A stretch of DNA of 64,000 bases from an uncultured Chloroflexia bacterium. Lineage in GTDB: Bacteria > Chloroflexota > Dehalococcoidia > DSTF01 > JALHUB01. The notes under the pieces were generated by a model, which was not told the DNA's origin, made no database searches, and saw only the letters and a list, made by a program, of their open reading frames with translations. The stretch is from NCBI GenBank assembly GCA_963703345.1, contig OY969814.1, positions 1,952,001 through 2,016,000 on the forward strand, given 5' to 3'. This document shows positions 1 through 64,000 of the stretch, piece by piece (within the stretch, counting starts at the first letter, position 1; each line of letters starts with the position of its first letter). Position numbers and translations under genes: made by a program.

Positions 1-780
1 ATCGCCCCTGGCTATCGCGCCCACCTGCTGGTCTGCGACGACCTGCGACGCCCCGTTCCGCGCCGCGTCTACTTCGAAGGACGCCTCGTCGCCGAAGACG
101 GCGTCGCTCTCTTCGACTCGCCCGCTGCCGTGCCGTCCGAGTTGCTGCGCACCGTCAACGTCGGCACCCTGACCGTCGACGACCTCGCGCTGCCCGCCGC
201 CGGTCCCCGCTATCCCGTCATCGAAGCGATTCCCGGGCAGATCCTCACCGGCCGCCGCCTGCAGGAAGTGCGAGTGGAAGAAGGACGTGTCACCCCCGAG
301 CCGGAGCGCGACATCCTCAAGCTTGCCGTCGTCGAGCGACACCACGGCAGCGGCCGAGTCGGCGTCGGGCTGGTCAGCGGCTTTGGCCTGAAGCGCGGCG
401 CTCTCGCCTCCTCCTACGCCCACGATTCCCACAACATCATCGCCGTCAGCGCCAGCGACGACGATATGCTGCATGCCGTCCGTCAGGTAACCGAGATGCA
501 GGGCGGCCTCGTCGTGGTAGACCAGGGCCGGGTCCTCGCCGCGCTGCCTCTGCCAATCGCCGGAATAATGTCGCTGGAACCAGCGGCGCAAGTCTCCCAT
601 CGATGGGCCCTGCTCAATCCGCCGCAGCGGACGGCCCGCTCCCTCGGCGCGACAATTCCCGAGCCCTTCGCCGTCCTCTCTTTCCTCTCACTGCCCGTCA
701 TCCCTTCGCTCCGCCTCACCGACAAAGGCCTCGTCAACGTCGGAGAAGGCGGCCTCTACGATTTCTCTCGACTCTCGTAG
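1..780 (+). CDS. ade: Adenine deaminase, C-terminal part (5' truncated by window edge)
   Basis: Open frame from base 1 (IAPGYRAHLLV...). Motifs VVERHH, GALASSYAHDSHNII, LPLPIAGIMS and LSLPVIPSLRLTDKGL are typical of the Ade C-terminal domain. Confidence 0.92.
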   Translation: MAPGYRAHLLVCDDLRRPVPRRVYFEGRLVAEDGVALFDSPAAVPSELLRTVNVGTLTVDDLALPAAGPRYPVIEAIPGQILTGRRLQEVRVEEGRVTPEPERDILKLAVVERHHGSGRVGVGLVSGFGLKRGALASSYAHDSHNIIAVSASDDDMLHAVRQVTEMQGGLVVVDQGRVLAALPLPIAGIMSLEPAAQVSHRWALLNPPQRTARSLGATIPEPFAVLSFLSLPVIPSLRLTDKGLVNVGEGGLYDFSRLS

Positions 781-911
781 CCCATCTCCGACCGCAATAC
801 ATCCCTCTCGCCGGTCGCGCCTCCTCTGCCAATGGTATACTGGCCTTAGACGACATAGTGAGACCCAACGCGACAGGGCTGCTGCGCAGGGAAGACGGAA
901 GGGAGGCTGTC

Positions 912-1367
912 ATGGTGTTCTCCAGAAGATTCGCCTTTGGTCTAGCGCTCATCCTCCTGCTGCTGGCAGGACCTTCCGCAGTGGCCTGCGGCAGTTCCTC
1001 GAAGAGCTCCACGCCCACGCCCGGCATGACGATGGCGCCCGCGGGTACGAAGGCGGCCACATCGCAGGCTACCGCCGCCGGCACGGCCCAGCCGGGAGCA
1101 GTGACGATCTCCGATTTCAAGTTCACGCCGCCGTCCATCACCGTCAAAGTCGGCGATACCGTGGTCTGGACGAACAATGGCCCGTCCACCCACACCGCCA
1201 CCGCCGACGACGGCAGCTTCGACAGCGGCAATATGGCGCAGGGCAAGACCTTCTCGCATACGTTCCAGACCGCCGGCACCTTCTCCTACCACTGCACCGT
1301 TCACCCGTTCATGACGGCGCAGGTCGTCGTGCAGTCCGGGTCGAGCGCCTTGAGCCCCGGCTACTGA
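912..1367 (+). CDS. Cupredoxin (plastocyanin/amicyanin-like) lipoprotein
   Basis: GGGAGG RBS, signal peptide with lipobox-like AVAC, type 1 copper ligands H(TAT)...YHCTVHPFM. Confidence 0.88.
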   Translation: MVFSRRFAFGLALILLLLAGPSAVACGSSSKSSTPTPGMTMAPAGTKAATSQATAAGTAQPGAVTISDFKFTPPSITVKVGDTVVWTNNGPSTHTATADDGSFDSGNMAQGKTFSHTFQTAGTFSYHCTVHPFMTAQVVVQSGSSALSPGY

Positions 1368-1468
1368 CGGCGGAATAGTCGCGGGGGCGCCGCAGAGCAG
1401 GAGTGCTTCCCGCTAAGTCGACTATGCCCTAGAATAGCCTTGAATACTTCCGGAGGTGCTTGCGACCT

Positions 1469-1756
1469 ATGACCTACGTCATCACCACGCCCTGCATCGA
1501 CGTCAAAGACCGCGCCTGCGTCGACGTCTGTCCCGTCAACTGCATCCACGAAGAAGGCGACGCCGACCGCATGCTCTACATCGACCCCAACGAGTGCATC
1601 GACTGCGGCGCCTGCGAGCCTTCCTGTCCCGTGACCGCCATCTTCGCCGAGGACGACGTGCCCGACAGCGTCAAAGAATTCGCCGCGCTCAACGCCCAAT
1701 GGTACCAGGACAAAGACGCCGTTCGCGCCCGCGTCAACGCCATCAAGCCCGCCTAG
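1469..1756 (+). CDS. Ferredoxin (7Fe/FdxA type)
   Basis: GGAGG RBS; MTYVITTPCIDVKDRACVDVCPVNC and ECIDCGACEPSCP motifs. Confidence 0.93.
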   Translation: MTYVITTPCIDVKDRACVDVCPVNCIHEEGDADRMLYIDPNECIDCGACEPSCPVTAIFAEDDVPDSVKEFAALNAQWYQDKDAVRARVNAIKPA

Positions 1757-1804
1757 CGCCGACCGTATCTTCGACCTCAACCCGCATCGGGTGGGAGAGG
1801 ACTC

Positions 1805-1828
1805 GTAGGGGAGGACTGAAGTCCTCCC
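1805..1828 (+). repeat. GTAG-type REP-like palindrome
   Basis: GTAG followed by GGGAGGAC-TGAA-GTCCTCCC hairpin downstream of the ferredoxin gene. Confidence 0.45.
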
Positions 1829-1856
1829 GCTAACCTGCGGAGTTCCGTGCCCGCCA

Positions 1857-2291
1857 ATGTTGACAACAGCGATGACGACGGATCCGAAGACGGCTCGGCG
1901 CGTCTTCGTTCTTCTCGCGGTATTGATCTTGGCCATGATCGCCATCGGGGTTTGGACGGTCATCCTTCGCGACTGGCTCTTCTTGGCGCTCTGGGCCTTT
2001 TGCTCAGTTGACATGGTTGGCATGGCGACCAGGCACTTCAGCGTCGGCTGGCCGGGGTCGCGCTTGGATTGCTACCGCGAGTTACCGTGGATTCGCCTGT
2101 CGAAGGCTCAGGGGATCGTGGCCGGTCTCATTTTCGTGGCTGCGACTGCCGTTGCCCTGATTGCGTTTGCCGAGGGGAACAGGGTGGCCCTTCTTGCCTT
2201 CGTCGCGTTGCTCGCGCTCGTGGATGCGCTTTGGCTTGCCCGGACTATACGGAGAAAAGGCTGGCGGCGCAAGAAGGAGGGGAAGTCGTAA
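1857..2291 (+). CDS. Hypothetical membrane protein (about 4 TM)
   Basis: ORF with four hydrophobic segments and a basic C-terminus. Confidence 0.6.
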   Translation: MLTTAMTTDPKTARRVFVLLAVLILAMIAIGVWTVILRDWLFLALWAFCSVDMVGMATRHFSVGWPGSRLDCYRELPWIRLSKAQGIVAGLIFVAATAVALIAFAEGNRVALLAFVALLALVDALWLARTIRRKGWRRKKEGKS

Positions 2292-2369
2292 GGTAGACCC
2301 GGCGCGTCGCCAGCGACCCGCCTCACCGCTGCAGTTACCTCAACCTCGGAACCGAGAAGGGTCTCGTCC

Positions 2370-2987
2370 TCACGGACTGACGGTACCAACTACGACCGGC
2401 GTCGCTTCCGCCTTGGCCGCGGCATCCGGCGTCCAGCCGATGACCGCCGCCTTCCCTAGATCGATCCACACGTTTACCGCAGTGACGTTTGAGAACTTGG
2501 CGGTGTAGACCGTCACGAGATAGCTCACCTTCGCGCTGTCCCAGCTCACGCCTCGCCACTCGCCGTCGATCGTCGCCGGCTGCGAAAGCTCCATAACCAC
2601 CACGCCGCCGATCAGCGTTCCCTCGCTGTTGGCCCACGCCGCGACGCTGGACTTGGGAGCCGACAGACCCGCCAACACACGCGCGATGTTCGCGTCCTTC
2701 GACGCAAGGTCGACCAGATTCTGCTTCAGGTCCGACGTCAGCGTGGGACGAGGAGTCGGTGGGGTAGCCATAGCCACCGTCGGCAAGGTCGCGGGCGCCG
2801 ACGCCGCTGGGCCGGCTGGAGCGGTTGACGCAGGCGAAGTCGGCGCGAGCGACGAAGTGGCAGTAGATGACGCCGGCGTAGCCGATGCCGTAGGCGGCGC
2901 GGCCTTCTCCGACCCGCACGCCGCCGACGCCAGCGCCAACGTCATAAGGACAACAACACAAACGCGAATCAGCATTCTCAAAGCCAT
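2370..2987 (-). CDS. Hypothetical lipoprotein with Pro/Ala/Thr-rich linker
   Basis: AGGAG RBS, signal peptide with LASAAC lipobox, low-complexity linker, globular C-terminus. Confidence 0.75.
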   Translation of the reverse strand: MALRMLIRVCVVVLMTLALASAACGSEKAAPPTASATPASSTATSSLAPTSPASTAPAGPAASAPATLPTVAMATPPTPRPTLTSDLKQNLVDLASKDANIARVLAGLSAPKSSVAAWANSEGTLIGGVVVMELSQPATIDGEWRGVSWDSAKVSYLVTVYTAKFSNVTAVNVWIDLGKAAVIGWTPDAAAKAEATPVVVGTVSP

Positions 2988-3124
2988 CCCGCCGTACTCC
3001 TCCTAGCCGACGGCAGGCCCTCCGCTCATACTTGCCGGTCTCGGCCCATCAATGCCGCGGGCTTCAACCCGCGCCGTTTTTGCTGTTCACCGCGCCCCAA
3101 GAAGGACGGCCGACAGTGAAGCCG

Positions 3125-3475
3125 TCACTCCTTCGGCACGCGCACGTGGTGCGGAATCTCCGACGGCACCTCCAGCAGAAGCTCCACCAGGCCGGCGAGC
3201 GCCCCATTCCGGTACCATGGCGATTGGCACACCAGCCTCCTCACGCCGTCCCGCTCTATCGTATAAACGTTCGTCTCCCCCGACTGGAGAAGTTCCTTGA
3301 TCTTACTCCGAGACGGCTCAAGGTGCACCTCGAACAGGCTCTTGCCCAGCAAATCGCGTCCGCCCCTGTTGGCGAACCACTCGACAGCCTTGTCGTTCAT
3401 CTCGACGATCTTCCCGTCCAGGTCGGAGACGATAACCGGCTCGGGAAACTCCTTGACCCACTCGTTCTCTGCCAT
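3125..3475 (-). CDS. Stand-alone PAS-domain protein
   Basis: MAENEWVKEFPEPVIVSDLDGKIVEMNDKA...LLGKSLFEVH is a PAS-like N-terminus; GAGGAG RBS. Confidence 0.78.
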   Translation of the reverse strand: MAENEWVKEFPEPVIVSDLDGKIVEMNDKAVEWFANRGGRDLLGKSLFEVHLEPSRSKIKELLQSGETNVYTIERDGVRRLVCQSPWYRNGALAGLVELLLEVPSEIPHHVRVPKE

Positions 3476-3510
3476 CTCTCTTCTCCTCGAGTACGAATGA
3501 CCTTGCGCTC

Positions 3511-4551
3511 TCACTCCTTGAGCGACAACTGCTCCGGCAACTGCTCCCAGTCCGACCGAAGCGGCGCCATCAACCGGTCGCCCAAGCGTCCGACCCGCTT
3601 GTCCAGCTCGTCGTACTTCGACTTCGCGTGCCCGATGTGCGTCCCCAGCACCCCGAACTCCTCGCGGAAGCGGTCGTACTCGCTGCCCAGACGCCCCAGG
3701 TGGTCGATAATCTCCCGCGCGCGCTCCTCAACCCGCAGCCCCTTCAGCCCCAGCACAATCGCCTGCAGATACCCGTAGAAGCTGTTCGGCGACACCGGTA
3801 TGACCCGACGCCCCAGCGCGTACGCGCACGGCCCTTCGCCCTCCGACATCATGTCTTCGCGCGAAAACGTCTCGTAGTACACGCCCTCCGCCGGGATGTA
3901 CATCAGCGCGAACTCGAACGTCCCCTCGTCCGGCACGATGTACTTCGCGACGGCATCGATGTGGCTCCGCACGTCCCGCAGGAAGGCGCGGCGCAGCGAC
4001 GCCCGCTCCTCGTCCGTCTCCGCCGCCACCATACGGTTGAAGCTTTCCATCGGGAACTTCGAGTCGATGGGCACCAGCCCACTGCCCAGGCAGATCACAG
4101 CGTCCACCATCTCCCCGTTGCGGAAGCGGTGCTGAAAGCGATAGTTCTCCGGCGGCAGGATCTGCGTCAGCAGATTCTCCAGCAGCAGCTCCCCGAATCC
4201 GCCGCGCACCTTCGGCGGCTTGAGGATGTCCTGCAACTGGCCGATATTCTTCCCGACCTCCAGCATCTGCTGACTCGACGCGTCCAGCTTCCCGAGCTGC
4301 TGCCCCACGTTCCGCATCGTCTCCGCCGTCGACGCAAACGACGTGTTCATCGTCTGCTGCACGCTGCTCAGCCCCGCCGACAAGCGCTGGTCCAGCCCTT
4401 CGATTCGCTGCTCCAGCCCCTGCTGCGTTATCGCCATCATCTGCGCCACGTTCGCCGCCGTGTTGACCCGCTGCGATCTCAGCCTCTCCCACGCCAGCAC
4501 ACCGACCATGCCTATCAGCACCACCAGCAGAATGACTACCAACGCTTCCAT
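3511..4551 (-). CDS. rmuC: DNA recombination protein RmuC
   Basis: N-terminal TM, coiled coil, RGGFGE...L, PIDSKFP, KYI.PDEGT.EFALMYIPAEGVY, VSPN motifs. Confidence 0.93.
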   Translation of the reverse strand: MEALVVILLVVLIGMVGVLAWERLRSQRVNTAANVAQMMAITQQGLEQRIEGLDQRLSAGLSSVQQTMNTSFASTAETMRNVGQQLGKLDASSQQMLEVGKNIGQLQDILKPPKVRGGFGELLLENLLTQILPPENYRFQHRFRNGEMVDAVICLGSGLVPIDSKFPMESFNRMVAAETDEERASLRRAFLRDVRSHIDAVAKYIVPDEGTFEFALMYIPAEGVYYETFSREDMMSEGEGPCAYALGRRVIPVSPNSFYGYLQAIVLGLKGLRVEERAREIIDHLGRLGSEYDRFREEFGVLGTHIGHAKSKYDELDKRVGRLGDRLMAPLRSDWEQLPEQLSLKE

Positions 4552-4574
4552 GTCCTCGCCCCCGTGCCTGCCCG

Positions 4575-6200
4575 CTATTGAATCTCGATTCGCTCCGCGT
4601 ACTCAGGAACGATAACCTCGATCCCGCTCCCCTTCAACCCCTCGACGAAATACCCCGGCGACTCCGTATGCACGCTCACCATCGTCTGCGGCGCGATCTC
4701 CTGGATCAGCTCCAGCAGGTCGCCCGCCGTCGCGTGCCCCGACGCGTGCAGCCCCGGATGCTCCAGTCCGCGCTCGCCCGACGCGTCGCGATACGGCAGC
4801 CCCTTGCCTTCCATCCCGAAGTGCCGCAGCCAGTTGTGCAGCCGCCGGAAGTCGATGTCCTGCTCCTCGCTGTAGCTCTCACTCGACGAGTAGATGTACT
4901 TGCCGCCCTGCGGCTCCATGTCGATGAGGTTCTTCACGTCCCAGAAGCTGAAGCACACGATGAAGTCGCCGCCCGACGCCTTGACGTCCGGCCCCGTCAC
5001 CAGGCGACTCGCGTACCTCTGGCGAAGCGTCTGCTCCCAGAACGCCGGCGCCGCCTTCAAGTCGCGATAGATCAGCATCTCCGGCGAATCGCCCACCGTC
5101 GGCACCTCCGACGAAGCCAGGCGCATCTTCTCCAGCAGGAACGCGTCCTTCGCCAGCACCACCAGCTTCCGATTCGTCGCCCGCGCCACGTCGAGGAACG
5201 TGCACAGCCGCTCGACGTTCCGCGGCCCGAAATCCGCGACCACCAGGCCGTCGGTGGTGTGCACCTCTTGCAGGACGTTCTCCCCGACCTCTTTCTCGGT
5301 CATCTGCTCGTCCTGGCCCCTCGCGGCTCCCGCGCGCGTCCCCTCGCAGACCAGCGCCCGCGGCCGCAGCGCCTTCGCCTCCGCGATGAAGCGACGCGTC
5401 ATCTCCCCGCGCGATCCGTGCAGTCGCAGGTCGCCCGTGTACACGATCCAGCCGGCGCTCGTCTCCACCGCCCAGGCGCAGGCCCCGTAGACCGAGTGGT
5501 CAACCGGAAAGTGGCGCACCTGCAGCCCGCCGACCCGGTCGCACGACGAATCGCACTCGCAGCAGTGCAGGTTGCGGCCTGTGCCCGGCTTCTGACGCCA
5601 GAACCGCGCCGCCTCCTCGCTCAGCCCGTCGACCAGCACGAAAGGGCGCATCACGTACGGGTTCTTGCGCCAGTCGCTGCCTTTGATGATGTCGTAGTCT
5701 GGGTCCACCTCGCGCGGCGCGAAGTAGCAGACCTCCTTCTCCAGCTCCGCTATCCCGCTGTCCTGCATCGACTTCGCGATGAACGCCGTCATCGCGGTCG
5801 AGTAGATGGGGATGTCCTCCCGCAGGAACGAGATGTAGCCCGTGTGGTCGATGTGCGCGTGCGACACCAGCACCGCGTCCACGTGGTCGATAGCCGCGTA
5901 GCCGGGGTGCTCGCGGTATCGCTCCCAGACGCCGCCCGGCGGAATGAGATCGCTACGGTAGATGCCCTCCAGGCGCGGCAGCAGCGGGCCGAAGAAGATG
6001 CCCTGCTCGTTCGTGTACTGCATTTCCAGGAGGTCGAGCAGTCCCGCGCCGGGCCGTGGTTTCAGGTACTCCTCGAAGTACTGCTCGCGGACCTTGAATG
6101 ATGTCCCGAAGTCGAAGAACAGGCGGGTTGTGCCGTCCTCCAGCAGGATCTTGTTCCCGCCGATGCTCCTCGCTCCCCCGTAGACCGTAATCGCAATCAC
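4575..6200 (-). CDS. MBL/beta-CASP RNase J-like nuclease
   Basis: IGGNKIL, DFG, SHAHIDH, DHS, YTGDLRLHG, CEGT, HASGHA, VHTE motifs. Confidence 0.88.
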   Translation of the reverse strand: MIAITVYGGARSIGGNKILLEDGTTRLFFDFGTSFKVREQYFEEYLKPRPGAGLLDLLEMQYTNEQGIFFGPLLPRLEGIYRSDLIPPGGVWERYREHPGYAAIDHVDAVLVSHAHIDHTGYISFLREDIPIYSTAMTAFIAKSMQDSGIAELEKEVCYFAPREVDPDYDIIKGSDWRKNPYVMRPFVLVDGLSEEAARFWRQKPGTGRNLHCCECDSSCDRVGGLQVRHFPVDHSVYGACAWAVETSAGWIVYTGDLRLHGSRGEMTRRFIAEAKALRPRALVCEGTRAGAARGQDEQMTEKEVGENVLQEVHTTDGLVVADFGPRNVERLCTFLDVARATNRKLVVLAKDAFLLEKMRLASSEVPTVGDSPEMLIYRDLKAAPAFWEQTLRQRYASRLVTGPDVKASGGDFIVCFSFWDVKNLIDMEPQGGKYIYSSSESYSEEQDIDFRRLHNWLRHFGMEGKGLPYRDASGERGLEHPGLHASGHATAGDLLELIQEIAPQTMVSVHTESPGYFVEGLKGSGIEVIVPEYAERIEIQ

Positions 6201-8155
6201 GAAGATGCAACAATCCTCTCGACTAGCTCTCTCATCATTCGCGCAGGCTTGCCCCTCTTCTCCGCCTCACAAAGGACGCTCCTCACAACGTGGGGACTCT
6301 TAAGCGCCCTGTCATTGCTGTCATAGCCAAGCTCGCTTCTGCATCGACCCACAAGTTCATCGAATAGTTCTGCACCAATCTCCTCTCGAAGCGCCCGCTC
6401 CAGCTCGTACTCGAAGCACGCGCCGTTGTCCCACACCCCTCTGGGCCAGGGATTTGGATCCCTGCCCAACAAACGGAGGAGGGTTCCGTTCATTTTAGCG
6501 CTGTCGCGTTGCTGACCCTCATTCCCCTGTCCCCTGTCACCATCCCAGATCACGTATGTCGCGATTCCCAGGGTGCTGAATATGGCAGCAGGCCGATCCA
6601 AATTGTACTTCCCACCGCATGGCAGAACAGAGATGCCTTTCCCCTCGAAATCGCATCCGCTCGCCTGCGCTGCACCCAGCAGTGCCGCTCTGTCGCTCTC
6701 GCCCTCCGTCAACACTGCCACCCGCGCAAAGAAACCCTCGTTTACCCATGGCGTCATCACGGCCGCCAGCCGCGCCTTAAGTCCCGCCACCGAAAACGTG
6801 CCCTGGGGCACATTGTGGGCTGTTTCCAATGTATGGACGATGTCCTCCAAATCAACCTCAGAGACTTGGGTGGATTTCCCCTCCCCGACCGTCCGTGCTT
6901 GCTTCCGCAGTACCCGTATCTGATCCGCCCGATCAATGCCGGTGAACAGAGGCGAATGGGTCGTGTATATCACCTGGGTTGTGTCGGCCACGCCAGCGAT
7001 GCTTCCGTCGCTCAATTGGAGAAGGACCCTAGCTATGAGACGCTGCCTGTCCGGGTGTTGGTACAGCTCCGGCTCTTCAATTCCCAATATTAGACTGCAC
7101 CCCGCCTCCGCGAGACCATTCCCCTCCTGGTCCTCCTCCGCTCTCTCGCCTGCGCTCTGCGTCGCGCTCACTGCTAAGTGCTGCAATAACGTCAGAATAA
7201 GAGCCCGCTGGGCTCCATGACCGCACCGTTCGATTGTAGACGCGTGTTCGTCTTCACGTAGCCGGGTATCCGCTGTCGGCATCGGTATGCGGATCTCTCC
7301 GGTCTCCCAAGTCATCTCCACATCCGTGCCGGGAGCGTAGGTAGCAAGAGTCTGTCCTAGTCGAGATTCCAAATCCCGCAGTTGCACTTCAGTCTTTCTC
7401 TGCATGATCTCTAGGTAGCGCGTCTGGGTTTCCTCCTCAAACTGGCGCACATCTTCGCACGTCCTCAGCTCGCTTCTCACCACGAGATCCAACAGTTGGC
7501 TGATCGTTGTGTTTTTGCCCTTCTCAGTGCCGATATCTGATGCGTCCAGCACCGCCGGAATCAGGACAAACTTGGTCCTGTTGTCGAGGCGACCACCTCC
7601 CACGTTCCGCGCACCGAAGAACTGCTCTTCCTTCCTTAGCTTGATGAGTCTTTCACGATGGGCATCCTCCCACTCCCTCAGAATCCCCTCCCCATGCTCC
7701 CTGCCGCGAACCGCAGCGGGCAACTCCTCGTAGCCCCCCGTCTCTCGGAGCGCAGCGTACCCAGCTCTCCAGTCCGTCCACACCGGAATGGCTCTGAGCT
7801 CGGCAAAATCCGGATTTTGGAGCTTAAAGCCAAAGTACTTCTGGCTCCTCTGGCCCTGACCACAGAGCATTTCCTTCTCCACCACGAGCGCGTCATTCTC
7901 AACATAGCTTCCAAAGAGCGCTTTCTCATCAGGCGACAAGTCCTCGTACGTCACCGTAACGAGAATTGGCTCTTCTCGCTCGTAGCAATCATCCTCCGAG
8001 AACCTAGCGTCCACGTCGTAGAAAAGCTCAAGTGCACGAAGGAAGCTGGATTTTCCACATCCGTTTGGACCGACCAGTACTGTCAGTCGGCGGCAGTTGA
8101 GGATTCCATCTTGAATGCACCGGAAGTTCTGCACCCGCACCGACTCAATTATCAT
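6197..8155 (-). CDS. OLD-family ATP-dependent nuclease (ABC ATPase + TOPRIM)
   Basis: Walker A GPNGCGKS, signature GHGAQRAL, Walker B IEEPE, H-loop TTHSP, TOPRIM EGESD and DGD. Confidence 0.92.
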   Translation of the reverse strand: MIIESVRVQNFRCIQDGILNCRRLTVLVGPNGCGKSSFLRALELFYDVDARFSEDDCYEREEPILVTVTYEDLSPDEKALFGSYVENDALVVEKEMLCGQGQRSQKYFGFKLQNPDFAELRAIPVWTDWRAGYAALRETGGYEELPAAVRGREHGEGILREWEDAHRERLIKLRKEEQFFGARNVGGGRLDNRTKFVLIPAVLDASDIGTEKGKNTTISQLLDLVVRSELRTCEDVRQFEEETQTRYLEIMQRKTEVQLRDLESRLGQTLATYAPGTDVEMTWETGEIRIPMPTADTRLREDEHASTIERCGHGAQRALILTLLQHLAVSATQSAGERAEEDQEGNGLAEAGCSLILGIEEPELYQHPDRQRLIARVLLQLSDGSIAGVADTTQVIYTTHSPLFTGIDRADQIRVLRKQARTVGEGKSTQVSEVDLEDIVHTLETAHNVPQGTFSVAGLKARLAAVMTPWVNEGFFARVAVLTEGESDRAALLGAAQASGCDFEGKGISVLPCGGKYNLDRPAAIFSTLGIATYVIWDGDRGQGNEGQQRDSAKMNGTLLRLLGRDPNPWPRGVWDNGACFEYELERALREEIGAELFDELVGRCRSELGYDSNDRALKSPHVVRSVLCEAEKRGKPARMMRELVERIVASS

Positions 8156-8161
8156 GACCGC

Positions 8162-8374
8162 CTACCCCACACGGATGTAGCTGTACCGGCCTTTGACGTG
8201 TTGGTTCAGGTACGCTCCGTGGGAAGAAGCCGCCATCAACCCGGCGTGAACCGCTTCCGGCACCCCGGAGTACTGATATGTCGCTCCAGCCTTGAACTCA
8301 ACTTCCAGGGTTCGAGACTCCGAGTCGTAGCCCACAGAGACGAGGTTACTGGAACTGACGGGTTCGCGAATCAT
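8162..8374 (-). CDS. KTSC domain protein
   Basis: REPVSSSNLVSVGYD...LEVEF..G..YQY.GVP...LM.A.S.G.YLN pattern. Confidence 0.93.
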   Translation of the reverse strand: MIREPVSSSNLVSVGYDSESRTLEVEFKAGATYQYSGVPEAVHAGLMAASSHGAYLNQHVKGRYSYIRVG

Positions 8375-8419
8375 TCGTCACCCTTTCGCTGCGCCACCAG
8401 AAGGTGGCAACCCTGTCCT

Positions 8420-8437
8420 CGAACATGTATTCTAGCA
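8420..8437 (-). promoter_or_regulatory. Putative LexA box overlapping extended -10 (TGcTAGAAT) upstream of the KTSC-OLD operon
   Basis: + strand CGAAC-ATGT-ATTCT resembles GAAC-N4-GTTC; nearly the same arrangement lies upstream of uvrA. Confidence 0.6.
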
Positions 8438-8534
8438 CCGTCGTCAAGAGGAAGCTAGGGGTTTTCGCGCCCGCGACCCCGATATGCCGCGGGCTTTAGC
8501 TCGTGCTCAAAAGCAACCGCAGAGAGGAGCGCCA

Positions 8535-8672
8535 ATGTTCCGCGAAGAACGCCGATCCGGCGCCAACCTTAACCACGACGCCGAGGTTTGGGCCACATTT
8601 CGACGCAAATTGGCGCCATATTTTGAATCTGAGTGTGCGCATCCCAAATCTGGAAAAGACGCGAAAAAATAA
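8535..8672 (+). CDS. Possible 45-aa hypothetical protein in an AT-richer spacer
   Basis: AGAGGAG RBS before ATG; no recognisable motif. Confidence 0.3.
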   Translation: MFREERRSGANLNHDAEVWATFRRKLAPYFESECAHPKSGKDAKK

Positions 8673-8712
8673 TTGAATTCAATGGGTCAATTAAGCGACG
8701 GGCCGTGCCCTA

Positions 8713-10032
8713 TTAAGGTGGCAGTCTCTCCCGAAGCGCATCCACCAGCCCCTCCACCGGCACCCGCACCTGGTCCATCGAGTCCCGCTCCCGGATAGTC
8801 ACCGCCCGGTCCTCCAGCGTATCGAAGTCCACCGTCACACAGAACGGCGTCCCAATCTCGTCCTGCCGACGGTACCGCCGCCCGATGCTCTGCGCGTCGT
8901 CGTACGCCGTCATGAAGTGCGGCCGCAGCAGCGACCACACCTCGCGCGCCGTCGGTACCAGCTTCTCATTGCGACTCAGCGGCAGAACCGCCGCCTTGAT
9001 CGGCGCCAGACGCGGGTCCAGCTTCAGAAGCACCCGCTTCTCGCCGCGCACCTCCTCCTCCCGGTAGGCGTCGACGATGAACGCCAGCAGCGGCCGGTCC
9101 ACTCCCGCCGACGGCTCGATGATGAACGGCACCACGTGCTCGCCCTTCTCCTCGTCGAAGTAGCTAAGCGTCACGCCGCTCTCCTTCGAATGCTGCTGCA
9201 GGTCGAAGTCCCGCCGGTTCGCGATGCCCTCCAGCTCCAGCCAGCCCATCGGGAACTGATACTCCACGTCTGAGCACGCCGCCGCGTAGTGCGCCAGGTC
9301 TTTCTGCTCGTGCGCCGTCAGACGCAGGTTCTCCGGCCGCATCCCCAGGTCAACGTACCAGCGCAGCCGCTCCTCCATCCAGTACTCGTGCCAGCGCTGC
9401 GCCTCCTCCGGCCGCACGAAGAACTCGATCTCCATCTGCTCGAACTCCCGCGTCCGGAAGACGAAATGGCGCGGGTTCACCTCGTTGCGGAACGACTTCC
9501 CGATCTGCGCCATCCCGAACGGCAGCTTCTTGCGGCTGCTCGTCAGCACGTTCTCGAAGTTGACGAACATCCCCTGTGCCGTCTCCGGCCGCAGATAGAC
9601 GACGCTCGCCTCATCCTCCAGCGGTCCGGCGAACGTCTTGAACAGCAGGTTGAACATGCGCGCCTCGGTGAACTGCCCGACGGCGCCGCAGTTCGGACAC
9701 CGGTCCTCCTCGATCTCGTCCGCGCGGAAGCGGGCCTGGCAGTTGCGGCAGTCGACCATCGGGTCCGCGAACGTCGCGACGTGTCCGCTTGCCACCCAGA
9801 CCTGCGGGTGCATCAGGATCGCCGCGTCCATCCCCACCATGTCCTCGCGCTCCTGGACGTTCGTCCTCCACCAGGCGCGCTTGATGTTGTTCTTCATCTC
9901 CACGCCGAGCGGCCCGTAGTCCCACGCGCCGGCCAGGCCGCCGTAGATCTCGCTGCTCTGGAATATGAAGCCGCGCCGCTTGCACAGCGACACGATCTCG
10001 TCCATATCCACGCGATTCTCGGTTTCCGTCAC
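8713..10032 (-). CDS. glyQS: Glycine--tRNA ligase (alpha2 type)
   Basis: [53 protein letters not shown] motifs. Confidence 0.97.
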
Positions 10033-10201
10033 CTTTCGCCTCGCACTCTAGCCTGCCTGTGGGGCAACGCTTGGGGATGCTTGAAAAGTAGCAGCTACGT
10101 TCTGGGAATCGCTGTCCGTCTGGCCTTCTTAGATACGGCCAGGCGGATCGAATCCGCATCGGTTTTTCGACCAGATTCTAGCTTATTCTTGGGTCTTCGG
10201 G

Positions 10202-10411
10202 CTAATTCTGCTTGACATGCCAGACGATCAAGTGGTCGCTCTTGAACTGGGCCACAACCTGCCCTTGGAGAAGAAAGGTAAGCAGAGTCTCGTTACCTCC
10301 CAGGGTTTGGCCTTGGACCAAGAGGTTTGGTCGCTCCCAGCGCCAATCGTCCGCTTGGATTTCGTAATAGTTCCCCGCAGCTTGGTCGGTGAGGACTTCA
10401 TAGGTGTTCAT
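10202..10411 (-). CDS. Small hypothetical protein (69 aa)
   Basis: AAGGAGG RBS before ATG at 10411; lower-GC codon use than neighbours. Confidence 0.6.
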   Translation of the reverse strand: MNTYEVLTDQAAGNYYEIQADDWRWERPNLLVQGQTLGGNETLLTFLLQGQVVAQFKSDHLIVWHVKQN

Positions 10412-10552
10412 CGGGGCCTCCTTGCTCGGACGGATATACTGGCCTCGATTATAGCAAACGCTAAGTCGGAGCATTGGCCCGCCCAACATTCTTCCGAAAG
10501 TAGAAGAAAGTAGGAGTTTCGACACCGAGAGTCAAAGACGGGCCAATTCTTC

Positions 10553-10582
10553 TTGACAGCCTTCTTCGGCGGTTGCTACCAT
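10553..10582 (+). promoter_or_regulatory. Sigma70-type promoter
   Basis: TTGACA-18 nt-TACCAT with TGn extension. Confidence 0.55.
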
Positions 10583-10587
10583 CATCT

Positions 10588-10672
10588 TAGGAGAACAAGC
10601 AGCACCTCGACGGAGGCGGAGATAACGCGGGCCGCGACAGCAAGGAAGTCTGTCGGCCGCGTTTCTGTTCTC
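10588..10672 (+). ncRNA. Candidate structured leader or small RNA
   Basis: GAGAAC/GTTCTC closing stem, CCTC-GACG-GAGG hairpin, long imperfect AACGCGG..GACAG / CTGTC.GCCGCGTT stem, immediately after the promoter. Confidence 0.35.
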
Positions 10673-10705
10673 GACAACACGGCATTATGCTAAGGGGGTG
10701 ACGTC

Positions 10706-10882
10706 GTGAAGTTCTTCATCGGTTTCCTGCTCGGCCTGACAGTCGGCGCCTCGATCGGTCTTGCTTTCGCGCCCGAACCCGGCGCACGGACGCGCGCGAA
10801 GGTAATGGACCGAATGAGGGAGAAGACCCAGGGCTCTCCCATGGAAGAGGCCATGGACGAGATGAGGGAGCAGTACCAGTAG
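10706..10882 (+). CDS. YtxH-like small membrane protein (58 aa, absent from ORF track)
   Basis: GGGGGTG RBS; MKFFIGFLLGLTVGASIGLAFAPEPGARTRAK matches the YtxH G...G...AP..G...R pattern. Confidence 0.8.
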   Translation: MKFFIGFLLGLTVGASIGLAFAPEPGARTRAKVMDRMREKTQGSPMEEAMDEMREQYQ

Positions 10883-10912
10883 CCCCCTCCGCCCTGCTAG
10901 GAAGGCAGGACC

Positions 10913-11257
10913 TTGGCCGAAGACCAGCTCAAGCTGGTGGTCATCATCGCTTCTGATGTCGACGGGGACCGGCTGATCAAACGGCTGGTCCAACGAGGCC
11001 ACCCCGCGACCAAGATCGGCGGCCTCGGCGGCTTCCTCCGGCGTGGGAACGCGACGATACTATCCGGTGTGCCGGCCGCCGACGTCGAATCGGTGATCGA
11101 AATCGTCCGCGAAGAGTGCCATGCCCGCCAGGAGTTTGTCCCCGTGCAGACGCTGCCTTTTCTCGGCGAGGGCGTCTCTTTCGCCGACCCGCTGGAAGTG
11201 CGCGTCGGGGGGGCTGTCGTTTTCGTCCTGGCGGTGGAACGGTTCGAGAAGACCTAG
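10913..11257 (+). CDS. PII-like cyclic-di-AMP receptor (DarA/PstA, DUF970)
   Basis: KLVVII...ATKI...GGFLRRGNAT...V.VGGAVVFVL.VERFEK. Confidence 0.88.
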   Translation: MAEDQLKLVVIIASDVDGDRLIKRLVQRGHPATKIGGLGGFLRRGNATILSGVPAADVESVIEIVREECHARQEFVPVQTLPFLGEGVSFADPLEVRVGGAVVFVLAVERFEKT

Positions 11258-11320
11258 CTTGACACGGCGCAGGGGCGCGGCTTTGTAGCCGACTCGCCAC
11301 GGGATGGAGACATCGACTGC

Positions 11321-12688
11321 TCAGTGCAGGGAACGGAACTCGTTCACGAGGTGCGCGTCGAGCTGTGTTCCTGCTGCCCCCGTCATCACCTTCAGAGCGT
11401 CCTTCTCGCCGAGCGCCCGCCGGTACGGCCGGTCAGACGTCAGCGCCACGTACACGTTGGCGACGGCAATGATGCGCGATTCCAGCGGAATGAGGTCGGT
11501 CGCGAGCATCTCCGGATAGCCTTTGCCGTCCGGCCGCTCGTGATGGCCGCCCACCCATTGCGCCGCCTCCTCCATCCCCGACAGGTTCTCCAGGATCAGC
11601 CGCGAGTAGCTCGGGTGACGCTGCATGAGCTGCATCTCCGTCAGCGTCAGGATGTCAGGCTTGCCCATGATGCGCGCCGGCACCGACAGTTGACCGATGT
11701 CGTGCAGCAGCGCCGCCAGCCGAATCACCTGCACGTGCTCCGGCGAAAGTCCGATCGCCTCTGCGAGCTGCCCGGCTATCTCCGAAACGCGCGCCGATTT
11801 GGCTTGTGTGAAGCGGCTCTTGGAGTCGATGACTTCCGCCAGCCCTTTCGCCAGGCTCATGACCGCTTTCCAGCTCCACTTTCCGTTCTCCTGGCGCTTC
11901 GCGCCCAGCAGGGAGCGAGAGAGCTCCTTGCCGAACAGCCCCAGCCAGAAGTCGTCACTGCGCGAGAGGACCTTCACTTGCTCCACAAGCATTGGGTCGA
12001 GCACCATCTCGGAGACGTCTTCCAGCTCGGCGACTAGATTTCGTCGCGCCACGAGCGAGTTCTGCTCCTCGGCGATCACCGACTCCGCCCAGTCAGCGGT
12101 CGCAAGCACTCTCGAAAGAAGCGGGATGTCGTGCGCCGCGAGTCCCTCCGGATAGCCGCTGCCGTCCCAATTCTCGTGGCCGGAAGCGATCGTCTCGCCG
12201 ACCGGCGTCGACAGGCCGAGGGCGATCGCCTTGGCGCCTCCAAGTGACGCGTGCCGGTGGAAAGCGCCGATTATCGCGTCCGGAACAGGAGCCCGGCAGT
12301 CGGCGGCGAGCTCCTCCGGCGACTTGCGCGGTGAGGCGGCAAAGAGCGCGTTCTCGTTGACGCCGATGATGTCGGAAAGCTCCGCCGAGACGACCGGAAC
12401 GCCCAGGTCGTGAAGCAGGCTGGCATAGTAGAGGGTAGTCTCGCCAGTATCGGGCAGTTCCAGCGATTGCACCAGCCGGCCAGCGATGTAGCACACACGG
12501 CTGGCGTGCCCTATCACCCGGCCCTCAGCGAGGTCCAGCCCCTCGCTGAATCCCGATATCAGCTCCGCTTTGCTTAGAAGCGGCAGCTGTCCAGGTTCAA
12601 AAGCTCCTTCTTGTATGTCCGGGGATCCGTAAAGCTGTGCCGGGGAGACTCCCTCCTCACCCGCTATGGGTGATCTGTTTCGCGTCAA
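11321..12688 (-). CDS. Tandem HD-GYP phosphodiesterase (start uncertain)
   Basis: Two LLHD motifs with HENWDGSGYP and HHERPDGKGYP. Confidence 0.88.
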   Translation of the reverse strand: MTRNRSPIAGEEGVSPAQLYGSPDIQEGAFEPGQLPLLSKAELISGFSEGLDLAEGRVIGHASRVCYIAGRLVQSLELPDTGETTLYYASLLHDLGVPVVSAELSDIIGVNENALFAASPRKSPEELAADCRAPVPDAIIGAFHRHASLGGAKAIALGLSTPVGETIASGHENWDGSGYPEGLAAHDIPLLSRVLATADWAESVIAEEQNSLVARRNLVAELEDVSEMVLDPMLVEQVKVLSRSDDFWLGLFGKELSRSLLGAKRQENGKWSWKAVMSLAKGLAEVIDSKSRFTQAKSARVSEIAGQLAEAIGLSPEHVQVIRLAALLHDIGQLSVPARIMGKPDILTLTEMQLMQRHPSYSRLILENLSGMEEAAQWVGGHHERPDGKGYPEMLATDLIPLESRIIAVANVYVALTSDRPYRRALGEKDALKVMTGAAGTQLDAHLVNEFRSLH

Positions 12689-12869
12689 TGTAGACCTCGA
12701 TGGGTATGTGAAAGAGGAGAAACCGCAGCCTCTCCCAAGTTGTAATTGTCCCAATCTGAATATCGGCAGACGGCGCGAACAGCGCAGACCAGGGAGTATG
12801 TTGAAAGACGCCAAAATCCAACTTGCGCCGACTTCAGCCCCCGTAGACAATGGCCGAGAGGGAGGCCTC

Positions 12870-13526
12870 ATGATCGTCGAAGCGCTCGTCGTCGGCATGT
12901 TTCAGAGCAACTGCTACATCGTCGGCAGCGAAGAGACCCAGGAAGCGATAATTGTCGACCCGGGCGACGAAGGCCGGCGCATCCTGAAGGCGCTGGAACG
13001 GCGAGGCCTCGAAGCGAAGCTCATCGTCGTCACGCACACGCACATCGACCACGTCGCGGCGCTGGAGGAAGTCAGGGAGGCAACCGGCGCTTCCGTCGCC
13101 ATGCACCGCGAAGCGTTCGACTCCGCGCAGCGGGACGCGCCTCTCCTGCGCATGATGCTGGGCAGCGAGCCACGTCCTCTGAGCCCGCCGGACCTCTTCC
13201 TGGAGGACGGCGACAAGGTGAAGATAGGCGATCTGGAGTTCGAAACGTTATTCTGCCCCGGTCACGCCTATGGCCACGTCTGCCTCTACGGGCAGGGAAT
13301 CGTGCTGACCGGTGATGCTCTCTTCGCCGGCGGAATCGGGCGCTTTGACCTGCCGGGCGGCGACGGCAGGCTTCTGCTGCGGAGCATCCGCGAGAAGCTC
13401 CTCACCTTGCCGGACGAGACGGTCGTTCTCCCCGGCCACGGCCCGTCGAGTACGATAGGCGAAGAGAAGGCGACCAACCCCTTCTTGCTCTATCCACGCA
13501 TGTACATGGGCTTCGATCCCGACTAG
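12870..13526 (+). CDS. MBL-fold hydrolase (glyoxalase II/YcbL-like)
   Basis: NCYIV, VDPG, THTHIDH, PGH, TGDALF, PGHG motifs; GGAGG RBS. Confidence 0.9.
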   Translation: MIVEALVVGMFQSNCYIVGSEETQEAIIVDPGDEGRRILKALERRGLEAKLIVVTHTHIDHVAALEEVREATGASVAMHREAFDSAQRDAPLLRMMLGSEPRPLSPPDLFLEDGDKVKIGDLEFETLFCPGHAYGHVCLYGQGIVLTGDALFAGGIGRFDLPGGDGRLLLRSIREKLLTLPDETVVLPGHGPSSTIGEEKATNPFLLYPRMYMGFDPD

Positions 13527-13544
13527 GCGCTGAGCGGGACAAGA

Positions 13545-13573
13545 AGGAAGGCCGGAACGAATCCGGCCTTCCT
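13545..13573. terminator. Bidirectional hairpin terminator
   Basis: AGGAAGGCCGGA-ACGAA-TCCGGCCTTCCT, a 12-bp stem between convergent genes. Confidence 0.7.
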
Positions 13574-13592
13574 CGTTCTCTCGTGCCTCTGA

Positions 13593-15845
<2,253 letters not shown>

Positions 15846-16031
15846 GAGTCTGCTCCTTCGCTCTCGAATTGTCGCCCGGTAGGGAGTCGCTCAGCGGTTT
15901 GGAGGCTTCCCTCCGACCATGCGAAGTCTAGCAAAGGGTTCTTTCAATAAGCAACCGAGGATGGCCGTTTCTTGCAACGGATTTCACAAGAGAGTAAGCT
16001 CGGGCCCGACGGGGCGCAAACGTAGACTAGG

Positions 16032-16775
16032 ATGGCCAGAGTGGCAAACGTGCTCGTCATCAGCGCCGACCTGCCGACGCGAGACCTGTTGCGCGCCTGC
16101 TTGGTTGAGGATGGGCACCTCGTTGGCGCCTGCCACGAGCCGGCGGCCGCGCCGCGTCTCTTCGCCACGCTCGCCTTCGACGTACTTTGCCTCGACGTCC
16201 ATGTCGCAGAAAACAACGTCGACGATCTTCTGCGCTGGCTGCGGGCAGACGGCGATCATTCGGAGATCCCGGTCCTCTTCGTGCTGCCGCCGAGCCGTCG
16301 CTGGTTGCCTGCCGCAATCTCAGCGCAGATCCGGCCGGACTTGGACGACAGCCTGACGATGCCGCTGGACGCCGGCCGTCTCAGGGAGAAGGTCCAGCGC
16401 CTTCTTTTGCGCCGGCCATCGGCCGCTCAGCCGCGCGTCCTTCGCCTGCCGCCGCTCGTCCTCGACCGCGACACGCACGATCTCGCATCCGGCGGGAAGG
16501 TAGTTAACCTTACACCGACCGAGCACCGTCTACTTTTATATCTAATGGAGCGGCCGGGAGAGGTCGTGGCGGGCGATGAGCTCTTGGAGACAGTGTGGGG
16601 CTTTCATCCCGGCACCGGCTCGGCGTCTGTCGTCCGAGTGCACGTCGGTAACCTGCGGCGGAAGATGACGAGTCTTGGCCAGGGCCGGCTTCTGGAGACA
16701 CTCCCGCACCGAGGATATCGTCTGCGTGCGGAGGACACCAAAAGGTCGGTCCCGGGGGAGACGGCTGACGAATAG
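16032..16775 (+). CDS. OmpR-family response regulator with degenerate receiver
   Basis: C-terminal LTPTE.RLL.YLM...VRVHVGNLRRK...TLPHRGY winged helix; receiver lacks the acidic pair and conserved Lys. Confidence 0.85.
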   Translation: MARVANVLVISADLPTRDLLRACLVEDGHLVGACHEPAAAPRLFATLAFDVLCLDVHVAENNVDDLLRWLRADGDHSEIPVLFVLPPSRRWLPAAISAQIRPDLDDSLTMPLDAGRLREKVQRLLLRRPSAAQPRVLRLPPLVLDRDTHDLASGGKVVNLTPTEHRLLLYLMERPGEVVAGDELLETVWGFHPGTGSASVVRVHVGNLRRKMTSLGQGRLLETLPHRGYRLRAEDTKRSVPGETADE

Positions 16776-16784
16776 ACGGCCGTG

Positions 16785-18439
16785 TTAGCCGGCCGCGGCC
16801 ATTTGGAGTGCTCGTCGCATTGGCGGAAGCGAGAGCCGCTCAGCGGCAATCTCGCTCAGGTCTTCCGATTGGCGTTCCAGCCACTTTCGCAAGTCGTTCT
16901 CGATAATGACTCGTCGGAGTTGGTGCGCCCGCCACCGCTTCTCTTCGTCCGGCATCGTGAGGGCATGCCACAGTGCCCCCGCGGTACCTTCGATGTCCCT
17001 CGGAGCCACGGAGAGGGCTCCTTCCGCCAGCTCCCGCTGCGAGCCCACTTCTGTCGAGAGGACGACGACGCCGTCGCGGCGGTTGACCAGCGGCCCTTCC
17101 TTCGACACCAGGTTCATGCCGTCCGCCAGCGAATTGACGAGCAGGACGTCGTAGAGGCTCATTCGGCCAGCGCCTGCGCGTAGTTGTTCTCAGCGAACGC
17201 CTCGATTGGTTCCCAGTCGCCCTGCCTGAAGCGCACGTTGATGTCGGATATCCGCTTCCACACGCGGTCGGCGTGACTGCGGAACTCGGCTACGCAGCCG
17301 CGCGACGGCACAAGGAAGGCGAGCAGCTTGACCTGCCCTTTCAGCTCTGGATGGCGCCGGAGCAGTAACTCGAACGCATCGAGACCGCCGAGAATGTTCT
17401 TGCTCGGATCCAGGCGGTCCACCCGGACAATCGTCTGCCTGGCGACCTGCTGGGAGAGCTGCTTTCGATAGCGGGCGAAGTCGAGTGAGAGCATCTGGCA
17501 GCGCAGTCGCTGGGGGTCGACCGATACTGGATACGCCCGCACGCGCGTGAGTCTGCCGCCTCGCGTGATGGCGCCACCTGACCCGGAAGCGATCACGCCT
17601 GGGAGAAAGCGCCGGCACGTCTCGACGAAATTCTCCGCCGAGACGTCCGTTTGGAACCCCACGACGTCCGCGCTCAGCAGACTGTCGCAGATGGCCGAGA
17701 CGATGTCGTAAGGCAGCCTCTCCCAATCCTCAGGCTTCGGCCAGGGGATGTGGAGGAAATGTTGGAGAATGGCGTCCGGCGCTACCTCGCGCACGTACCC
17801 CGGGCACATGTAGAGGTGGTAGTCCTGGATCATCACGTAGCACGGCGTCGTCCCGCTCTTTAGCTCCTCCGCCACGCATTTCGCGAAAGCGCGGTTCACC
17901 GGCAGATACCCCTCTTCCCAGCTTCGCCGAATTCGCCCTTCCAGGTCGTGTGTTCGCAGGCTGTCCCAAAGGCCGTGCTGCAGGAACCAGAGGATGGGGT
18001 TGCTGAAGACGCCGTAGTGCTGGTGGTAGGCTTGCCGCGGCAGAACGACGAAGCGCTGATCGCACCGCTGACCGTCGACCTCCACTTGAGACCGCCCTTT
18101 GCCGGCCATCCGCCGGTCGCCGTCCGTCATGGCGCTGGCAATCCAGACGAAGTCGCCCAGCGGCATCAGCGACGTGAGGGCCGTAGCCACGCCGCCGTTG
18201 CCGCCGCAGGCGCGGAGGGCCCCCGACTTGTCGAAGTTGTATTCCAGCGGGCCGCGATTGCTGGCTAGGATGATGCGATTCGGGTGGCTTGCGGTCGCGA
18301 AGGCATCCTTGCCCGCCGCTGTGTCGTCCAGTTCAGGGCGAATGCTAGTGACTCCCTTCCAGTCGAAACCTCGGCAGCGCTCACGTCCCTGCGACCGCAT
18401 TGCTGTCAGGCGCATTCTGCTCGCCCGATTCGCAGGCAA
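16785..18439 (-). pseudogene. otsA: Trehalose-6-phosphate synthase, split by a 1-nt frameshift near 17163
   Basis: SNRGP, GGVA, QDYHL, FLHIPWP, VDRLDPSKN in ORF 17159-18439; DGMNLVSKE in ORF 16785-17162. Confidence 0.85.
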
Positions 18440-18583
18440 GATTGCCTGTCGTCCGAGTCTCTGCTGAAAGCCAGAGAATAGGGGTGAACTGGCACCAGCG
18501 CCCTCGGGCCACCGATACCCATTTTATTATCGGCAGACCGAGGCGATTCTTTAGGGTTTCAACCTCTGTCTTTCGGCAGATTT

Positions 18584-19390
18584 CTAATCGGCCGAACGCA
18601 AGAGGACGGCCAATCGCGTGAGGAAAACGGCGACTTCGCTCGGCCCGGCGAGCATGACATCGGAAGCCTTCGCCAGATCGCTGGGAGCCTCATCGCCGCC
18701 AACGCCGATGATCAGGCTTGCCGGGTCCGGTCGGAGCGCCCGTAGCGCTGTCATCGCATCTATGTCCGTGCGGTCGTCGCCGAGGAAGACGACACTCTCG
18801 ATGCCGCGCTCCTCCACGAGCGATCCGACAACGCTTCCCTTGTCCAGCGGCAGCTTCGGCCGGACCTCGACGACCATCTTGCCTTCGCTCAAGGCGTATC
18901 GGCCGGACGCCGCGATTCGATTCAGCGCTTCGATGATTCTCTTTCGGGCCGTCTCGGGCTCCGGCGCGTTTCGGTAGTGCACGGACAGTATAGTTCCCTT
19001 GTCCTCGATGCGCGCGCCTTCGATTTCGCCGGTGTCCTGCTCCAGCCGCGCGCGCAACTCCCGCGTCTCGTCTGCGAAGGCCGCGGCCTCGTTGCGGTAG
19101 CCGTTCTGTTGGTCCCAGCGCTCTTGGCCGTGGTTGCCCACATACAGCAGCTCGTCCAGCCCGACCATGCGACGAGCGTCTCCCACGGTCCGTCCCGATA
19201 TGACTGCAACGAGGTCTAGCAGGCGCGAAAGTCGGCGCAGCGCCTCGCGACTCTCAGGGAACACGATCGCCGCTTCCGGGGAGGATACGATGGGGCTGAG
19301 CGTGCCGTCGACGTCGGTGATCAGCGCCGCCGGACGCGCGTGCAGCAGCCGGGCCGCGACAGCGGCGGTCTTGTCGGGCATGCTCTTCAT
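18584..19390 (-). CDS. otsB: Trehalose-6-phosphate phosphatase
   Basis: HAD motifs DVDGTL, ISGR, GNHG, EDKG, DKG, GDDRTD. Confidence 0.93.
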   Translation of the reverse strand: MKSMPDKTAAVAARLLHARPAALITDVDGTLSPIVSSPEAAIVFPESREALRRLSRLLDLVAVISGRTVGDARRMVGLDELLYVGNHGQERWDQQNGYRNEAAAFADETRELRARLEQDTGEIEGARIEDKGTILSVHYRNAPEPETARKRIIEALNRIAASGRYALSEGKMVVEVRPKLPLDKGSVVGSLVEERGIESVVFLGDDRTDIDAMTALRALRPDPASLIIGVGGDEAPSDLAKASDVMLAGPSEVAVFLTRLAVLLRSAD

Positions 19391-19486
19391 GGCCCTATCA
19401 TTATCAGTCGCAGCTTCCGGCTGTCAATGAGCCTTCGGCGGCTGGCCTGTCAGTCCGTAATCCATGTTGTATAATTGCCGCTGGAA

Positions 19487-19561
19487 GGGCCCGTAGCTCA
19501 GCGGCAGAGCGGCCGGCTCATAACCGGTTGGTCGCAGGTTCGATCCCTGCCGGGCCCACCA
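19487..19561 (+). tRNA. tRNA with CAT anticodon, probably tRNA-Ile2 (lysidine)
   Basis: GGGCCCG...GCCGG-CTCATAA-CCGGT...GGTTCGATCC...CGGGCCC-ACCA. G1:C72 and no triple G-C anticodon stem, so not the initiator. Confidence 0.9.
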
Positions 19562-19603
19562 GGAGCAAACCAAGTCCGCTTCTTCTGGCCCTTCCAACAG
19601 CTC

Positions 19604-20194
19604 ATGATCTCGTCCACTTCCTACCTTGATCTGGTGCGACGGGTCGTCGCCGCATACGAGCCGCAACGTATCGCGCCGGCGGGCCGGCCGCCGGCTGGCG
19701 TGCTCCTCCTCTTGTACGATGCCGCGGGCAAAACGCATCTGCTCTTCACCAAGCGTACCGAGCTCGTCGAGCACCATAAGGGCGAGATCTGCTTCCCGGG
19801 CGGCTCACAAGAAGCGGGCGATGACGACCTGTACTACACGGCGTTGCGGGAGACGTTCGAGGAGATAGGCATTCTTCCCGAAGACGTCGAGCGCGTCGGC
19901 CGGCTCGACGATATCGTGTCGCGCGGCAGCAACTTCGTCGTGTCGCCGTTCGTCGGCTTCCTGAAAACGGCCGAGCCCTATCACTACCGGCACGCCGACC
20001 ACGAGGTGGACGAGATCCTAGAGGTGCCGCTGGCGCATTTACTCGAGCCAGCGAACAGCGGCCAGGAGATGCGCAACCTCGACGGGCAGGATATCGAGAT
20101 CGTCTTCTACCGCTTCGGCCGGCACGTCATCTGGGGCGCCACAGCCCGAATGCTAAGTCAACTCCTGGGCCTGTTGACCGCGGCCAGCGAATAA
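19604..20194 (+). CDS. Nudix CoA pyrophosphatase (NudL-like)
   Basis: LFTKR...HHKGEICFPGG, ALRETFEEIG, IWGATA. Confidence 0.9.
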   Translation: MISSTSYLDLVRRVVAAYEPQRIAPAGRPPAGVLLLLYDAAGKTHLLFTKRTELVEHHKGEICFPGGSQEAGDDDLYYTALRETFEEIGILPEDVERVGRLDDIVSRGSNFVVSPFVGFLKTAEPYHYRHADHEVDEILEVPLAHLLEPANSGQEMRNLDGQDIEIVFYRFGRHVIWGATARMLSQLLGLLTAASE

Positions 20195-20196
20195 CA

Positions 20197-21567
20197 TCAA
20201 TCGGACTGCTCGCCGTCCTTCTTCGCCGTCTTCCGCAGCCGCTCGTACTCTTCCCAGATGCGTTTCTCCCAGCCCAGCTCGCCCGGCTGATAGTAGCGCC
20301 GGCCGCGAAGACGCTCCGGCAGGTGCTCCTGCTCGACCTGATGCCCCTGGAAGGAGTGCGCGTACTTGTAGTCGCGCCCGTACCCCAGCTCGCGCATGAG
20401 GCCGGTGACGGCGTTGCGCAGGTGCAGCGGCACGGGGTCGTTCCGCATCTCGCGGGCGTCGGCTACGGCGCGACCATAGCCGGTGAGCGCCGAGTTGCTC
20501 TTGGGCGCCGTCGCCAGGTAGATCGCGCACTCCGCCATCGGCAGGTACCCCTCCGGCATGCCGACGAAGTGGACCGCCTGCTGGCACGCCGTCGCGACGA
20601 CCAGCGCCTGCGGGTCCGCCAGCCCGACGTCCTCGGCGGCAAGGATGACCATTCGCCGCACGACGAAGAGCGCGTCCTCGCCCGCCTCGATCATGCGGGC
20701 CAGCCAGTAGAGGGCGGCATCGGGGTCGGAGTCGCGCAGAGACTTGATGAAAGCGGAGATGGTGTCGTAGTGCGCCTCACCGGCCTGATCGTAGAGGTAC
20801 GTCCGGTGCTGAAGCGCCTCCTCGATGAGGGCGGCGGTGATTCGCCTGACGCCCTGTTCGTCCGGCGACGCGGCGGCCGCGGCGAGCTCGAGCGCGTTCA
20901 GGGCGATGCGTGCGTCGCCGCCGCTGCTTGCCGCCAGAGTCGCGATTACGTCGTCGTCGATCTCCGGCTTCTCGCGGCCGAGCCCTCGCTCCTCGTCCGC
21001 CAGCGCCCGTCGCAGAATCGTCTCCACCTGTTTCGGCGTCAGCAGGTTCAGCGTGTAGACGCGGCTGCGCGACAGCAACGGCCCGATGACTTCGAACGAT
21101 GGGTTCTCCGTGGTCGCGCCGATGAGCGTGACGGTGCCCTCTTCGACGTGCGGGAGGATGACGTCTTGCTGGGCCTTGTTGAAGCGGTGGATCTCGTCGA
21201 TGAAGAGGATTGTGCGCTGGCCGTAAAGGGCGCGGCGGTCGCGCGCCTCGGCGACGATGCGACGCAGGTCGCCGACGCCGGCGGTGACGGCGGAGATCGG
21301 CTCGAAGTGCGACTTCGTCTGGGCGGAGATGATGCGGGCGAGCGTGGTCTTGCCGCTTCCCGGCGGGCCCCAGAAGATCATCGACGGCACCTGGTCGGAC
21401 TCGATGAGACGCCGGAGCAGCCGGTCTTCGCCGACGAGGTGCTCCTGGCCCACGAACTCATCGAAGCTGCGCGGCCGCATTCGAGCGGCCAGGGGCGCCT
21501 CGCGCTCGCTCTGGGCGCGGGCCCGCTCCTCGAACATGTCGGGGCGCTTAGGCTTCCTTCGATCCAT
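20197..21567 (-). CDS. rarA: Replication-associated recombination protein A
   Basis: [41 protein letters not shown]. Confidence 0.96.
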
Positions 21568-22207
21568 CTTCGGCGTTCCGTTCAGGGAACCGCTTAACGC
21601 CCCACTTCTCCCAGAAAGTCACCTCATCCACCGGCAGGCGCCGCGGCGGCCCGAAGCGCCCGAGCGGCCGGCCGACGGGGATAAGCGCCATCGTCTCGAT
21701 GTCGTCGGGAACGTCCAGGAGCTTCTTAACCTCGGCCTCATGCAGTCGATGGAGCGTCGTTATCGTCGTGCCGAGGCCGAGGGCGCGTGCGGCCAGCATG
21801 AGGTTCTGAACCGCCGGGAAGATGGAAGAGCCGGTGACCGACGTCCCGAAGCCCGCCCCCTGTGTCGTGACCATGATGAGCACGGGCGTGTCCGCCAGGT
21901 GGTGCGCCAGGTGCTCGGCGGAGCGATAGGCGCGCCCGAGGCCCTGCGGACCGGAGCCCGGCGGAGGCGCCTCCAGCTTGCCGTAGGTCGCGTCCCAGGC
22001 CTGGCGGTAGTACTCGCCGATGCGATGCTTCGTCTCCGGGTCGCGGATGACGATGAAGTTCCAGGGCTGGCGGTTACCGCCGCTGGGCGCCATCGTCGCG
22101 GCTTCGAGGATCGTCCACAGCTCCTCGTCGGTGACGGGCTCGTCCGAGAAACGGCGCATGGCGCGCAGGGTGCCGATGGCTTCGAAGAGGTCGATTTGCG
22201 GTCTCAT
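21548..22207 (-). CDS. Nitroreductase family protein
   Basis: RAMRRF, APSGGNRQPW.F, QNLMLAARALGLG. Confidence 0.92.
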   Translation of the reverse strand: MRPQIDLFEAIGTLRAMRRFSDEPVTDEELWTILEAATMAPSGGNRQPWNFIVIRDPETKHRIGEYYRQAWDATYGKLEAPPPGSGPQGLGRAYRSAEHLAHHLADTPVLIMVTTQGAGFGTSVTGSSIFPAVQNLMLAARALGLGTTITTLHRLHEAEVKKLLDVPDDIETMALIPVGRPLGRFGPPRRLPVDEVTFWEKWGVKRFPERNAEDGSKEA

Positions 22208-22265
22208 GGCGTCCCTCCCACCGTCATTGTAGGCGAGACGGAGGAGCATGACCAGCGGCGCCGGA

Positions 22266-23012
22266 TCAGGAGGTTGGTACGCGTCTTCTGCCCTTCAGCC
22301 CCGTCGCCAGCTTCGTCGCGACCTCGCGGCGAACGCGCGCCGGCAGCTCCGACTCGTGCCGCTCGACGAAGGCTATGACGGCGCCGCGGTCGAACTGGCT
22401 GAGGGCGCGCAAAGCCCAGGATAGCGCCTTTGCCACCATGTCGTCGCGGTCAGACGCGACGAGATCGCAGATCGCCAGCGTGCGCGTGGCCGCCTCGCCC
22501 TTCGACTCGCGGCTGAGGGCGACGGTTGAGACGACGGCGGCGCGTCGCCACCAGCGGTCCGGCGAATGCGCCCAGCGGAGAAACGTCTCGTCGTCCAGCC
22601 GGCCTTTCGCCCATGGCGGCCCGCTGATCGTGCCGGCGAAGGCGTCGACAGAGGCCCAGTTGTCCATGCCGCGTCCCAGCGCTTCGACGCGCTTGACGGT
22701 GAGCGCGGCCATGGCACCGCGATGGCGGTAGATGAGCTCGTAGGCGACCTGGCGGCCTTCGAAGGTGCCGGCGTCGATGACGGCGTCGGCGAGCCGCAGG
22801 ACGTCTTCGGCGGGCGCATCCCGCAGGCGCTTCGCGACGTCGCGGACGATGGCGCGGAGGTCGGGCACGGAGACGCCGACGACCTCCAGGGCGGTCGGGA
22901 AGTAGGTGACGGCGATGCGCTTTCGCTCCGGATTGGCGACGGCGCGGAGCCGGGCGTCGATTTCGGCTGTGACGGCGGCGACGTCGATCAACTCAGGGCT
23001 AATCCGTCGCAA
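22266..23012 (-). CDS. DNA alkylation repair glycosylase (AlkD-like)
   Basis: GVSVPDLR, NWASVD, W..S..RWWRR, KALSWALR, RE...KL.TG. Confidence 0.85.
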   Translation of the reverse strand: MRRISPELIDVAAVTAEIDARLRAVANPERKRIAVTYFPTALEVVGVSVPDLRAIVRDVAKRLRDAPAEDVLRLADAVIDAGTFEGRQVAYELIYRHRGAMAALTVKRVEALGRGMDNWASVDAFAGTISGPPWAKGRLDDETFLRWAHSPDRWWRRAAVVSTVALSRESKGEAATRTLAICDLVASDRDDMVAKALSWALRALSQFDRGAVIAFVERHESELPARVRREVATKLATGLKGRRRVPTS

Positions 23013-23176
23013 TCATGAGGTTTGTCGCCCTGATGACGGCGTGTGTTGCGAGCGCTTATCTTCATGATTCCGCGCCTTCCTGCGCTTTTCCTCAGCTTAC
23101 CATATCGGCCAGTCGGACTTGACACCTACGCCCTCGTGGGGCGACAATCTGGCATCGCTAGCGAATGGAGCGTAGC

Positions 23177-23509
23177 ATGAAAGTGCTCTTCCTTCTCCTG
23201 GCGCTGTTCCTGTCGAGCGCGGCGCTGACCGCTGCCTGCGGCGGGAATGACCAAGCGGCAGCAACACCCACCCCGACGCAAGCGGCACGAACGCCCCCTC
23301 CGATCACGGCTTCGGGCCAGTCGACAGACCGCGCCGGTTGCGATCCGTCTTATCCCGACGCGTGTTTGAAGGATGGCATCGGTGACTACGACTGCGCGGG
23401 CGGCACGGGTAACGGCCCGAACTACGTCAAGGGCCCCATTCGCGTGCTGCCGCCCGACCCTTTCCGCCTCGACAGCGACCACAATGGCTGGGGGTGCGAG
23501 AGCCACTGA
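23177..23509 (+). CDS. Small lipoprotein with Excalibur-like Ca-binding C-terminus
   Basis: LTAAC lipobox; CDPSYP..C...DYDC...DPFRLDSDHNGWGCE. Confidence 0.8.
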   Translation: MKVLFLLLALFLSSAALTAACGGNDQAAATPTPTQAARTPPPITASGQSTDRAGCDPSYPDACLKDGIGDYDCAGGTGNGPNYVKGPIRVLPPDPFRLDSDHNGWGCESH

Positions 23510-23549
23510 GCGAAGGCCGCGAGGAATCCTCTTCGCGCGCGAACCGCGC

Positions 23550-25250
23550 CTAGTCCTCGATGATCACGGTGCCCTGCGAGCCGTCGACGGTGATGATCTG
23601 GCCCGTCCTGATGCACTGCGTCGCGGTCTTGACGCCGACGACCGCCGGCAGGCCGTACTCGCGGGCGACGATGGAGCCGTGCGACAGCGTGCCGCCTATG
23701 TCCACGACAAGCCCCGCCACGACGACGAATAGCGGCGTCCAGCCGGCGTCGGTCACCGGCGCGACGAGTATCTCCCCGCGTTTGACCTCGACGTTGTCGC
23801 GGGGGTCGTGGACGACGCGGGCGGGGCCGGTCGCGCGCCCCGGCGAGACGGGAAGCCCCCGCAAGACCTGGCCCGGAGTCAACGACGGCGCGGCGCTTAG
23901 AGGTCGCGGGCGTCCGGCGAAGGCGTCGGGCAGAACGACGACCCGGTTTCGCTCCTCCTCCTCGCGGCGGCGACGCACTCTGGTCATGGCTTCCGCCGGG
24001 TCGAGCCTTCCCTCCGCCAGGTCGGTAGCTTCGTCCCAGGTGAGGTAGTAGATGTCGTCGGGCTTCGTCAGGCGCCCGTCGGCGCTGAGGCGTTGGCTGA
24101 GCTCGCGCATCAGACGGCGAAAGTGGTCGTTGGCGCGGATGAGGAGCGACTTCGTGCGCTCCCGCTGCGCCAGGCTGTTGCGGGCGTCGCGGAGGGCCCA
24201 GCGAAACGCCCAATGCCTGCGCCTGCCGACGCGCCGCACAGCGTCCTTCTCAGCGACCTCGCGTTCGCGGCGCTGGTGTTCCTCCATCGAGTGGGGGTCG
24301 GCGGCGGGATCGGCGTTGAGGTAGCTCCTGATCATCGTGAACACGCAGGGCATGTCGTCCGTCCACGTGGGGCTGGAAAGATCGCCCTCCCTGACAGCGC
24401 GATGGCCGTGGCGCCCCAGGAATTCGGCGAGGCGGGCGCGAAATGGGCCGGCGGCACCTTCGTCGAGGCTGTTCAGCGTGCATTCGATCTCCGCGCCGTC
24501 GCCGGAAGCAAACGCATCACATAGCGCCGGCGAGGACAGGACGAGGCGCGAGAGGTCCCACAGGTCGAAGGCGGGACGGGCGCTCTCGACGCTGCCGGCG
24601 CTGCAGAGCGTCGCGTGGAGAGAACCATCGTCGCCGAGCCAGTCGGCCGTGCGCTGCCGCAGCCGCTCGAAGCTGAGGCCGGCGGACGCGGACGCCATCA
24701 AGTGGACGCTGGCATGAGGGGCCGTCTTGGCGCGCCCGTCGCGGACCGTCGCCGTCAGCTCTTCGAGGGAAAGCTGCGCAAGAGGGCGCAGGCTTTCCTC
24801 CGACTCATTCCCCTCGACCACGCGCTGGAAGCCGCGTATCTCCGCCGGCAATCGAAGCCAGACCCAGAGCACGCGGACGGCGGTGACGCCGCGGCGGAGG
24901 CGCTCGACGGGCGAACGGCGGACCGGCGCTGTTTCGGAGCGCGCGACGCCGAAGTACTGCTCGTCGAGACCGTCGTTGCCGGAGCCTTTGTCCGCCGCTT
25001 CTCGCAAGAGCGAGGCGTTGAGGAAGGGACGGCCGTAGAAGAGGGCCATAAATGGGTCAGGGTTGCTGATCTTGATGCCGGCGCGTCCGATCATGCGGCG
25101 CCAGGCCCGATCCATCACGTCGCTCATGAGCGACCAGGCGAGCGGCGAAACGGCGCCGGGGAGCACCTCCTGCACGTTCGCGGACGTCCAGACGGTGTCG
25201 GGGTGCGCCTGCGTGTCGAACTCGCATTCGGCCCTGGTGGCTGTGTCCAT
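23550..25250 (-). CDS. PEP-utilizing enzyme (RPH-like middle domain + phospho-His swivel domain, no ATP-grasp)
   Basis: WT.ANVQE..PG..SP, GHR...E, GEILVA..TDAGWTP, GG.LSHGSIVAREYG.PAV. Confidence 0.85.
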   Translation of the reverse strand: MDTATRAECEFDTQAHPDTVWTSANVQEVLPGAVSPLAWSLMSDVMDRAWRRMIGRAGIKISNPDPFMALFYGRPFLNASLLREAADKGSGNDGLDEQYFGVARSETAPVRRSPVERLRRGVTAVRVLWVWLRLPAEIRGFQRVVEGNESEESLRPLAQLSLEELTATVRDGRAKTAPHASVHLMASASAGLSFERLRQRTADWLGDDGSLHATLCSAGSVESARPAFDLWDLSRLVLSSPALCDAFASGDGAEIECTLNSLDEGAAGPFRARLAEFLGRHGHRAVREGDLSSPTWTDDMPCVFTMIRSYLNADPAADPHSMEEHQRREREVAEKDAVRRVGRRRHWAFRWALRDARNSLAQRERTKSLLIRANDHFRRLMRELSQRLSADGRLTKPDDIYYLTWDEATDLAEGRLDPAEAMTRVRRRREEEERNRVVVLPDAFAGRPRPLSAAPSLTPGQVLRGLPVSPGRATGPARVVHDPRDNVEVKRGEILVAPVTDAGWTPLFVVVAGLVVDIGGTLSHGSIVAREYGLPAVVGVKTATQCIRTGQIITVDGSQGTVIIED

Positions 25251-25273
25251 ACTTCGAGCCCTCCGGCTGTCGT

Positions 25274-27667
25274 TTAGCTCGCCAGATGAACTATTGTGAC
25301 GCCTTCGCCGCCCTCTTCCCGCGGCGCGAAATCATAGTCCTTCACCAGCGGGTGCGAGGAGAGCATCTGCCGCACGGCTCGTGCCAGGGTGCCGGTCCCC
25401 TTGCCATGGACGATGCGCACCCAGGGCAACCGCGCGCGGAAGGCATCGTCGAGGTACTTGTCGAGGTCAGGCAGCGCCTCGTCGACCAGGCGACCGCGCA
25501 TCTGTATCTCCATCGGCACGGACGGCGGCGGCGGCGTGACGGGCGCCGTCCCACCGATGACCGGACCGTGCGCCTTGACGCGCTGCACCTTCTCGACTTT
25601 CTTCAGCGGCACCTGGCTGTGCAGCGAGCCCAGCCGGATGGCCACTTCGCCCTTCTCGTCCGGCGGCGACAGCGCTTCGCCGAAGCGGCCCAGCCCGCGC
25701 ACCCAGACGATGTCGCCGGCCTGTATCTCTTCCGGCAGCACGAGGTCGCCTCCCTTGCGACGGCGGCGTCTGGGAGACGGAGGCGGCGGCTTCAGCGCCT
25801 CGGCCACGGCTTCGGCGGCGGCGACCTTCTCGGCGGCCGCCTCGGGCTTCTGACGCTCGATGCGACGACCGGCGTGCGCCAGGAGCTGTCGGACTCGAGC
25901 GAGCTCTTCCTCCGCCTCGTTGCGGGCGTTGGCGAGGATCTGCTCGCGCTCCTCTTCGATGGCGTCGAGCTTGTCCTCCAGGCGCAGGCGTATCTCCTCC
26001 GCTTCCTTGCGGGCGAGCAGCTCGGCGCGACGGGCGTCCTCGGCGGCGGCGCGCTCGCGCTGGATCTCGGCCAGGAGGCTTTCGGCGTGCGCCCGCTCCG
26101 GCTCGATGGACGCGCGGGCGGCGGCTATAACGTCCTTCGGCAGGCCCAGCCGCTCGGCGATTGCGAGGGCGTTACTGCTGCCGGGCAGGCCGATGGCGAT
26201 GCGATAGGTCGGCGCCAGCGTCTCCGTGTCGAACTCGACGGAGGCGTTCATGACGCCGCTGGTGCTGTGCGCGAAGACCTTGAGCTCGCCGTGGTGGGTC
26301 GTCGCGACCGTCAGGCAGGCGGTGGCGAGGACACGTTCGAGGAGGGCGCGGGCCAGCGCGGCGCCTTCGTCGGGGTCGGTGCCAGCGCCGAGCTCGTCGA
26401 GGAGCACAAGGCTGTTGGGGCCGGCCCCGGCGAGGATGCCGATGATGTTCGTCATGTGGCTGCTGAAGGTGGAAAGCGACTGCTCGATACTCTGCTCGTC
26501 GCCGATATCGGCGAGGACGGCGTCGAAAACGGGCAGGCGGCTGCCGGCGTCGGCGGGCACAGGCAGGCCGGCCTGGGCCATCGCGCTCATCAGCCCGACC
26601 GTCTTCAGGGCGACCGTCTTGCCGCCGGTGTTCGGGCCGGTAATGAGCAGCACGCTGTAGTTGCCACCGACGGAGAGCGAGGTGGGGACGGCCTCGCCGC
26701 GGAGCAGCGGATGGCGGGCGTTCACGAGGTGAAGGGCGTCGGGCGGGCGCGTCAGCCAGGGCTGCGATTCGCCGTCGTAAGGCAGCTCCGTCGCGCCGAG
26801 CTCTTCGGCGAGGGCGGCCTTGGCGAAAGCGAGGTCGAGCTCCGCCAGCGATTCGATGTTGACGCCGATGGCGTGGGCGGAGCGGCCGGCAAGCGCGCTG
26901 AGACGGCGGAGAACGCGCTCGACCTCCCGCTGCTCCTCGGCCTGCGTTTCGCGCCAGGTGTTGCCGAGGTCGACGACCGCGAGGGGCTCGATGAACACGG
27001 TGGCGCCGCTCGCCGACACGTCGTGGATGATGCCGCGCACCTGGCCGCCGGCTTCGACTTTGATTGGGATGACGTAGCGGCCTTCCCGCAGGGTGATGAT
27101 GGGCTCCTGGATGGCGGCGCGCATGTCCGGCGCCGTCAGAAGCTCCTGGAGCTTGGCGTAGAGGCGGTCGTGCACCGTGTGGAGATCGCGGCGGACGATA
27201 GCGAGCGCCGGGCTGGCGGCGTCGGCGATCTCGGCACGCGGCGTGATGCAGCGATAGATCTCTCCGGCGACTTCGGCGAGGTCGGTGATGCGCTCGGCGA
27301 TCTCCACGAGGAGCGGCAGCTTGTTCGCGGGCAGTCCGCCGAGCCGGACCAACGTCTCCTTGAGGCCGCGGCCCGCCGCCAGCGTGCCGGCGACGTCGAG
27401 CAGCTCCGACGGCTCGAGGATGCCGCCGAGGTTCGCCTTGTTGGCAAGCTGTCGCACATCGTGGACGCCGCCGAGGCCGCTGCGGGGCTGCATCTCGCGC
27501 AGGCGTCGCGCTTCGGCAGTGAGACGCTGTCGGCGGACCACCTCGTCGTAGTCCGTGGACGGGCGCAGCGACACGGCGAGGTCGCGGCCGGCGGAGAACG
27601 AGGTGTGCTTCGCCAGTCGCGCCAGCACCTTCTCGAACTCGAGCGTGGCAAGGGTCTTCTCGTCCAT
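25274..27667 (-). CDS. mutS2: Endonuclease MutS2
   Basis: TGPNTGGKT, DIGDEQSIEQSLSTFSSH, DELGAGTDP, C-terminal Smr domain IVHGKGTG. Confidence 0.96.
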   Translation of the reverse strand: MDEKTLATLEFEKVLARLAKHTSFSAGRDLAVSLRPSTDYDEVVRRQRLTAEARRLREMQPRSGLGGVHDVRQLANKANLGGILEPSELLDVAGTLAAGRGLKETLVRLGGLPANKLPLLVEIAERITDLAEVAGEIYRCITPRAEIADAASPALAIVRRDLHTVHDRLYAKLQELLTAPDMRAAIQEPIITLREGRYVIPIKVEAGGQVRGIIHDVSASGATVFIEPLAVVDLGNTWRETQAEEQREVERVLRRLSALAGRSAHAIGVNIESLAELDLAFAKAALAEELGATELPYDGESQPWLTRPPDALHLVNARHPLLRGEAVPTSLSVGGNYSVLLITGPNTGGKTVALKTVGLMSAMAQAGLPVPADAGSRLPVFDAVLADIGDEQSIEQSLSTFSSHMTNIIGILAGAGPNSLVLLDELGAGTDPDEGAALARALLERVLATACLTVATTHHGELKVFAHSTSGVMNASVEFDTETLAPTYRIAIGLPGSSNALAIAERLGLPKDVIAAARASIEPERAHAESLLAEIQRERAAAEDARRAELLARKEAEEIRLRLEDKLDAIEEEREQILANARNEAEEELARVRQLLAHAGRRIERQKPEAAAEKVAAAEAVAEALKPPPPSPRRRRRKGGDLVLPEEIQAGDIVWVRGLGRFGEALSPPDEKGEVAIRLGSLHSQVPLKKVEKVQRVKAHGPVIGGTAPVTPPPPSVPMEIQMRGRLVDEALPDLDKYLDDAFRARLPWVRIVHGKGTGTLARAVRQMLSSHPLVKDYDFAPREEGGEGVTIVHLAS

Positions 27668-27724
27668 GGGAGAGTATTGTAGCAGACTCCGCGGTTCAGC
27701 AGAGATGGAGATGCAGAGGAAGGT

Positions 27725-28543
27725 CTAGTCGAGGGAGAGCCAGATGCGGTAGAGCCGGCGCCGCGGCAGGCCATAGAGTTTTGAGAGCTGCGCCGTCGCG
27801 GCCTGGGCGCCCACGCCTTCTTCGCGCAGCCGCCGCATCTCGGCGATGACCTCCGGCGGGACCGCTTCGTCGGCTGACGCAGCAGGAGCGCTGGCGATGA
27901 CCAGCGTGAACTCGCCGCGAGGCTCCGCGAAGTGCCGCAGGGCGTCGGAGACGCGGCCGCGAAACACCTCCTCGTAGAGCTTCGTCAGCTCGCGGCAGAC
28001 GGCGACGTCGCGGTCACCCAGCGCCTGCTCGATGTCGGCCAGCGTCTGGCGCAGGCGGTGCGGCGCCTCGAAGGCGACAAGCGTCTCTTCGCGCGCTGCC
28101 AGCGACTGGAGCAGGCGTCGACGCTCCGTTGCCTGACGCGGCAGGAAGCCGAGGTACGTGAACGCGCGGGTCGACAGGCTGGAGACGGCAAGCGCGGTCG
28201 TAATCGCCGAGGGGCCAGGCACGGGCACGACCGGAATGCCGGCGGCGTAGGCGGCGCGCACAAGGTCCTGCCCGGGGTCGCTTATCGCCGGCATGCCGGC
28301 TTCGGAGACGAGCGCAACGTCGCCCTCCATCAGCTTCGCGAGGATGACCGATGTTTTCGAGCGCTTGTTGCGGTCGTTGTAGCTGGTCAGCGGCGTGTGG
28401 ATGTCGTAGTGCGAGAGCAACTTCCGTGTCGTGCGCGTGTCTTCCGCGGCGATGAGACTCACCTCTCGGAGCGTTCGCAGCGCCCGCAGCGTCACGTCCT
28501 CCAGGTTGCCAATCGGCGTCGCGACGAGATAGAACGTGCCCAT
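27725..28543 (-). CDS. rsmI: 16S rRNA C1402 2'-O-methyltransferase
   Basis: VATPIGNLED, AAEDTR, SEAGMPAISDPG, RELTKLYEE. Confidence 0.96.
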   Translation of the reverse strand: MGTFYLVATPIGNLEDVTLRALRTLREVSLIAAEDTRTTRKLLSHYDIHTPLTSYNDRNKRSKTSVILAKLMEGDVALVSEAGMPAISDPGQDLVRAAYAAGIPVVPVPGPSAITTALAVSSLSTRAFTYLGFLPRQATERRRLLQSLAAREETLVAFEAPHRLRQTLADIEQALGDRDVAVCRELTKLYEEVFRGRVSDALRHFAEPRGEFTLVIASAPAASADEAVPPEVIAEMRRLREEGVGAQAATAQLSKLYGLPRRRLYRIWLSLD

Positions 28544-28768
28544 TATGTCAAGAGTTGCCCTAACGACTATCTTTTTTCGGAATTATATCAGATCGTCACA
28601 GATTCGCGTTGACCTCTCCGCCCCCGCTTGGTATAGTTTCACTATACTCCTCGCAGTTCCCCACGCCGAAGGGAGGGCAGCGCAATGAGGGACGTTGGCT
28701 GGCAAGGCGTCCCGGGTCGGGCGTCCGCATCCTCGGCGGCGGTCGTCGACGCTGAGCAGCGGGAAGAG

Positions 28769-29908
28769 ATGCGCCTGGCGCCGCCCGGCGCAAAGCAGAT
28801 GCGCCGCGCTTACGGCTTCGACGAAGTCGCCATCGTCCCCGGCGACGTCACGATCAACCCGGAGCTCGTCGATATCTCCTTCGCTCTCGGCGATGTCAAG
28901 CTGCGACTGCCGTTCCTCGCGGCCGGTATGGATGCGGTAGTCGATCCCCGTTCGGCCGCCATCTTCTCGCAGCTCGGTGGGCTTGCCGTCCTCAACGTCG
29001 ACGGCCTGCAGACGCGCTACCAAGACCCGGAAGGCGTTCTTCGAGAGATAGCCGCCGCGTCGCAGGAGACCGTGGGCGCGCTTCTCCAGCGAATCTACTC
29101 GCAGCCGGTGCGCCTCGACCTCGTCGGCGAGCGCGTGCGCGCTGTCAAGCGAGAGGGCGCGCTCTGCGCCGTCTCCTGCACGCCGGCGAATGCCAAGCGC
29201 TTCGCGCCGGTAGCCGTAGAAGCCGGCGTGGACGTGTTCGTCGTCCAGTCGACCGTGACGACGGCGCGTCACAGCTCGCGCAGCCTGGAGGGCCTTCGCT
29301 TCGAGAAGCTGTGCGAGCAGGTGCCGGTGCCCGTGATCGTCGGCAACACCGTCAGCTTCGGCCCCTGCAAAGACCTAATGGAGACCGGCATTGCGGCCGT
29401 GCTCGTCGGCGTCGGCCCGAGCGTCATCTGCACCACGCGCGACGTCCTGGGCATCGGCGTGCCGCAGGTGACGGCGATAATCGACTGCGCCGCCGCCCGC
29501 GACGCGTACCAGCGGGAAAGCGGCCGCTACGTGCCGATAATCGCCGACGGCGGCATCCACACCGGCGGCGACCTGTGCAAGGCGTTCGCTGCCGGCGCGG
29601 ACGCCGCGATGCTGGGGACGCTTCTGGCTGTTGCGGAGGAAGCGCCGGGCCGCGGCTACCACTGGGGCATGTCGGCGCCGCACGCGGAGCTGCCACGGGG
29701 CAAGCGCGTGCACGTGGGCGTGCGGGCGAGCCTGGAGAAGATCCTCTACGGGCCGACCTCTCGCAGCGACGGCACGGAGAACCTTGCCGGCGTTCTGCGG
29801 ACCGCGCTCGGTGTCTGCGGGGCGAGCAACGTCCGCGAGTTCCACCAGGCGGAGATGGTGATTGCGCCTTCAATAAAGACTGAAGGGAAGACGATCACTT
29901 CGGCCTGA
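28769..29908 (+). CDS. GuaB3-family IMP dehydrogenase-related protein
   Basis: RRAYGFDEVAIVPG, VGVGP..ICTTR, IIADGG, HWGM, APSIKTEGK; no CBS pair. Confidence 0.9.
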   Translation: MRLAPPGAKQMRRAYGFDEVAIVPGDVTINPELVDISFALGDVKLRLPFLAAGMDAVVDPRSAAIFSQLGGLAVLNVDGLQTRYQDPEGVLREIAAASQETVGALLQRIYSQPVRLDLVGERVRAVKREGALCAVSCTPANAKRFAPVAVEAGVDVFVVQSTVTTARHSSRSLEGLRFEKLCEQVPVPVIVGNTVSFGPCKDLMETGIAAVLVGVGPSVICTTRDVLGIGVPQVTAIIDCAAARDAYQRESGRYVPIIADGGIHTGGDLCKAFAAGADAAMLGTLLAVAEEAPGRGYHWGMSAPHAELPRGKRVHVGVRASLEKILYGPTSRSDGTENLAGVLRTALGVCGASNVREFHQAEMVIAPSIKTEGKTITSA

Positions 29909-29942
29909 GGCGACCGCTCCAAACAACTGCGCGCTGACAGCT

Positions 29943-29987
29943 TGGTGGGCGATGCAGGGCTCGAACCTGCGACCTTCTGGGTGTTAA
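29943..29987 (-). other. 3' half of a tRNA (Val-like); att-site-like scar
   Basis: Minus strand TTAACAC-CCAGA-AGGTC-GCAGG-TTCGAGC-CCTGC-ATCGCCC-ACCA; no matching D-arm or 5' acceptor strand seen nearby. Confidence 0.75.
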
Positions 29988-30173
29988 GCATCTGCGCCTG
30001 AGCGCTGTGCAACGGAATCAGCACCCCCGAGCGAAAACGCGGAAGTTATCATCTGGAACCTGAGGCTCAAGGCCGGCCTTGTCCGCAAGAAGCCGCGATG
30101 GCGCGAAGCCCTGCGTCGCGCGTTTCCCATGGAAACCTAGTATCGTGTGACGTCTTTGTTGTTTGGGATGAAG

Positions 30174-31499
30174 CTATTCGACAAGCTTCATGCTTGGCTT
30201 TCCGACATCCACGTAGTCGGCGTAGTTGATAGTAACCGCGTTGGAGCCGGAGTAGCTGAATGTGTTGACGATTATCTGGAGAGCGCCCAGATTTCCTCCC
30301 CCTGACACATTCAACTGGGCGGCAGGCAGGTAGATGATTCCCGTGGTGGTGTAGCTGGACCCCGCGTACTTCATCTGCGCGTTGCAGCTGCTGGCCTGCC
30401 AGAAGAGCATGTTCTTGTAGGCGCCGGAGGTGGGCGCGCTGAGGGTCAGGGTGCCGGAGCCCTGGATGGCGATAGAACCGCAAGCGCCGTTGTTGTTCTG
30501 AGCGTAGGCGTCGTCGATGTTGTAGAAGGTAACGCCGGTGCCGTGGATGTTAGTCCCGCCGCTATAATCGAATCCGCCGCCGGCAAAGATGTAGACGCCA
30601 GAACTGAAGGTGACAGTCCCTACTCCGGTGATCTTCAGGCCGCCGTAGTATGTTCCGGGCTGAAGCGTGACGGTTTTATCATTAAAGGTTGTAGCTTTGG
30701 GGTTTTTGGCAGTCCCGCTGGAAGTACTTGATGCCGCCACGCAACCGGGGGTCGGTGTGGTGCCGCAAGGAACGGGCGGGGACAAAGATGCGAGCGGGTC
30801 GGGCACTTGACCGGGGACAGACTCTGGCGGGACTGATGTCGTGGCGTTGTTGCTCAGCGACCAAGATCCCGCACTGTAGTAATCAATGTAATCGGCCACA
30901 AAGTGACTGCCGCCGCCTTGGGAGCCGGAAGGCCCGGGGGGCTGGCACTTTGTACCTGATGAGTTGACGATTGCGCCACCGCCGTTGATCGTGAGGGTGC
31001 TGTTGCTCGTCTGGTTGTAAGCCGGGCAGGCAGTCTTGTCGAGGACAACCAAGGCGTAGTTCTTGGGGACGGTGGTGATGCCTGCGACGGCGCGGGCACT
31101 GATGGTGAACGTCTTGACCCCCACAACCCGCATGAACGCTGTTGGCTGCGAGTGAACTATGTCTACTTCCACGTAGTTAGCGTCGCCGGCATGCGTGCCC
31201 GAATGAGGCGGGATCGAAACGCTTGTTTCGTTGGCCGGGTAGCCGTTCTTTTGTGCCCAGCCCGAAGCTGCGCTAATGGCATCTGAGCGGGAGCCGTCGG
31301 TTAGCAGAACGCCGGCCCCAGCAAGAGCAGCAGCATCCGCACCGTTCTGCGTTTGGGTGCGAACGACGAGGACCGTTCCTCCGTCGATAGCCAGGCCTGC
31401 GAACCCGATGAGCACCGTCATCATCACGCCGGCGAGGATGGCAACCTGACCGCCCTGGTTTCGATGAAGCCTCCCCCAGACGCGAGATAGAATGCGCAT
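30174..31499 (-). CDS. TadG-like pilus assembly protein with Gly/Ser/Thr-rich extracellular domain
   Basis: GGQVAIL prepilin-like cleavage site, TM segment, LAIDGG...QNGADAAALAGA Tad motif. Confidence 0.85.
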   Translation of the reverse strand: MRILSRVWGRLHRNQGGQVAILAGVMMTVLIGFAGLAIDGGTVLVVRTQTQNGADAAALAGAGVLLTDGSRSDAISAASGWAQKNGYPANETSVSIPPHSGTHAGDANYVEVDIVHSQPTAFMRVVGVKTFTISARAVAGITTVPKNYALVVLDKTACPAYNQTSNSTLTINGGGAIVNSSGTKCQPPGPSGSQGGGSHFVADYIDYYSAGSWSLSNNATTSVPPESVPGQVPDPLASLSPPVPCGTTPTPGCVAASSTSSGTAKNPKATTFNDKTVTLQPGTYYGGLKITGVGTVTFSSGVYIFAGGGFDYSGGTNIHGTGVTFYNIDDAYAQNNNGACGSIAIQGSGTLTLSAPTSGAYKNMLFWQASSCNAQMKYAGSSYTTTGIIYLPAAQLNVSGGGNLGALQIIVNTFSYSGSNAVTINYADYVDVGKPSMKLVE

Positions 31500-31503
31500 A
31501 GTC

Positions 31504-31950
31504 CTACTCCAATCGCATGTCGGATTTTGACGATAGGTCGAAATAGCCGGGGAAATTTCCTCCTGAAACGAGGGTAAGAACGCTGGACAAGGGGGTGATC
31601 AGGGTATAGCGGTACTGCGCCTGCACTACCACTGAGTTGCCGGAAGTGCGACCGTTGGGGAAGGTCACGCTCACGCTCCGCATATCGGCGATGGTCAAGT
31701 CTGCGGTCTCGCAGACACGGCTTACGACGTTGCCCCGGTCAGAGCCGGTGCAGTCGGTCGGGTATGTGCCGGCAGCGTTCCCGACCGCCGCGTAGCGCGC
31801 TCCTTCGCGCGCCGCGTTCGTCAACTCGACGTAGGATTTGAACCCCATGCTGAAATCGACGATCGCCAGGCAGAGCAGCAACAGAATCGGTGCCACCATG
31901 GTGAACTCCACCAGACTTTGGCTCCGCTCAGATCCAATCCTTCGCAACAT
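31504..31950 (-). CDS. TadE-like pseudopilin
   Basis: SQSLVEFTMVAPILLLL...NAAREGARYA. Confidence 0.88.
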   Translation of the reverse strand: MLRRIGSERSQSLVEFTMVAPILLLLCLAIVDFSMGFKSYVELTNAAREGARYAAVGNAAGTYPTDCTGSDRGNVVSRVCETADLTIADMRSVSVTFPNGRTSGNSVVVQAQYRYTLITPLSSVLTLVSGGNFPGYFDLSSKSDMRLE

Positions 31951-32152
31951 CCTAACGACTCCATGTCTCCCACTCACGTATGCGTTCGCGCCGACGAGCG
32001 TTTGCGGCCCGTCCCCGTGAATGCGCAGTTGCTTCTGTTTTATAATCGACACATATGCGGAAAAACGTTGAAGAATTCCGGAGCGCGCGGATTCAGAGAC
32101 AGCCGCTGCTATGGGGCTCAGTTGGGGTTGGGTAGCAGAGGGGATACGCAGC

Positions 32153-32992
32153 TTATGCGTCTACGATGAGGACGCGATCAAGGCCGGCGAAGTCTTTCTT
32201 CACCCTCGGGCGTGCCTCCGCAAAGCACTCCCGCGCGACCGCCAGCAGCCGCTCGCCCTCGTCCCAGGCGATCTCCGCCAGCAGGCGTCCGGCCGGTCGC
32301 AGGTGCGGCGGCGCGGCGCGCAGCAGCCGCTCCAGCACTTCCGTCCCGAGCGGCCCGGCGTCGAGGGCGGCGCGCGGCTCGTGGTCGCGTATCTCCGGCG
32401 GCAGCGCTTCCCAGTCAGCCGTCTTTACGTAAGGGAGATTGGCGACGATGAGCTCGACGGGCTCCGGCACGGGGTCGAGCAGGTCGCCGCGGAGGAGATG
32501 GACGCGTTCCGTCAGCCCGTATCGCGCGACGTTGCGGGCGGCGAGCGCCAGCGCTGACGCGGAGTCGTCGATGGCGAAGACGACCGCTTGCGGCAGATGC
32601 GTTGCCAGCGCTATGGCGATGGCGCCGCAACCGGTGCCCACGTCGGCGATGGCGAAGGGGCCATCGGGAGCGAGACGGAGCGCCTTCTCGACCAGGAGCT
32701 CGGTCTCGGGACGCGGGATTAGCGCGACGGGCGTCGTCTCCAGATCGAGGCCGAAGAACTCGCGGTGGCCGACGATGTAAGCGGTCGGCTCATGGGCAAG
32801 GCGGCGCTCGACGAGGCGCTGGAAGGCGGGGAGAGCGCTATCGTCGACGGCGTCGTCGATACGGGCGAAGAGTTGAGCGCGGTCCAGCTCGAGTACGTGT
32901 CGCAGGAGGACCTCCGCCTCGAGCGCGGCTTCTTCGATTCCGGCGTCCTCAAGGCGGCGCCGCGCGGCGTGGAGTGCTTCCGCCGCCGTCAC
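32153..32992 (-). CDS. prmC: Release factor glutamine methyltransferase
   Basis: EP.AYI.G..EF, LIPRPETE, DVGTGCG, ANLPY; GTG start overlaps the prfA stop (GTGA). Confidence 0.93.
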   Translation of the reverse strand: MTAAEALHAARRRLEDAGIEEAALEAEVLLRHVLELDRAQLFARIDDAVDDSALPAFQRLVERRLAHEPTAYIVGHREFFGLDLETTPVALIPRPETELLVEKALRLAPDGPFAIADVGTGCGAIAIALATHLPQAVVFAIDDSASALALAARNVARYGLTERVHLLRGDLLDPVPEPVELIVANLPYVKTADWEALPPEIRDHEPRAALDAGPLGTEVLERLLRAAPPHLRPAGRLLAEIAWDEGERLLAVARECFAEARPRVKKDFAGLDRVLIVDA

Positions 32993-34086
32993 GCCTGCCT
33001 GCCGCCAGGCACGGCGAGCTGTTCTTCCAGCAGGCGCGCCTGCTCGCTGGTGGAGACGGCGTCGATCAGGACATCGAGCTCGCCGTTCAGGATGCCGGGC
33101 AGATTGTGCAGCGTCAGGCCGACGCGGTGGTCGGTGACGCGGTCCTGGGGGAAGTTGTAGGTGCGGATCTTCTCCGCGCGCTCGCCGCTGCCGACCTGAG
33201 AGCGCCGCGTCTCCGAGACCTCCTGCGCCTGACGCTGCTGCTCGTGGTCGAAGAGGCGGGCGCGGAGGACGGCCATGGCGCGAACGCGGTTCTTCCACTG
33301 CGAGCGCTCGTCCTGGCAGACGACGACGATGCCGGTCGGGACGTGCGTCAGGCGAACGGCGGTAGCGACCTTCTGGACGTTCTGACCGCCGTGGCCGCTG
33401 CTGTGGAAGATGTCGATACGGAGGTCGTCTTCGTTGATGGCGACGTCGACCTCCTCCGCCTCCGGCAGCACCGCGACCGTCGCCGTCGAGGTGTGGATGC
33501 GGCCCTGCGCCTCGGTCAGCGGCACGCGCTGCACGCGATGGACGCCGCTCTCGTATTTCAGGCGCGAGTAGGCGCCTTTGCCTTTGACCTCGAAAATGAT
33601 CTCCTTCAGGCCGCCGATGCCGCTTTCGCTGTGCGACATCACTTCCACCTGCCAGCCGTGCGCCTCGGCGTAGCGCGTGTACATGCGGAACAAGTCGGCC
33701 GCGAAGAGCGCCGCCTCGTCGCCGCCGGTGCCGGCGCGAATCTCGACGATAACGCTCTTTTCGTCGCGCGGGTCGGGGGGCAGGAGGGCGCGGCGGAGGT
33801 CCGTTTCAAGGGCCTGCTTTCGCTCTGTCAGGCGCTCCAGCTCCTCGCGGGCCAGCGCTTCCATCTCCGGATCGTGCGCCTCTTCGATGAGGGCGCGGGC
33901 TTCGGCGATGCCCTGCTCCGTCTCGCGGTACTGACGGTAGAGGGAGACAAGCTCCTCCAGCGACGCGCGCTCTTTGGCGAGCGTTTGGAGTCGCTCGTAA
34001 TCGGACGTGAGCTCGGGCCGCGACATCTCGGCGGTCAGCTCTTCGTAGCGGTCGACGAGGGATTGCAGTCGGTTAAGCATAGTCAT
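32989..34086 (-). CDS. prfA: Peptide chain release factor 1
   Basis: PxT motif (VPLTE), [17 protein letters not shown]. Confidence 0.97.
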
Positions 34087-34097
34087 CCATTCGCAGA

Positions 34098-34122
34098 GAA
34101 ACCCCGATCGCGTCGGGGCTTC
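34098..34122 (-). terminator. Hairpin between hisS and prfA
   Basis: GAAACCCCGA-TCGCG-TCGGGGCTTC imperfect inverted repeat. Confidence 0.4.
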
Positions 34123-34172
34123 CGGGCCGCCTCAATAATACCACGCGCCAAGGTGTTCCAGACGGGTGGCGG

Positions 34173-35453
34173 TCATACTTGGCCGAGAGCCTTGAGAAGA
34201 TAAGCCGTAGCCTGTGCCAGGGGCACCTCGTTCTGCTTGCTATCCTCCATGCTCCGCACCTGCACTACCGGCTCCGGCAGCTCGCCCAGCCCTTCCGCAT
34301 CGATTATGACGACATACTTTGCCCGCACGGCGTTTGCGTGCCGCATCTGCGCTTTCAAGCTGCGCCGCGTCGCCACGACTGTGGCCAGTCCTTTCGAACG
34401 CAACTGGCGGGCCAGCTTCAAGGCTTCTATCTTCGGCTCCGGCGACATGAGAACGTCGCGAGCAATGTAGACGTCCGGCACCGGCTCCAAAGGCGCGGCG
34501 GCCAACTGCTGCTTCATGTTCAGAATGATGCGCTCGATCCCGGTGGCGAAGCCGATGGCGGGTGTCGGCGGGCCGCCCAGCTCTTCGATGAGAGCATCGT
34601 AGCGGCCGCCGGCGCCGATGGTGCTCTGGGCGCCGCCGCCGCGCGGCTGGATCTCGAAGACGGTGCGCGTGTAGTAGTCGAGGCCGCGCACGAGATGGGG
34701 CGTCAGCTCGTAAGGCACGGCGAGGGCGTCGAGGAAGCGGCGCACGTCGGCGAAGTGCTCCGCGCACTCGTCGCAAAGGTAATCGACGATCGACGGCGCG
34801 CCGGCGATGACCGGCTGACAGCTCTCCTGCTTGCAGTCGAGGAGGCGCAGCGGATTGCGCTCGTAGCGCTCGCGACAGTCGCGGCAGACGGAGGTCAAGT
34901 GCGGCTGGTAGTACGCCTTCAGCGCCTCCAGGTAGCGTGGCCGGCAGTTGCGGTCGCCGATGCTGTTCAGCAGGAGGACGAGGTCGCCCAGGCCGAGGTC
35001 GGCGTAGAGGCGCCAGAGCAGCTCGATGACCTCGGCGTCGATGGCCGGATCCGCGTCGCCGATCGCCTCAACGCCGAGCTGGCTGTGCTGGCGGCGCCGT
35101 CCTGCCTGCGGCCGCTCATAACGGAAGGCCGGCGACAGGTAGTAGAGGCGGACAGGCTGCGGCAGGTTCTTCATGCCGTGCTGGAGGTAGGCGCGGCAGA
35201 CGCTGGCGGTCCCTTCCGGCTTGAGGGCCAGGCGCTCGCCGCTGCGGTCCTCGAAGACGTACATCTCTTTGCGCACCACGTCGGACCCCGCGCCGGCGCC
35301 GCGTTCGAAGAGGGCGGCCTCCTCGAAGACCGGCGTGTCGATGCGCGTGTAGCCGAAGAGGCGGCAGAAGCGCTCCGACGCCTCGATGGCCTTGCGCCAG
35401 TACGGCTGCTCGGGCGGCAGGACGTCGGCGGTGCCGCGAGGTGCGGTGAACAA
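34173..35453 (-). CDS. hisS: Histidine--tRNA ligase
   Basis: PRGT.D, PEGTA, FRYERPQAGR, LVRGLDYY, GGRYD. Confidence 0.96.
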   Translation of the reverse strand: MFTAPRGTADVLPPEQPYWRKAIEASERFCRLFGYTRIDTPVFEEAALFERGAGAGSDVVRKEMYVFEDRSGERLALKPEGTASVCRAYLQHGMKNLPQPVRLYYLSPAFRYERPQAGRRRQHSQLGVEAIGDADPAIDAEVIELLWRLYADLGLGDLVLLLNSIGDRNCRPRYLEALKAYYQPHLTSVCRDCRERYERNPLRLLDCKQESCQPVIAGAPSIVDYLCDECAEHFADVRRFLDALAVPYELTPHLVRGLDYYTRTVFEIQPRGGGAQSTIGAGGRYDALIEELGGPPTPAIGFATGIERIILNMKQQLAAAPLEPVPDVYIARDVLMSPEPKIEALKLARQLRSKGLATVVATRRSLKAQMRHANAVRAKYVVIIDAEGLGELPEPVVQVRSMEDSKQNEVPLAQATAYLLKALGQV

Positions 35454-35580
35454 AGGCTGCTCCTGTCTGTCGGGTCGAAGGTCAGGCCAAGCATAGCGAA
35501 GGGGCAGCGGCGTTGTAAAGGCACGTCTCGATTAGAAGCGTTTGCGCCGGTATGCTACAGTAGATTGCGGGGAGATTCTG

Positions 35581-37803
35581 ATGGTCGCGACAATCGACGA
35601 GCTGATCGAGAAGACGCAGTCGTACCTGCCCGGCGACAGGCCGCAGCTCGTCGAGGACGCGTACCGCTTCGCAGAAGAGTGCCATCGCGGCCAACTGCGA
35701 AAGACCGGCGACCCCTACATTACCCATCCTCTCGACACCGCCGCCACCGTCGCTGAGCTGCAGCTCGACGCGTCAGCGGTCGCGGCGGCGCTGATCCACG
35801 ACGTGCAGGAGGACTGCGGCGTCTCCAACGCGGAGGTCGCCCGGCGCTTCGGACGCGAAGTGGCGCACCTCGTCGACGGCGCGACGAAGCTGGAGAAGAT
35901 CGCCTGGAAAGCGCCGGAGGGCCCTGTGGGCGACAGGGCCGCTCAGGCGGAGAACCTGCGCAAGATGTTCCTGGCCATGGCCCGCGACGTACGCGTCGTC
36001 ATCATCAAGCTGGCAGACCGCCTGAACAACATGCGCACCCTCTACGCGCTCTCCCCGGAGAAGCAGCGGCTCGTGGCTCAGGAGACGATGGAGATTTACG
36101 CGCCGCTCGCCAGCCGCCTGGGCATCTGGCAGATCAGTCGAGAGCTGGAGGACCTGTCTTTTCGCTACCTCGACGAGGAACGCTACCGTCAGATCGCCAA
36201 CCTCCTGGCGTCGAGCCGGGCGGCCCGCGAGAAGTACATATCTCAGGTCGAGACCATCTTGCGCAAGGAGCTGGACAAGAACGGCATTCACGCCGAGGTG
36301 CAGGGCCGCGCCAAGCATCTGTATAGCATCAACCAGAAGATGGGGAAGTACGCGACGCAGGGCAAGACGTTCAACGAGATCTACGACCTGCTGGCTCTGC
36401 GCGTGCTCGTCGAGACCGAAGCGGACTGTTATCGGACGCTGGGCGTCGTCCACAACCTCTGGCGGCCGATCCCCGGCCAGTTCGACGACTACATTGCCAA
36501 CCCCAAAGAAGGCGCCTACCGATCGCTGCACACGACTGTCCTCTGTCTGGGCGCGCGGGCGCTGGAGGTGCAGATCCGCACGCACGAGATGCACCGGCTG
36601 GCGGAGTACGGCGTCGCGGCGCACTGGCGCTACAAGGAGGGCGGTAAGCGTGACCTCCGCTTCGAGGAGCGCGTGTCGTGGCTGCGGCAATTGCTGGAAT
36701 GGCAGCGCGAAATGGCGGCCGCCGACGACTTCGTGGAACTGGTCAAGACCGATCTTTTCCAGGACCAGGTCTTCGTGTACACGCCGAAGGGCGAAGTGAA
36801 GGACCTGCCGGTCCGCTCTACGCCCATCGACTTCGCCTACCGTATTCACACCGACATCGGGCATCGCTGTATCGGCGCGCGCGTCAATGGGCGACTTGTT
36901 CCGCTCAACTACCAGCTTCAGAACGGCGACATGGTGGAGATTCTGACGAGCAAGGCCCCGCGTGGTCCTTCCCGCGACTGGCTGAACATGGACCTCGGCT
37001 ACGCCATGACGAGCCACGCGCGGGAGAAGATCCGCGGCTGGTTCAAGCTGCAAGAGCGGGCGGCGAACGTGGAGCGCGGCCGCGACCTGGTGCACAAGGA
37101 ACTGCGGCGCCTGGGGCTCAGCCTGGCGGACACGCAGGAGCTGCTGCTGCGCTCGTTCAAGGTCGACGAGATGGACGAGTTACTAGCGGCGCTGGGCTAC
37201 GGCGGCATCAGCCTTCAGCAGATAGCATCCAAGCTGGCGCCGCTGGTGCAGCGAGCGGGGGAAGCGGAAGCGCTCGCCGTCGAGGCGCCGCTGAAGCCCG
37301 TGCACACCGCCGCCGTGGAGGTGCTGGGCACCGGCGACCTCCTGACGCAGCTTGCCCGCTGCTGCAACCCGGTCCCCGGCGATCCCATCATCGGCTACGT
37401 GACGCGCAGCCGCGGCGTGACCGTCCACCGGCGCGACTGCGGCAACGTGCTGCGGGAGGACGAAACGGAGCGCCTCGTCGAGGTCGAATGGGGGCGCAGC
37501 GGGCAGTTGTACCCCGTCGCCGTGCGTATCGAGGCGTGGGACCGCGTGGGCCTGCTGCGGGACATCGGCAGCATCGTCGCCGAGGAGAAGGTGAACATGG
37601 CGGCGGTGCGCACCCAGGAGCACAACGACCACACCGTCAGCGTGTTCCTAACGCTGCTTACGGCCGGCGTCGACCAGTTGACGCGGCTGATGAGCAAGCT
37701 GGAGGTGGCGCGCGGCGTCTTCTCCGTCGACCGGCATGTCGAGGGCAGCGAGCGCCCGGCGAAGAGCGGCACCGCCGGCCACGACGGGGCCGCGAAGCCG
37801 TAG
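35581..37803 (+). CDS. relA: Bifunctional (p)ppGpp synthetase/hydrolase Rel
   Basis: HDVQED hydrolase motif, KLADRL.NMRTL, Y.SLHTT, EVQIRT, TGS domain, CC.P.PGD, ACT domain. Confidence 0.96.
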   Translation: MVATIDELIEKTQSYLPGDRPQLVEDAYRFAEECHRGQLRKTGDPYITHPLDTAATVAELQLDASAVAAALIHDVQEDCGVSNAEVARRFGREVAHLVDGATKLEKIAWKAPEGPVGDRAAQAENLRKMFLAMARDVRVVIIKLADRLNNMRTLYALSPEKQRLVAQETMEIYAPLASRLGIWQISRELEDLSFRYLDEERYRQIANLLASSRAAREKYISQVETILRKELDKNGIHAEVQGRAKHLYSINQKMGKYATQGKTFNEIYDLLALRVLVETEADCYRTLGVVHNLWRPIPGQFDDYIANPKEGAYRSLHTTVLCLGARALEVQIRTHEMHRLAEYGVAAHWRYKEGGKRDLRFEERVSWLRQLLEWQREMAAADDFVELVKTDLFQDQVFVYTPKGEVKDLPVRSTPIDFAYRIHTDIGHRCIGARVNGRLVPLNYQLQNGDMVEILTSKAPRGPSRDWLNMDLGYAMTSHAREKIRGWFKLQERAANVERGRDLVHKELRRLGLSLADTQELLLRSFKVDEMDELLAALGYGGISLQQIASKLAPLVQRAGEAEALAVEAPLKPVHTAAVEVLGTGDLLTQLARCCNPVPGDPIIGYVTRSRGVTVHRRDCGNVLREDETERLVEVEWGRSGQLYPVAVRIEAWDRVGLLRDIGSIVAEEKVNMAAVRTQEHNDHTVSVFLTLLTAGVDQLTRLMSKLEVARGVFSVDRHVEGSERPAKSGTAGHDGAAKP

Positions 37804-37894
37804 CTCTCAGCGATAGGCCTGCCTCAGCCGCTACTCACTCGCATACGGTGCGCCGACACTTGAGAAGCTCCCGCGAAGATGGTAGCTTGGAGTC

Positions 37895-38863
<969 letters not shown>

Positions 38864-38865
38864 TC

Positions 38866-39675
38866 ATGAGCGTGAACGTTGGCGCAGCCTTCAGGCGGCC
38901 GGGCGGCATCCAGGCCGTCGCCGATGCGCTATCTGACATAGAAGCGGTGGCCCAGCGGAACCTGATCACCTATTTCCGGGTGCCGCAGTTGCTCGTCTTC
39001 TCGAGCATTCAGCCGGTGATCTTCGTGCTGCTGTTCCGCTATGCGTTCGGCGGCGCAATTCGAGTTCCGAACGGCAACTACGTCGACTTCCTGTTACCGG
39101 GCATCTTCGTCCAGACGACGGTGTTTGGCGCGATAGGCACGGCGGTCGGCTTGGCCACCGACCTGCAAACCGGTCTGCTGGAACGCTTTCGCTCGCTGCC
39201 GATGTCTCGCGCGGCCGTGCTGGCGGGCCGGACGACGGCCGAGCTGGGCCGAAACGTGTTGGTGCTCGCGCTGATGGTAATCGTGGGGTTAGCGGTGGGC
39301 TGGCGGCCTCACACCGACGCGCAGTCGTTCATCGTCGCGATGGGCCTCGTGCTGCTGTTCGGCTATGTGTTCTCGTGGATATTCGCCGGCGTCGGGCTGC
39401 TGACGCGGGACCCGGAGGCGGCGCAGGCGGCGGCCTTTCCCGTGCTGGCGGTGCTCGTGTTCGCCTCCTCGGCTTTCGTGCCCACGTCAACGATGCCCGG
39501 CTGGTTGCGGGTGTACGCGGAGCATCAGCCGGTGTCGGTCACGATATCGGCGGTGCGGACGCTACTGCTGGGCGGGTCGGCGCTGCCTGACGTGCTGAAG
39601 ACTCTGGCCTGGATGGCCGGCATTCTCGCCGTATTCGCGCCGCTCTCCGTATGGCGCTATCAGCGAACGACGTAG
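38866..39675 (+). CDS. DrrB-like ABC-2 permease
   Basis: Six TM segments; ERFRSLP, SSAFVP..TMPGWL. Confidence 0.92.
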   Translation: MSVNVGAAFRRPGGIQAVADALSDIEAVAQRNLITYFRVPQLLVFSSIQPVIFVLLFRYAFGGAIRVPNGNYVDFLLPGIFVQTTVFGAIGTAVGLATDLQTGLLERFRSLPMSRAAVLAGRTTAELGRNVLVLALMVIVGLAVGWRPHTDAQSFIVAMGLVLLFGYVFSWIFAGVGLLTRDPEAAQAAAFPVLAVLVFASSAFVPTSTMPGWLRVYAEHQPVSVTISAVRTLLLGGSALPDVLKTLAWMAGILAVFAPLSVWRYQRTT

Positions 39676-39714
39676 GCGGGCGTCGGCCGCAGGCGCTTCC
39701 GAAGGGGGTCGGAA

Positions 39715-39876
39715 ATGAGGAACATCTTCCTGGTTGCGCTTACCGTGCTGGTGGGGCTGCTGTGGAGCGGGACGATCCACCCGGAGATGAAGTGGACGGC
39801 GACGATGTTCGGTCTGGCGCTGTTTTCGCTGATCGCGAACGAAGGGATCTACGCCCGCCCGCACAAACGCCACTAG
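39715..39876 (+). CDS. Small 2-TM membrane protein (53 aa, absent from ORF track)
   Basis: MRNIFLVALTVLVGLLWSG...MFGLALFSLIANEGIYARPHKRH; G-rich RBS. Confidence 0.55.
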   Translation: MRNIFLVALTVLVGLLWSGTIHPEMKWTATMFGLALFSLIANEGIYARPHKRH

Positions 39877-39945
39877 CCACCCTCCTTCTGCCAAGGTGAG
39901 GCCGGAAAGAAAGAGTGGTGGCACAAGCCGCCACGATCGCGGCGA

Positions 39946-40620
39946 TTACTCGATTTTGGCTCCCTTGGTGAGATTGTGGCGCGCGCATAGAATTCGAACG
40001 TTGTTCGGTGTGAGGCCCGTGCCGCCTTTGGAGAAGGGTAATTCGTGATCGAAATGCAACTGGTCTTCTGCGCCGCACATCACGCACCGACCCTTGTCGC
40101 GTTTGTAGACAACTTGCTTCACCCATGCGGGGATAGCCCGACGAAACTGCGCAGACTCGGCTGTCTGCCGGGCCTCGTCTGGCTGATCCGACAGCCGCAT
40201 GCGGAACTTGAAGACTCTCCGCGCGCCCGCTCCGGCGTAATCGCAACCGACCAACTCAAACAGACCTTTGTCTGACCAAATCCCAGGGCGAAGCTTCTCG
40301 TAGACCCGGACGAGGCACTTTCCCGCGGGGAAAGAGGCCGCCGCCCTGGCGAACTTCGCGTTTTCCGTCGGGTCGCCGGAAGGAAGAGCCCACGGTTGAT
40401 CCACAGACTTGGGCTCGATGCCTAGCTGTCTCTTCTCATCATGGCCTTCATAGAGAAGTTCAGAGCCGTCAAGCGACAACGAGTCTTCATACGGCGCGCC
40501 CGGCCGGCGAGACATAAGCACGACGGAAACAGCAGGCGGCTCGCGGTAGTACATGCCGCGCTGCAATGACCCCTTCTCCCGAGCGCACATTTCCCAGTAG
40601 GTCAGGATCTCGTCGCGCAA
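39946..40620 (-). CDS. HNH endonuclease with SRA/PUA-like N-terminal domain
   Basis: C-terminal VYKRDKGRCVMCG...HFDH..PFSKGG...N..ILCARHN; N-terminal YED...LYEGHD...DQP resembles SRA. Confidence 0.82.
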   Translation of the reverse strand: MRDEILTYWEMCAREKGSLQRGMYYREPPAVSVVLMSRRPGAPYEDSLSLDGSELLYEGHDEKRQLGIEPKSVDQPWALPSGDPTENAKFARAAASFPAGKCLVRVYEKLRPGIWSDKGLFELVGCDYAGAGARRVFKFRMRLSDQPDEARQTAESAQFRRAIPAWVKQVVYKRDKGRCVMCGAEDQLHFDHELPFSKGGTGLTPNNVRILCARHNLTKGAKIE

Positions 40621-40623
40621 GAT

Positions 40624-43533
<2,910 letters not shown>

Positions 43534-43564
43534 GGCTCCTTTGTCGGGGTAGTTGCGTTCAGTC

Positions 43565-43582
43565 CGAACGTCTATTTTAGCA
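43565..43582 (-). promoter_or_regulatory. Putative LexA box overlapping extended -10 (TGcTAAAAT) of uvrA
   Basis: + strand CGAAC-GTCT-ATTTT, about 30 nt upstream of the uvrA ATG. Confidence 0.6.
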
Positions 43583-43682
43583 TTTCGGGAAGAGGGCGAA
43601 CAACGGATCCCCGTTCATCGTTCGCAGAGTCGGCTCGTTTGCCATGCGGATCTTCCCCAGCGGCCGTATTCGTCGGTTCCCC

Positions 43683-43769
43683 TTGACAGGTCACCAGTCG
43701 TATGGTACTGTTCCTATGGCTTCAGTTGCCACTGGCACACTTGCTATGTACCCAGAGCACTGATATCAT
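43683..43769 (+). promoter_or_regulatory. Tandem sigma70-type promoters
   Basis: TTGACA-17-TACTGT (43683-43711) and TTGCTA-17-TATCAT (43741-43769). Confidence 0.5.
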
Positions 43770-43787
43770 ATTGAAAGAGGCAGGCAA

Positions 43788-44258
43788 ATGGAAAAAGACG
43801 AGAACCAGAAGCGCGCGATCGAGATCGCCGAGGCGGAGGTTAGCTACTGGCGGGAGGAGGTGGTGCGTGCGAAGGAGCGCTCTGAGAAGGAAATCGCACG
43901 ATACCAGGAGGTCGCCGAGAAGTTCAGAACGGCCGCAGAGTTCCTCGGCCTCGTCGAGGAGCGCTACGGAAGGAGTGTGAAGTCAGGGCCCACCCAACTG
44001 CCCCCGGGTGCCAAGCTGGGTGAAGCCGCTCTTGATGTTGTTAGGCAAAAGGGTCGGGCCACGAGGGAGGAGATTGTCGCTGAACTGCGCGCTCGTGGTT
44101 TCGAGTTTGGCAGATATCCCGCGCGGCAACTGCATTTCGCCCTGCTCAATAGCGACAGGGTGATCAGGGAGCCTAGCGGCGCCTGGCGGTGGAAAGGTGC
44201 AGACCAGAAAGAAATGGCGCTGGCCAGCGAAGGCGCCAGGGAGCCGACGAGAGAATAG
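43788..44258 (+). CDS. Hypothetical protein: N-terminal coiled coil plus probable C-terminal winged helix
   Basis: Charged helical N-terminus; ALDVVRQKGRATREEIVAELRARG...LHFAL...GAWRW looks wHTH-like; GAGG RBS. Confidence 0.7.
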   Translation: MEKDENQKRAIEIAEAEVSYWREEVVRAKERSEKEIARYQEVAEKFRTAAEFLGLVEERYGRSVKSGPTQLPPGAKLGEAALDVVRQKGRATREEIVAELRARGFEFGRYPARQLHFALLNSDRVIREPSGAWRWKGADQKEMALASEGAREPTRE

Positions 44259-44313
44259 AATTTGGGGCAGGCCCGCCAGTCAAAGCTAAGGCCTGCCCCA
44301 CGAACCTACCGGT

Positions 44314-44402
44314 GCCGGTGTGGTGAAATTGGGAAACACAGCCGTCTTGAAAACGGTCGTGGTTTCGACCACTTGGGGGTTCGAGTCCCCCCACCGGCAC
44401 CA
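44314..44402 (+). tRNA. Type II tRNA with UGA (Ser) anticodon but Leu-type body
   Basis: GCCGGTG/CACCGGC acceptor, A73, CCA, anticodon arm GCCGT-CTTGAAA-ACGGT, variable stem GTGGT-TTCG-ACCAC, T arm GGGGG-TTCGAGT-CCCCC. Confidence 0.93.
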
Positions 44403-44534
44403 GATAGCTCTTGCCCCGGGAGAAAGGCCGCAAGCGCAGCCGCTTCCCGCGTTCCATTCTAATACATCGGTCGATACAGCGTGTCAACACATCCTCCGGG
44501 CGCAACGGCCCGGACTGGCCGACTGAAGGTCATT

Positions 44535-44613
44535 CCTAGAAGGGCTTTGGGAAATCAGGGGGACACCGCCTGAAACCCCCGGAAGAGGGGGAACATCCCC
44601 CTCTTCACTCCCC
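44535..44613 (+). repeat. Intergenic palindromic repeat, copy 1
   Basis: GGGAAATCAGGGGGACACCGCCTGAAACCCCCGG-AAGAGGGGGAACATCCCCCTCTT-CACTCCCC; related to 46155-46251. Confidence 0.6.
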
Positions 44614-44627
44614 TTGCGACGCAGAAG

Positions 44628-45266
44628 TCAAACGCGGGATTCGAACTCGTCGAGCTTGCGTTCGAGGTCGCGCTGACGGACCGCGAGGGTCAGGTCGCCG
44701 CGGGTGCGCTCGAGGATGCCGCGGACGGCGTCGGCGGTGCGACGGAGGCCGCTGGTTATTGCCTCCGGGTAGTCGAACGTGACGAGAAGGCTGTAGATGT
44801 CGTCCATATTGCCGAGGCAAACTTCGCACTGGCTGACGTCGCCGGAGCGTAGGGCATCGAGCAGGTGGCGTCGCAGCTCGCCCACCGCTTCGCCGAGGCC
44901 GTTCAGATAGGCGCCGTTTTCGACGCCGAGGTCCTTCGGGCCGGGCAGCGGTCGAGCGGCGATGAGGGCGAGGGTGGTGCAGCCTTCCGCATACTCCTTC
45001 TGGGCGTCGTGGACGAAGCCGGCGAAGTAGATGTCCGGATGGTCGGCGAGGGCGAGGCGGGCGCGCTCGAGGAGCTCGGCCGCCTGGCGCAGGAGCTCTT
45101 CGGCGCCGGGGAAGTCGCCGCGGTGGGTAACGCGGACGGCGTTGGCGGAATGGCGCAGGGCCTGGCGGCAGGAGGCGAGACCGATCTCGCGGGCGGCGTG
45201 CTTGGCCTCGAAGTCTTTTCGAGTGTTCTCGACGATTGCTTCCAGCTCCTTGCTGCGGTCGTACAT
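44628..45266 (-). CDS. Translin/TRAX family protein
   Basis: ARE..L..CR, AQKEYAEG, YLNGLGEAVGELRR, LRRTADAVR.ILERT pattern. Confidence 0.88.
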   Translation of the reverse strand: MYDRSKELEAIVENTRKDFEAKHAAREIGLASCRQALRHSANAVRVTHRGDFPGAEELLRQAAELLERARLALADHPDIYFAGFVHDAQKEYAEGCTTLALIAARPLPGPKDLGVENGAYLNGLGEAVGELRRHLLDALRSGDVSQCEVCLGNMDDIYSLLVTFDYPEAITSGLRRTADAVRGILERTRGDLTLAVRQRDLERKLDEFESRV

Positions 45267-45282
45267 CGGCTTCTCCTTCAGC

Positions 45283-45618
45283 CTAATCGGTTAGAGGCGG
45301 CGGCAGGTCGCCTTCGCGGGCGGCGTCGATCATCTTGCGCGTCTGGCCAGGCATCTCTTCGCCCATCTCTTTGAAGCGTCGCTCGACCCAGCGGCCGATC
45401 TGGCGCGGGTCGCGGTAGTCTTCGAGGCGTTTGGGCTCGCTGCCGTACTTGGCGAGGATGGTCTGCTCAGACTTATGGTAAGCGAAGCCGGAGACGGCGC
45501 GGGAGAGGTTGGCGCCGCCGCAATGACGGCAGCTAGCGGCGACTCCGCCGCTGATGGACTTGACGAAGACGCTGGTCAGGCGGCCGCAGTCCTGGCACTT
45601 GTATTCGTAGATCGGCAT
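45283..45618 (-). CDS. FmdB-family zinc-ribbon protein
   Basis: MPIYEYKCQDCG...CRHCG...L.R.VS.F. Confidence 0.88.
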   Translation of the reverse strand: MPIYEYKCQDCGRLTSVFVKSISGGVAASCRHCGGANLSRAVSGFAYHKSEQTILAKYGSEPKRLEDYRDPRQIGRWVERRFKEMGEEMPGQTRKMIDAAREGDLPPPLTD

Positions 45619-45661
45619 GGTTGAGCCTACGTCGCGATTCAGTCCACAGACAATATAGCAG

Positions 45662-46036
45662 TTATTCCTCTTCGAGGGGAAAGGCGCCGCCGTCCTCGTC
45701 CTCACCGATGTCGTCGGGCATTTCGCCGGCTTCCATCCGGTCGATCATCTCTTCGAACTCCGGCTCCACCTCCTCGCCCATCTTCGACTGCACCTTGCGA
45801 GCGAAGGCGGCGACGCTGCGCGGGTCGTCTTCATCGACGCCGGACAGGAGGGAGTCGTCGTCAAGGGAGTCGAGGCGCTGGTCTTCGGTGCGCACGACGG
45901 CGAAGCGGGAGACAAGGCGCGTCAGGTCGTCGGCGCCGCAATTCGGGCAGACGGCAGGCGTCGATGAGCTTATCGAGCGCCGGAAGACGGTGACGCGCTT
46001 CTTGCACCGGTTGCAGCGGAATTCGTAGATGGGCAT
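45662..46036 (-). CDS. FmdB-family zinc-ribbon protein
   Basis: MPIYEFRCNRC...CPNCG...RLVSRF, acidic tail. Confidence 0.88.
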   Translation of the reverse strand: MPIYEFRCNRCKKRVTVFRRSISSSTPAVCPNCGADDLTRLVSRFAVVRTEDQRLDSLDDDSLLSGVDEDDPRSVAAFARKVQSKMGEEVEPEFEEMIDRMEAGEMPDDIGEDEDGGAFPLEEE

Positions 46037-46154
46037 TTCTATTCGGCTTTCAGCCAAGCCCGCAAACGGAGTCGATTTCGCCGTATCGCGCAAGCACGCC
46101 AACGGCGTCGGTGCTCTCGCCGTAACATCGGCGATCTATTTCCCACCCGCCCGC

Positions 46155-46251
46155 CCTAGGAGGGTTTCTTGGGAATCAAGGGGACACCCCTTGAACCCTC
46201 CTCCAGAGGCGGACCTTCGGCCGGCAAAGGGGCTTCGCCCTCTGCACTCCC
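46155..46251 (+). repeat. Intergenic palindromic repeat, copy 2
   Basis: GGGAATCAAGGGGACACCCCTTGAACCC...AAAGGGGCTTCGCCCTCTGCACTCCC. Confidence 0.6.
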
Positions 46252-46269
46252 TATTCGGGCAACCATCCG

Positions 46270-47010
46270 TCAAGCCGAGGACAGGCGGCGGCCGACGATC
46301 TCCTCGCGGCTGGGGCAGAGGGCCTGGTAGTCGCAGAAGGCGCAATGCCTGCCCACGTTCGTCTGGTAGTCGCGCTCCGTCACTATTTCGTTGTAGGCGG
46401 CGGTCACGGCGGCGACGGCCTCTTCCAGCTCTCGACGCTGCGGGCTCGTTGACCATGCGGAGCCGTCGTCGAGATAGAGGTACGAGGCGCGGCCTACGGG
46501 ACGGCCGAGGCCCCTCTCCAGCATCACAGCATAGATGTGAAGCTGTTGAACGTCGATCTCCTCCGGGCGGCGGCCGGTCTTGTAGTCGATTATGTGAAGT
46601 CCGTCGGCATCGTCGTCAACGCGGTCGATGCGGCCGAGGAGGGCGAGCTGGGCGCTGATCGGCGTCTCGAGATAGGACTCGAGGAGGAGCGGACGGGCGG
46701 CGAGATCGTTGCTGCGGGCGAAGCTGTGGAGCTGGTTCGTCGCGCGTTCCCGCCAGCGCTCTTCGTCTTCGAGGTCGCTGAAGCCGGAGCGATTCTGCTG
46801 CCAGCTTTCGTGAAGGAGGTCGAGGAGTCGCTCGGGGGTGCGTTCAGCCGGTTCGGGCAGGGAGAAGAAGGCTTTGAGGGCGTTGTGGACGTGGGCGCCC
46901 ATTGTGTTGTAGGGGGAAGGACGCGTGGGCAGGCGCTCGACGTACTGGTATCGGTAGCGCCGGCGGCACTGGCGGAAGACGCGGAGGCGGAAGGATGAGA
47001 GTTTGAACAT
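46270..47010 (-). CDS. PD-(D/E)XK RecB/AddB-like nuclease with probable Fe-S staple
   Basis: N-terminal Cys, G..VH, GRIDRVD, IIDYKTG, QL.IYA, C..C.....C. Confidence 0.9.
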   Translation of the reverse strand: MFKLSSFRLRVFRQCRRRYRYQYVERLPTRPSPYNTMGAHVHNALKAFFSLPEPAERTPERLLDLLHESWQQNRSGFSDLEDEERWRERATNQLHSFARSNDLAARPLLLESYLETPISAQLALLGRIDRVDDDADGLHIIDYKTGRRPEEIDVQQLHIYAVMLERGLGRPVGRASYLYLDDGSAWSTSPQRRELEEAVAAVTAAYNEIVTERDYQTNVGRHCAFCDYQALCPSREEIVGRRLSSA

Positions 47011-47011
47011 G

Positions 47012-47407
47012 CTATCGCGTCGGCAGCGCCGGCAGGTCGTCGGCGCTGAAGGCGTTCTCGATGTGCTCCAGGCGAAGGAGCCGGCCGCCGGGCGTCAGTT
47101 CGACGGCGATGACATCGATGCGACGCTCGGGCGCGGCCTGCGGATGTTGCTGGCAGTAGGCGTCGGCGGCGGCGACCAGGCGGGCGCACTTGAGCGGCGT
47201 GACCGATTCGATGGCTGTGCCCATGGCGTCGCCGCGGCGCGTACGCACTTCGACGAAGACGAGACAGCCGTCGCTCTGCGCGATTATGTCAATTTCGCCC
47301 TCACGACAGCGGAAGTTGCGATCGAGGATTGCGTAGCCCTTCGCTTCCAGGTGGGCGACGGCGAGTCGCTCGCCGAAGCGGCCGAGTCGGACGCGCTCGT
47401 CGCTCAT
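47012..47407 (-). CDS. YraN (UPF0102) family endonuclease-like protein
   Basis: GE.LA..HL..KGY.I..RNFR...GEIDIIA, VFVEVRTR. Confidence 0.93.
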   Translation of the reverse strand: MSDERVRLGRFGERLAVAHLEAKGYAILDRNFRCREGEIDIIAQSDGCLVFVEVRTRRGDAMGTAIESVTPLKCARLVAAADAYCQQHPQAAPERRIDVIAVELTPGGRLLRLEHIENAFSADDLPALPTR

Positions 47408-48042
47408 GCCGGCCTCCCGACGAGGCGTTCGCGGACGGGGGCGAAGGAGCGCCGGTGAATGGGACAGGGGCCGTGCCTAACCAGCGCTTCGAGGTGCTCG
47501 GCGGTGGAGTAGCCCTTGTGATGGCGGAAGCCGTACTCGGGGTAGAGGGCGTCGTAGAGCAGCATGATGCGGTCGCGGTGGACTTTGGCGACGATCGAAG
47601 CGGCGGCGATGGAGAGAGAAAGGGCATCGCCGTCGATGATCGCGCTCTGGGGGATGCCGACCTCGGGCAGCATGAAAGCGTCGATGAGGGCGTACTCGGC
47701 AGGCGGCGTAAGGCCGGCGAGGGCCTCGGCCATGGCCAGCCGGGCGGCGGGCGCGATGCCCAGGGCGTCGATCCGCTGGGGAACGACGGCGCCGAGACCG
47801 ACTGCGAGGGCTTTGGCGCGGATCTTCTCGGCGAGGTCTTCTCGCCTGGCGGCAGGCAGGAGCTTGCTATCGCGAACGTCGGCGAGCCAGGCGAAGCGGG
47901 CGCGTGGCGGCAGGATGACCGCGGCGGCGACCACGGGACCGGCGAGGGGACCGCGTCCGACCTCGTCGACGCCGGCGATAAGGCGAAGGCCCTGCTTCCA
48001 GAGGGGTCGCTCGTAATCGAAGGTCGGGCGGAGGGCCATCAT
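47404..48042 (-). CDS. rnhB: Ribonuclease HII
   Basis: AGVDEVGRGPLAGPVV, DSK, GDA, AASIVAKV.RD, KGY.T..H. Confidence 0.96.
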   Translation of the reverse strand: MMALRPTFDYERPLWKQGLRLIAGVDEVGRGPLAGPVVAAAVILPPRARFAWLADVRDSKLLPAARREDLAEKIRAKALAVGLGAVVPQRIDALGIAPAARLAMAEALAGLTPPAEYALIDAFMLPEVGIPQSAIIDGDALSLSIAAASIVAKVHRDRIMLLYDALYPEYGFRHHKGYSTAEHLEALVRHGPCPIHRRSFAPVRERLVGRPA

Positions 48043-48260
48043 CGCCTCCGGCGGTTCAATGCATACCATTTCTGCAGACGATGGTAGCACGGGCAAAGTC
48101 GGGAAGGAAGGGAGGTCTTGCCCACCACGTCGGCGTAGTGCCGGCAACCGCGCCGCGTGACAGTGGCGTGTTTCAGCCCTCCAGACGCGGGCAGGCTCCG
48201 CCCGCTCCTAAGTGGTATCATCGCTGCGATCGTGATGATCGAAGCGAAAGGAGAGGATAG

Positions 48261-48452
48261 ATGCCGGTTGTGCGGGTGTCCATGTGGACGGGTCGGACGC
48301 ATGCGCAGAAGCAGGAGTTGGCACGGGCGATCACGGACGCGGTGTGCGCCATTGCGCAGACGACGCCGGAGGCAACGATAATCATCTTCGAGGACGTGGA
48401 GCGCAGCAACTGGGCGCAGGCCGGCGCGCTGGCGTCGGAGGAGCGGAAGTAG
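48261..48452 (+). CDS. 4-oxalocrotonate tautomerase family protein
   Basis: Pro-1 after Met, GRT..QK..L, W...G. Confidence 0.9.
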   Translation: MPVVRVSMWTGRTHAQKQELARAITDAVCAIAQTTPEATIIIFEDVERSNWAQAGALASEERK

Positions 48453-48611
48453 AGGGTTTGCGAGGATGCGTGGGCCGCGCAGGGCGTCCGATAATCGGTA
48501 GTCCCGAGCGGCAGCGCGCGCTTTGCCGACGGCGCGTGAATCTACGGCTTCCGGTCGCACAGGGGGTCTGATATAATCTTAGGTGGTAGATAGTCTCTAG
48601 TAGGAGTTGGC

Positions 48612-50582
48612 ATGGGCTCTCGCTGGATGCGCAACACTTTCATATACTTGCTCATCGTCGTCGCCGTAGTGGCGATCGTCTGGTCTTTCCTGGGCAATAA
48701 GCCGTCGACCAGCACGTCGGAGGACATCAGTTGGGTCGTCGCCGAGGTGCAAAGCCAGAGCGTCGACAAAATCGAGGTGTCCGGCGACAACTTGACGATT
48801 CACCTTAAGAACGATTCGGCCGTCTACAAGTCGCGGAAGGAAAGCGGCGTAAGCATCTACGACGTGCTTCACAACGCCGGCGCCAGCAGCGACAACATCC
48901 AGGCGACCCAGATAAACGTTACCTCCCCGAGCAAGTGGGGTAGCTGGCTGCCGTTCCTGATCAACTTCCTACCGTTCATCATCTTCGGCGCCATCCTGAT
49001 CTTCATGTTGCGTCAGGCCCAGGGCTCGAACTCGCAGGCGATGAGCTTCGGGAAGAGCCGCGCCCGCATGTTCACCGGCAACAAGCCGACTGTCACATTC
49101 AGCGATGTCGCGGGCGTCGACGAGGCGAAGGAGGAGTTGCAGGAGGTCGTCGAGTTCCTCAAGTACCCAGAGAAGTTCGCGGCTCTGGGGGCGCGCATTC
49201 CGCACGGCGTGCTGCTGGTCGGGCCGCCGGGTACGGGCAAGACGTTGCTTGGCAAGGCGGTGGCCGGTGAGGCTGGCGTGCCTTTCTTCTCGATAAGCGG
49301 CTCCGAGTTCGTGGAGATGTTCGTCGGTGTCGGCGCGTCGCGCGTGCGCGACCTGTTCGACCAGGCGAAGCGTAATGCGCCCTGCATCGTCTTCGTCGAC
49401 GAGATCGACGCGGTGGGCAGGCAGCGCGGCGCGGGCCTCGGCGGCAGCCACGACGAGCGAGAGCAGACGCTGAACCAGATCCTGGTGGAGATGGACGGCT
49501 TTGACACGAACACGAATATCATCGTCTTGGCCGCGACGAACCGGCCGGACATCCTGGACCCGGCGCTCCTGCGTCCGGGGCGGTTCGACCGGCATATGAT
49601 ACTGGACCGGCCGGACATCAAGGGTCGCAACGCCATCCTGGACGTGCACGTGCGCGGGAAGCCTCTGGACAAGGACGTGCAGCTCGGCGACCTGGCGCGA
49701 CAGACGTCCGGCTTCTCAGGGGCGGACCTGGCGAACCTGGTGAATGAGGCGGCCCTTCTGTCGGCGCGTCGCAACAGGAAGCGACTGGGCATGGCGGAGT
49801 TCAATGAGGCGGTGGACCGCGTTATCGCCGGGCCGGAGCGCAAGAGCCGCGTAATCAGCCCGAAGGAGAAGGAGATCATCGCCTACCATGAGGCGGGACA
49901 CGCGCTCGTGGCGCGCATGCTGCCCAACGCGGACCCCGTCTACAAGGTCACGATCGTTTCGCGCGGCATGGCGGGCGGTTTCACGCGCTTCCTGCCGGAA
50001 GAGGACCGTCATCTGAAAACACGGTCGCAGTTCCAGGACACGCTGGCGTCGAGTCTGGGCGGCCACGTGGCGGAGGAGATCGTCCTCGGCGAGATGACGA
50101 CGGGCCCGCAGAGCGACATCGAGGCGGCGACGAAGATCGCCCGGCAGATGGTAATGCAGTGGGGAATGAGCGAACGCCTGGGGCCGCGGACGTTTGGTCG
50201 CAAGGAAGAGTTGGTCTTCCTGGGTCGCGAGATTGCTGAACAGCGCAACTATAGCGAGAAGGTGGCCGAGGAGATCGACGAAGAAGTGCGCCGGATCATC
50301 GACCACGCCTACCAAGTGGCGAAGAAGATACTGCTGGAGAATCGCGGCAAGCTGGACCAGATTGCGCGACGCCTGGTGGAGGTGGAGACGCTGGAAAGCG
50401 ACGAGCTTCAGCGGGTGTTCAATGCGCCTCTGGACGAGCAGTTCCCGCCGGCGATGGAGCCGGGCAGCGAGGCGCCGAAGGGCGAGAAGCCTAAGGACGA
50501 GCCGCAGCCGGAGGGTCAGGAGGGCCAGGGGAAGCCGGTGACGAAGCCGGGGTTGGCCTGGAGCGAGCACGGCGGCACGTAA
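48612..50582 (+). CDS. ftsH: ATP-dependent zinc metalloprotease FtsH
   Basis: Two TM segments, [23 protein letters not shown]. Confidence 0.98.
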
Positions 50583-50617
50583 TCGCAACGATCCGACAAT
50601 AGCGCTATTTCGAGGAT

Positions 50618-50645
50618 GGGCTCCTCCGGGGGCCTATTCTTTTTG
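50618..50645 (+). terminator. Rho-independent terminator after ftsH
   Basis: GGGCTCC-TCCG-GGGGCCT followed by ATTCTTTTT. Confidence 0.6.
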
Positions 50646-50686
50646 CATCCGACGCGGCCGGACGCGTCTGTCGAAGGGGCGAATAG

Positions 50687-51763
50687 TCAGTTTCGCCACT
50701 GGATCCGCTGCCGCGGCGGCGTTTCTCCTCGGTCGCGGCTGCCGCCGAGTGACAGCACGTCGCGGATGTCCAGCTTCAGAACCCACATCCCGGCCAGGCC
50801 GGTGATGGTTATCCAGACGATGGTGAAGACGTGGGTTCCGAGCGCGTAACCAGCGGCGAGGGCGCCGTTGACGCCCAGGGCGGTCATGATGCTCTGCAGG
50901 GCGACTTCGTAGGGGCCGAGGTTCCAGGGAGTCAGCGGCAGGGCAACGACGATGTTGGCCGTTATCATGATGACGATGAACTTGTCGAAGGCGATGTCGA
51001 GGCCGAAGGCAAGGCCGAAGAGAAAGTACATGACGCTTTCGGCGAGCCAACCGGGGAAGGAAACGGCGATGACCCGAAGGGTGCGTCTCGGCTCGCGCAT
51101 GGCGGCCAGCCCTTCGAAGAACTCCGGCACAGCGCGCCCGATAGCCTGGCGCGTGCCTTCGGTGAACATCCCCAGCCAGGGTTTCTCGGCCAGGTTCTTA
51201 GGCGGCGGGACTCGCGAGGCGACGAGCGCGGCCACGAAGCCGATCGTCGTCGCGACCGCCAGAGCGACCGCCAGGCTGGTCGGAAGGACGGGCACACGCA
51301 GGAAGGCGAGCACGACGAGGGTGAGGATGAGGAAGGTGAAGCCGTCCAGGATCGTCTCGGCCACGACGACGGCACCGACGAGCTCGGCGCGGGGGATGCC
51401 GAAGCGCTGCGCCGGCACCTGGATGCGCAGCACGTCGCCGATGCGGAAGGGCACGGCGTTGTTCGCCATGTTGGAGACGAGGTAGATGCCGAACAGGGAA
51501 CTGAGGGGCGCTGCCTCCGTCTCGGACAGCAAGAGCCGCCAGCGATAGGCGTGGATTAGCTTGGAGATTGTGAAGCAGGCCAGGGCCGGCAGGACCCAAA
51601 CGTAGTGGACGTGTGCGAAGGTGTGGAAGACCCTGCCCAGGTTGACCCGCCAGACCAGGATTCCCACGAATACGCCGGTAAGCGCCAGTTGGAACAGGAA
51701 GCGACGGCCGAGAAGACGGCGGATCAAGCCTCTTGCTTTCCTCTCGTCAGTGACCGTGGACAA
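50687..51763 (-). CDS. Lysylphosphatidylglycerol synthase TM-region (UPF0104) flippase-like protein
   Basis: Multi-TM; RW..LL, NN.VP.R.GD..R, P.TP..LG.YE. Confidence 0.82.
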   Translation of the reverse strand: MSTVTDERKARGLIRRLLGRRFLFQLALTGVFVGILVWRVNLGRVFHTFAHVHYVWVLPALACFTISKLIHAYRWRLLLSETEAAPLSSLFGIYLVSNMANNAVPFRIGDVLRIQVPAQRFGIPRAELVGAVVVAETILDGFTFLILTLVVLAFLRVPVLPTSLAVALAVATTIGFVAALVASRVPPPKNLAEKPWLGMFTEGTRQAIGRAVPEFFEGLAAMREPRRTLRVIAVSFPGWLAESVMYFLFGLAFGLDIAFDKFIVIMITANIVVALPLTPWNLGPYEVALQSIMTALGVNGALAAGYALGTHVFTIVWITITGLAGMWVLKLDIRDVLSLGGSRDRGETPPRQRIQWRN

Positions 51764-51871
51764 GCGACATCGAGCGATGCGTCCAACCGCGTCGCCCGAG
51801 GCGCCTCGGTAAGCTCATAGTAGCACAAGGCTTGATCTGCGCGGACAGCGCAGCGGCCGGGCGAGCGAGGA

Positions 51872-52729
51872 TCAGCCGCCGGCGCCGGCCTCGCGGCGGA
51901 TCTCCTTCAGGATGTCGAGGTTCTCTTTATCCGGGCCCAGGTTGCCGAAGCCGGGCACTTCGAGGATGAAGGGCACGTTGGCAAACGCAGGATGAGCGAA
52001 GATGCGCAGGAAGCCGTCGCGGCCGATGTGCCCCTGGCCGATGTTCTCGTGGCGGTCGCGCACGCCGGCCAGCGGCACCTTGGAGTCGTTGGCGTGGCAG
52101 GCGACGAGCTTGTCGAGACCGATCTCGCGCTCGAACTCGCCGACGGCGGCGGCGAGGCCTTTTTCGTCGGTCAGGTCGTAGCCCATGGCGTAGGCGTGCT
52201 GCGTGTCAAGGCAGACCTTCAGGCGCGGGTCGCCTACTTCGCGGATGATGGCGCCGAGTTCAGCGAAGTGAGCCCCGACGCTTCCGCCCATTCCAGCGCT
52301 GTTCTCCAAGATCAGCCAGGACTCGGCGGGAGTGGCGTCAAGGACGCGTCGCACCGCGGTGGTGACGCGCGGCAGGATGGCTTCGAAGCCGAGGCCCTTA
52401 TGGCTGCCAGCGTGGACGATGCTGCCTTTGGCGCCGATGCGGGGGCAGAGCTGGAGGTCGGCGGCGAGGGAGGCGGCGCCGCGCTCGATGGCGACGGGGT
52501 CGTCGCTGACGAGGCTGATGAGGTAGATGGCGTGGAGGAAGACGGGCGCGACGTCCGCGGCGGCGGCTTTCTCGCGGAAGGCGGCGGCTTCTTCATCGCC
52601 GATGGCGCGACGCCGCCAGGTCTGAGGCGCGGCGCCGAATATCTGGATGGTCTCCGCGCCCATGGCCTGAGCGCGGTCAATCGCTTTGTCGAGGCCGCCC
52701 TGGGTGGAAACGTGCGCGCCGAGCTTCAT
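51872..52729 (-). CDS. nfo: Endonuclease IV
   Basis: GAHVS..GG, QIF, HA.YLI, ENSAG, CLDTQH, NDSK, DRHENIG.G.IG, ILE.P. Confidence 0.95.
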   Translation of the reverse strand: MKLGAHVSTQGGLDKAIDRAQAMGAETIQIFGAAPQTWRRRAIGDEEAAAFREKAAAADVAPVFLHAIYLISLVSDDPVAIERGAASLAADLQLCPRIGAKGSIVHAGSHKGLGFEAILPRVTTAVRRVLDATPAESWLILENSAGMGGSVGAHFAELGAIIREVGDPRLKVCLDTQHAYAMGYDLTDEKGLAAAVGEFEREIGLDKLVACHANDSKVPLAGVRDRHENIGQGHIGRDGFLRIFAHPAFANVPFILEVPGFGNLGPDKENLDILKEIRREAGAGG

Positions 52730-52796
52730 CCTGTGCCTTCGATTCGCGGTCCGGCCGTTGTCGTGTAACAATCGCTCGGATTGAGGGCAAGAACCC

Positions 52797-52824
52797 TTGA
52801 CAACTTGGCGCGGCGGACTATAAT
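52797..52824 (+). promoter_or_regulatory. Consensus sigma70 promoter pointing at the 3' end of the NYN gene
   Basis: TTGACA-16 nt-TATAAT, both hexamers perfect. Confidence 0.75.
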
Positions 52825-52830
52825 GAGGTC

Positions 52831-52912
52831 GCTGGACCCCCTGAGAATGCGTAGCAATCTCAGGCGATAAGCCTCAACGGGTTGCTTTGCAACCCGTTGC
52901 GCTATTTCCAGC
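52831..52912 (+). ncRNA. Candidate structured small RNA convergent with the NYN gene
   Basis: CCTGAGA/TCTCAGG hairpin, perfect 11-bp CAACGGGTTGC-TTT-GCAACCCGTTG hairpin, possible GCTGGA/TCCAGC closing stem; no RBS-bearing ORF. Confidence 0.55.
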
Positions 52913-53432
52913 ACCCCTTCAGGAACGTCTTATCGATTCGAATTGCCTTGTCGGCGACGTCGCGCAGGTGCTGCGACGACCAGGCGTCGCCGAAGAGCGC
53001 TACTTCCACGTGCCTGCCGGTATCCTTCACCGCCTGGAGAGCGTCGGCGAAGTCATTGTCGCCGCTGACGAGGACGGCTACGTCGTAGAGATTGTGGTAG
53101 GCGTGCTGTTGGATGTCGGTGGCGATCTTTACGTCGATGCCTTTCTCGTAGGCAGGCTCGGTGGGCCAATTGCGATAGACGAGGCGTCCGAGGCGAACTT
53201 CCAGGTAGGGAATGCGGCGCATTCGGTTGAAGAAGGTCTGCTGGTCCTTGTAGCGCTCGGGCTCTTTCGTGTGGTCGACAGGCGCGTTGTAATAGTAGAC
53301 CCGGATTAGCTGGCGCTTGCCGGCGAGCTTCTTGGTGAAGGCTTCGAAATCGAGATTGGTGTAGCCGTAGATCGACTTGATGGAGTGGTAGACGTTGCTG
53401 CCGTCGATGTAGACCATGACCCGATCGGGCAT
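52902..53432 (-). CDS. NYN (LabA/DUF88, PIN-like) ribonuclease
   Basis: YIDGSN, RVYYY, EKGIDV, LVSGDNDF, G..VEV, S..LR..AD; catalytic Asp residues intact. Confidence 0.93.
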   Translation of the reverse strand: MPDRVMVYIDGSNVYHSIKSIYGYTNLDFEAFTKKLAGKRQLIRVYYYNAPVDHTKEPERYKDQQTFFNRMRRIPYLEVRLGRLVYRNWPTEPAYEKGIDVKIATDIQQHAYHNLYDVAVLVSGDNDFADALQAVKDTGRHVEVALFGDAWSSQHLRDVADKAIRIDKTFLKGCWK

Positions 53433-53534
53433 AAGCTACCTCTGATATAAATCTTCTGATGCTAGTATATGTTAGTCAACATTGGGGCGCCAGCCAGGGC
53501 GGGCATCCGCCAAGGGCGTACTCCTACGAATCGC

Positions 53535-54221
53535 ATGACTGAGGAGGTCTTGTGCGCGGCGGCGATGAGGCAGGCAAGCCCGTCGAACTTGGCGACGGAG
53601 CGAGGCGTCGTTTCGTGCCTGTACCACGAAGGCAGTCGCGGCGGCGGCGCGGTCGTTTTCGTCGGCGGGACCGACGGCGGATTCGCCGGGCCGGCGAACA
53701 GCATCTACGCGACGCTGGCGGACGACCTGCGCGCGGCTGGGATGAGCTCGCTGCGACTGGACTTTCGCCTGCACACGGCGCCGGGAAACGTCGAAGAAGG
53801 GACGCACGACGTTCTGGCCGGCGTTGCCTTCCTTAAGAGCAAAGGAGCGGGACGAGTCGGGCTCGTCGGACACTCGTTCGGCGGCGCGGTGGTGGTAAAC
53901 GCGGCGGCGCTGTCGGACGACGTGGACGCGGTGGTTACGCTGAGCACGCAGACGGCGGGAACGACGCTGGTGGGCCGCATCGCTCCCCGGCCGCTCCTGC
54001 TGGTGCACGGCGAGCTGGACACACGTCTGCCGCCGCGATGCTCGCGCTACGTCTACGAGCGCGCCGGCGAGCCGAAGGAGCTGGTCATCCTGGCCGGCGC
54101 GAAGCACAGCCTGCGGCAGCGTCGGGAGGAGCTGCGGACGTTGCTGCGGGAGTGGCTGATGGCGCGGTTAGGTGCGCAGGAGGACCAAGAAGGGTCCGGG
54201 CCGCGCCAGCTCGATCCCTGA
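53535..54221 (+). CDS. Alpha/beta hydrolase
   Basis: GHSFG nucleophile elbow, HG..D, GA.H. Confidence 0.88.
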   Translation: MTEEVLCAAAMRQASPSNLATERGVVSCLYHEGSRGGGAVVFVGGTDGGFAGPANSIYATLADDLRAAGMSSLRLDFRLHTAPGNVEEGTHDVLAGVAFLKSKGAGRVGLVGHSFGGAVVVNAAALSDDVDAVVTLSTQTAGTTLVGRIAPRPLLLVHGELDTRLPPRCSRYVYERAGEPKELVILAGAKHSLRQRREELRTLLREWLMARLGAQEDQEGSGPRQLDP

Positions 54222-54285
54222 GCGTAGCGGCGGCCCGGACTATGCGATATGAAGCGTCCGCTAATGCGGTGTATCCCTTTCGTCG

Positions 54286-55464
54286 TTAGCGACTCCTGAT
54301 GCCGCCGGTGATGGCGCGGGCGATGACGAGTCGCTGGATCTCGTTGGCGCCCTCGAATATCTGGAATATCTTGGCGTCGCGCATCCACTTCTCCACCGGG
54401 AACTCGCTGACGTAGCCGTAGCCGCCGAGTATCTGCACGGCTTCGACGGTCGCGCGCATGGCGGCATCGGACGGGAAGGCCTTGGCCATGCTGCCTTCGC
54501 CGCGAAGGAAGGGGACGTGGGTCCTGCCCATCCAGGTCGCGCGCCAGATGAGAAGGCGAGCGGCGTCGAGCTCGATCGCCATGTCGGCGAGCTTGAAAGC
54601 GATTCCTTCGTTGGCGGCGAGCGGGCGGCCGAACTGGATGCGCGTCTTAGAGTAGTCGAGGGCGTATTCGAAGGCGGCGCGACCGACGCCCAGGGCGAAG
54701 CAGCCGATCATGGGGCGGGTGCGCTCGAGGGCGCTCAGTGCGCCGAGAGCGCCGCTGCCGCCTCCGGTACCCGGCGGCGAGCCCGGCGGCGGGCCGAGGC
54801 GGTTGCGCGCCGGCACGCGGCAGTCTTCGAGGATGACGTCGGCGGTCCAGGAGGCGCGGATGCCCATCTTCTTCCAAACGGTGCCCATGGACAGGCCGGG
54901 GGTGTCTTTTTCGATCGCGAAAGCGCAAAGGCCGCCCCACTTCTTGCTCTTGTCCTCGGTGGCGAAAACGACGTGGACGTCGGCGATGCCGCCGTTGGTG
55001 ATGAAGCGCTTGGTGCCATTGAGAATGTAGTCGTCACCGTCGCGAACGGCGGTGGTGGAGATGTTGGCGACGTCGGAGCCAGCCTCCGGCTCGGTGAGGC
55101 AGTAGGCGCCGAGTCGGAGCTCGGTCTCGGTGCTCTGGCATTTGGGGACCCATTCGTCTTGCTGCGCATCGGTGCCCATGCCGACGATGGCGGCAAGAGC
55201 GAGCCCGCTCGAGGAGATGGACAGGGCAACACCGCCGTCGCCCCAGGACAGCTCTTCGGTGATTACGGGCGATACGAGGTGGGAATCGCTCTCGCCGAAC
55301 ATGCCGGAGGACAGGCCAAGGGAGCTTGCCTTGAGCATTATGTCGCGCGGCACCTCTTCGTGCTCTTCAAAGTAGGCCGCGTTAGGGCGGATTTCTTTGA
55401 GCGCGAACTCGTGCGCCAACTGCTGGACCATACGTTCTTCTTCGTTGAGACCGAAGTCGGCCAT
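54286..55464 (-). CDS. Acyl-CoA dehydrogenase
   Basis: CLTEPEAGSD, NGTKRFITNG, KMG.RAS, R.QFG, GGYGY, IFEGANEIQR. Confidence 0.95.
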   Translation of the reverse strand: MADFGLNEEERMVQQLAHEFALKEIRPNAAYFEEHEEVPRDIMLKASSLGLSSGMFGESDSHLVSPVITEELSWGDGGVALSISSSGLALAAIVGMGTDAQQDEWVPKCQSTETELRLGAYCLTEPEAGSDVANISTTAVRDGDDYILNGTKRFITNGGIADVHVVFATEDKSKKWGGLCAFAIEKDTPGLSMGTVWKKMGIRASWTADVILEDCRVPARNRLGPPPGSPPGTGGGSGALGALSALERTRPMIGCFALGVGRAAFEYALDYSKTRIQFGRPLAANEGIAFKLADMAIELDAARLLIWRATWMGRTHVPFLRGEGSMAKAFPSDAAMRATVEAVQILGGYGYVSEFPVEKWMRDAKIFQIFEGANEIQRLVIARAITGGIRSR

Positions 55465-55640
55465 GGTTACACCTCCAATCGTTATCCTGGCGAAGCTAGC
55501 TGGGGAATCGTAACAAAGGTTCGGTTTGAAGAATAGGCCCATCTGAGACTCCGGTATTGCGCTGCGCGTATCGAGGGCGAGCGCGGCGATTCCTTGTGCC
55601 GGACAGAGAAGCCATTCTATACTCGCGACCAGGGTGTCGA

Positions 55641-56081
55641 ATGGAAAGCAACGTTCTGAAGGTGAAGCGTCTCCGCCCGGATGCCCGACTCCCCGAGCGC
55701 GCGACGGAGGGCTCCTCCGGCCTCGACCTCTTCGCCTGCATCGACGGTGATGGGCCGCTCGTGATCGGCAGAAAGCCTGTGCGCGTCGGAACGGGCGTTG
55801 CTATCGAGTTCCCGCGCGGCTTCGACGTGCAGGTGCGGCCGCGCTCCGGACTGGCGACCCGAGGTGTGGGCGTGACGCTGGGGACGATCGACAGCGACTA
55901 CCGCGGCGAGGTGCTGGTCACGATGTATGTCTTCGGCGAACGCGAATCGCACGAGATAAGGAACGGCGACCGGATAGCGCAGTTGGTAGTGACGCGCCTG
56001 GGGGAGCTGCCGGTGGTCGAGGCGCAGGAACTGACCGAGACGGCTCGCGGCACGGGCGGCCACGGGTCGACCGGTCAGTAG
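55641..56081 (+). CDS. dut: dUTP diphosphatase
   Basis: SGLDL, RPRSGLA, GTIDSDYRGE, DRIAQ, RG.GG.GSTG. Confidence 0.95.
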   Translation: MESNVLKVKRLRPDARLPERATEGSSGLDLFACIDGDGPLVIGRKPVRVGTGVAIEFPRGFDVQVRPRSGLATRGVGVTLGTIDSDYRGEVLVTMYVFGERESHEIRNGDRIAQLVVTRLGELPVVEAQELTETARGTGGHGSTGQ

Positions 56082-56398
56082 GCACTGCCAGAGGCCTCAA
56101 AATCGATTTCTTACGTGTTGTCCGGCCTAGTCCCGCCACCATGCCCAGGGCGGACAACCCGCGGAGTCGGTCCGTGACGGCCCGGTCGCTGAGAGCGAGG
56201 GATTGGCCGCTTGGAGCCCCTCCTGTATTCAACATTCTGCCCCCAATCGGCCGCATTCTGAATCAGGATTCTCCTCATAGACCCTCCGACAAACCCCTAC
56301 TTCCGGAGACCCTGCGATTCGACGGTGGCGGACGAAGGGGAGTTCCTCGCATTCCCCGCGACAGCGCTGAAAGCTTAGAATAGATCCGTAAAGAGATC

Positions 56399-57529
56399 AT
56401 GACTGAACCCACGAGACGTCCTCTAACCGATGTCGATTTCGACCGGACGCCGTTCACGGTCGCCTGGGAGATTACACGCGCCTGCGCCTACGCCTGCCTC
56501 CACTGTCGAGCCGAGGCGCAGCCGAAGCGTGACCCGCACGAGCTTACGACTGAGGAAGGCTTCCACCTCATCGACGAACTCGTTGAGGTGGGCGGACCGA
56601 TCCTGATAGTGACCGGCGGCGACCCCATGATGCGCCCGGATATGCTCGACCTGGTGCGCTATGCGACGAAAAGCGGCCTGCGCGTCGCGCTGGCGCCGAC
56701 GGCGACGAAGCTAGTGACGCTGGAGCGGCTACGAGAGGCGCGGGAGGCCGGCGTCGCGCGCGTTCAGATCAGCCTCGACGGGTCGCGGGCGGAGGTGCAG
56801 GACGCCTTCAGGGGCCGGCCCGGCTCGTTCCAGCGGACGCTGGCGATCCTGGAGGACATTCGGAGCGTCGGCATCTCGCTGCAGATCGGGACGACGGTGA
56901 GTCGCTACAACATCGACGATCTGGAGGCGATTGCCGGCGTCGTCGCGGAGCACGGCGCTGTGATGTGGAGCCTGTTCTTCCTGGTGCCTACCGGTCGCGG
57001 CAGGCGCGAGGACATGGTGTCGCCGGAGGAGCACGAGCGGGTGTTCAACTGGCTGTACGACTTGTCGAAGACGGCGCCGTTCGACGTGCGGACGACGGCA
57101 GCGCAACACTACCGGCGGGTCGTCATCCAGAGGCGCCGCCGCGAGGAAGCGCCGTCGCCGGGCGGGTTGCTGGTGACGGGCGCCGGCTACAGCTTCGCTG
57201 ACGGGCTCGGGCAATCGAGCCGCGGCGTGAACGACGGCAACGGCTTCGCCTTCATCAGCCACACCGGCGACGTCTGCCCGAGCGGCTTTCTGCCGCTGCC
57301 CGGCGGGAATGTGCGCGAGCAGTCCTTCGTCGATATCTACCGCGACTCGCCGCTCTTCCGCGACCTGCGCGACTATAGCAAACTCAAGGGCAAGTGCGGC
57401 GTCTGCGATTTCCGCGCCGTCTGCGGCGGCTCGCGGGCGCGGGCCTTCGCCGTCAGCGGTGACTACCTGGAATCCGACCCCTACTGCGTCTACCAGCCAC
57501 CATCGGGGGGAGATGCGAATGGCCGTTGA
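56399..57529 (+). CDS. Radical SAM/SPASM protein of the AhbC/AhbD/NirJ group
   Basis: WEITRAC...CLHCRAEA, TGGDP, LVPTGRG, C-terminal KCG.C.FR.VCGGSRARA...DP.C; adjacent to ahbA/B. Confidence 0.88.
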   Translation: MTEPTRRPLTDVDFDRTPFTVAWEITRACAYACLHCRAEAQPKRDPHELTTEEGFHLIDELVEVGGPILIVTGGDPMMRPDMLDLVRYATKSGLRVALAPTATKLVTLERLREAREAGVARVQISLDGSRAEVQDAFRGRPGSFQRTLAILEDIRSVGISLQIGTTVSRYNIDDLEAIAGVVAEHGAVMWSLFFLVPTGRGRREDMVSPEEHERVFNWLYDLSKTAPFDVRTTAAQHYRRVVIQRRRREEAPSPGGLLVTGAGYSFADGLGQSSRGVNDGNGFAFISHTGDVCPSGFLPLPGGNVREQSFVDIYRDSPLFRDLRDYSKLKGKCGVCDFRAVCGGSRARAFAVSGDYLESDPYCVYQPPSGGDANGR

Positions 57530-57980
57530 GCTGGACAAGAAGGACAAGCAACTGCTTAACGATCTTCAGAGCGGGCTGCCGCTGTCGTCGCGCCCGTTTC
57601 AGGAGGTCGCCGAGAGGCTGGGGCTGAGCGAAAGCGAGATCGTCCGGCGGCTGCGGCGGTTGCTGGACGAAGGTGCGTTGAGCCGTGTCGGGCCGGTGCT
57701 CGACACAATGGCGCTGGGCGGCGCACGGACCCTGGGGGCGATGCAGGTGCCACCCGAGCGCCTGGAAGAGGTGGCGGCGTTCGTCAGCAGCTTCGATGCC
57801 GTCTCCCACAACTACGAGCGAGAGCATAGCTTCAACCTGTGGTTCGTGGTGTCGTCGGAGGACCCGGCGGAGGTGCGACGGGTGCTGGCGGAGATTGCGA
57901 CGAAGACGAAGCTGCCGCTGATGGAGCTGCCGGCGCTGGCGGAATACTTCGTGGGGGTGCGGTTCCATTTTGATGTCTGA
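57519..57980 (+). CDS. ahbA: Siroheme decarboxylase subunit AhbA (Lrp/AsnC-like)
   Basis: LQSGLPL..RPF, VSHNYEREH.FNLWF. Confidence 0.85.
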   Translation: MAVELDKKDKQLLNDLQSGLPLSSRPFQEVAERLGLSESEIVRRLRRLLDEGALSRVGPVLDTMALGGARTLGAMQVPPERLEEVAAFVSSFDAVSHNYEREHSFNLWFVVSSEDPAEVRRVLAEIATKTKLPLMELPALAEYFVGVRFHFDV

Positions 57981-58500
57981 CGATCGGCTGAGCGACGACG
58001 AGCGCCGGTTGTTGGTGGCGGTGCAGGACGGCCTGCCGCTGGTCGAGCGGCCGTACGCAGCGGTTGCCGAGCGGCTGGCCTGGACGGAAGAGCGCGTCAT
58101 TGCGCTGCTGTCGTCGCTACTGGAGCGAGGCGTGGTAAGGCGGATCGCCGCGGTGCCCAATCACTACGCGCTGGGCATAACGGCGAACGGCATGGCGGTC
58201 TGGGACGTGCCGGACGAAGAGATCGATGCCTTCGGTGAGCGGCTGGCGGCGAGAGTCGAGGTGACGCACTGCTATCGACGACTGCGGCGTCCGCCGGAGT
58301 GGCCGTACAACCTCTATGCCATGGTGCACGGCCGGTCGCGGGAAGAAGTGCTGTCGACGGTGGGTCGAATAGCGTCCGAAGCCGGTCTGGCGGGCTTCCC
58401 TTCGGAGATCCTGTTCAGCGTGCGACAGTTCCGAAAGCGGGGCGCACGCCTTCGCGAGACGTTTCGCGAGAATGCGGAGAAAAGCGGCGATTCTCGTTGA
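57973..58500 (+). CDS. ahbB: Siroheme decarboxylase subunit AhbB
   Basis: QDGLPLV.RPY, NGM.VW, VTHCY.R...P.WPYNLYAMVHG, LFS...F.K. Confidence 0.87.
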   Translation: MSDDRLSDDERRLLVAVQDGLPLVERPYAAVAERLAWTEERVIALLSSLLERGVVRRIAAVPNHYALGITANGMAVWDVPDEEIDAFGERLAARVEVTHCYRRLRRPPEWPYNLYAMVHGRSREEVLSTVGRIASEAGLAGFPSEILFSVRQFRKRGARLRETFRENAEKSGDSR

Positions 58501-58558
58501 CAGGCGCACGGGGCCGCAATAGGATCATATCGCAAGATATTCGTTCCGCTGGTCCTTC

Positions 58559-59851
58559 ATGCCACAGGTCAATCTCCTCGAGAAAAGGAGAGGCGTGTAC
58601 GGCACTCTGGCCCTGACCCCCAAGTCGCTAAAGGACTACGCGCCGGCAGCCGGCAAGGAGAAGATCGACGAGCTTGTCGAGCTTTCCTCGCCGCTGAAGG
58701 GTCTCCGTGTCCTCAATCTGAGCGTCACCGCCTTCGGCACCGGCCTGGCGGAGTTGCTGCGCTCTTCGGTGCCCCTGTTCTGCGATCTCGGCATCGACTG
58801 GCGGTGGCAGGTCGTGCGCGCCGACGAGGAAGCGACGAAGGTGAACAAGGCGATGTACCGGGCGCTGGCCGGCGGGCGGGCGGAATGGACGCCGGAGATG
58901 ACGGAGACGTGGCGTCGCTACACGGTGATGAACGCCGAGCTTCTGAACGAGGACTTCGACGTCGTCATAGTCCATGACCCGCAGCCGGCGGCTATTCGCT
59001 CTTATGTCGACTCGGGCAGGCGAGGCAGGCGCTGGGTGATGCACTGTCACATCGACCTGTCGGCGGCGCAGGCGGACGTGTGGGAGTTGCTGGAGGGACA
59101 TCTTCAAGACTACGACTGCTGGGCATTCGAGGACGAGCAGTTCGCCGGCAAGGCACGGACCATGCCTACCGGCAGGCAAGCGTCGCGGCCCTGCAAGGTT
59201 ATCGCGCCAGCTATCGACCCGCTGGGGCCGCGCAACATCCAGCTTTCCGCCGACGCGACCGCCTACATCCTGGGGCACTACGGGATCGACGGCGAACGGC
59301 CGCTCGTCGCGCAGGTGGCGCCGATCAATGAGGAGAACGATACGTTGGGCGCGCTCGAAGTGTACCGGACGATGCGACGGGAGGTGCCGGACCTGCAGCT
59401 CGTCCTTCTGGCGCCGTCGCCGCCGGACGAATCGGCCTACCCCTATTTCGAGCGGGTGAGAGCGAAGGCGGCGGAGCTCCCGGACGTGCACATCCTTGCC
59501 GACCTTAATGATGTCGGCAACGTGGAGGTCAACGTTGTGCAGAGGGCCTCGTTCGCGGTGATGCAGCGCTCTCTGCAGCGCGGCTTCGGCATCTGGCTGT
59601 CGGACGCGCTCTGGAAGGAGACGCCGGTCGTCGGGGCGCGCATGGGAGGCATTCCGAAGCAGGTGCTGCATGGCCGCACAGGCTATCTTGCCGGCAGCGA
59701 CGCCGAGTTCGCCGATTGCCTGCTCCGGCTGATGCGGGAGCCGGCGACGGCGCGCGAACTGGGGATTGCGGCGAGGCGCCATGTGGCCGAGAATTTCTTG
59801 GTATGCCGTTTTGTTGCGGATTACCTGTCTTTGCTGCGGGAGATTAGTTAG
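58559..59851 (+). CDS. TreT-like GT4 glycosyltransferase, degenerate donor-binding motifs
   Basis: HDPQPA, HCHIDL, PAIDPL, GGIP.Q present; SRFDPWK and EGFG motifs altered. Confidence 0.82.
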   Translation: MPQVNLLEKRRGVYGTLALTPKSLKDYAPAAGKEKIDELVELSSPLKGLRVLNLSVTAFGTGLAELLRSSVPLFCDLGIDWRWQVVRADEEATKVNKAMYRALAGGRAEWTPEMTETWRRYTVMNAELLNEDFDVVIVHDPQPAAIRSYVDSGRRGRRWVMHCHIDLSAAQADVWELLEGHLQDYDCWAFEDEQFAGKARTMPTGRQASRPCKVIAPAIDPLGPRNIQLSADATAYILGHYGIDGERPLVAQVAPINEENDTLGALEVYRTMRREVPDLQLVLLAPSPPDESAYPYFERVRAKAAELPDVHILADLNDVGNVEVNVVQRASFAVMQRSLQRGFGIWLSDALWKETPVVGARMGGIPKQVLHGRTGYLAGSDAEFADCLLRLMREPATARELGIAARRHVAENFLVCRFVADYLSLLREIS

Positions 59852-59950
59852 GTAACATTGAATTGGGCGCTTTTGTCGGAGGAGAGGAGGGGCCCCGGTG
59901 CGCAAGGCTTTTGAACTGATTGAGATGACCCCGAAAGAGCCTATCGGAAA

Positions 59951-61264
59951 ATGTTGAGTTCGATTCCCACAACAGCAAGAACCCTGGAGAGCTATCGCTC
60001 CCTGATCGGCGACGAGGAGACTGAGGAGATCCGCGAGCTTGCGGAGCCGCTGCGGGGCGCGCGCGTCCTTCACGTCAACTCCACGCCGTTTGGCGGCGGC
60101 GTCGCCGAGATACTGAACTCCTTCGTGCCGCTGATGGCGGACATCGGGATGGCGGCGGAGTGGCAGGTCATCCGCGCGGGCGACGATTTCTTCCGCGTGA
60201 CGAAGAGCATGCACAACAGCCTTCAGGGGATGCTCATCGACTGGACGCCCCAGATGTGGGACCTGTGGCTTCAGTACAATCGCGCCAACGCGGAGATGTT
60301 CGACGAGGAGTATGACTTCGTCATCATCCACGACCCGCAGCCGGCGCCGATCCTGTCCCTGTTGACGGAGTTGCACGGCAAGCGGCCGCCCGGGAAGTGG
60401 GTCTGGCGCTGTCACATCGACCTGACGGACGCGCAGGTGCAGGTGTGGGACGTGCTGCGTCCGCACGTCGCGCTTTACGACGCGGCGGTCTTCACGCTGC
60501 GCAACTACATCAAGGAGGACCTCAGGGGACCGATCCCCTTCTTCATACCGCCGTCGATTGACCCGTTCAGCCCCAAGAACGCGGAGATCCCAGAGGACAC
60601 GATTGAGGCGATCCTGCGCAACCACGAGCTGGACCCACAGCGGCCGATCATCGTGCAGGTCTCGCGCTTCGACCCGTGGAAGGACCCGCTGGGGGTCATC
60701 GACGTCTACCGGCTGGTGAAGCGCGAGGTGCCGGAGGTGCAGCTCGTGCTCGTGACGTCGATGGCATACGACGACCCGGAAGGCTGGGCCTGGTATGAGC
60801 GCACAGTGCGCCGCGCCGGCGAGGACATGGACATCAAGGTGCGCACGAACTTGAACGGCGTCGGCAACGTGGAGGTGAACGCCTTCCAGCGAGCGGCGAG
60901 CGTGATCATCCAGAAGTCGGTGCGGGAGGGATTCGGCCTGTCGGTGACGGAGGGGCTGTGGAAGGCGCGGCCGGTGGTCGCCGGCAACGTGGGCGGCATT
61001 CCGCTGCAAATCATCGACGGCAAGACGGGGTACCTCGTGAACACGGTGGAGGAATGCGCGCAGCGCGTGCTGCACCTGCTGCGCAATCCGGCGGAGGCGG
61101 AGGAGATGGGGTGTCGCGGCCGCGAGGCGGTGCGACGCCACTTCCTGACGACACGCAATCTGCGGGACTACCTGCGGATCCTGCGGACGATCTCCGGCAT
61201 AGGCCCGCTTCAGCGGGACAAGGTGCCCGTCGGCGTGGACAAGGGGTCGGGCAGGACGAGGTAG
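59951..61264 (+). CDS. treT: Trehalose glycosyltransferring synthase
   Basis: NST..GGGVAE, HDPQP, WRCHID, QVSRFDPWKD, QKS.REGFGL.VTE.LWK. Confidence 0.9.
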   Translation: MLSSIPTTARTLESYRSLIGDEETEEIRELAEPLRGARVLHVNSTPFGGGVAEILNSFVPLMADIGMAAEWQVIRAGDDFFRVTKSMHNSLQGMLIDWTPQMWDLWLQYNRANAEMFDEEYDFVIIHDPQPAPILSLLTELHGKRPPGKWVWRCHIDLTDAQVQVWDVLRPHVALYDAAVFTLRNYIKEDLRGPIPFFIPPSIDPFSPKNAEIPEDTIEAILRNHELDPQRPIIVQVSRFDPWKDPLGVIDVYRLVKREVPEVQLVLVTSMAYDDPEGWAWYERTVRRAGEDMDIKVRTNLNGVGNVEVNAFQRAASVIIQKSVREGFGLSVTEGLWKARPVVAGNVGGIPLQIIDGKTGYLVNTVEECAQRVLHLLRNPAEAEEMGCRGREAVRRHFLTTRNLRDYLRILRTISGIGPLQRDKVPVGVDKGSGRTR

Positions 61265-61320
61265 AACGGTCCATCAAGACGGCCGCCCTACGCGAAACTG
61301 CGTCGGGCAGGCTATAATGT

Positions 61321-61371
61321 AGACAGCCGCAGGCAGGCCGTAGGACAAGGCCCGGCGGCTGTCTTTCTTTC
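61321..61371 (+). terminator. Hairpin with U-tract between treT and tldD
   Basis: AGACAGCCGC...GCGGCTGTCT followed by TTCTTTC. Confidence 0.5.
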
Positions 61372-61396
61372 GCGCGGAGCCAGTAAGGAGGCAGCT

Positions 61397-62839
61397 ATGC
61401 GCGATCTCGTTTCCCGCGCGCTCGATACAGCCAGGCAGCAGGGCGCCACTTACGCCGACGTTCGCGTTGTGGACACGCGCGCGGAGTCGATTACGGTCCG
61501 CGGCCCGCATGTCGAGGGGCTGACGGCCGATGAAGGCCTCGGCTTCGGCGTGCGTGTGATTGTCGACGGCTACTGGGGATTCGCGGGAAGCCACCGCGTG
61601 ACGGCAGCCGAGGCGGACCGGGCAGCGGCGCAGGCGGTGACGATAGCGCGGGCGTCGGCGCGGGCAGGCGGCCCAAGGGCGACAATCGGCCCACCGGAAG
61701 TCCACAGCGACAACTATCGCACTCCCTTTCGCATAGACCCCTTCGCCGTGTCGCTCGACGACAAGATAGCGCTCCTCCTGCGCACGAACGAGGCGATGAT
61801 GCGGGTGAAGGGCGTCGTGATCGCGGAGTCGAACGTCTACTACCAGCGGGAGAAGAAGGTCTTTGGCAGCAGCGAGGGGAGCCTCATCGAGCAGGAGCTG
61901 CTGGAGACGGGCTGCGGCATCGAGGCGACGGCTGTCGACGAGGGCGAAGTGCAGCAGCGGTCCTACCCCAACAGCGTCGGGCGGCACCAGGGCACCGAGG
62001 GCTGGGAGTTCGTGGAGCGCTACGACCTGGCGGGCAACGCGCAGCGGGTCGCGGAAGAGGCGTCGGCGCTGCTGACGGCCAAGCCCTGTCCGGCGGGCGT
62101 CATGACCGTAATTCTCGACGGCAGCCAGCTCGGATTGCAGGTACATGAGAGCTGCGGGCACGCGACGGAGCTGGACCGCGTGCTCGGCACCGAGGCGGCC
62201 TACGCGGGCACGAGCTTCCTGACGACCGACAAGCTGGGCTCCTTCCGCTATGGCTCGCCGGTGGTGAACCTGACAGCGGACGCGACGATCCCCGGCGGCC
62301 TCGGCACGTTCGGCTACGACGACGAGGGCGTGCCGGCGCAGCGAACGCCGCTGGTGGCAGACGGGCTGTTCGTCGGCTACCTGACGTCGCGGGAGACGGC
62401 GGCGGCGATAGGACAGCGGAGCAACGGGGCGATGCGCGCCTCGGGCTGGAACCGCATTCCGCTGATCCGCATGACGAACGTCAACCTGGAGCCGGGCGAT
62501 TGGACGCTGGAAGCGCTCATCGCGGACACGGATGATGGGATATACATGGAGACGAACCGGAGCTGGAGCATCGACCAGCGACGGCTCAACTTTCAGTTCG
62601 GCACAGAGCTGGCGCGCGAGATCAAGAACGGCAAGCTGGGCGACCTGGTGAAGAACGCGACCTACACCGGCATCACGCCTCAGTTCTGGGGGAGCTGCGA
62701 CGCCGTCTGCAACCGCGACCACTGGGTCGTCTGGGGCACGCCGAACTGCGGCAAGGGGCAGCCGGAGCAGGTGGCGCACACCGGCCACGGGACGTCGCCG
62801 GCGCGCTTTCGCAACGTTCAAGTCGGCGTCTTGAAGTAG
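61397..62839 (+). CDS. tldD: TldD-family metalloprotease
   Basis: HESCGH.TELDR, DDEG, RMTN, CGKGQP. Confidence 0.92.
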   Translation: MRDLVSRALDTARQQGATYADVRVVDTRAESITVRGPHVEGLTADEGLGFGVRVIVDGYWGFAGSHRVTAAEADRAAAQAVTIARASARAGGPRATIGPPEVHSDNYRTPFRIDPFAVSLDDKIALLLRTNEAMMRVKGVVIAESNVYYQREKKVFGSSEGSLIEQELLETGCGIEATAVDEGEVQQRSYPNSVGRHQGTEGWEFVERYDLAGNAQRVAEEASALLTAKPCPAGVMTVILDGSQLGLQVHESCGHATELDRVLGTEAAYAGTSFLTTDKLGSFRYGSPVVNLTADATIPGGLGTFGYDDEGVPAQRTPLVADGLFVGYLTSRETAAAIGQRSNGAMRASGWNRIPLIRMTNVNLEPGDWTLEALIADTDDGIYMETNRSWSIDQRRLNFQFGTELAREIKNGKLGDLVKNATYTGITPQFWGSCDAVCNRDHWVVWGTPNCGKGQPEQVAHTGHGTSPARFRNVQVGVLK

Positions 62840-62860
62840 CCCGGGAAGGCAGAGGATATA

Positions 62861-64000
62861 ATGCTGCCCGACGAGACAGAGCTCAAGAACATCGGCGACC
62901 GCCTGCTGGCGATGAGCCGCGCCGACCAGACGGAGGTGCTTCTCTTCGCGACGCAGTCGGCGCTCACCCGCTTCGCGAACAGCTACATTCACCAGAACGT
63001 CGAGGAGACCGGCGTCGAGGTCAGCGTGCGCGCCGTCATCGGCAAGAAGATCGGCGTGGCCGGCACGAACATGCTCTCCGACGAGTCGCTGCGGGCGCTG
63101 GTGGAGCGGGCGGCGGCGCTGGCGGAGCATCAGAAAGAGAACGAGGACTTCCGCTCGCTGCCGGGGCCAGAGCCCGTGCGGCGCATCGACGCCTGGGTCG
63201 AGCAGACAGCGGCGTTCTCGCCGGACGACCGGGCGGGCGTGGTCGCCGTCATTTGCGACGCGGCCCGGAACGCCGGTGTCACGGCGGCGGGCGCTTTTCG
63301 CACGTCGGGCAGCGCCGTCGCGATCGCGAACTCGCTGGGCATCTTCGCCTATCACCGCGAGACGAGCGCGGACATCAACACAACGATGATGGCCGACGGC
63401 AGCGGCTACGCGGCGCGCATTTCGCTGAACGTGGGCGAGATCGACGGCAAGGCGCTGGCGGCGGAGGCCATCGACAAGTGTCTGCGCAGCGCGAACCCCG
63501 TTTCGCTGGAGCCCGGCGAGTACGACGTCATTCTGGAGGACTACGCGACTTCCGACATCCTGGACTATCTTGCCTACCTCGCGTTCGGGGCGCAGCCGTA
63601 CCAGGAGAAGCGCAGCTTTATGTCGGGGCGGCTTGGAGAGCGGGTGGTCGGGGAGAACATATCGATTTGGGACGACGGGCTATCCCCGGAGACGATGCCG
63701 ATGCCGTTCGACTTCGAGGGCGTGCCGAAGCGGCGCGTCGAGCTGATTTCGGACGGTGTGGCGAAGGGCGTCGTCTGTGACAGCTACTACGGCGGCAAGG
63801 AGGGCAAGCCTTCGACGGGCCACGCGCTGCCGGCGGGACTGACGTACGGGCCAATGCCGTCGAACCTCTTCCTGAAAGCGGGCGAGGCGACCATCGACGA
63901 CATGCTGGCGTCGACGGAGCGGGGCATCTGGGTGAGCCGCTTCTGGTATACGCGGCCGGTGCATCCGCTGAAGCTGATCGTGACGGGCATGACGCGTGAC
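62861..64000 (+). CDS. TldE/PmbA-family protein (3' truncated)
   Basis: ATG at 62861, MLPDETELK...LTRFANS.IHQN, LEPG.Y.VILE, PFDFEG.P, TGHA, TGMTRD; open to the window end. Confidence 0.88.
   Translation, partial: MLPDETELKNIGDRLLAMSRADQTEVLLFATQSALTRFANSYIHQNVEETGVEVSVRAVIGKKIGVAGTNMLSDESLRALVERAAALAEHQKENEDFRSLPGPEPVRRIDAWVEQTAAFSPDDRAGVVAVICDAARNAGVTAAGAFRTSGSAVAIANSLGIFAYHRETSADINTTMMADGSGYAARISLNVGEIDGKALAAEAIDKCLRSANPVSLEPGEYDVILEDYATSDILDYLAYLAFGAQPYQEKRSFMSGRLGERVVGENISIWDDGLSPETMPMPFDFEGVPKRRVELISDGVAKGVVCDSYYGGKEGKPSTGHALPAGLTYGPMPSNLFLKAGEATIDDMLASTERGIWVSRFWYTRPVHPLKLIVTGMTRD

What the first reader, a model, noticed from the sequence alone, without database searches (positions are those of the whole stretch)
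52797..53432. NYN ribonuclease paired with a strongly promoted, structured non-coding RNA: candidate RNA-antitoxin/RNase-toxin module
Seen: the cleanest TTGACA-16-TATAAT promoter I noticed in the window fires on + into about 80 nt with no RBS-bearing ORF. That stretch folds into a CCTGAGA/TCTCAGG hairpin (52840-52864), an alternative AGGC-GATAA-GCCT hairpin, and a perfect 11-bp hairpin (52875-52899). A GCTGGA(52831)/TCCAGC(52907) stem could close it, overlapping the last codons of the convergent NYN gene, whose catalytic Asp residues are intact. Known: type III TA systems (ToxIN, CptIN, TenpIN, AbiF) pair an RNase with an adjacent structured RNA antitoxin. I do not know of a characterised NYN/LabA-DUF88 equivalent. 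Inference: the RNA binds or antisense-silences the NYN nuclease, possibly as an abortive-infection or stress module inserted beside nfo.
Basis: partly seen in the sequence, partly recalled or inferred. Interest (0 to 1): 0.85.

Follow-up and report, generated by a model that had tools for sequence, protein, structure and literature searches.

The report
Two-hairpin RNA partnered with NYN ribonuclease
A short, conserved two-hairpin DNA element with its own strong promoter sequence travels with a predicted RNA-cutting enzyme across bacteria, archaea and viruses, and is likely a small RNA that binds and restrains that enzyme, which would make it a new family of RNA-antidote toxin systems.

Summary
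The perfect promoter (52797-52824) precedes two homologous ~35-nt units (A/U linker plus 10-bp hairpin) with strong covariation (18 of 20 pairs) and no Rfam match. Searches starting from the RNA found this LabA/DUF88 NYN gene beside it in 32 of 36 metagenome hits; the other 4 end at contig edges. The RNA follows its own promoter in three layouts: convergent (here), upstream (archaea, phages, several phyla) and divergent. Antisense pairing or termination alone cannot explain that. Distant plasmid NYNs show a similar layout, one a textbook repeat-terminator-nuclease array on an E. coli plasmid. Best reading: an AbiF-like RNA antitoxin for a PIN-fold nuclease (0.55). Against: two large Dehalococcoidia clades keep all catalytic residues without the RNA, HEC-09 gave no phage defence, and nothing shows transcription, binding or toxicity. 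Ten literature searches found no description. The scan had not noted this family, only other NYN families with structured leaders.

The parts
52797..52802 (+). -35 box TTGACA of the RNA promoter
   Evidence: TTGAC lies 43-47 nt before hairpin 1 in 44 of 60 RNA copies (36-60 nt in 48 of 60), against a 2.8% background
52819..52824 (+). -10 box TATAAT of the RNA promoter; start site predicted near 52831
   Evidence: start site inferred from spacing, not mapped
52831..52906 (+). Candidate non-coding RNA of about 76 nt (82 nt if the clade-specific closing stem to 52912 forms), made of two homologous units
   Evidence: fold z = -7.0; model R1 hit 52825-52906, by construction; no Rfam match
52831..52864 (+). 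Unit 1: linker plus hairpin 1 (52840-52864). Degenerate in this clade: linker GCUGGA instead of the family RAUUA/RAUGA, and an A-A mismatch at the otherwise U-A pair
   Evidence: column counts; pair counts
52865..52899 (+). Unit 2: canonical linker (GAUAA-G-CCUC) plus 11-bp hairpin 2 (52875-52899) with the invariant U-A pair
   Evidence: U-A in 63 of 63 rows, 3 of which are reverse-strand hits
52900..52907 (+). Weak U-tract after hairpin 2 (4 T of 8), overlapping the NYN stop codon at 52902-52904
   Evidence: 46 of 60 copies have at least 5 T here; not scored as a terminator
52902..53432 (-). LabA/DUF88-type NYN (PIN-like) predicted ribonuclease, 176 aa, acidic site D10, D100, D106, D125, D127
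   Evidence: PF01936 E 3e-27; closest solved fold 2qip, TM 0.75, then MARF1 NYN; single close copy in the genome
53464..53492 (-). Likely promoter of the NYN gene: TGGCGC-17-TATACT, with a poor -35 box
   Evidence: read from the sequence; TATAAT/TATACT at this place in relatives; not scored
51872..52729 (-). nfo (endonuclease IV), neighbour only, transcribed away from the RNA promoter
   Evidence: TIGR00587 above cut-off; other neighbours in other lineages
53529..54221 (+). alpha/beta hydrolase, neighbour only
   Evidence: upstream flanks differ among relatives

Best explanation
The locus holds a predicted NYN ribonuclease gene and, facing it, a promoter sequence followed by two repeated hairpin units that are likely transcribed as a small RNA which binds the nuclease and would hold it inactive, as the RNA antitoxin of AbiF does. 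Shown: the promoter, the repeat structure, covariation, the strand bias, the tight linkage to this NYN family, and three gene layouts. Inferred: each unit (single-stranded RAU(U/G/A)A-N-CYC linker plus a 10-bp stem ending in U-A, U-A, G-C) is one protein-binding site; the perfect promoter keeps the RNA in excess over the nuclease, whose own -35 box is poor; where the RNA lies upstream, hairpin 2 plus the U-tract also limits read-through into NYN; when transcription stops (phage takeover, loss of the element, stress) the RNA decays and frees the nuclease. Lineages that lost the RNA would have tamed the nuclease by other means.
For: Covariation: 15 of 20 pairs in the 18-row seed and 18 of 20 in the 63-row set change on both sides, 0 of 500 shuffles, slid controls at 30-50% pairing. 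G-U pairs on the promoter strand outnumber A-C/C-A 35 to 9 in 60 rows. The two units match position by position. RNA-first linkage: 32 of 36 metagenome hits, 6 of 7 strong hits in 150 class genomes, one truncated, and 21 of 24 genome hits, one a fragment. In 93 genomes of the order, 14 have both, 1 the close NYN only, 3 the RNA without a close intact NYN, 75 neither. Layouts: 17 convergent and 15 upstream; divergent in G487 and L290. Prophage-type and restriction-modification neighbours in L266-L269, L027 and L029. NYN lost or truncated with the RNA kept: L168 versus L125/L127, L164, L190, G463, G465. A distant NYN (23% identity) on a 4.6-kb E. coli plasmid has promoter, 33-nt repeats, terminator and ORF in type III order. 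Precedent: RCd22 has two 33-35-nt hairpin motifs and neutralises AbiF in cis and trans (PMC12373285, passages).
Against: Two nested Dehalococcoidia clades (67 and 21 rows) lack the RNA within 1.5 kb yet keep D10, D100, D106, D125 and D127 in 88 of 88 rows. A genome-wide search of 10 genomes whose close NYN lacks the RNA found no strong copy (best E 0.009, beside a distant NYN paralogue). L012 and L013 also lack it. The protein occurs in 26 of 33 sampled Dehalococcoidia genomes, mostly once, which looks housekeeping. Most Chloroflexota neighbours are metabolic genes, and the window's copy is old and fixed. HEC-09, cloned with about 150 bp upstream where possible, protected against none of the phages tested, and the toxicity note in the methods names HEC-03 and HEC-04, not HEC-09 (bioRxiv 2024.01.29.577857, passages). 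A CRISPR-associated NYN is a non-specific trimming RNase (PMC11346440, abstract). Orphan RNAs persist in two congeneric genomes. Unit 1 is degenerate in this clade.
Confidence: 0.55

Rival explanations
1. The RNA is a true ligand of NYN, but the nuclease is a non-lethal RNA-processing or decay enzyme. The RNA tunes it as a decoy or scaffold, and in the upstream layout serves as a self-cleaved feedback leader.
For: 88 RNA-less orthologues keep the full acidic site. Broad single-copy presence in the class. Strong purifying selection at a fixed site. HEC-09 gave no defence. LabA-type NYNs are listed as function unknown, not as toxin-antitoxin toxins (PMC5499597, passages).
Against: Patchy in the window's order (15 of 93). 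Present on prophage-like contigs, beside restriction-modification genes and on small plasmids. No canonical second unit elsewhere in the window's genome that would mark a regulon: 10 loose matches, only the locus itself with the family linker and apical stem.
Confidence: 0.27
2. The RNA acts only on the NYN message: an attenuating leader where it lies upstream, and a convergent antisense or interfering transcript here, like the 3'-overlapping type I systems of Bacillus (recalled).
For: Convergent layout with a weak U-tract (4 T of 8) allows read-through into NYN. U-tracts in 17 of 22 upstream copies. Hairpin 2 would also lie in the 3' end of the NYN message.
Against: The same unpaired linker and invariant U-A pair are kept in all three layouts. 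Antisense pairing needs no conserved sequence. A divergent RNA shares no sequence with the message. Overlap with the coding region is only a few bases.
Confidence: 0.1
3. NYN cuts the array into single hairpin RNAs that have a function of their own, for example on other RNAs or proteins, so the RNA is the product and not the inhibitor.
For: Repeat units with a conserved A/U linker, 3 units in L140 and L019. Orphan RNAs stay intact without NYN.
Against: Loops are short and variable, mostly 3-9 nt, with no spacer-like guide segment. No second conserved protein partner.
Confidence: 0.05
4. The hairpins are only the NYN terminator or DNA palindromes, and the promoter is coincidental.
For: Both strands fold equally well. 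No transcript evidence is available.
Against: Fixed promoter spacing in 44 of 60 copies. Two homologous units. G-U bias towards the promoter strand. The element also lies upstream of and divergent from NYN. RNA identity of 0.80-0.93 against 0.50-0.67 for the adjacent intergenic DNA in 8 relatives.
Confidence: 0.03

Closest known systems
AbiF / RCd22 (abiF motif RF03085) RNA toxin-antitoxin system
   Same: RNase gene plus a promoter-driven RNA with two simple hairpin motifs of 33-35 nt; a terminator limits read-through; the RNA acts in cis and in trans by binding the protein (PMC12373285, passages); found on prophages.
   Different: The protein here has the NYN/PIN fold, not Abi_2/AbiF. No RF03085 match. 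The RNA can be convergent or divergent. Hairpin 2 doubles as the likely terminator.
Type III toxin-antitoxin systems ToxIN, CptIN, TenpIN
   Same: Tandem ~35-nt RNA units, promoter-repeats-terminator-toxin order in the upstream-layout relatives, A-rich linkers (PMC5086642, passages).
   Different: Different toxin fold. Simple hairpins with variable loops instead of the pseudoknots described there. This locus is not bicistronic. Many orthologues have no RNA.
LabA/DUF88 NYN family (PF01936, COG1432; structure 2qip)
   Same: Sequence, fold and acidic site.
   Different: No RNA partner or toxin-antitoxin role is given for this cluster in the passages read (PMC5499597).
HEC-09 (PADLOC PDLC04163), Hma-embedded NYN candidate
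   Same: Profile match at 74.8 bits. Relatives sit among restriction-modification genes (L027, L029). Plasmid NYNs scoring 155-158 bits have structured leaders.
   Different: The window protein scores about half as high, and an RNA-less orthologue scores 69 bits, so the match is not specific. The preprint never uses the terms non-coding or ncRNA, and reports no defence.
3'-overlapping type I systems such as txpA/RatA (recalled, no call)
   Same: Convergent RNA gene whose 3' end overlaps the 3' end of the toxin message.
   Different: The toxin there is a small peptide. Here the RNA sequence and structure are conserved regardless of layout.

Membership tests
LabA/DUF88 NYN (PF01936) | Pfam NYN match above the curated cut-off | tested here: met
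   96.2 bits against a cut-off of 24.2
LabA/DUF88 NYN (PF01936) | PIN-like fold with conserved acidic residues | tested here: met
   model pLDDT 94; 2qip TM 0.75 and MARF1 NYN next; five Asp conserved
LabA/DUF88 NYN (PF01936) | Metal-dependent RNase activity | not testable with these tools
   needs an assay
Type III TA (ToxIN/CptIN/TenpIN) | Toxin of the ToxN/CptN/TenpN fold | tested here: not met
   only NYN families and folds match
Type III TA (ToxIN/CptIN/TenpIN) | Antitoxin made of tandem short RNA repeats | tested here: met
   two homologous ~35-nt units, three in L140 and L019
Type III TA (ToxIN/CptIN/TenpIN) | Bicistronic order promoter, repeats, terminator, toxin | tested here: not met
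   this locus is convergent; the order is met in 15 of 32 metagenome relatives
Type III TA (ToxIN/CptIN/TenpIN) | Pseudoknotted antitoxin monomer | not tested
   no pseudoknot was scored; the loops vary in length and sequence, which does not suggest one
Type III TA (ToxIN/CptIN/TenpIN) | Toxicity neutralised by direct RNA-protein binding; processing of repeats by the toxin | not testable with these tools
   needs expression, co-purification and cleavage assays
AbiF RNA-TA | Abi_2/AbiF protein family | tested here: not met
AbiF RNA-TA | abiF RNA motif RF03085 | tested here: not met
   no Rfam hit in the window or in 10 related loci
AbiF RNA-TA | Two simple hairpin motifs of about 35 nt in a promoter-driven RNA beside the RNase | tested here: met
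Type I antisense TA | RNA complementary to the toxin message in all members | tested here: not met
   upstream and divergent layouts
HEC-09 | Specific match to PDLC04163 | tested here: inconclusive
   74.8 bits against 155-158 for plasmid NYNs and 69 for an RNA-less orthologue; no cut-off shown

The most novel reading that the evidence does not exclude
This is the first-seen member of a widespread new family of RNA-antitoxin systems whose toxin is a PIN-fold NYN nuclease. It reaches from archaea and prophages to small E. coli plasmids, includes HEC-09, has orphan RNA copies in phage late regions that act as decoys, and was domesticated into RNA-free housekeeping nucleases at least twice in Dehalococcoidia.
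Probability: 0.4. Interest if true: 0.9.

Novelty: new variant of a known kind. Interest (0 to 1): 0.8.

Why it matters
LabA/DUF88 NYN proteins are a large family of unknown function. A dedicated RNA ligand gives a direct handle on them and would add a further toxin fold to RNA-antitoxin systems. The position-independent RNA gene, the orphan phage copy and the RNA-less descendants offer a natural series for how a conflict nuclease is neutralised, countered or domesticated. A similar layout on a 4.6-kb E. coli plasmid makes the idea testable at once, and may explain why HEC-09 looked inactive.

Tried and rejected
Rfam: no family at gathering score in the window, apart from two tRNAs, none in 10 related loci, and only ColE1 RNAI in 14 distant loci. 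One chance microRNA hit at E 0.48. ARAGORN finds no tRNA or tmRNA here, so the three-way fold is not a tRNA. No RNA holder was listed for the stretch, which says nothing about expression. Closing stem: rejected as a family feature. Inserts at the NYN 3' end in L001 and L022: first suspected to be part of the system, but they carry a dispersed palindromic repeat found 7-28 times in each of 4 genomes. RNA-guided nuclease: rejected, no spacer-like segment. Protein residues that separate RNA-linked from RNA-less clades: none clear-cut. C-terminal tails as a substitute for the RNA: long tails occur only in RNA-less rows, but many of those have none. One search returned almost only loci already held, and one weak hit. 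Model R2 does not detect the leaders of the four plasmid loci scanned with it (best E 0.08), and L348-L357 were not scanned, so their kinship to this RNA is by architecture only.

Full report
OBSERVATION. The promoter is a 12-of-12 match, the only promoter-like site in 50-56 kb and one of 8 such perfect sites in the genome. The 84 nt from 52831 fold at z = -7.0, but the opposite strand folds equally well. Rfam and ARAGORN give nothing for it. The protein is a LabA/DUF88 NYN: PF01936 at E 3e-27, closest solved fold 2qip and then MARF1. Its closest relatives come from genomes titled Dehalococcoidia or Chloroflexia.

THE RNA IS A CONSERVED FAMILY. Of 29 loci found with the protein, 26 carry the element. 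Sixteen of these were in the training set and 10 were not. L012 and L013 lack it, and L024 ends at the contig edge. In the 18-row seed, 15 of 20 pairs show changes on both sides. In the 63-row model-fitted set 18 of 20 do, with 96% of cells paired against 30-50% for slid controls (3 of the 63 rows are reverse-strand hits). These controls ignore relatedness, and the larger alignment leans towards the model. After dropping those 3 rows, G-U pairs on the promoter strand outnumber A-C/C-A pairs 35 to 9, which points to that strand. The RNA is two homologous units: linker RAU(U/G/A)A-N-CYC, then a 10-bp stem whose apical pairs are U-A, U-A, G-C, with a variable loop. TTGAC lies 43-47 nt before hairpin 1 in 44 of 60 copies, against a 2.8% background, and at least 5 T follow hairpin 2 in 46 of 60. 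In the window's clade unit 1 is degenerate and its 5' end can pair with the antisense of the NYN C-terminal codons. That closing stem is intact in 15 of 19 rows with no compensatory change, so it is at most a local feature.

IT IS TIED TO THIS NUCLEASE. Searches that start from the RNA return the protein. In 150 genomes of the class, 7 had a strong hit and 6 of them an adjacent NYN, one truncated. A DNA pattern gave 24 genome hits. Fourteen were loci already held, matched by contig name. Of the 10 new ones, 6 have an intact adjacent NYN, 1 a fragment, 1 a gene split off by an insertion at a contig end, 1 no NYN, and 1 is a false match. In metagenomes 32 of 36 hits have the NYN adjacent, and the other 4 have 60 nt or less of contig left. 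Many of these are near-duplicates. In 93 genomes of the order, 14 have both parts, 1 the close NYN only, 3 the RNA without a close intact NYN and 75 neither. One of the 93 is unpublished and counts among the 75.

THREE LAYOUTS. The RNA is convergent in 17 and upstream on the same strand in 15 of the 32 metagenome cases. Upstream copies occur in records titled Omnitrophota, Aminicenantes, Coatesbacteria, Planctomycetia and an archaeon, and in viral contigs. In G487 and L290 the RNA is divergent from an NYN gene (the G487 gene is frameshifted and the L290 RNA is a weak match). The RNA sequence always follows its own promoter, not the NYN strand. A function that survives all three layouts is most simply binding to the protein. 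This step is inference.

HISTORY. In a tree of 154 proteins (quick method, short alignment, uncertain root, 8 frameshifted or partial rows dropped) RNA-linked genes occupy the deep branches, with upstream layouts basal. Two starred Dehalococcoidia clades of 67 and 21 rows lack the RNA, which suggests losses. Next to nfo the module is shared by 13 of 18 genomes of the family, with dN/dS 0.03-0.075 and RNA identity above that of the flanks in 8 of 8 comparisons, so it is not a recent insertion. Elsewhere the neighbours differ from lineage to lineage. Most are metabolic, but they include a phage integrase, an antirepressor, HTH repressors, a DNA methylase and a type ISP restriction-modification pair (131 neighbouring ORFs). 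NYN was deleted or truncated with the RNA kept in L168 (compare L125/L127; 348 bases of that genome are withheld), L164, L190, G463 and G465.

EVIDENCE AGAINST A STRICT TOXIN. All 88 RNA-less rows keep D10, D100, D106, D125 and D127, and no strong RNA copy was found elsewhere in 10 genomes whose close NYN lacks it, with 150 candidates scored in each. The protein is in 26 of 33 sampled genomes of the class. HEC-09, the nearest defence candidate, protected against no phage tested (bioRxiv 10.1101/2024.01.29.577857, passages). No call shows transcription, binding or toxicity.

WIDER FAMILY. Distant NYNs of about 23-35% identity often have a similar layout. Of 14 annotated plasmid loci, 7 have upstream leaders at z of -4 or lower. 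Three with an abutting upstream ORF have none, and four are weaker or unclear. For comparison, 1 of 20 RNA-less orthologues, 2 of 13 distant chromosomal or viral NYNs and 10 of 11 upstream-layout members fall below z = -3. A plain terminator can also give a low z. L349, on a 4.6-kb E. coli plasmid, has a promoter, 33-nt repeats (2.6 copies at 96%, plus a fourth related hairpin), a separate terminator and the ORF. The same protein occurs in 17 plasmid records. One hairpin of that array recurs unchanged upstream of NYN genes on Phaeobacter and Acetobacter plasmids, and L355 shows a convergent promoter-linker-hairpin unit. My model does not detect the plasmid leaders it was run on, so they are analogues or distant kin.

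MECHANISM. Most likely the RNA is an antitoxin-like ligand, made in excess from the perfect promoter, with one nuclease site per unit, and with hairpin 2 doubling as a terminator (0.55). A non-lethal nuclease tuned by the same RNA is the main rival (0.27). Antisense or attenuation only (0.10), the RNA as a processed product (0.05) and a mere terminator (0.03) follow. Together the first two put direct RNA-protein binding at about 0.8.

COMPARISON AND NOVELTY. It works most like AbiF/RCd22 (PMC12373285, passages) and shares the repeat logic of type III systems (PMC5086642, passages), but it fails membership in both on protein fold and RNA family. PMC5499597 (passages) lists LabA-type NYNs as function unknown. 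PMC11346440 (abstract) describes a CRISPR-linked NYN as a non-specific trimming RNase. Ten searches returned no paper describing an NYN with its own RNA, and none holds both 'NYN' and 'type III toxin-antitoxin'. Two 2026 preprints on non-coding surveys do not mention NYN in their main text (term searches); their supplements are closed. The motif tables of the Breaker-laboratory surveys were seen only as search listings and could contain this RNA. Subscription journals are mostly not covered.

VERDICT. A real, apparently undescribed structured RNA family dedicated to a LabA/DUF88 NYN nuclease; likely an RNA antitoxin, unproven. New variant of a known kind; interest 0.8.

Noticed in passing
L198:1477-1561 (-), same in L199: Intact RNA copy in a viral contig, just after an ORF among structural-looking genes, with no TTGAC in the usual place and no NYN within 1.5 kb or in the record (43% complete). 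Possible phage decoy.
   Followed up: partly
L349:230-400: E. coli 4.6-kb plasmid: promoter, four hairpin units of about 33 nt, terminator, then an NYN gene, in textbook type III order with no Rfam match. One hairpin recurs in L354 and L356.
   Followed up: partly
L189 3' end and L200 5' end: An insertion with group II intron-like ends (recalled motifs) sits directly after hairpin 2 and its U-tract, separating the RNA from its NYN gene; class IIC introns target terminator-like stem-loops (recalled).
   Followed up: partly
L001:583-860, L022:3530-3625; 19 loose matches in G000 outside the finding: Dispersed palindromic repeat (core CTGAGGG-TTGAAA-CCCTCAG, often in inverted pairs, REP-like). In L001 and L022 it comes with a 28-bp duplication of the NYN 3' end.
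   Followed up: partly
L027 and L029: Two copies of the RNA-NYN module in one Coatesbacteria genome, each between the methylase part and the specificity part of a type ISP restriction-modification locus.
   Followed up: partly
L345, L352, L357: Plasmid NYN genes without a structured leader have an ORF abutting or overlapping their start, which could be a protein partner in place of the RNA.
   Followed up: no
L031-L043, L064-L122: RNA-less Dehalococcoidales orthologues often share a conserved downstream gene, and some carry long Arg- or Pro/Gln-rich C-terminal tails.
   Followed up: partly
L332, L334, L335, L337-L339, L342: Chloroflexota NYNs at 28-35% identity have promoter plus AU-rich linker plus one or two hairpins plus U-tract, upstream or (L335) convergent; weak or no match to my model.
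   Followed up: partly
G000:C1:82385, 546872, 550269, 1420366: Four other perfect sigma-70-type promoters precede leaders that share a CCCGCCAACAG-GGAGGTTGCGCGATG-like stretch, apparently a small paralogous leader family.
   Followed up: no
L237, L253, L180: These RNA copies lack TTGAC and share a GCCGATTCC box upstream, perhaps a promoter for another sigma factor.
   Followed up: no
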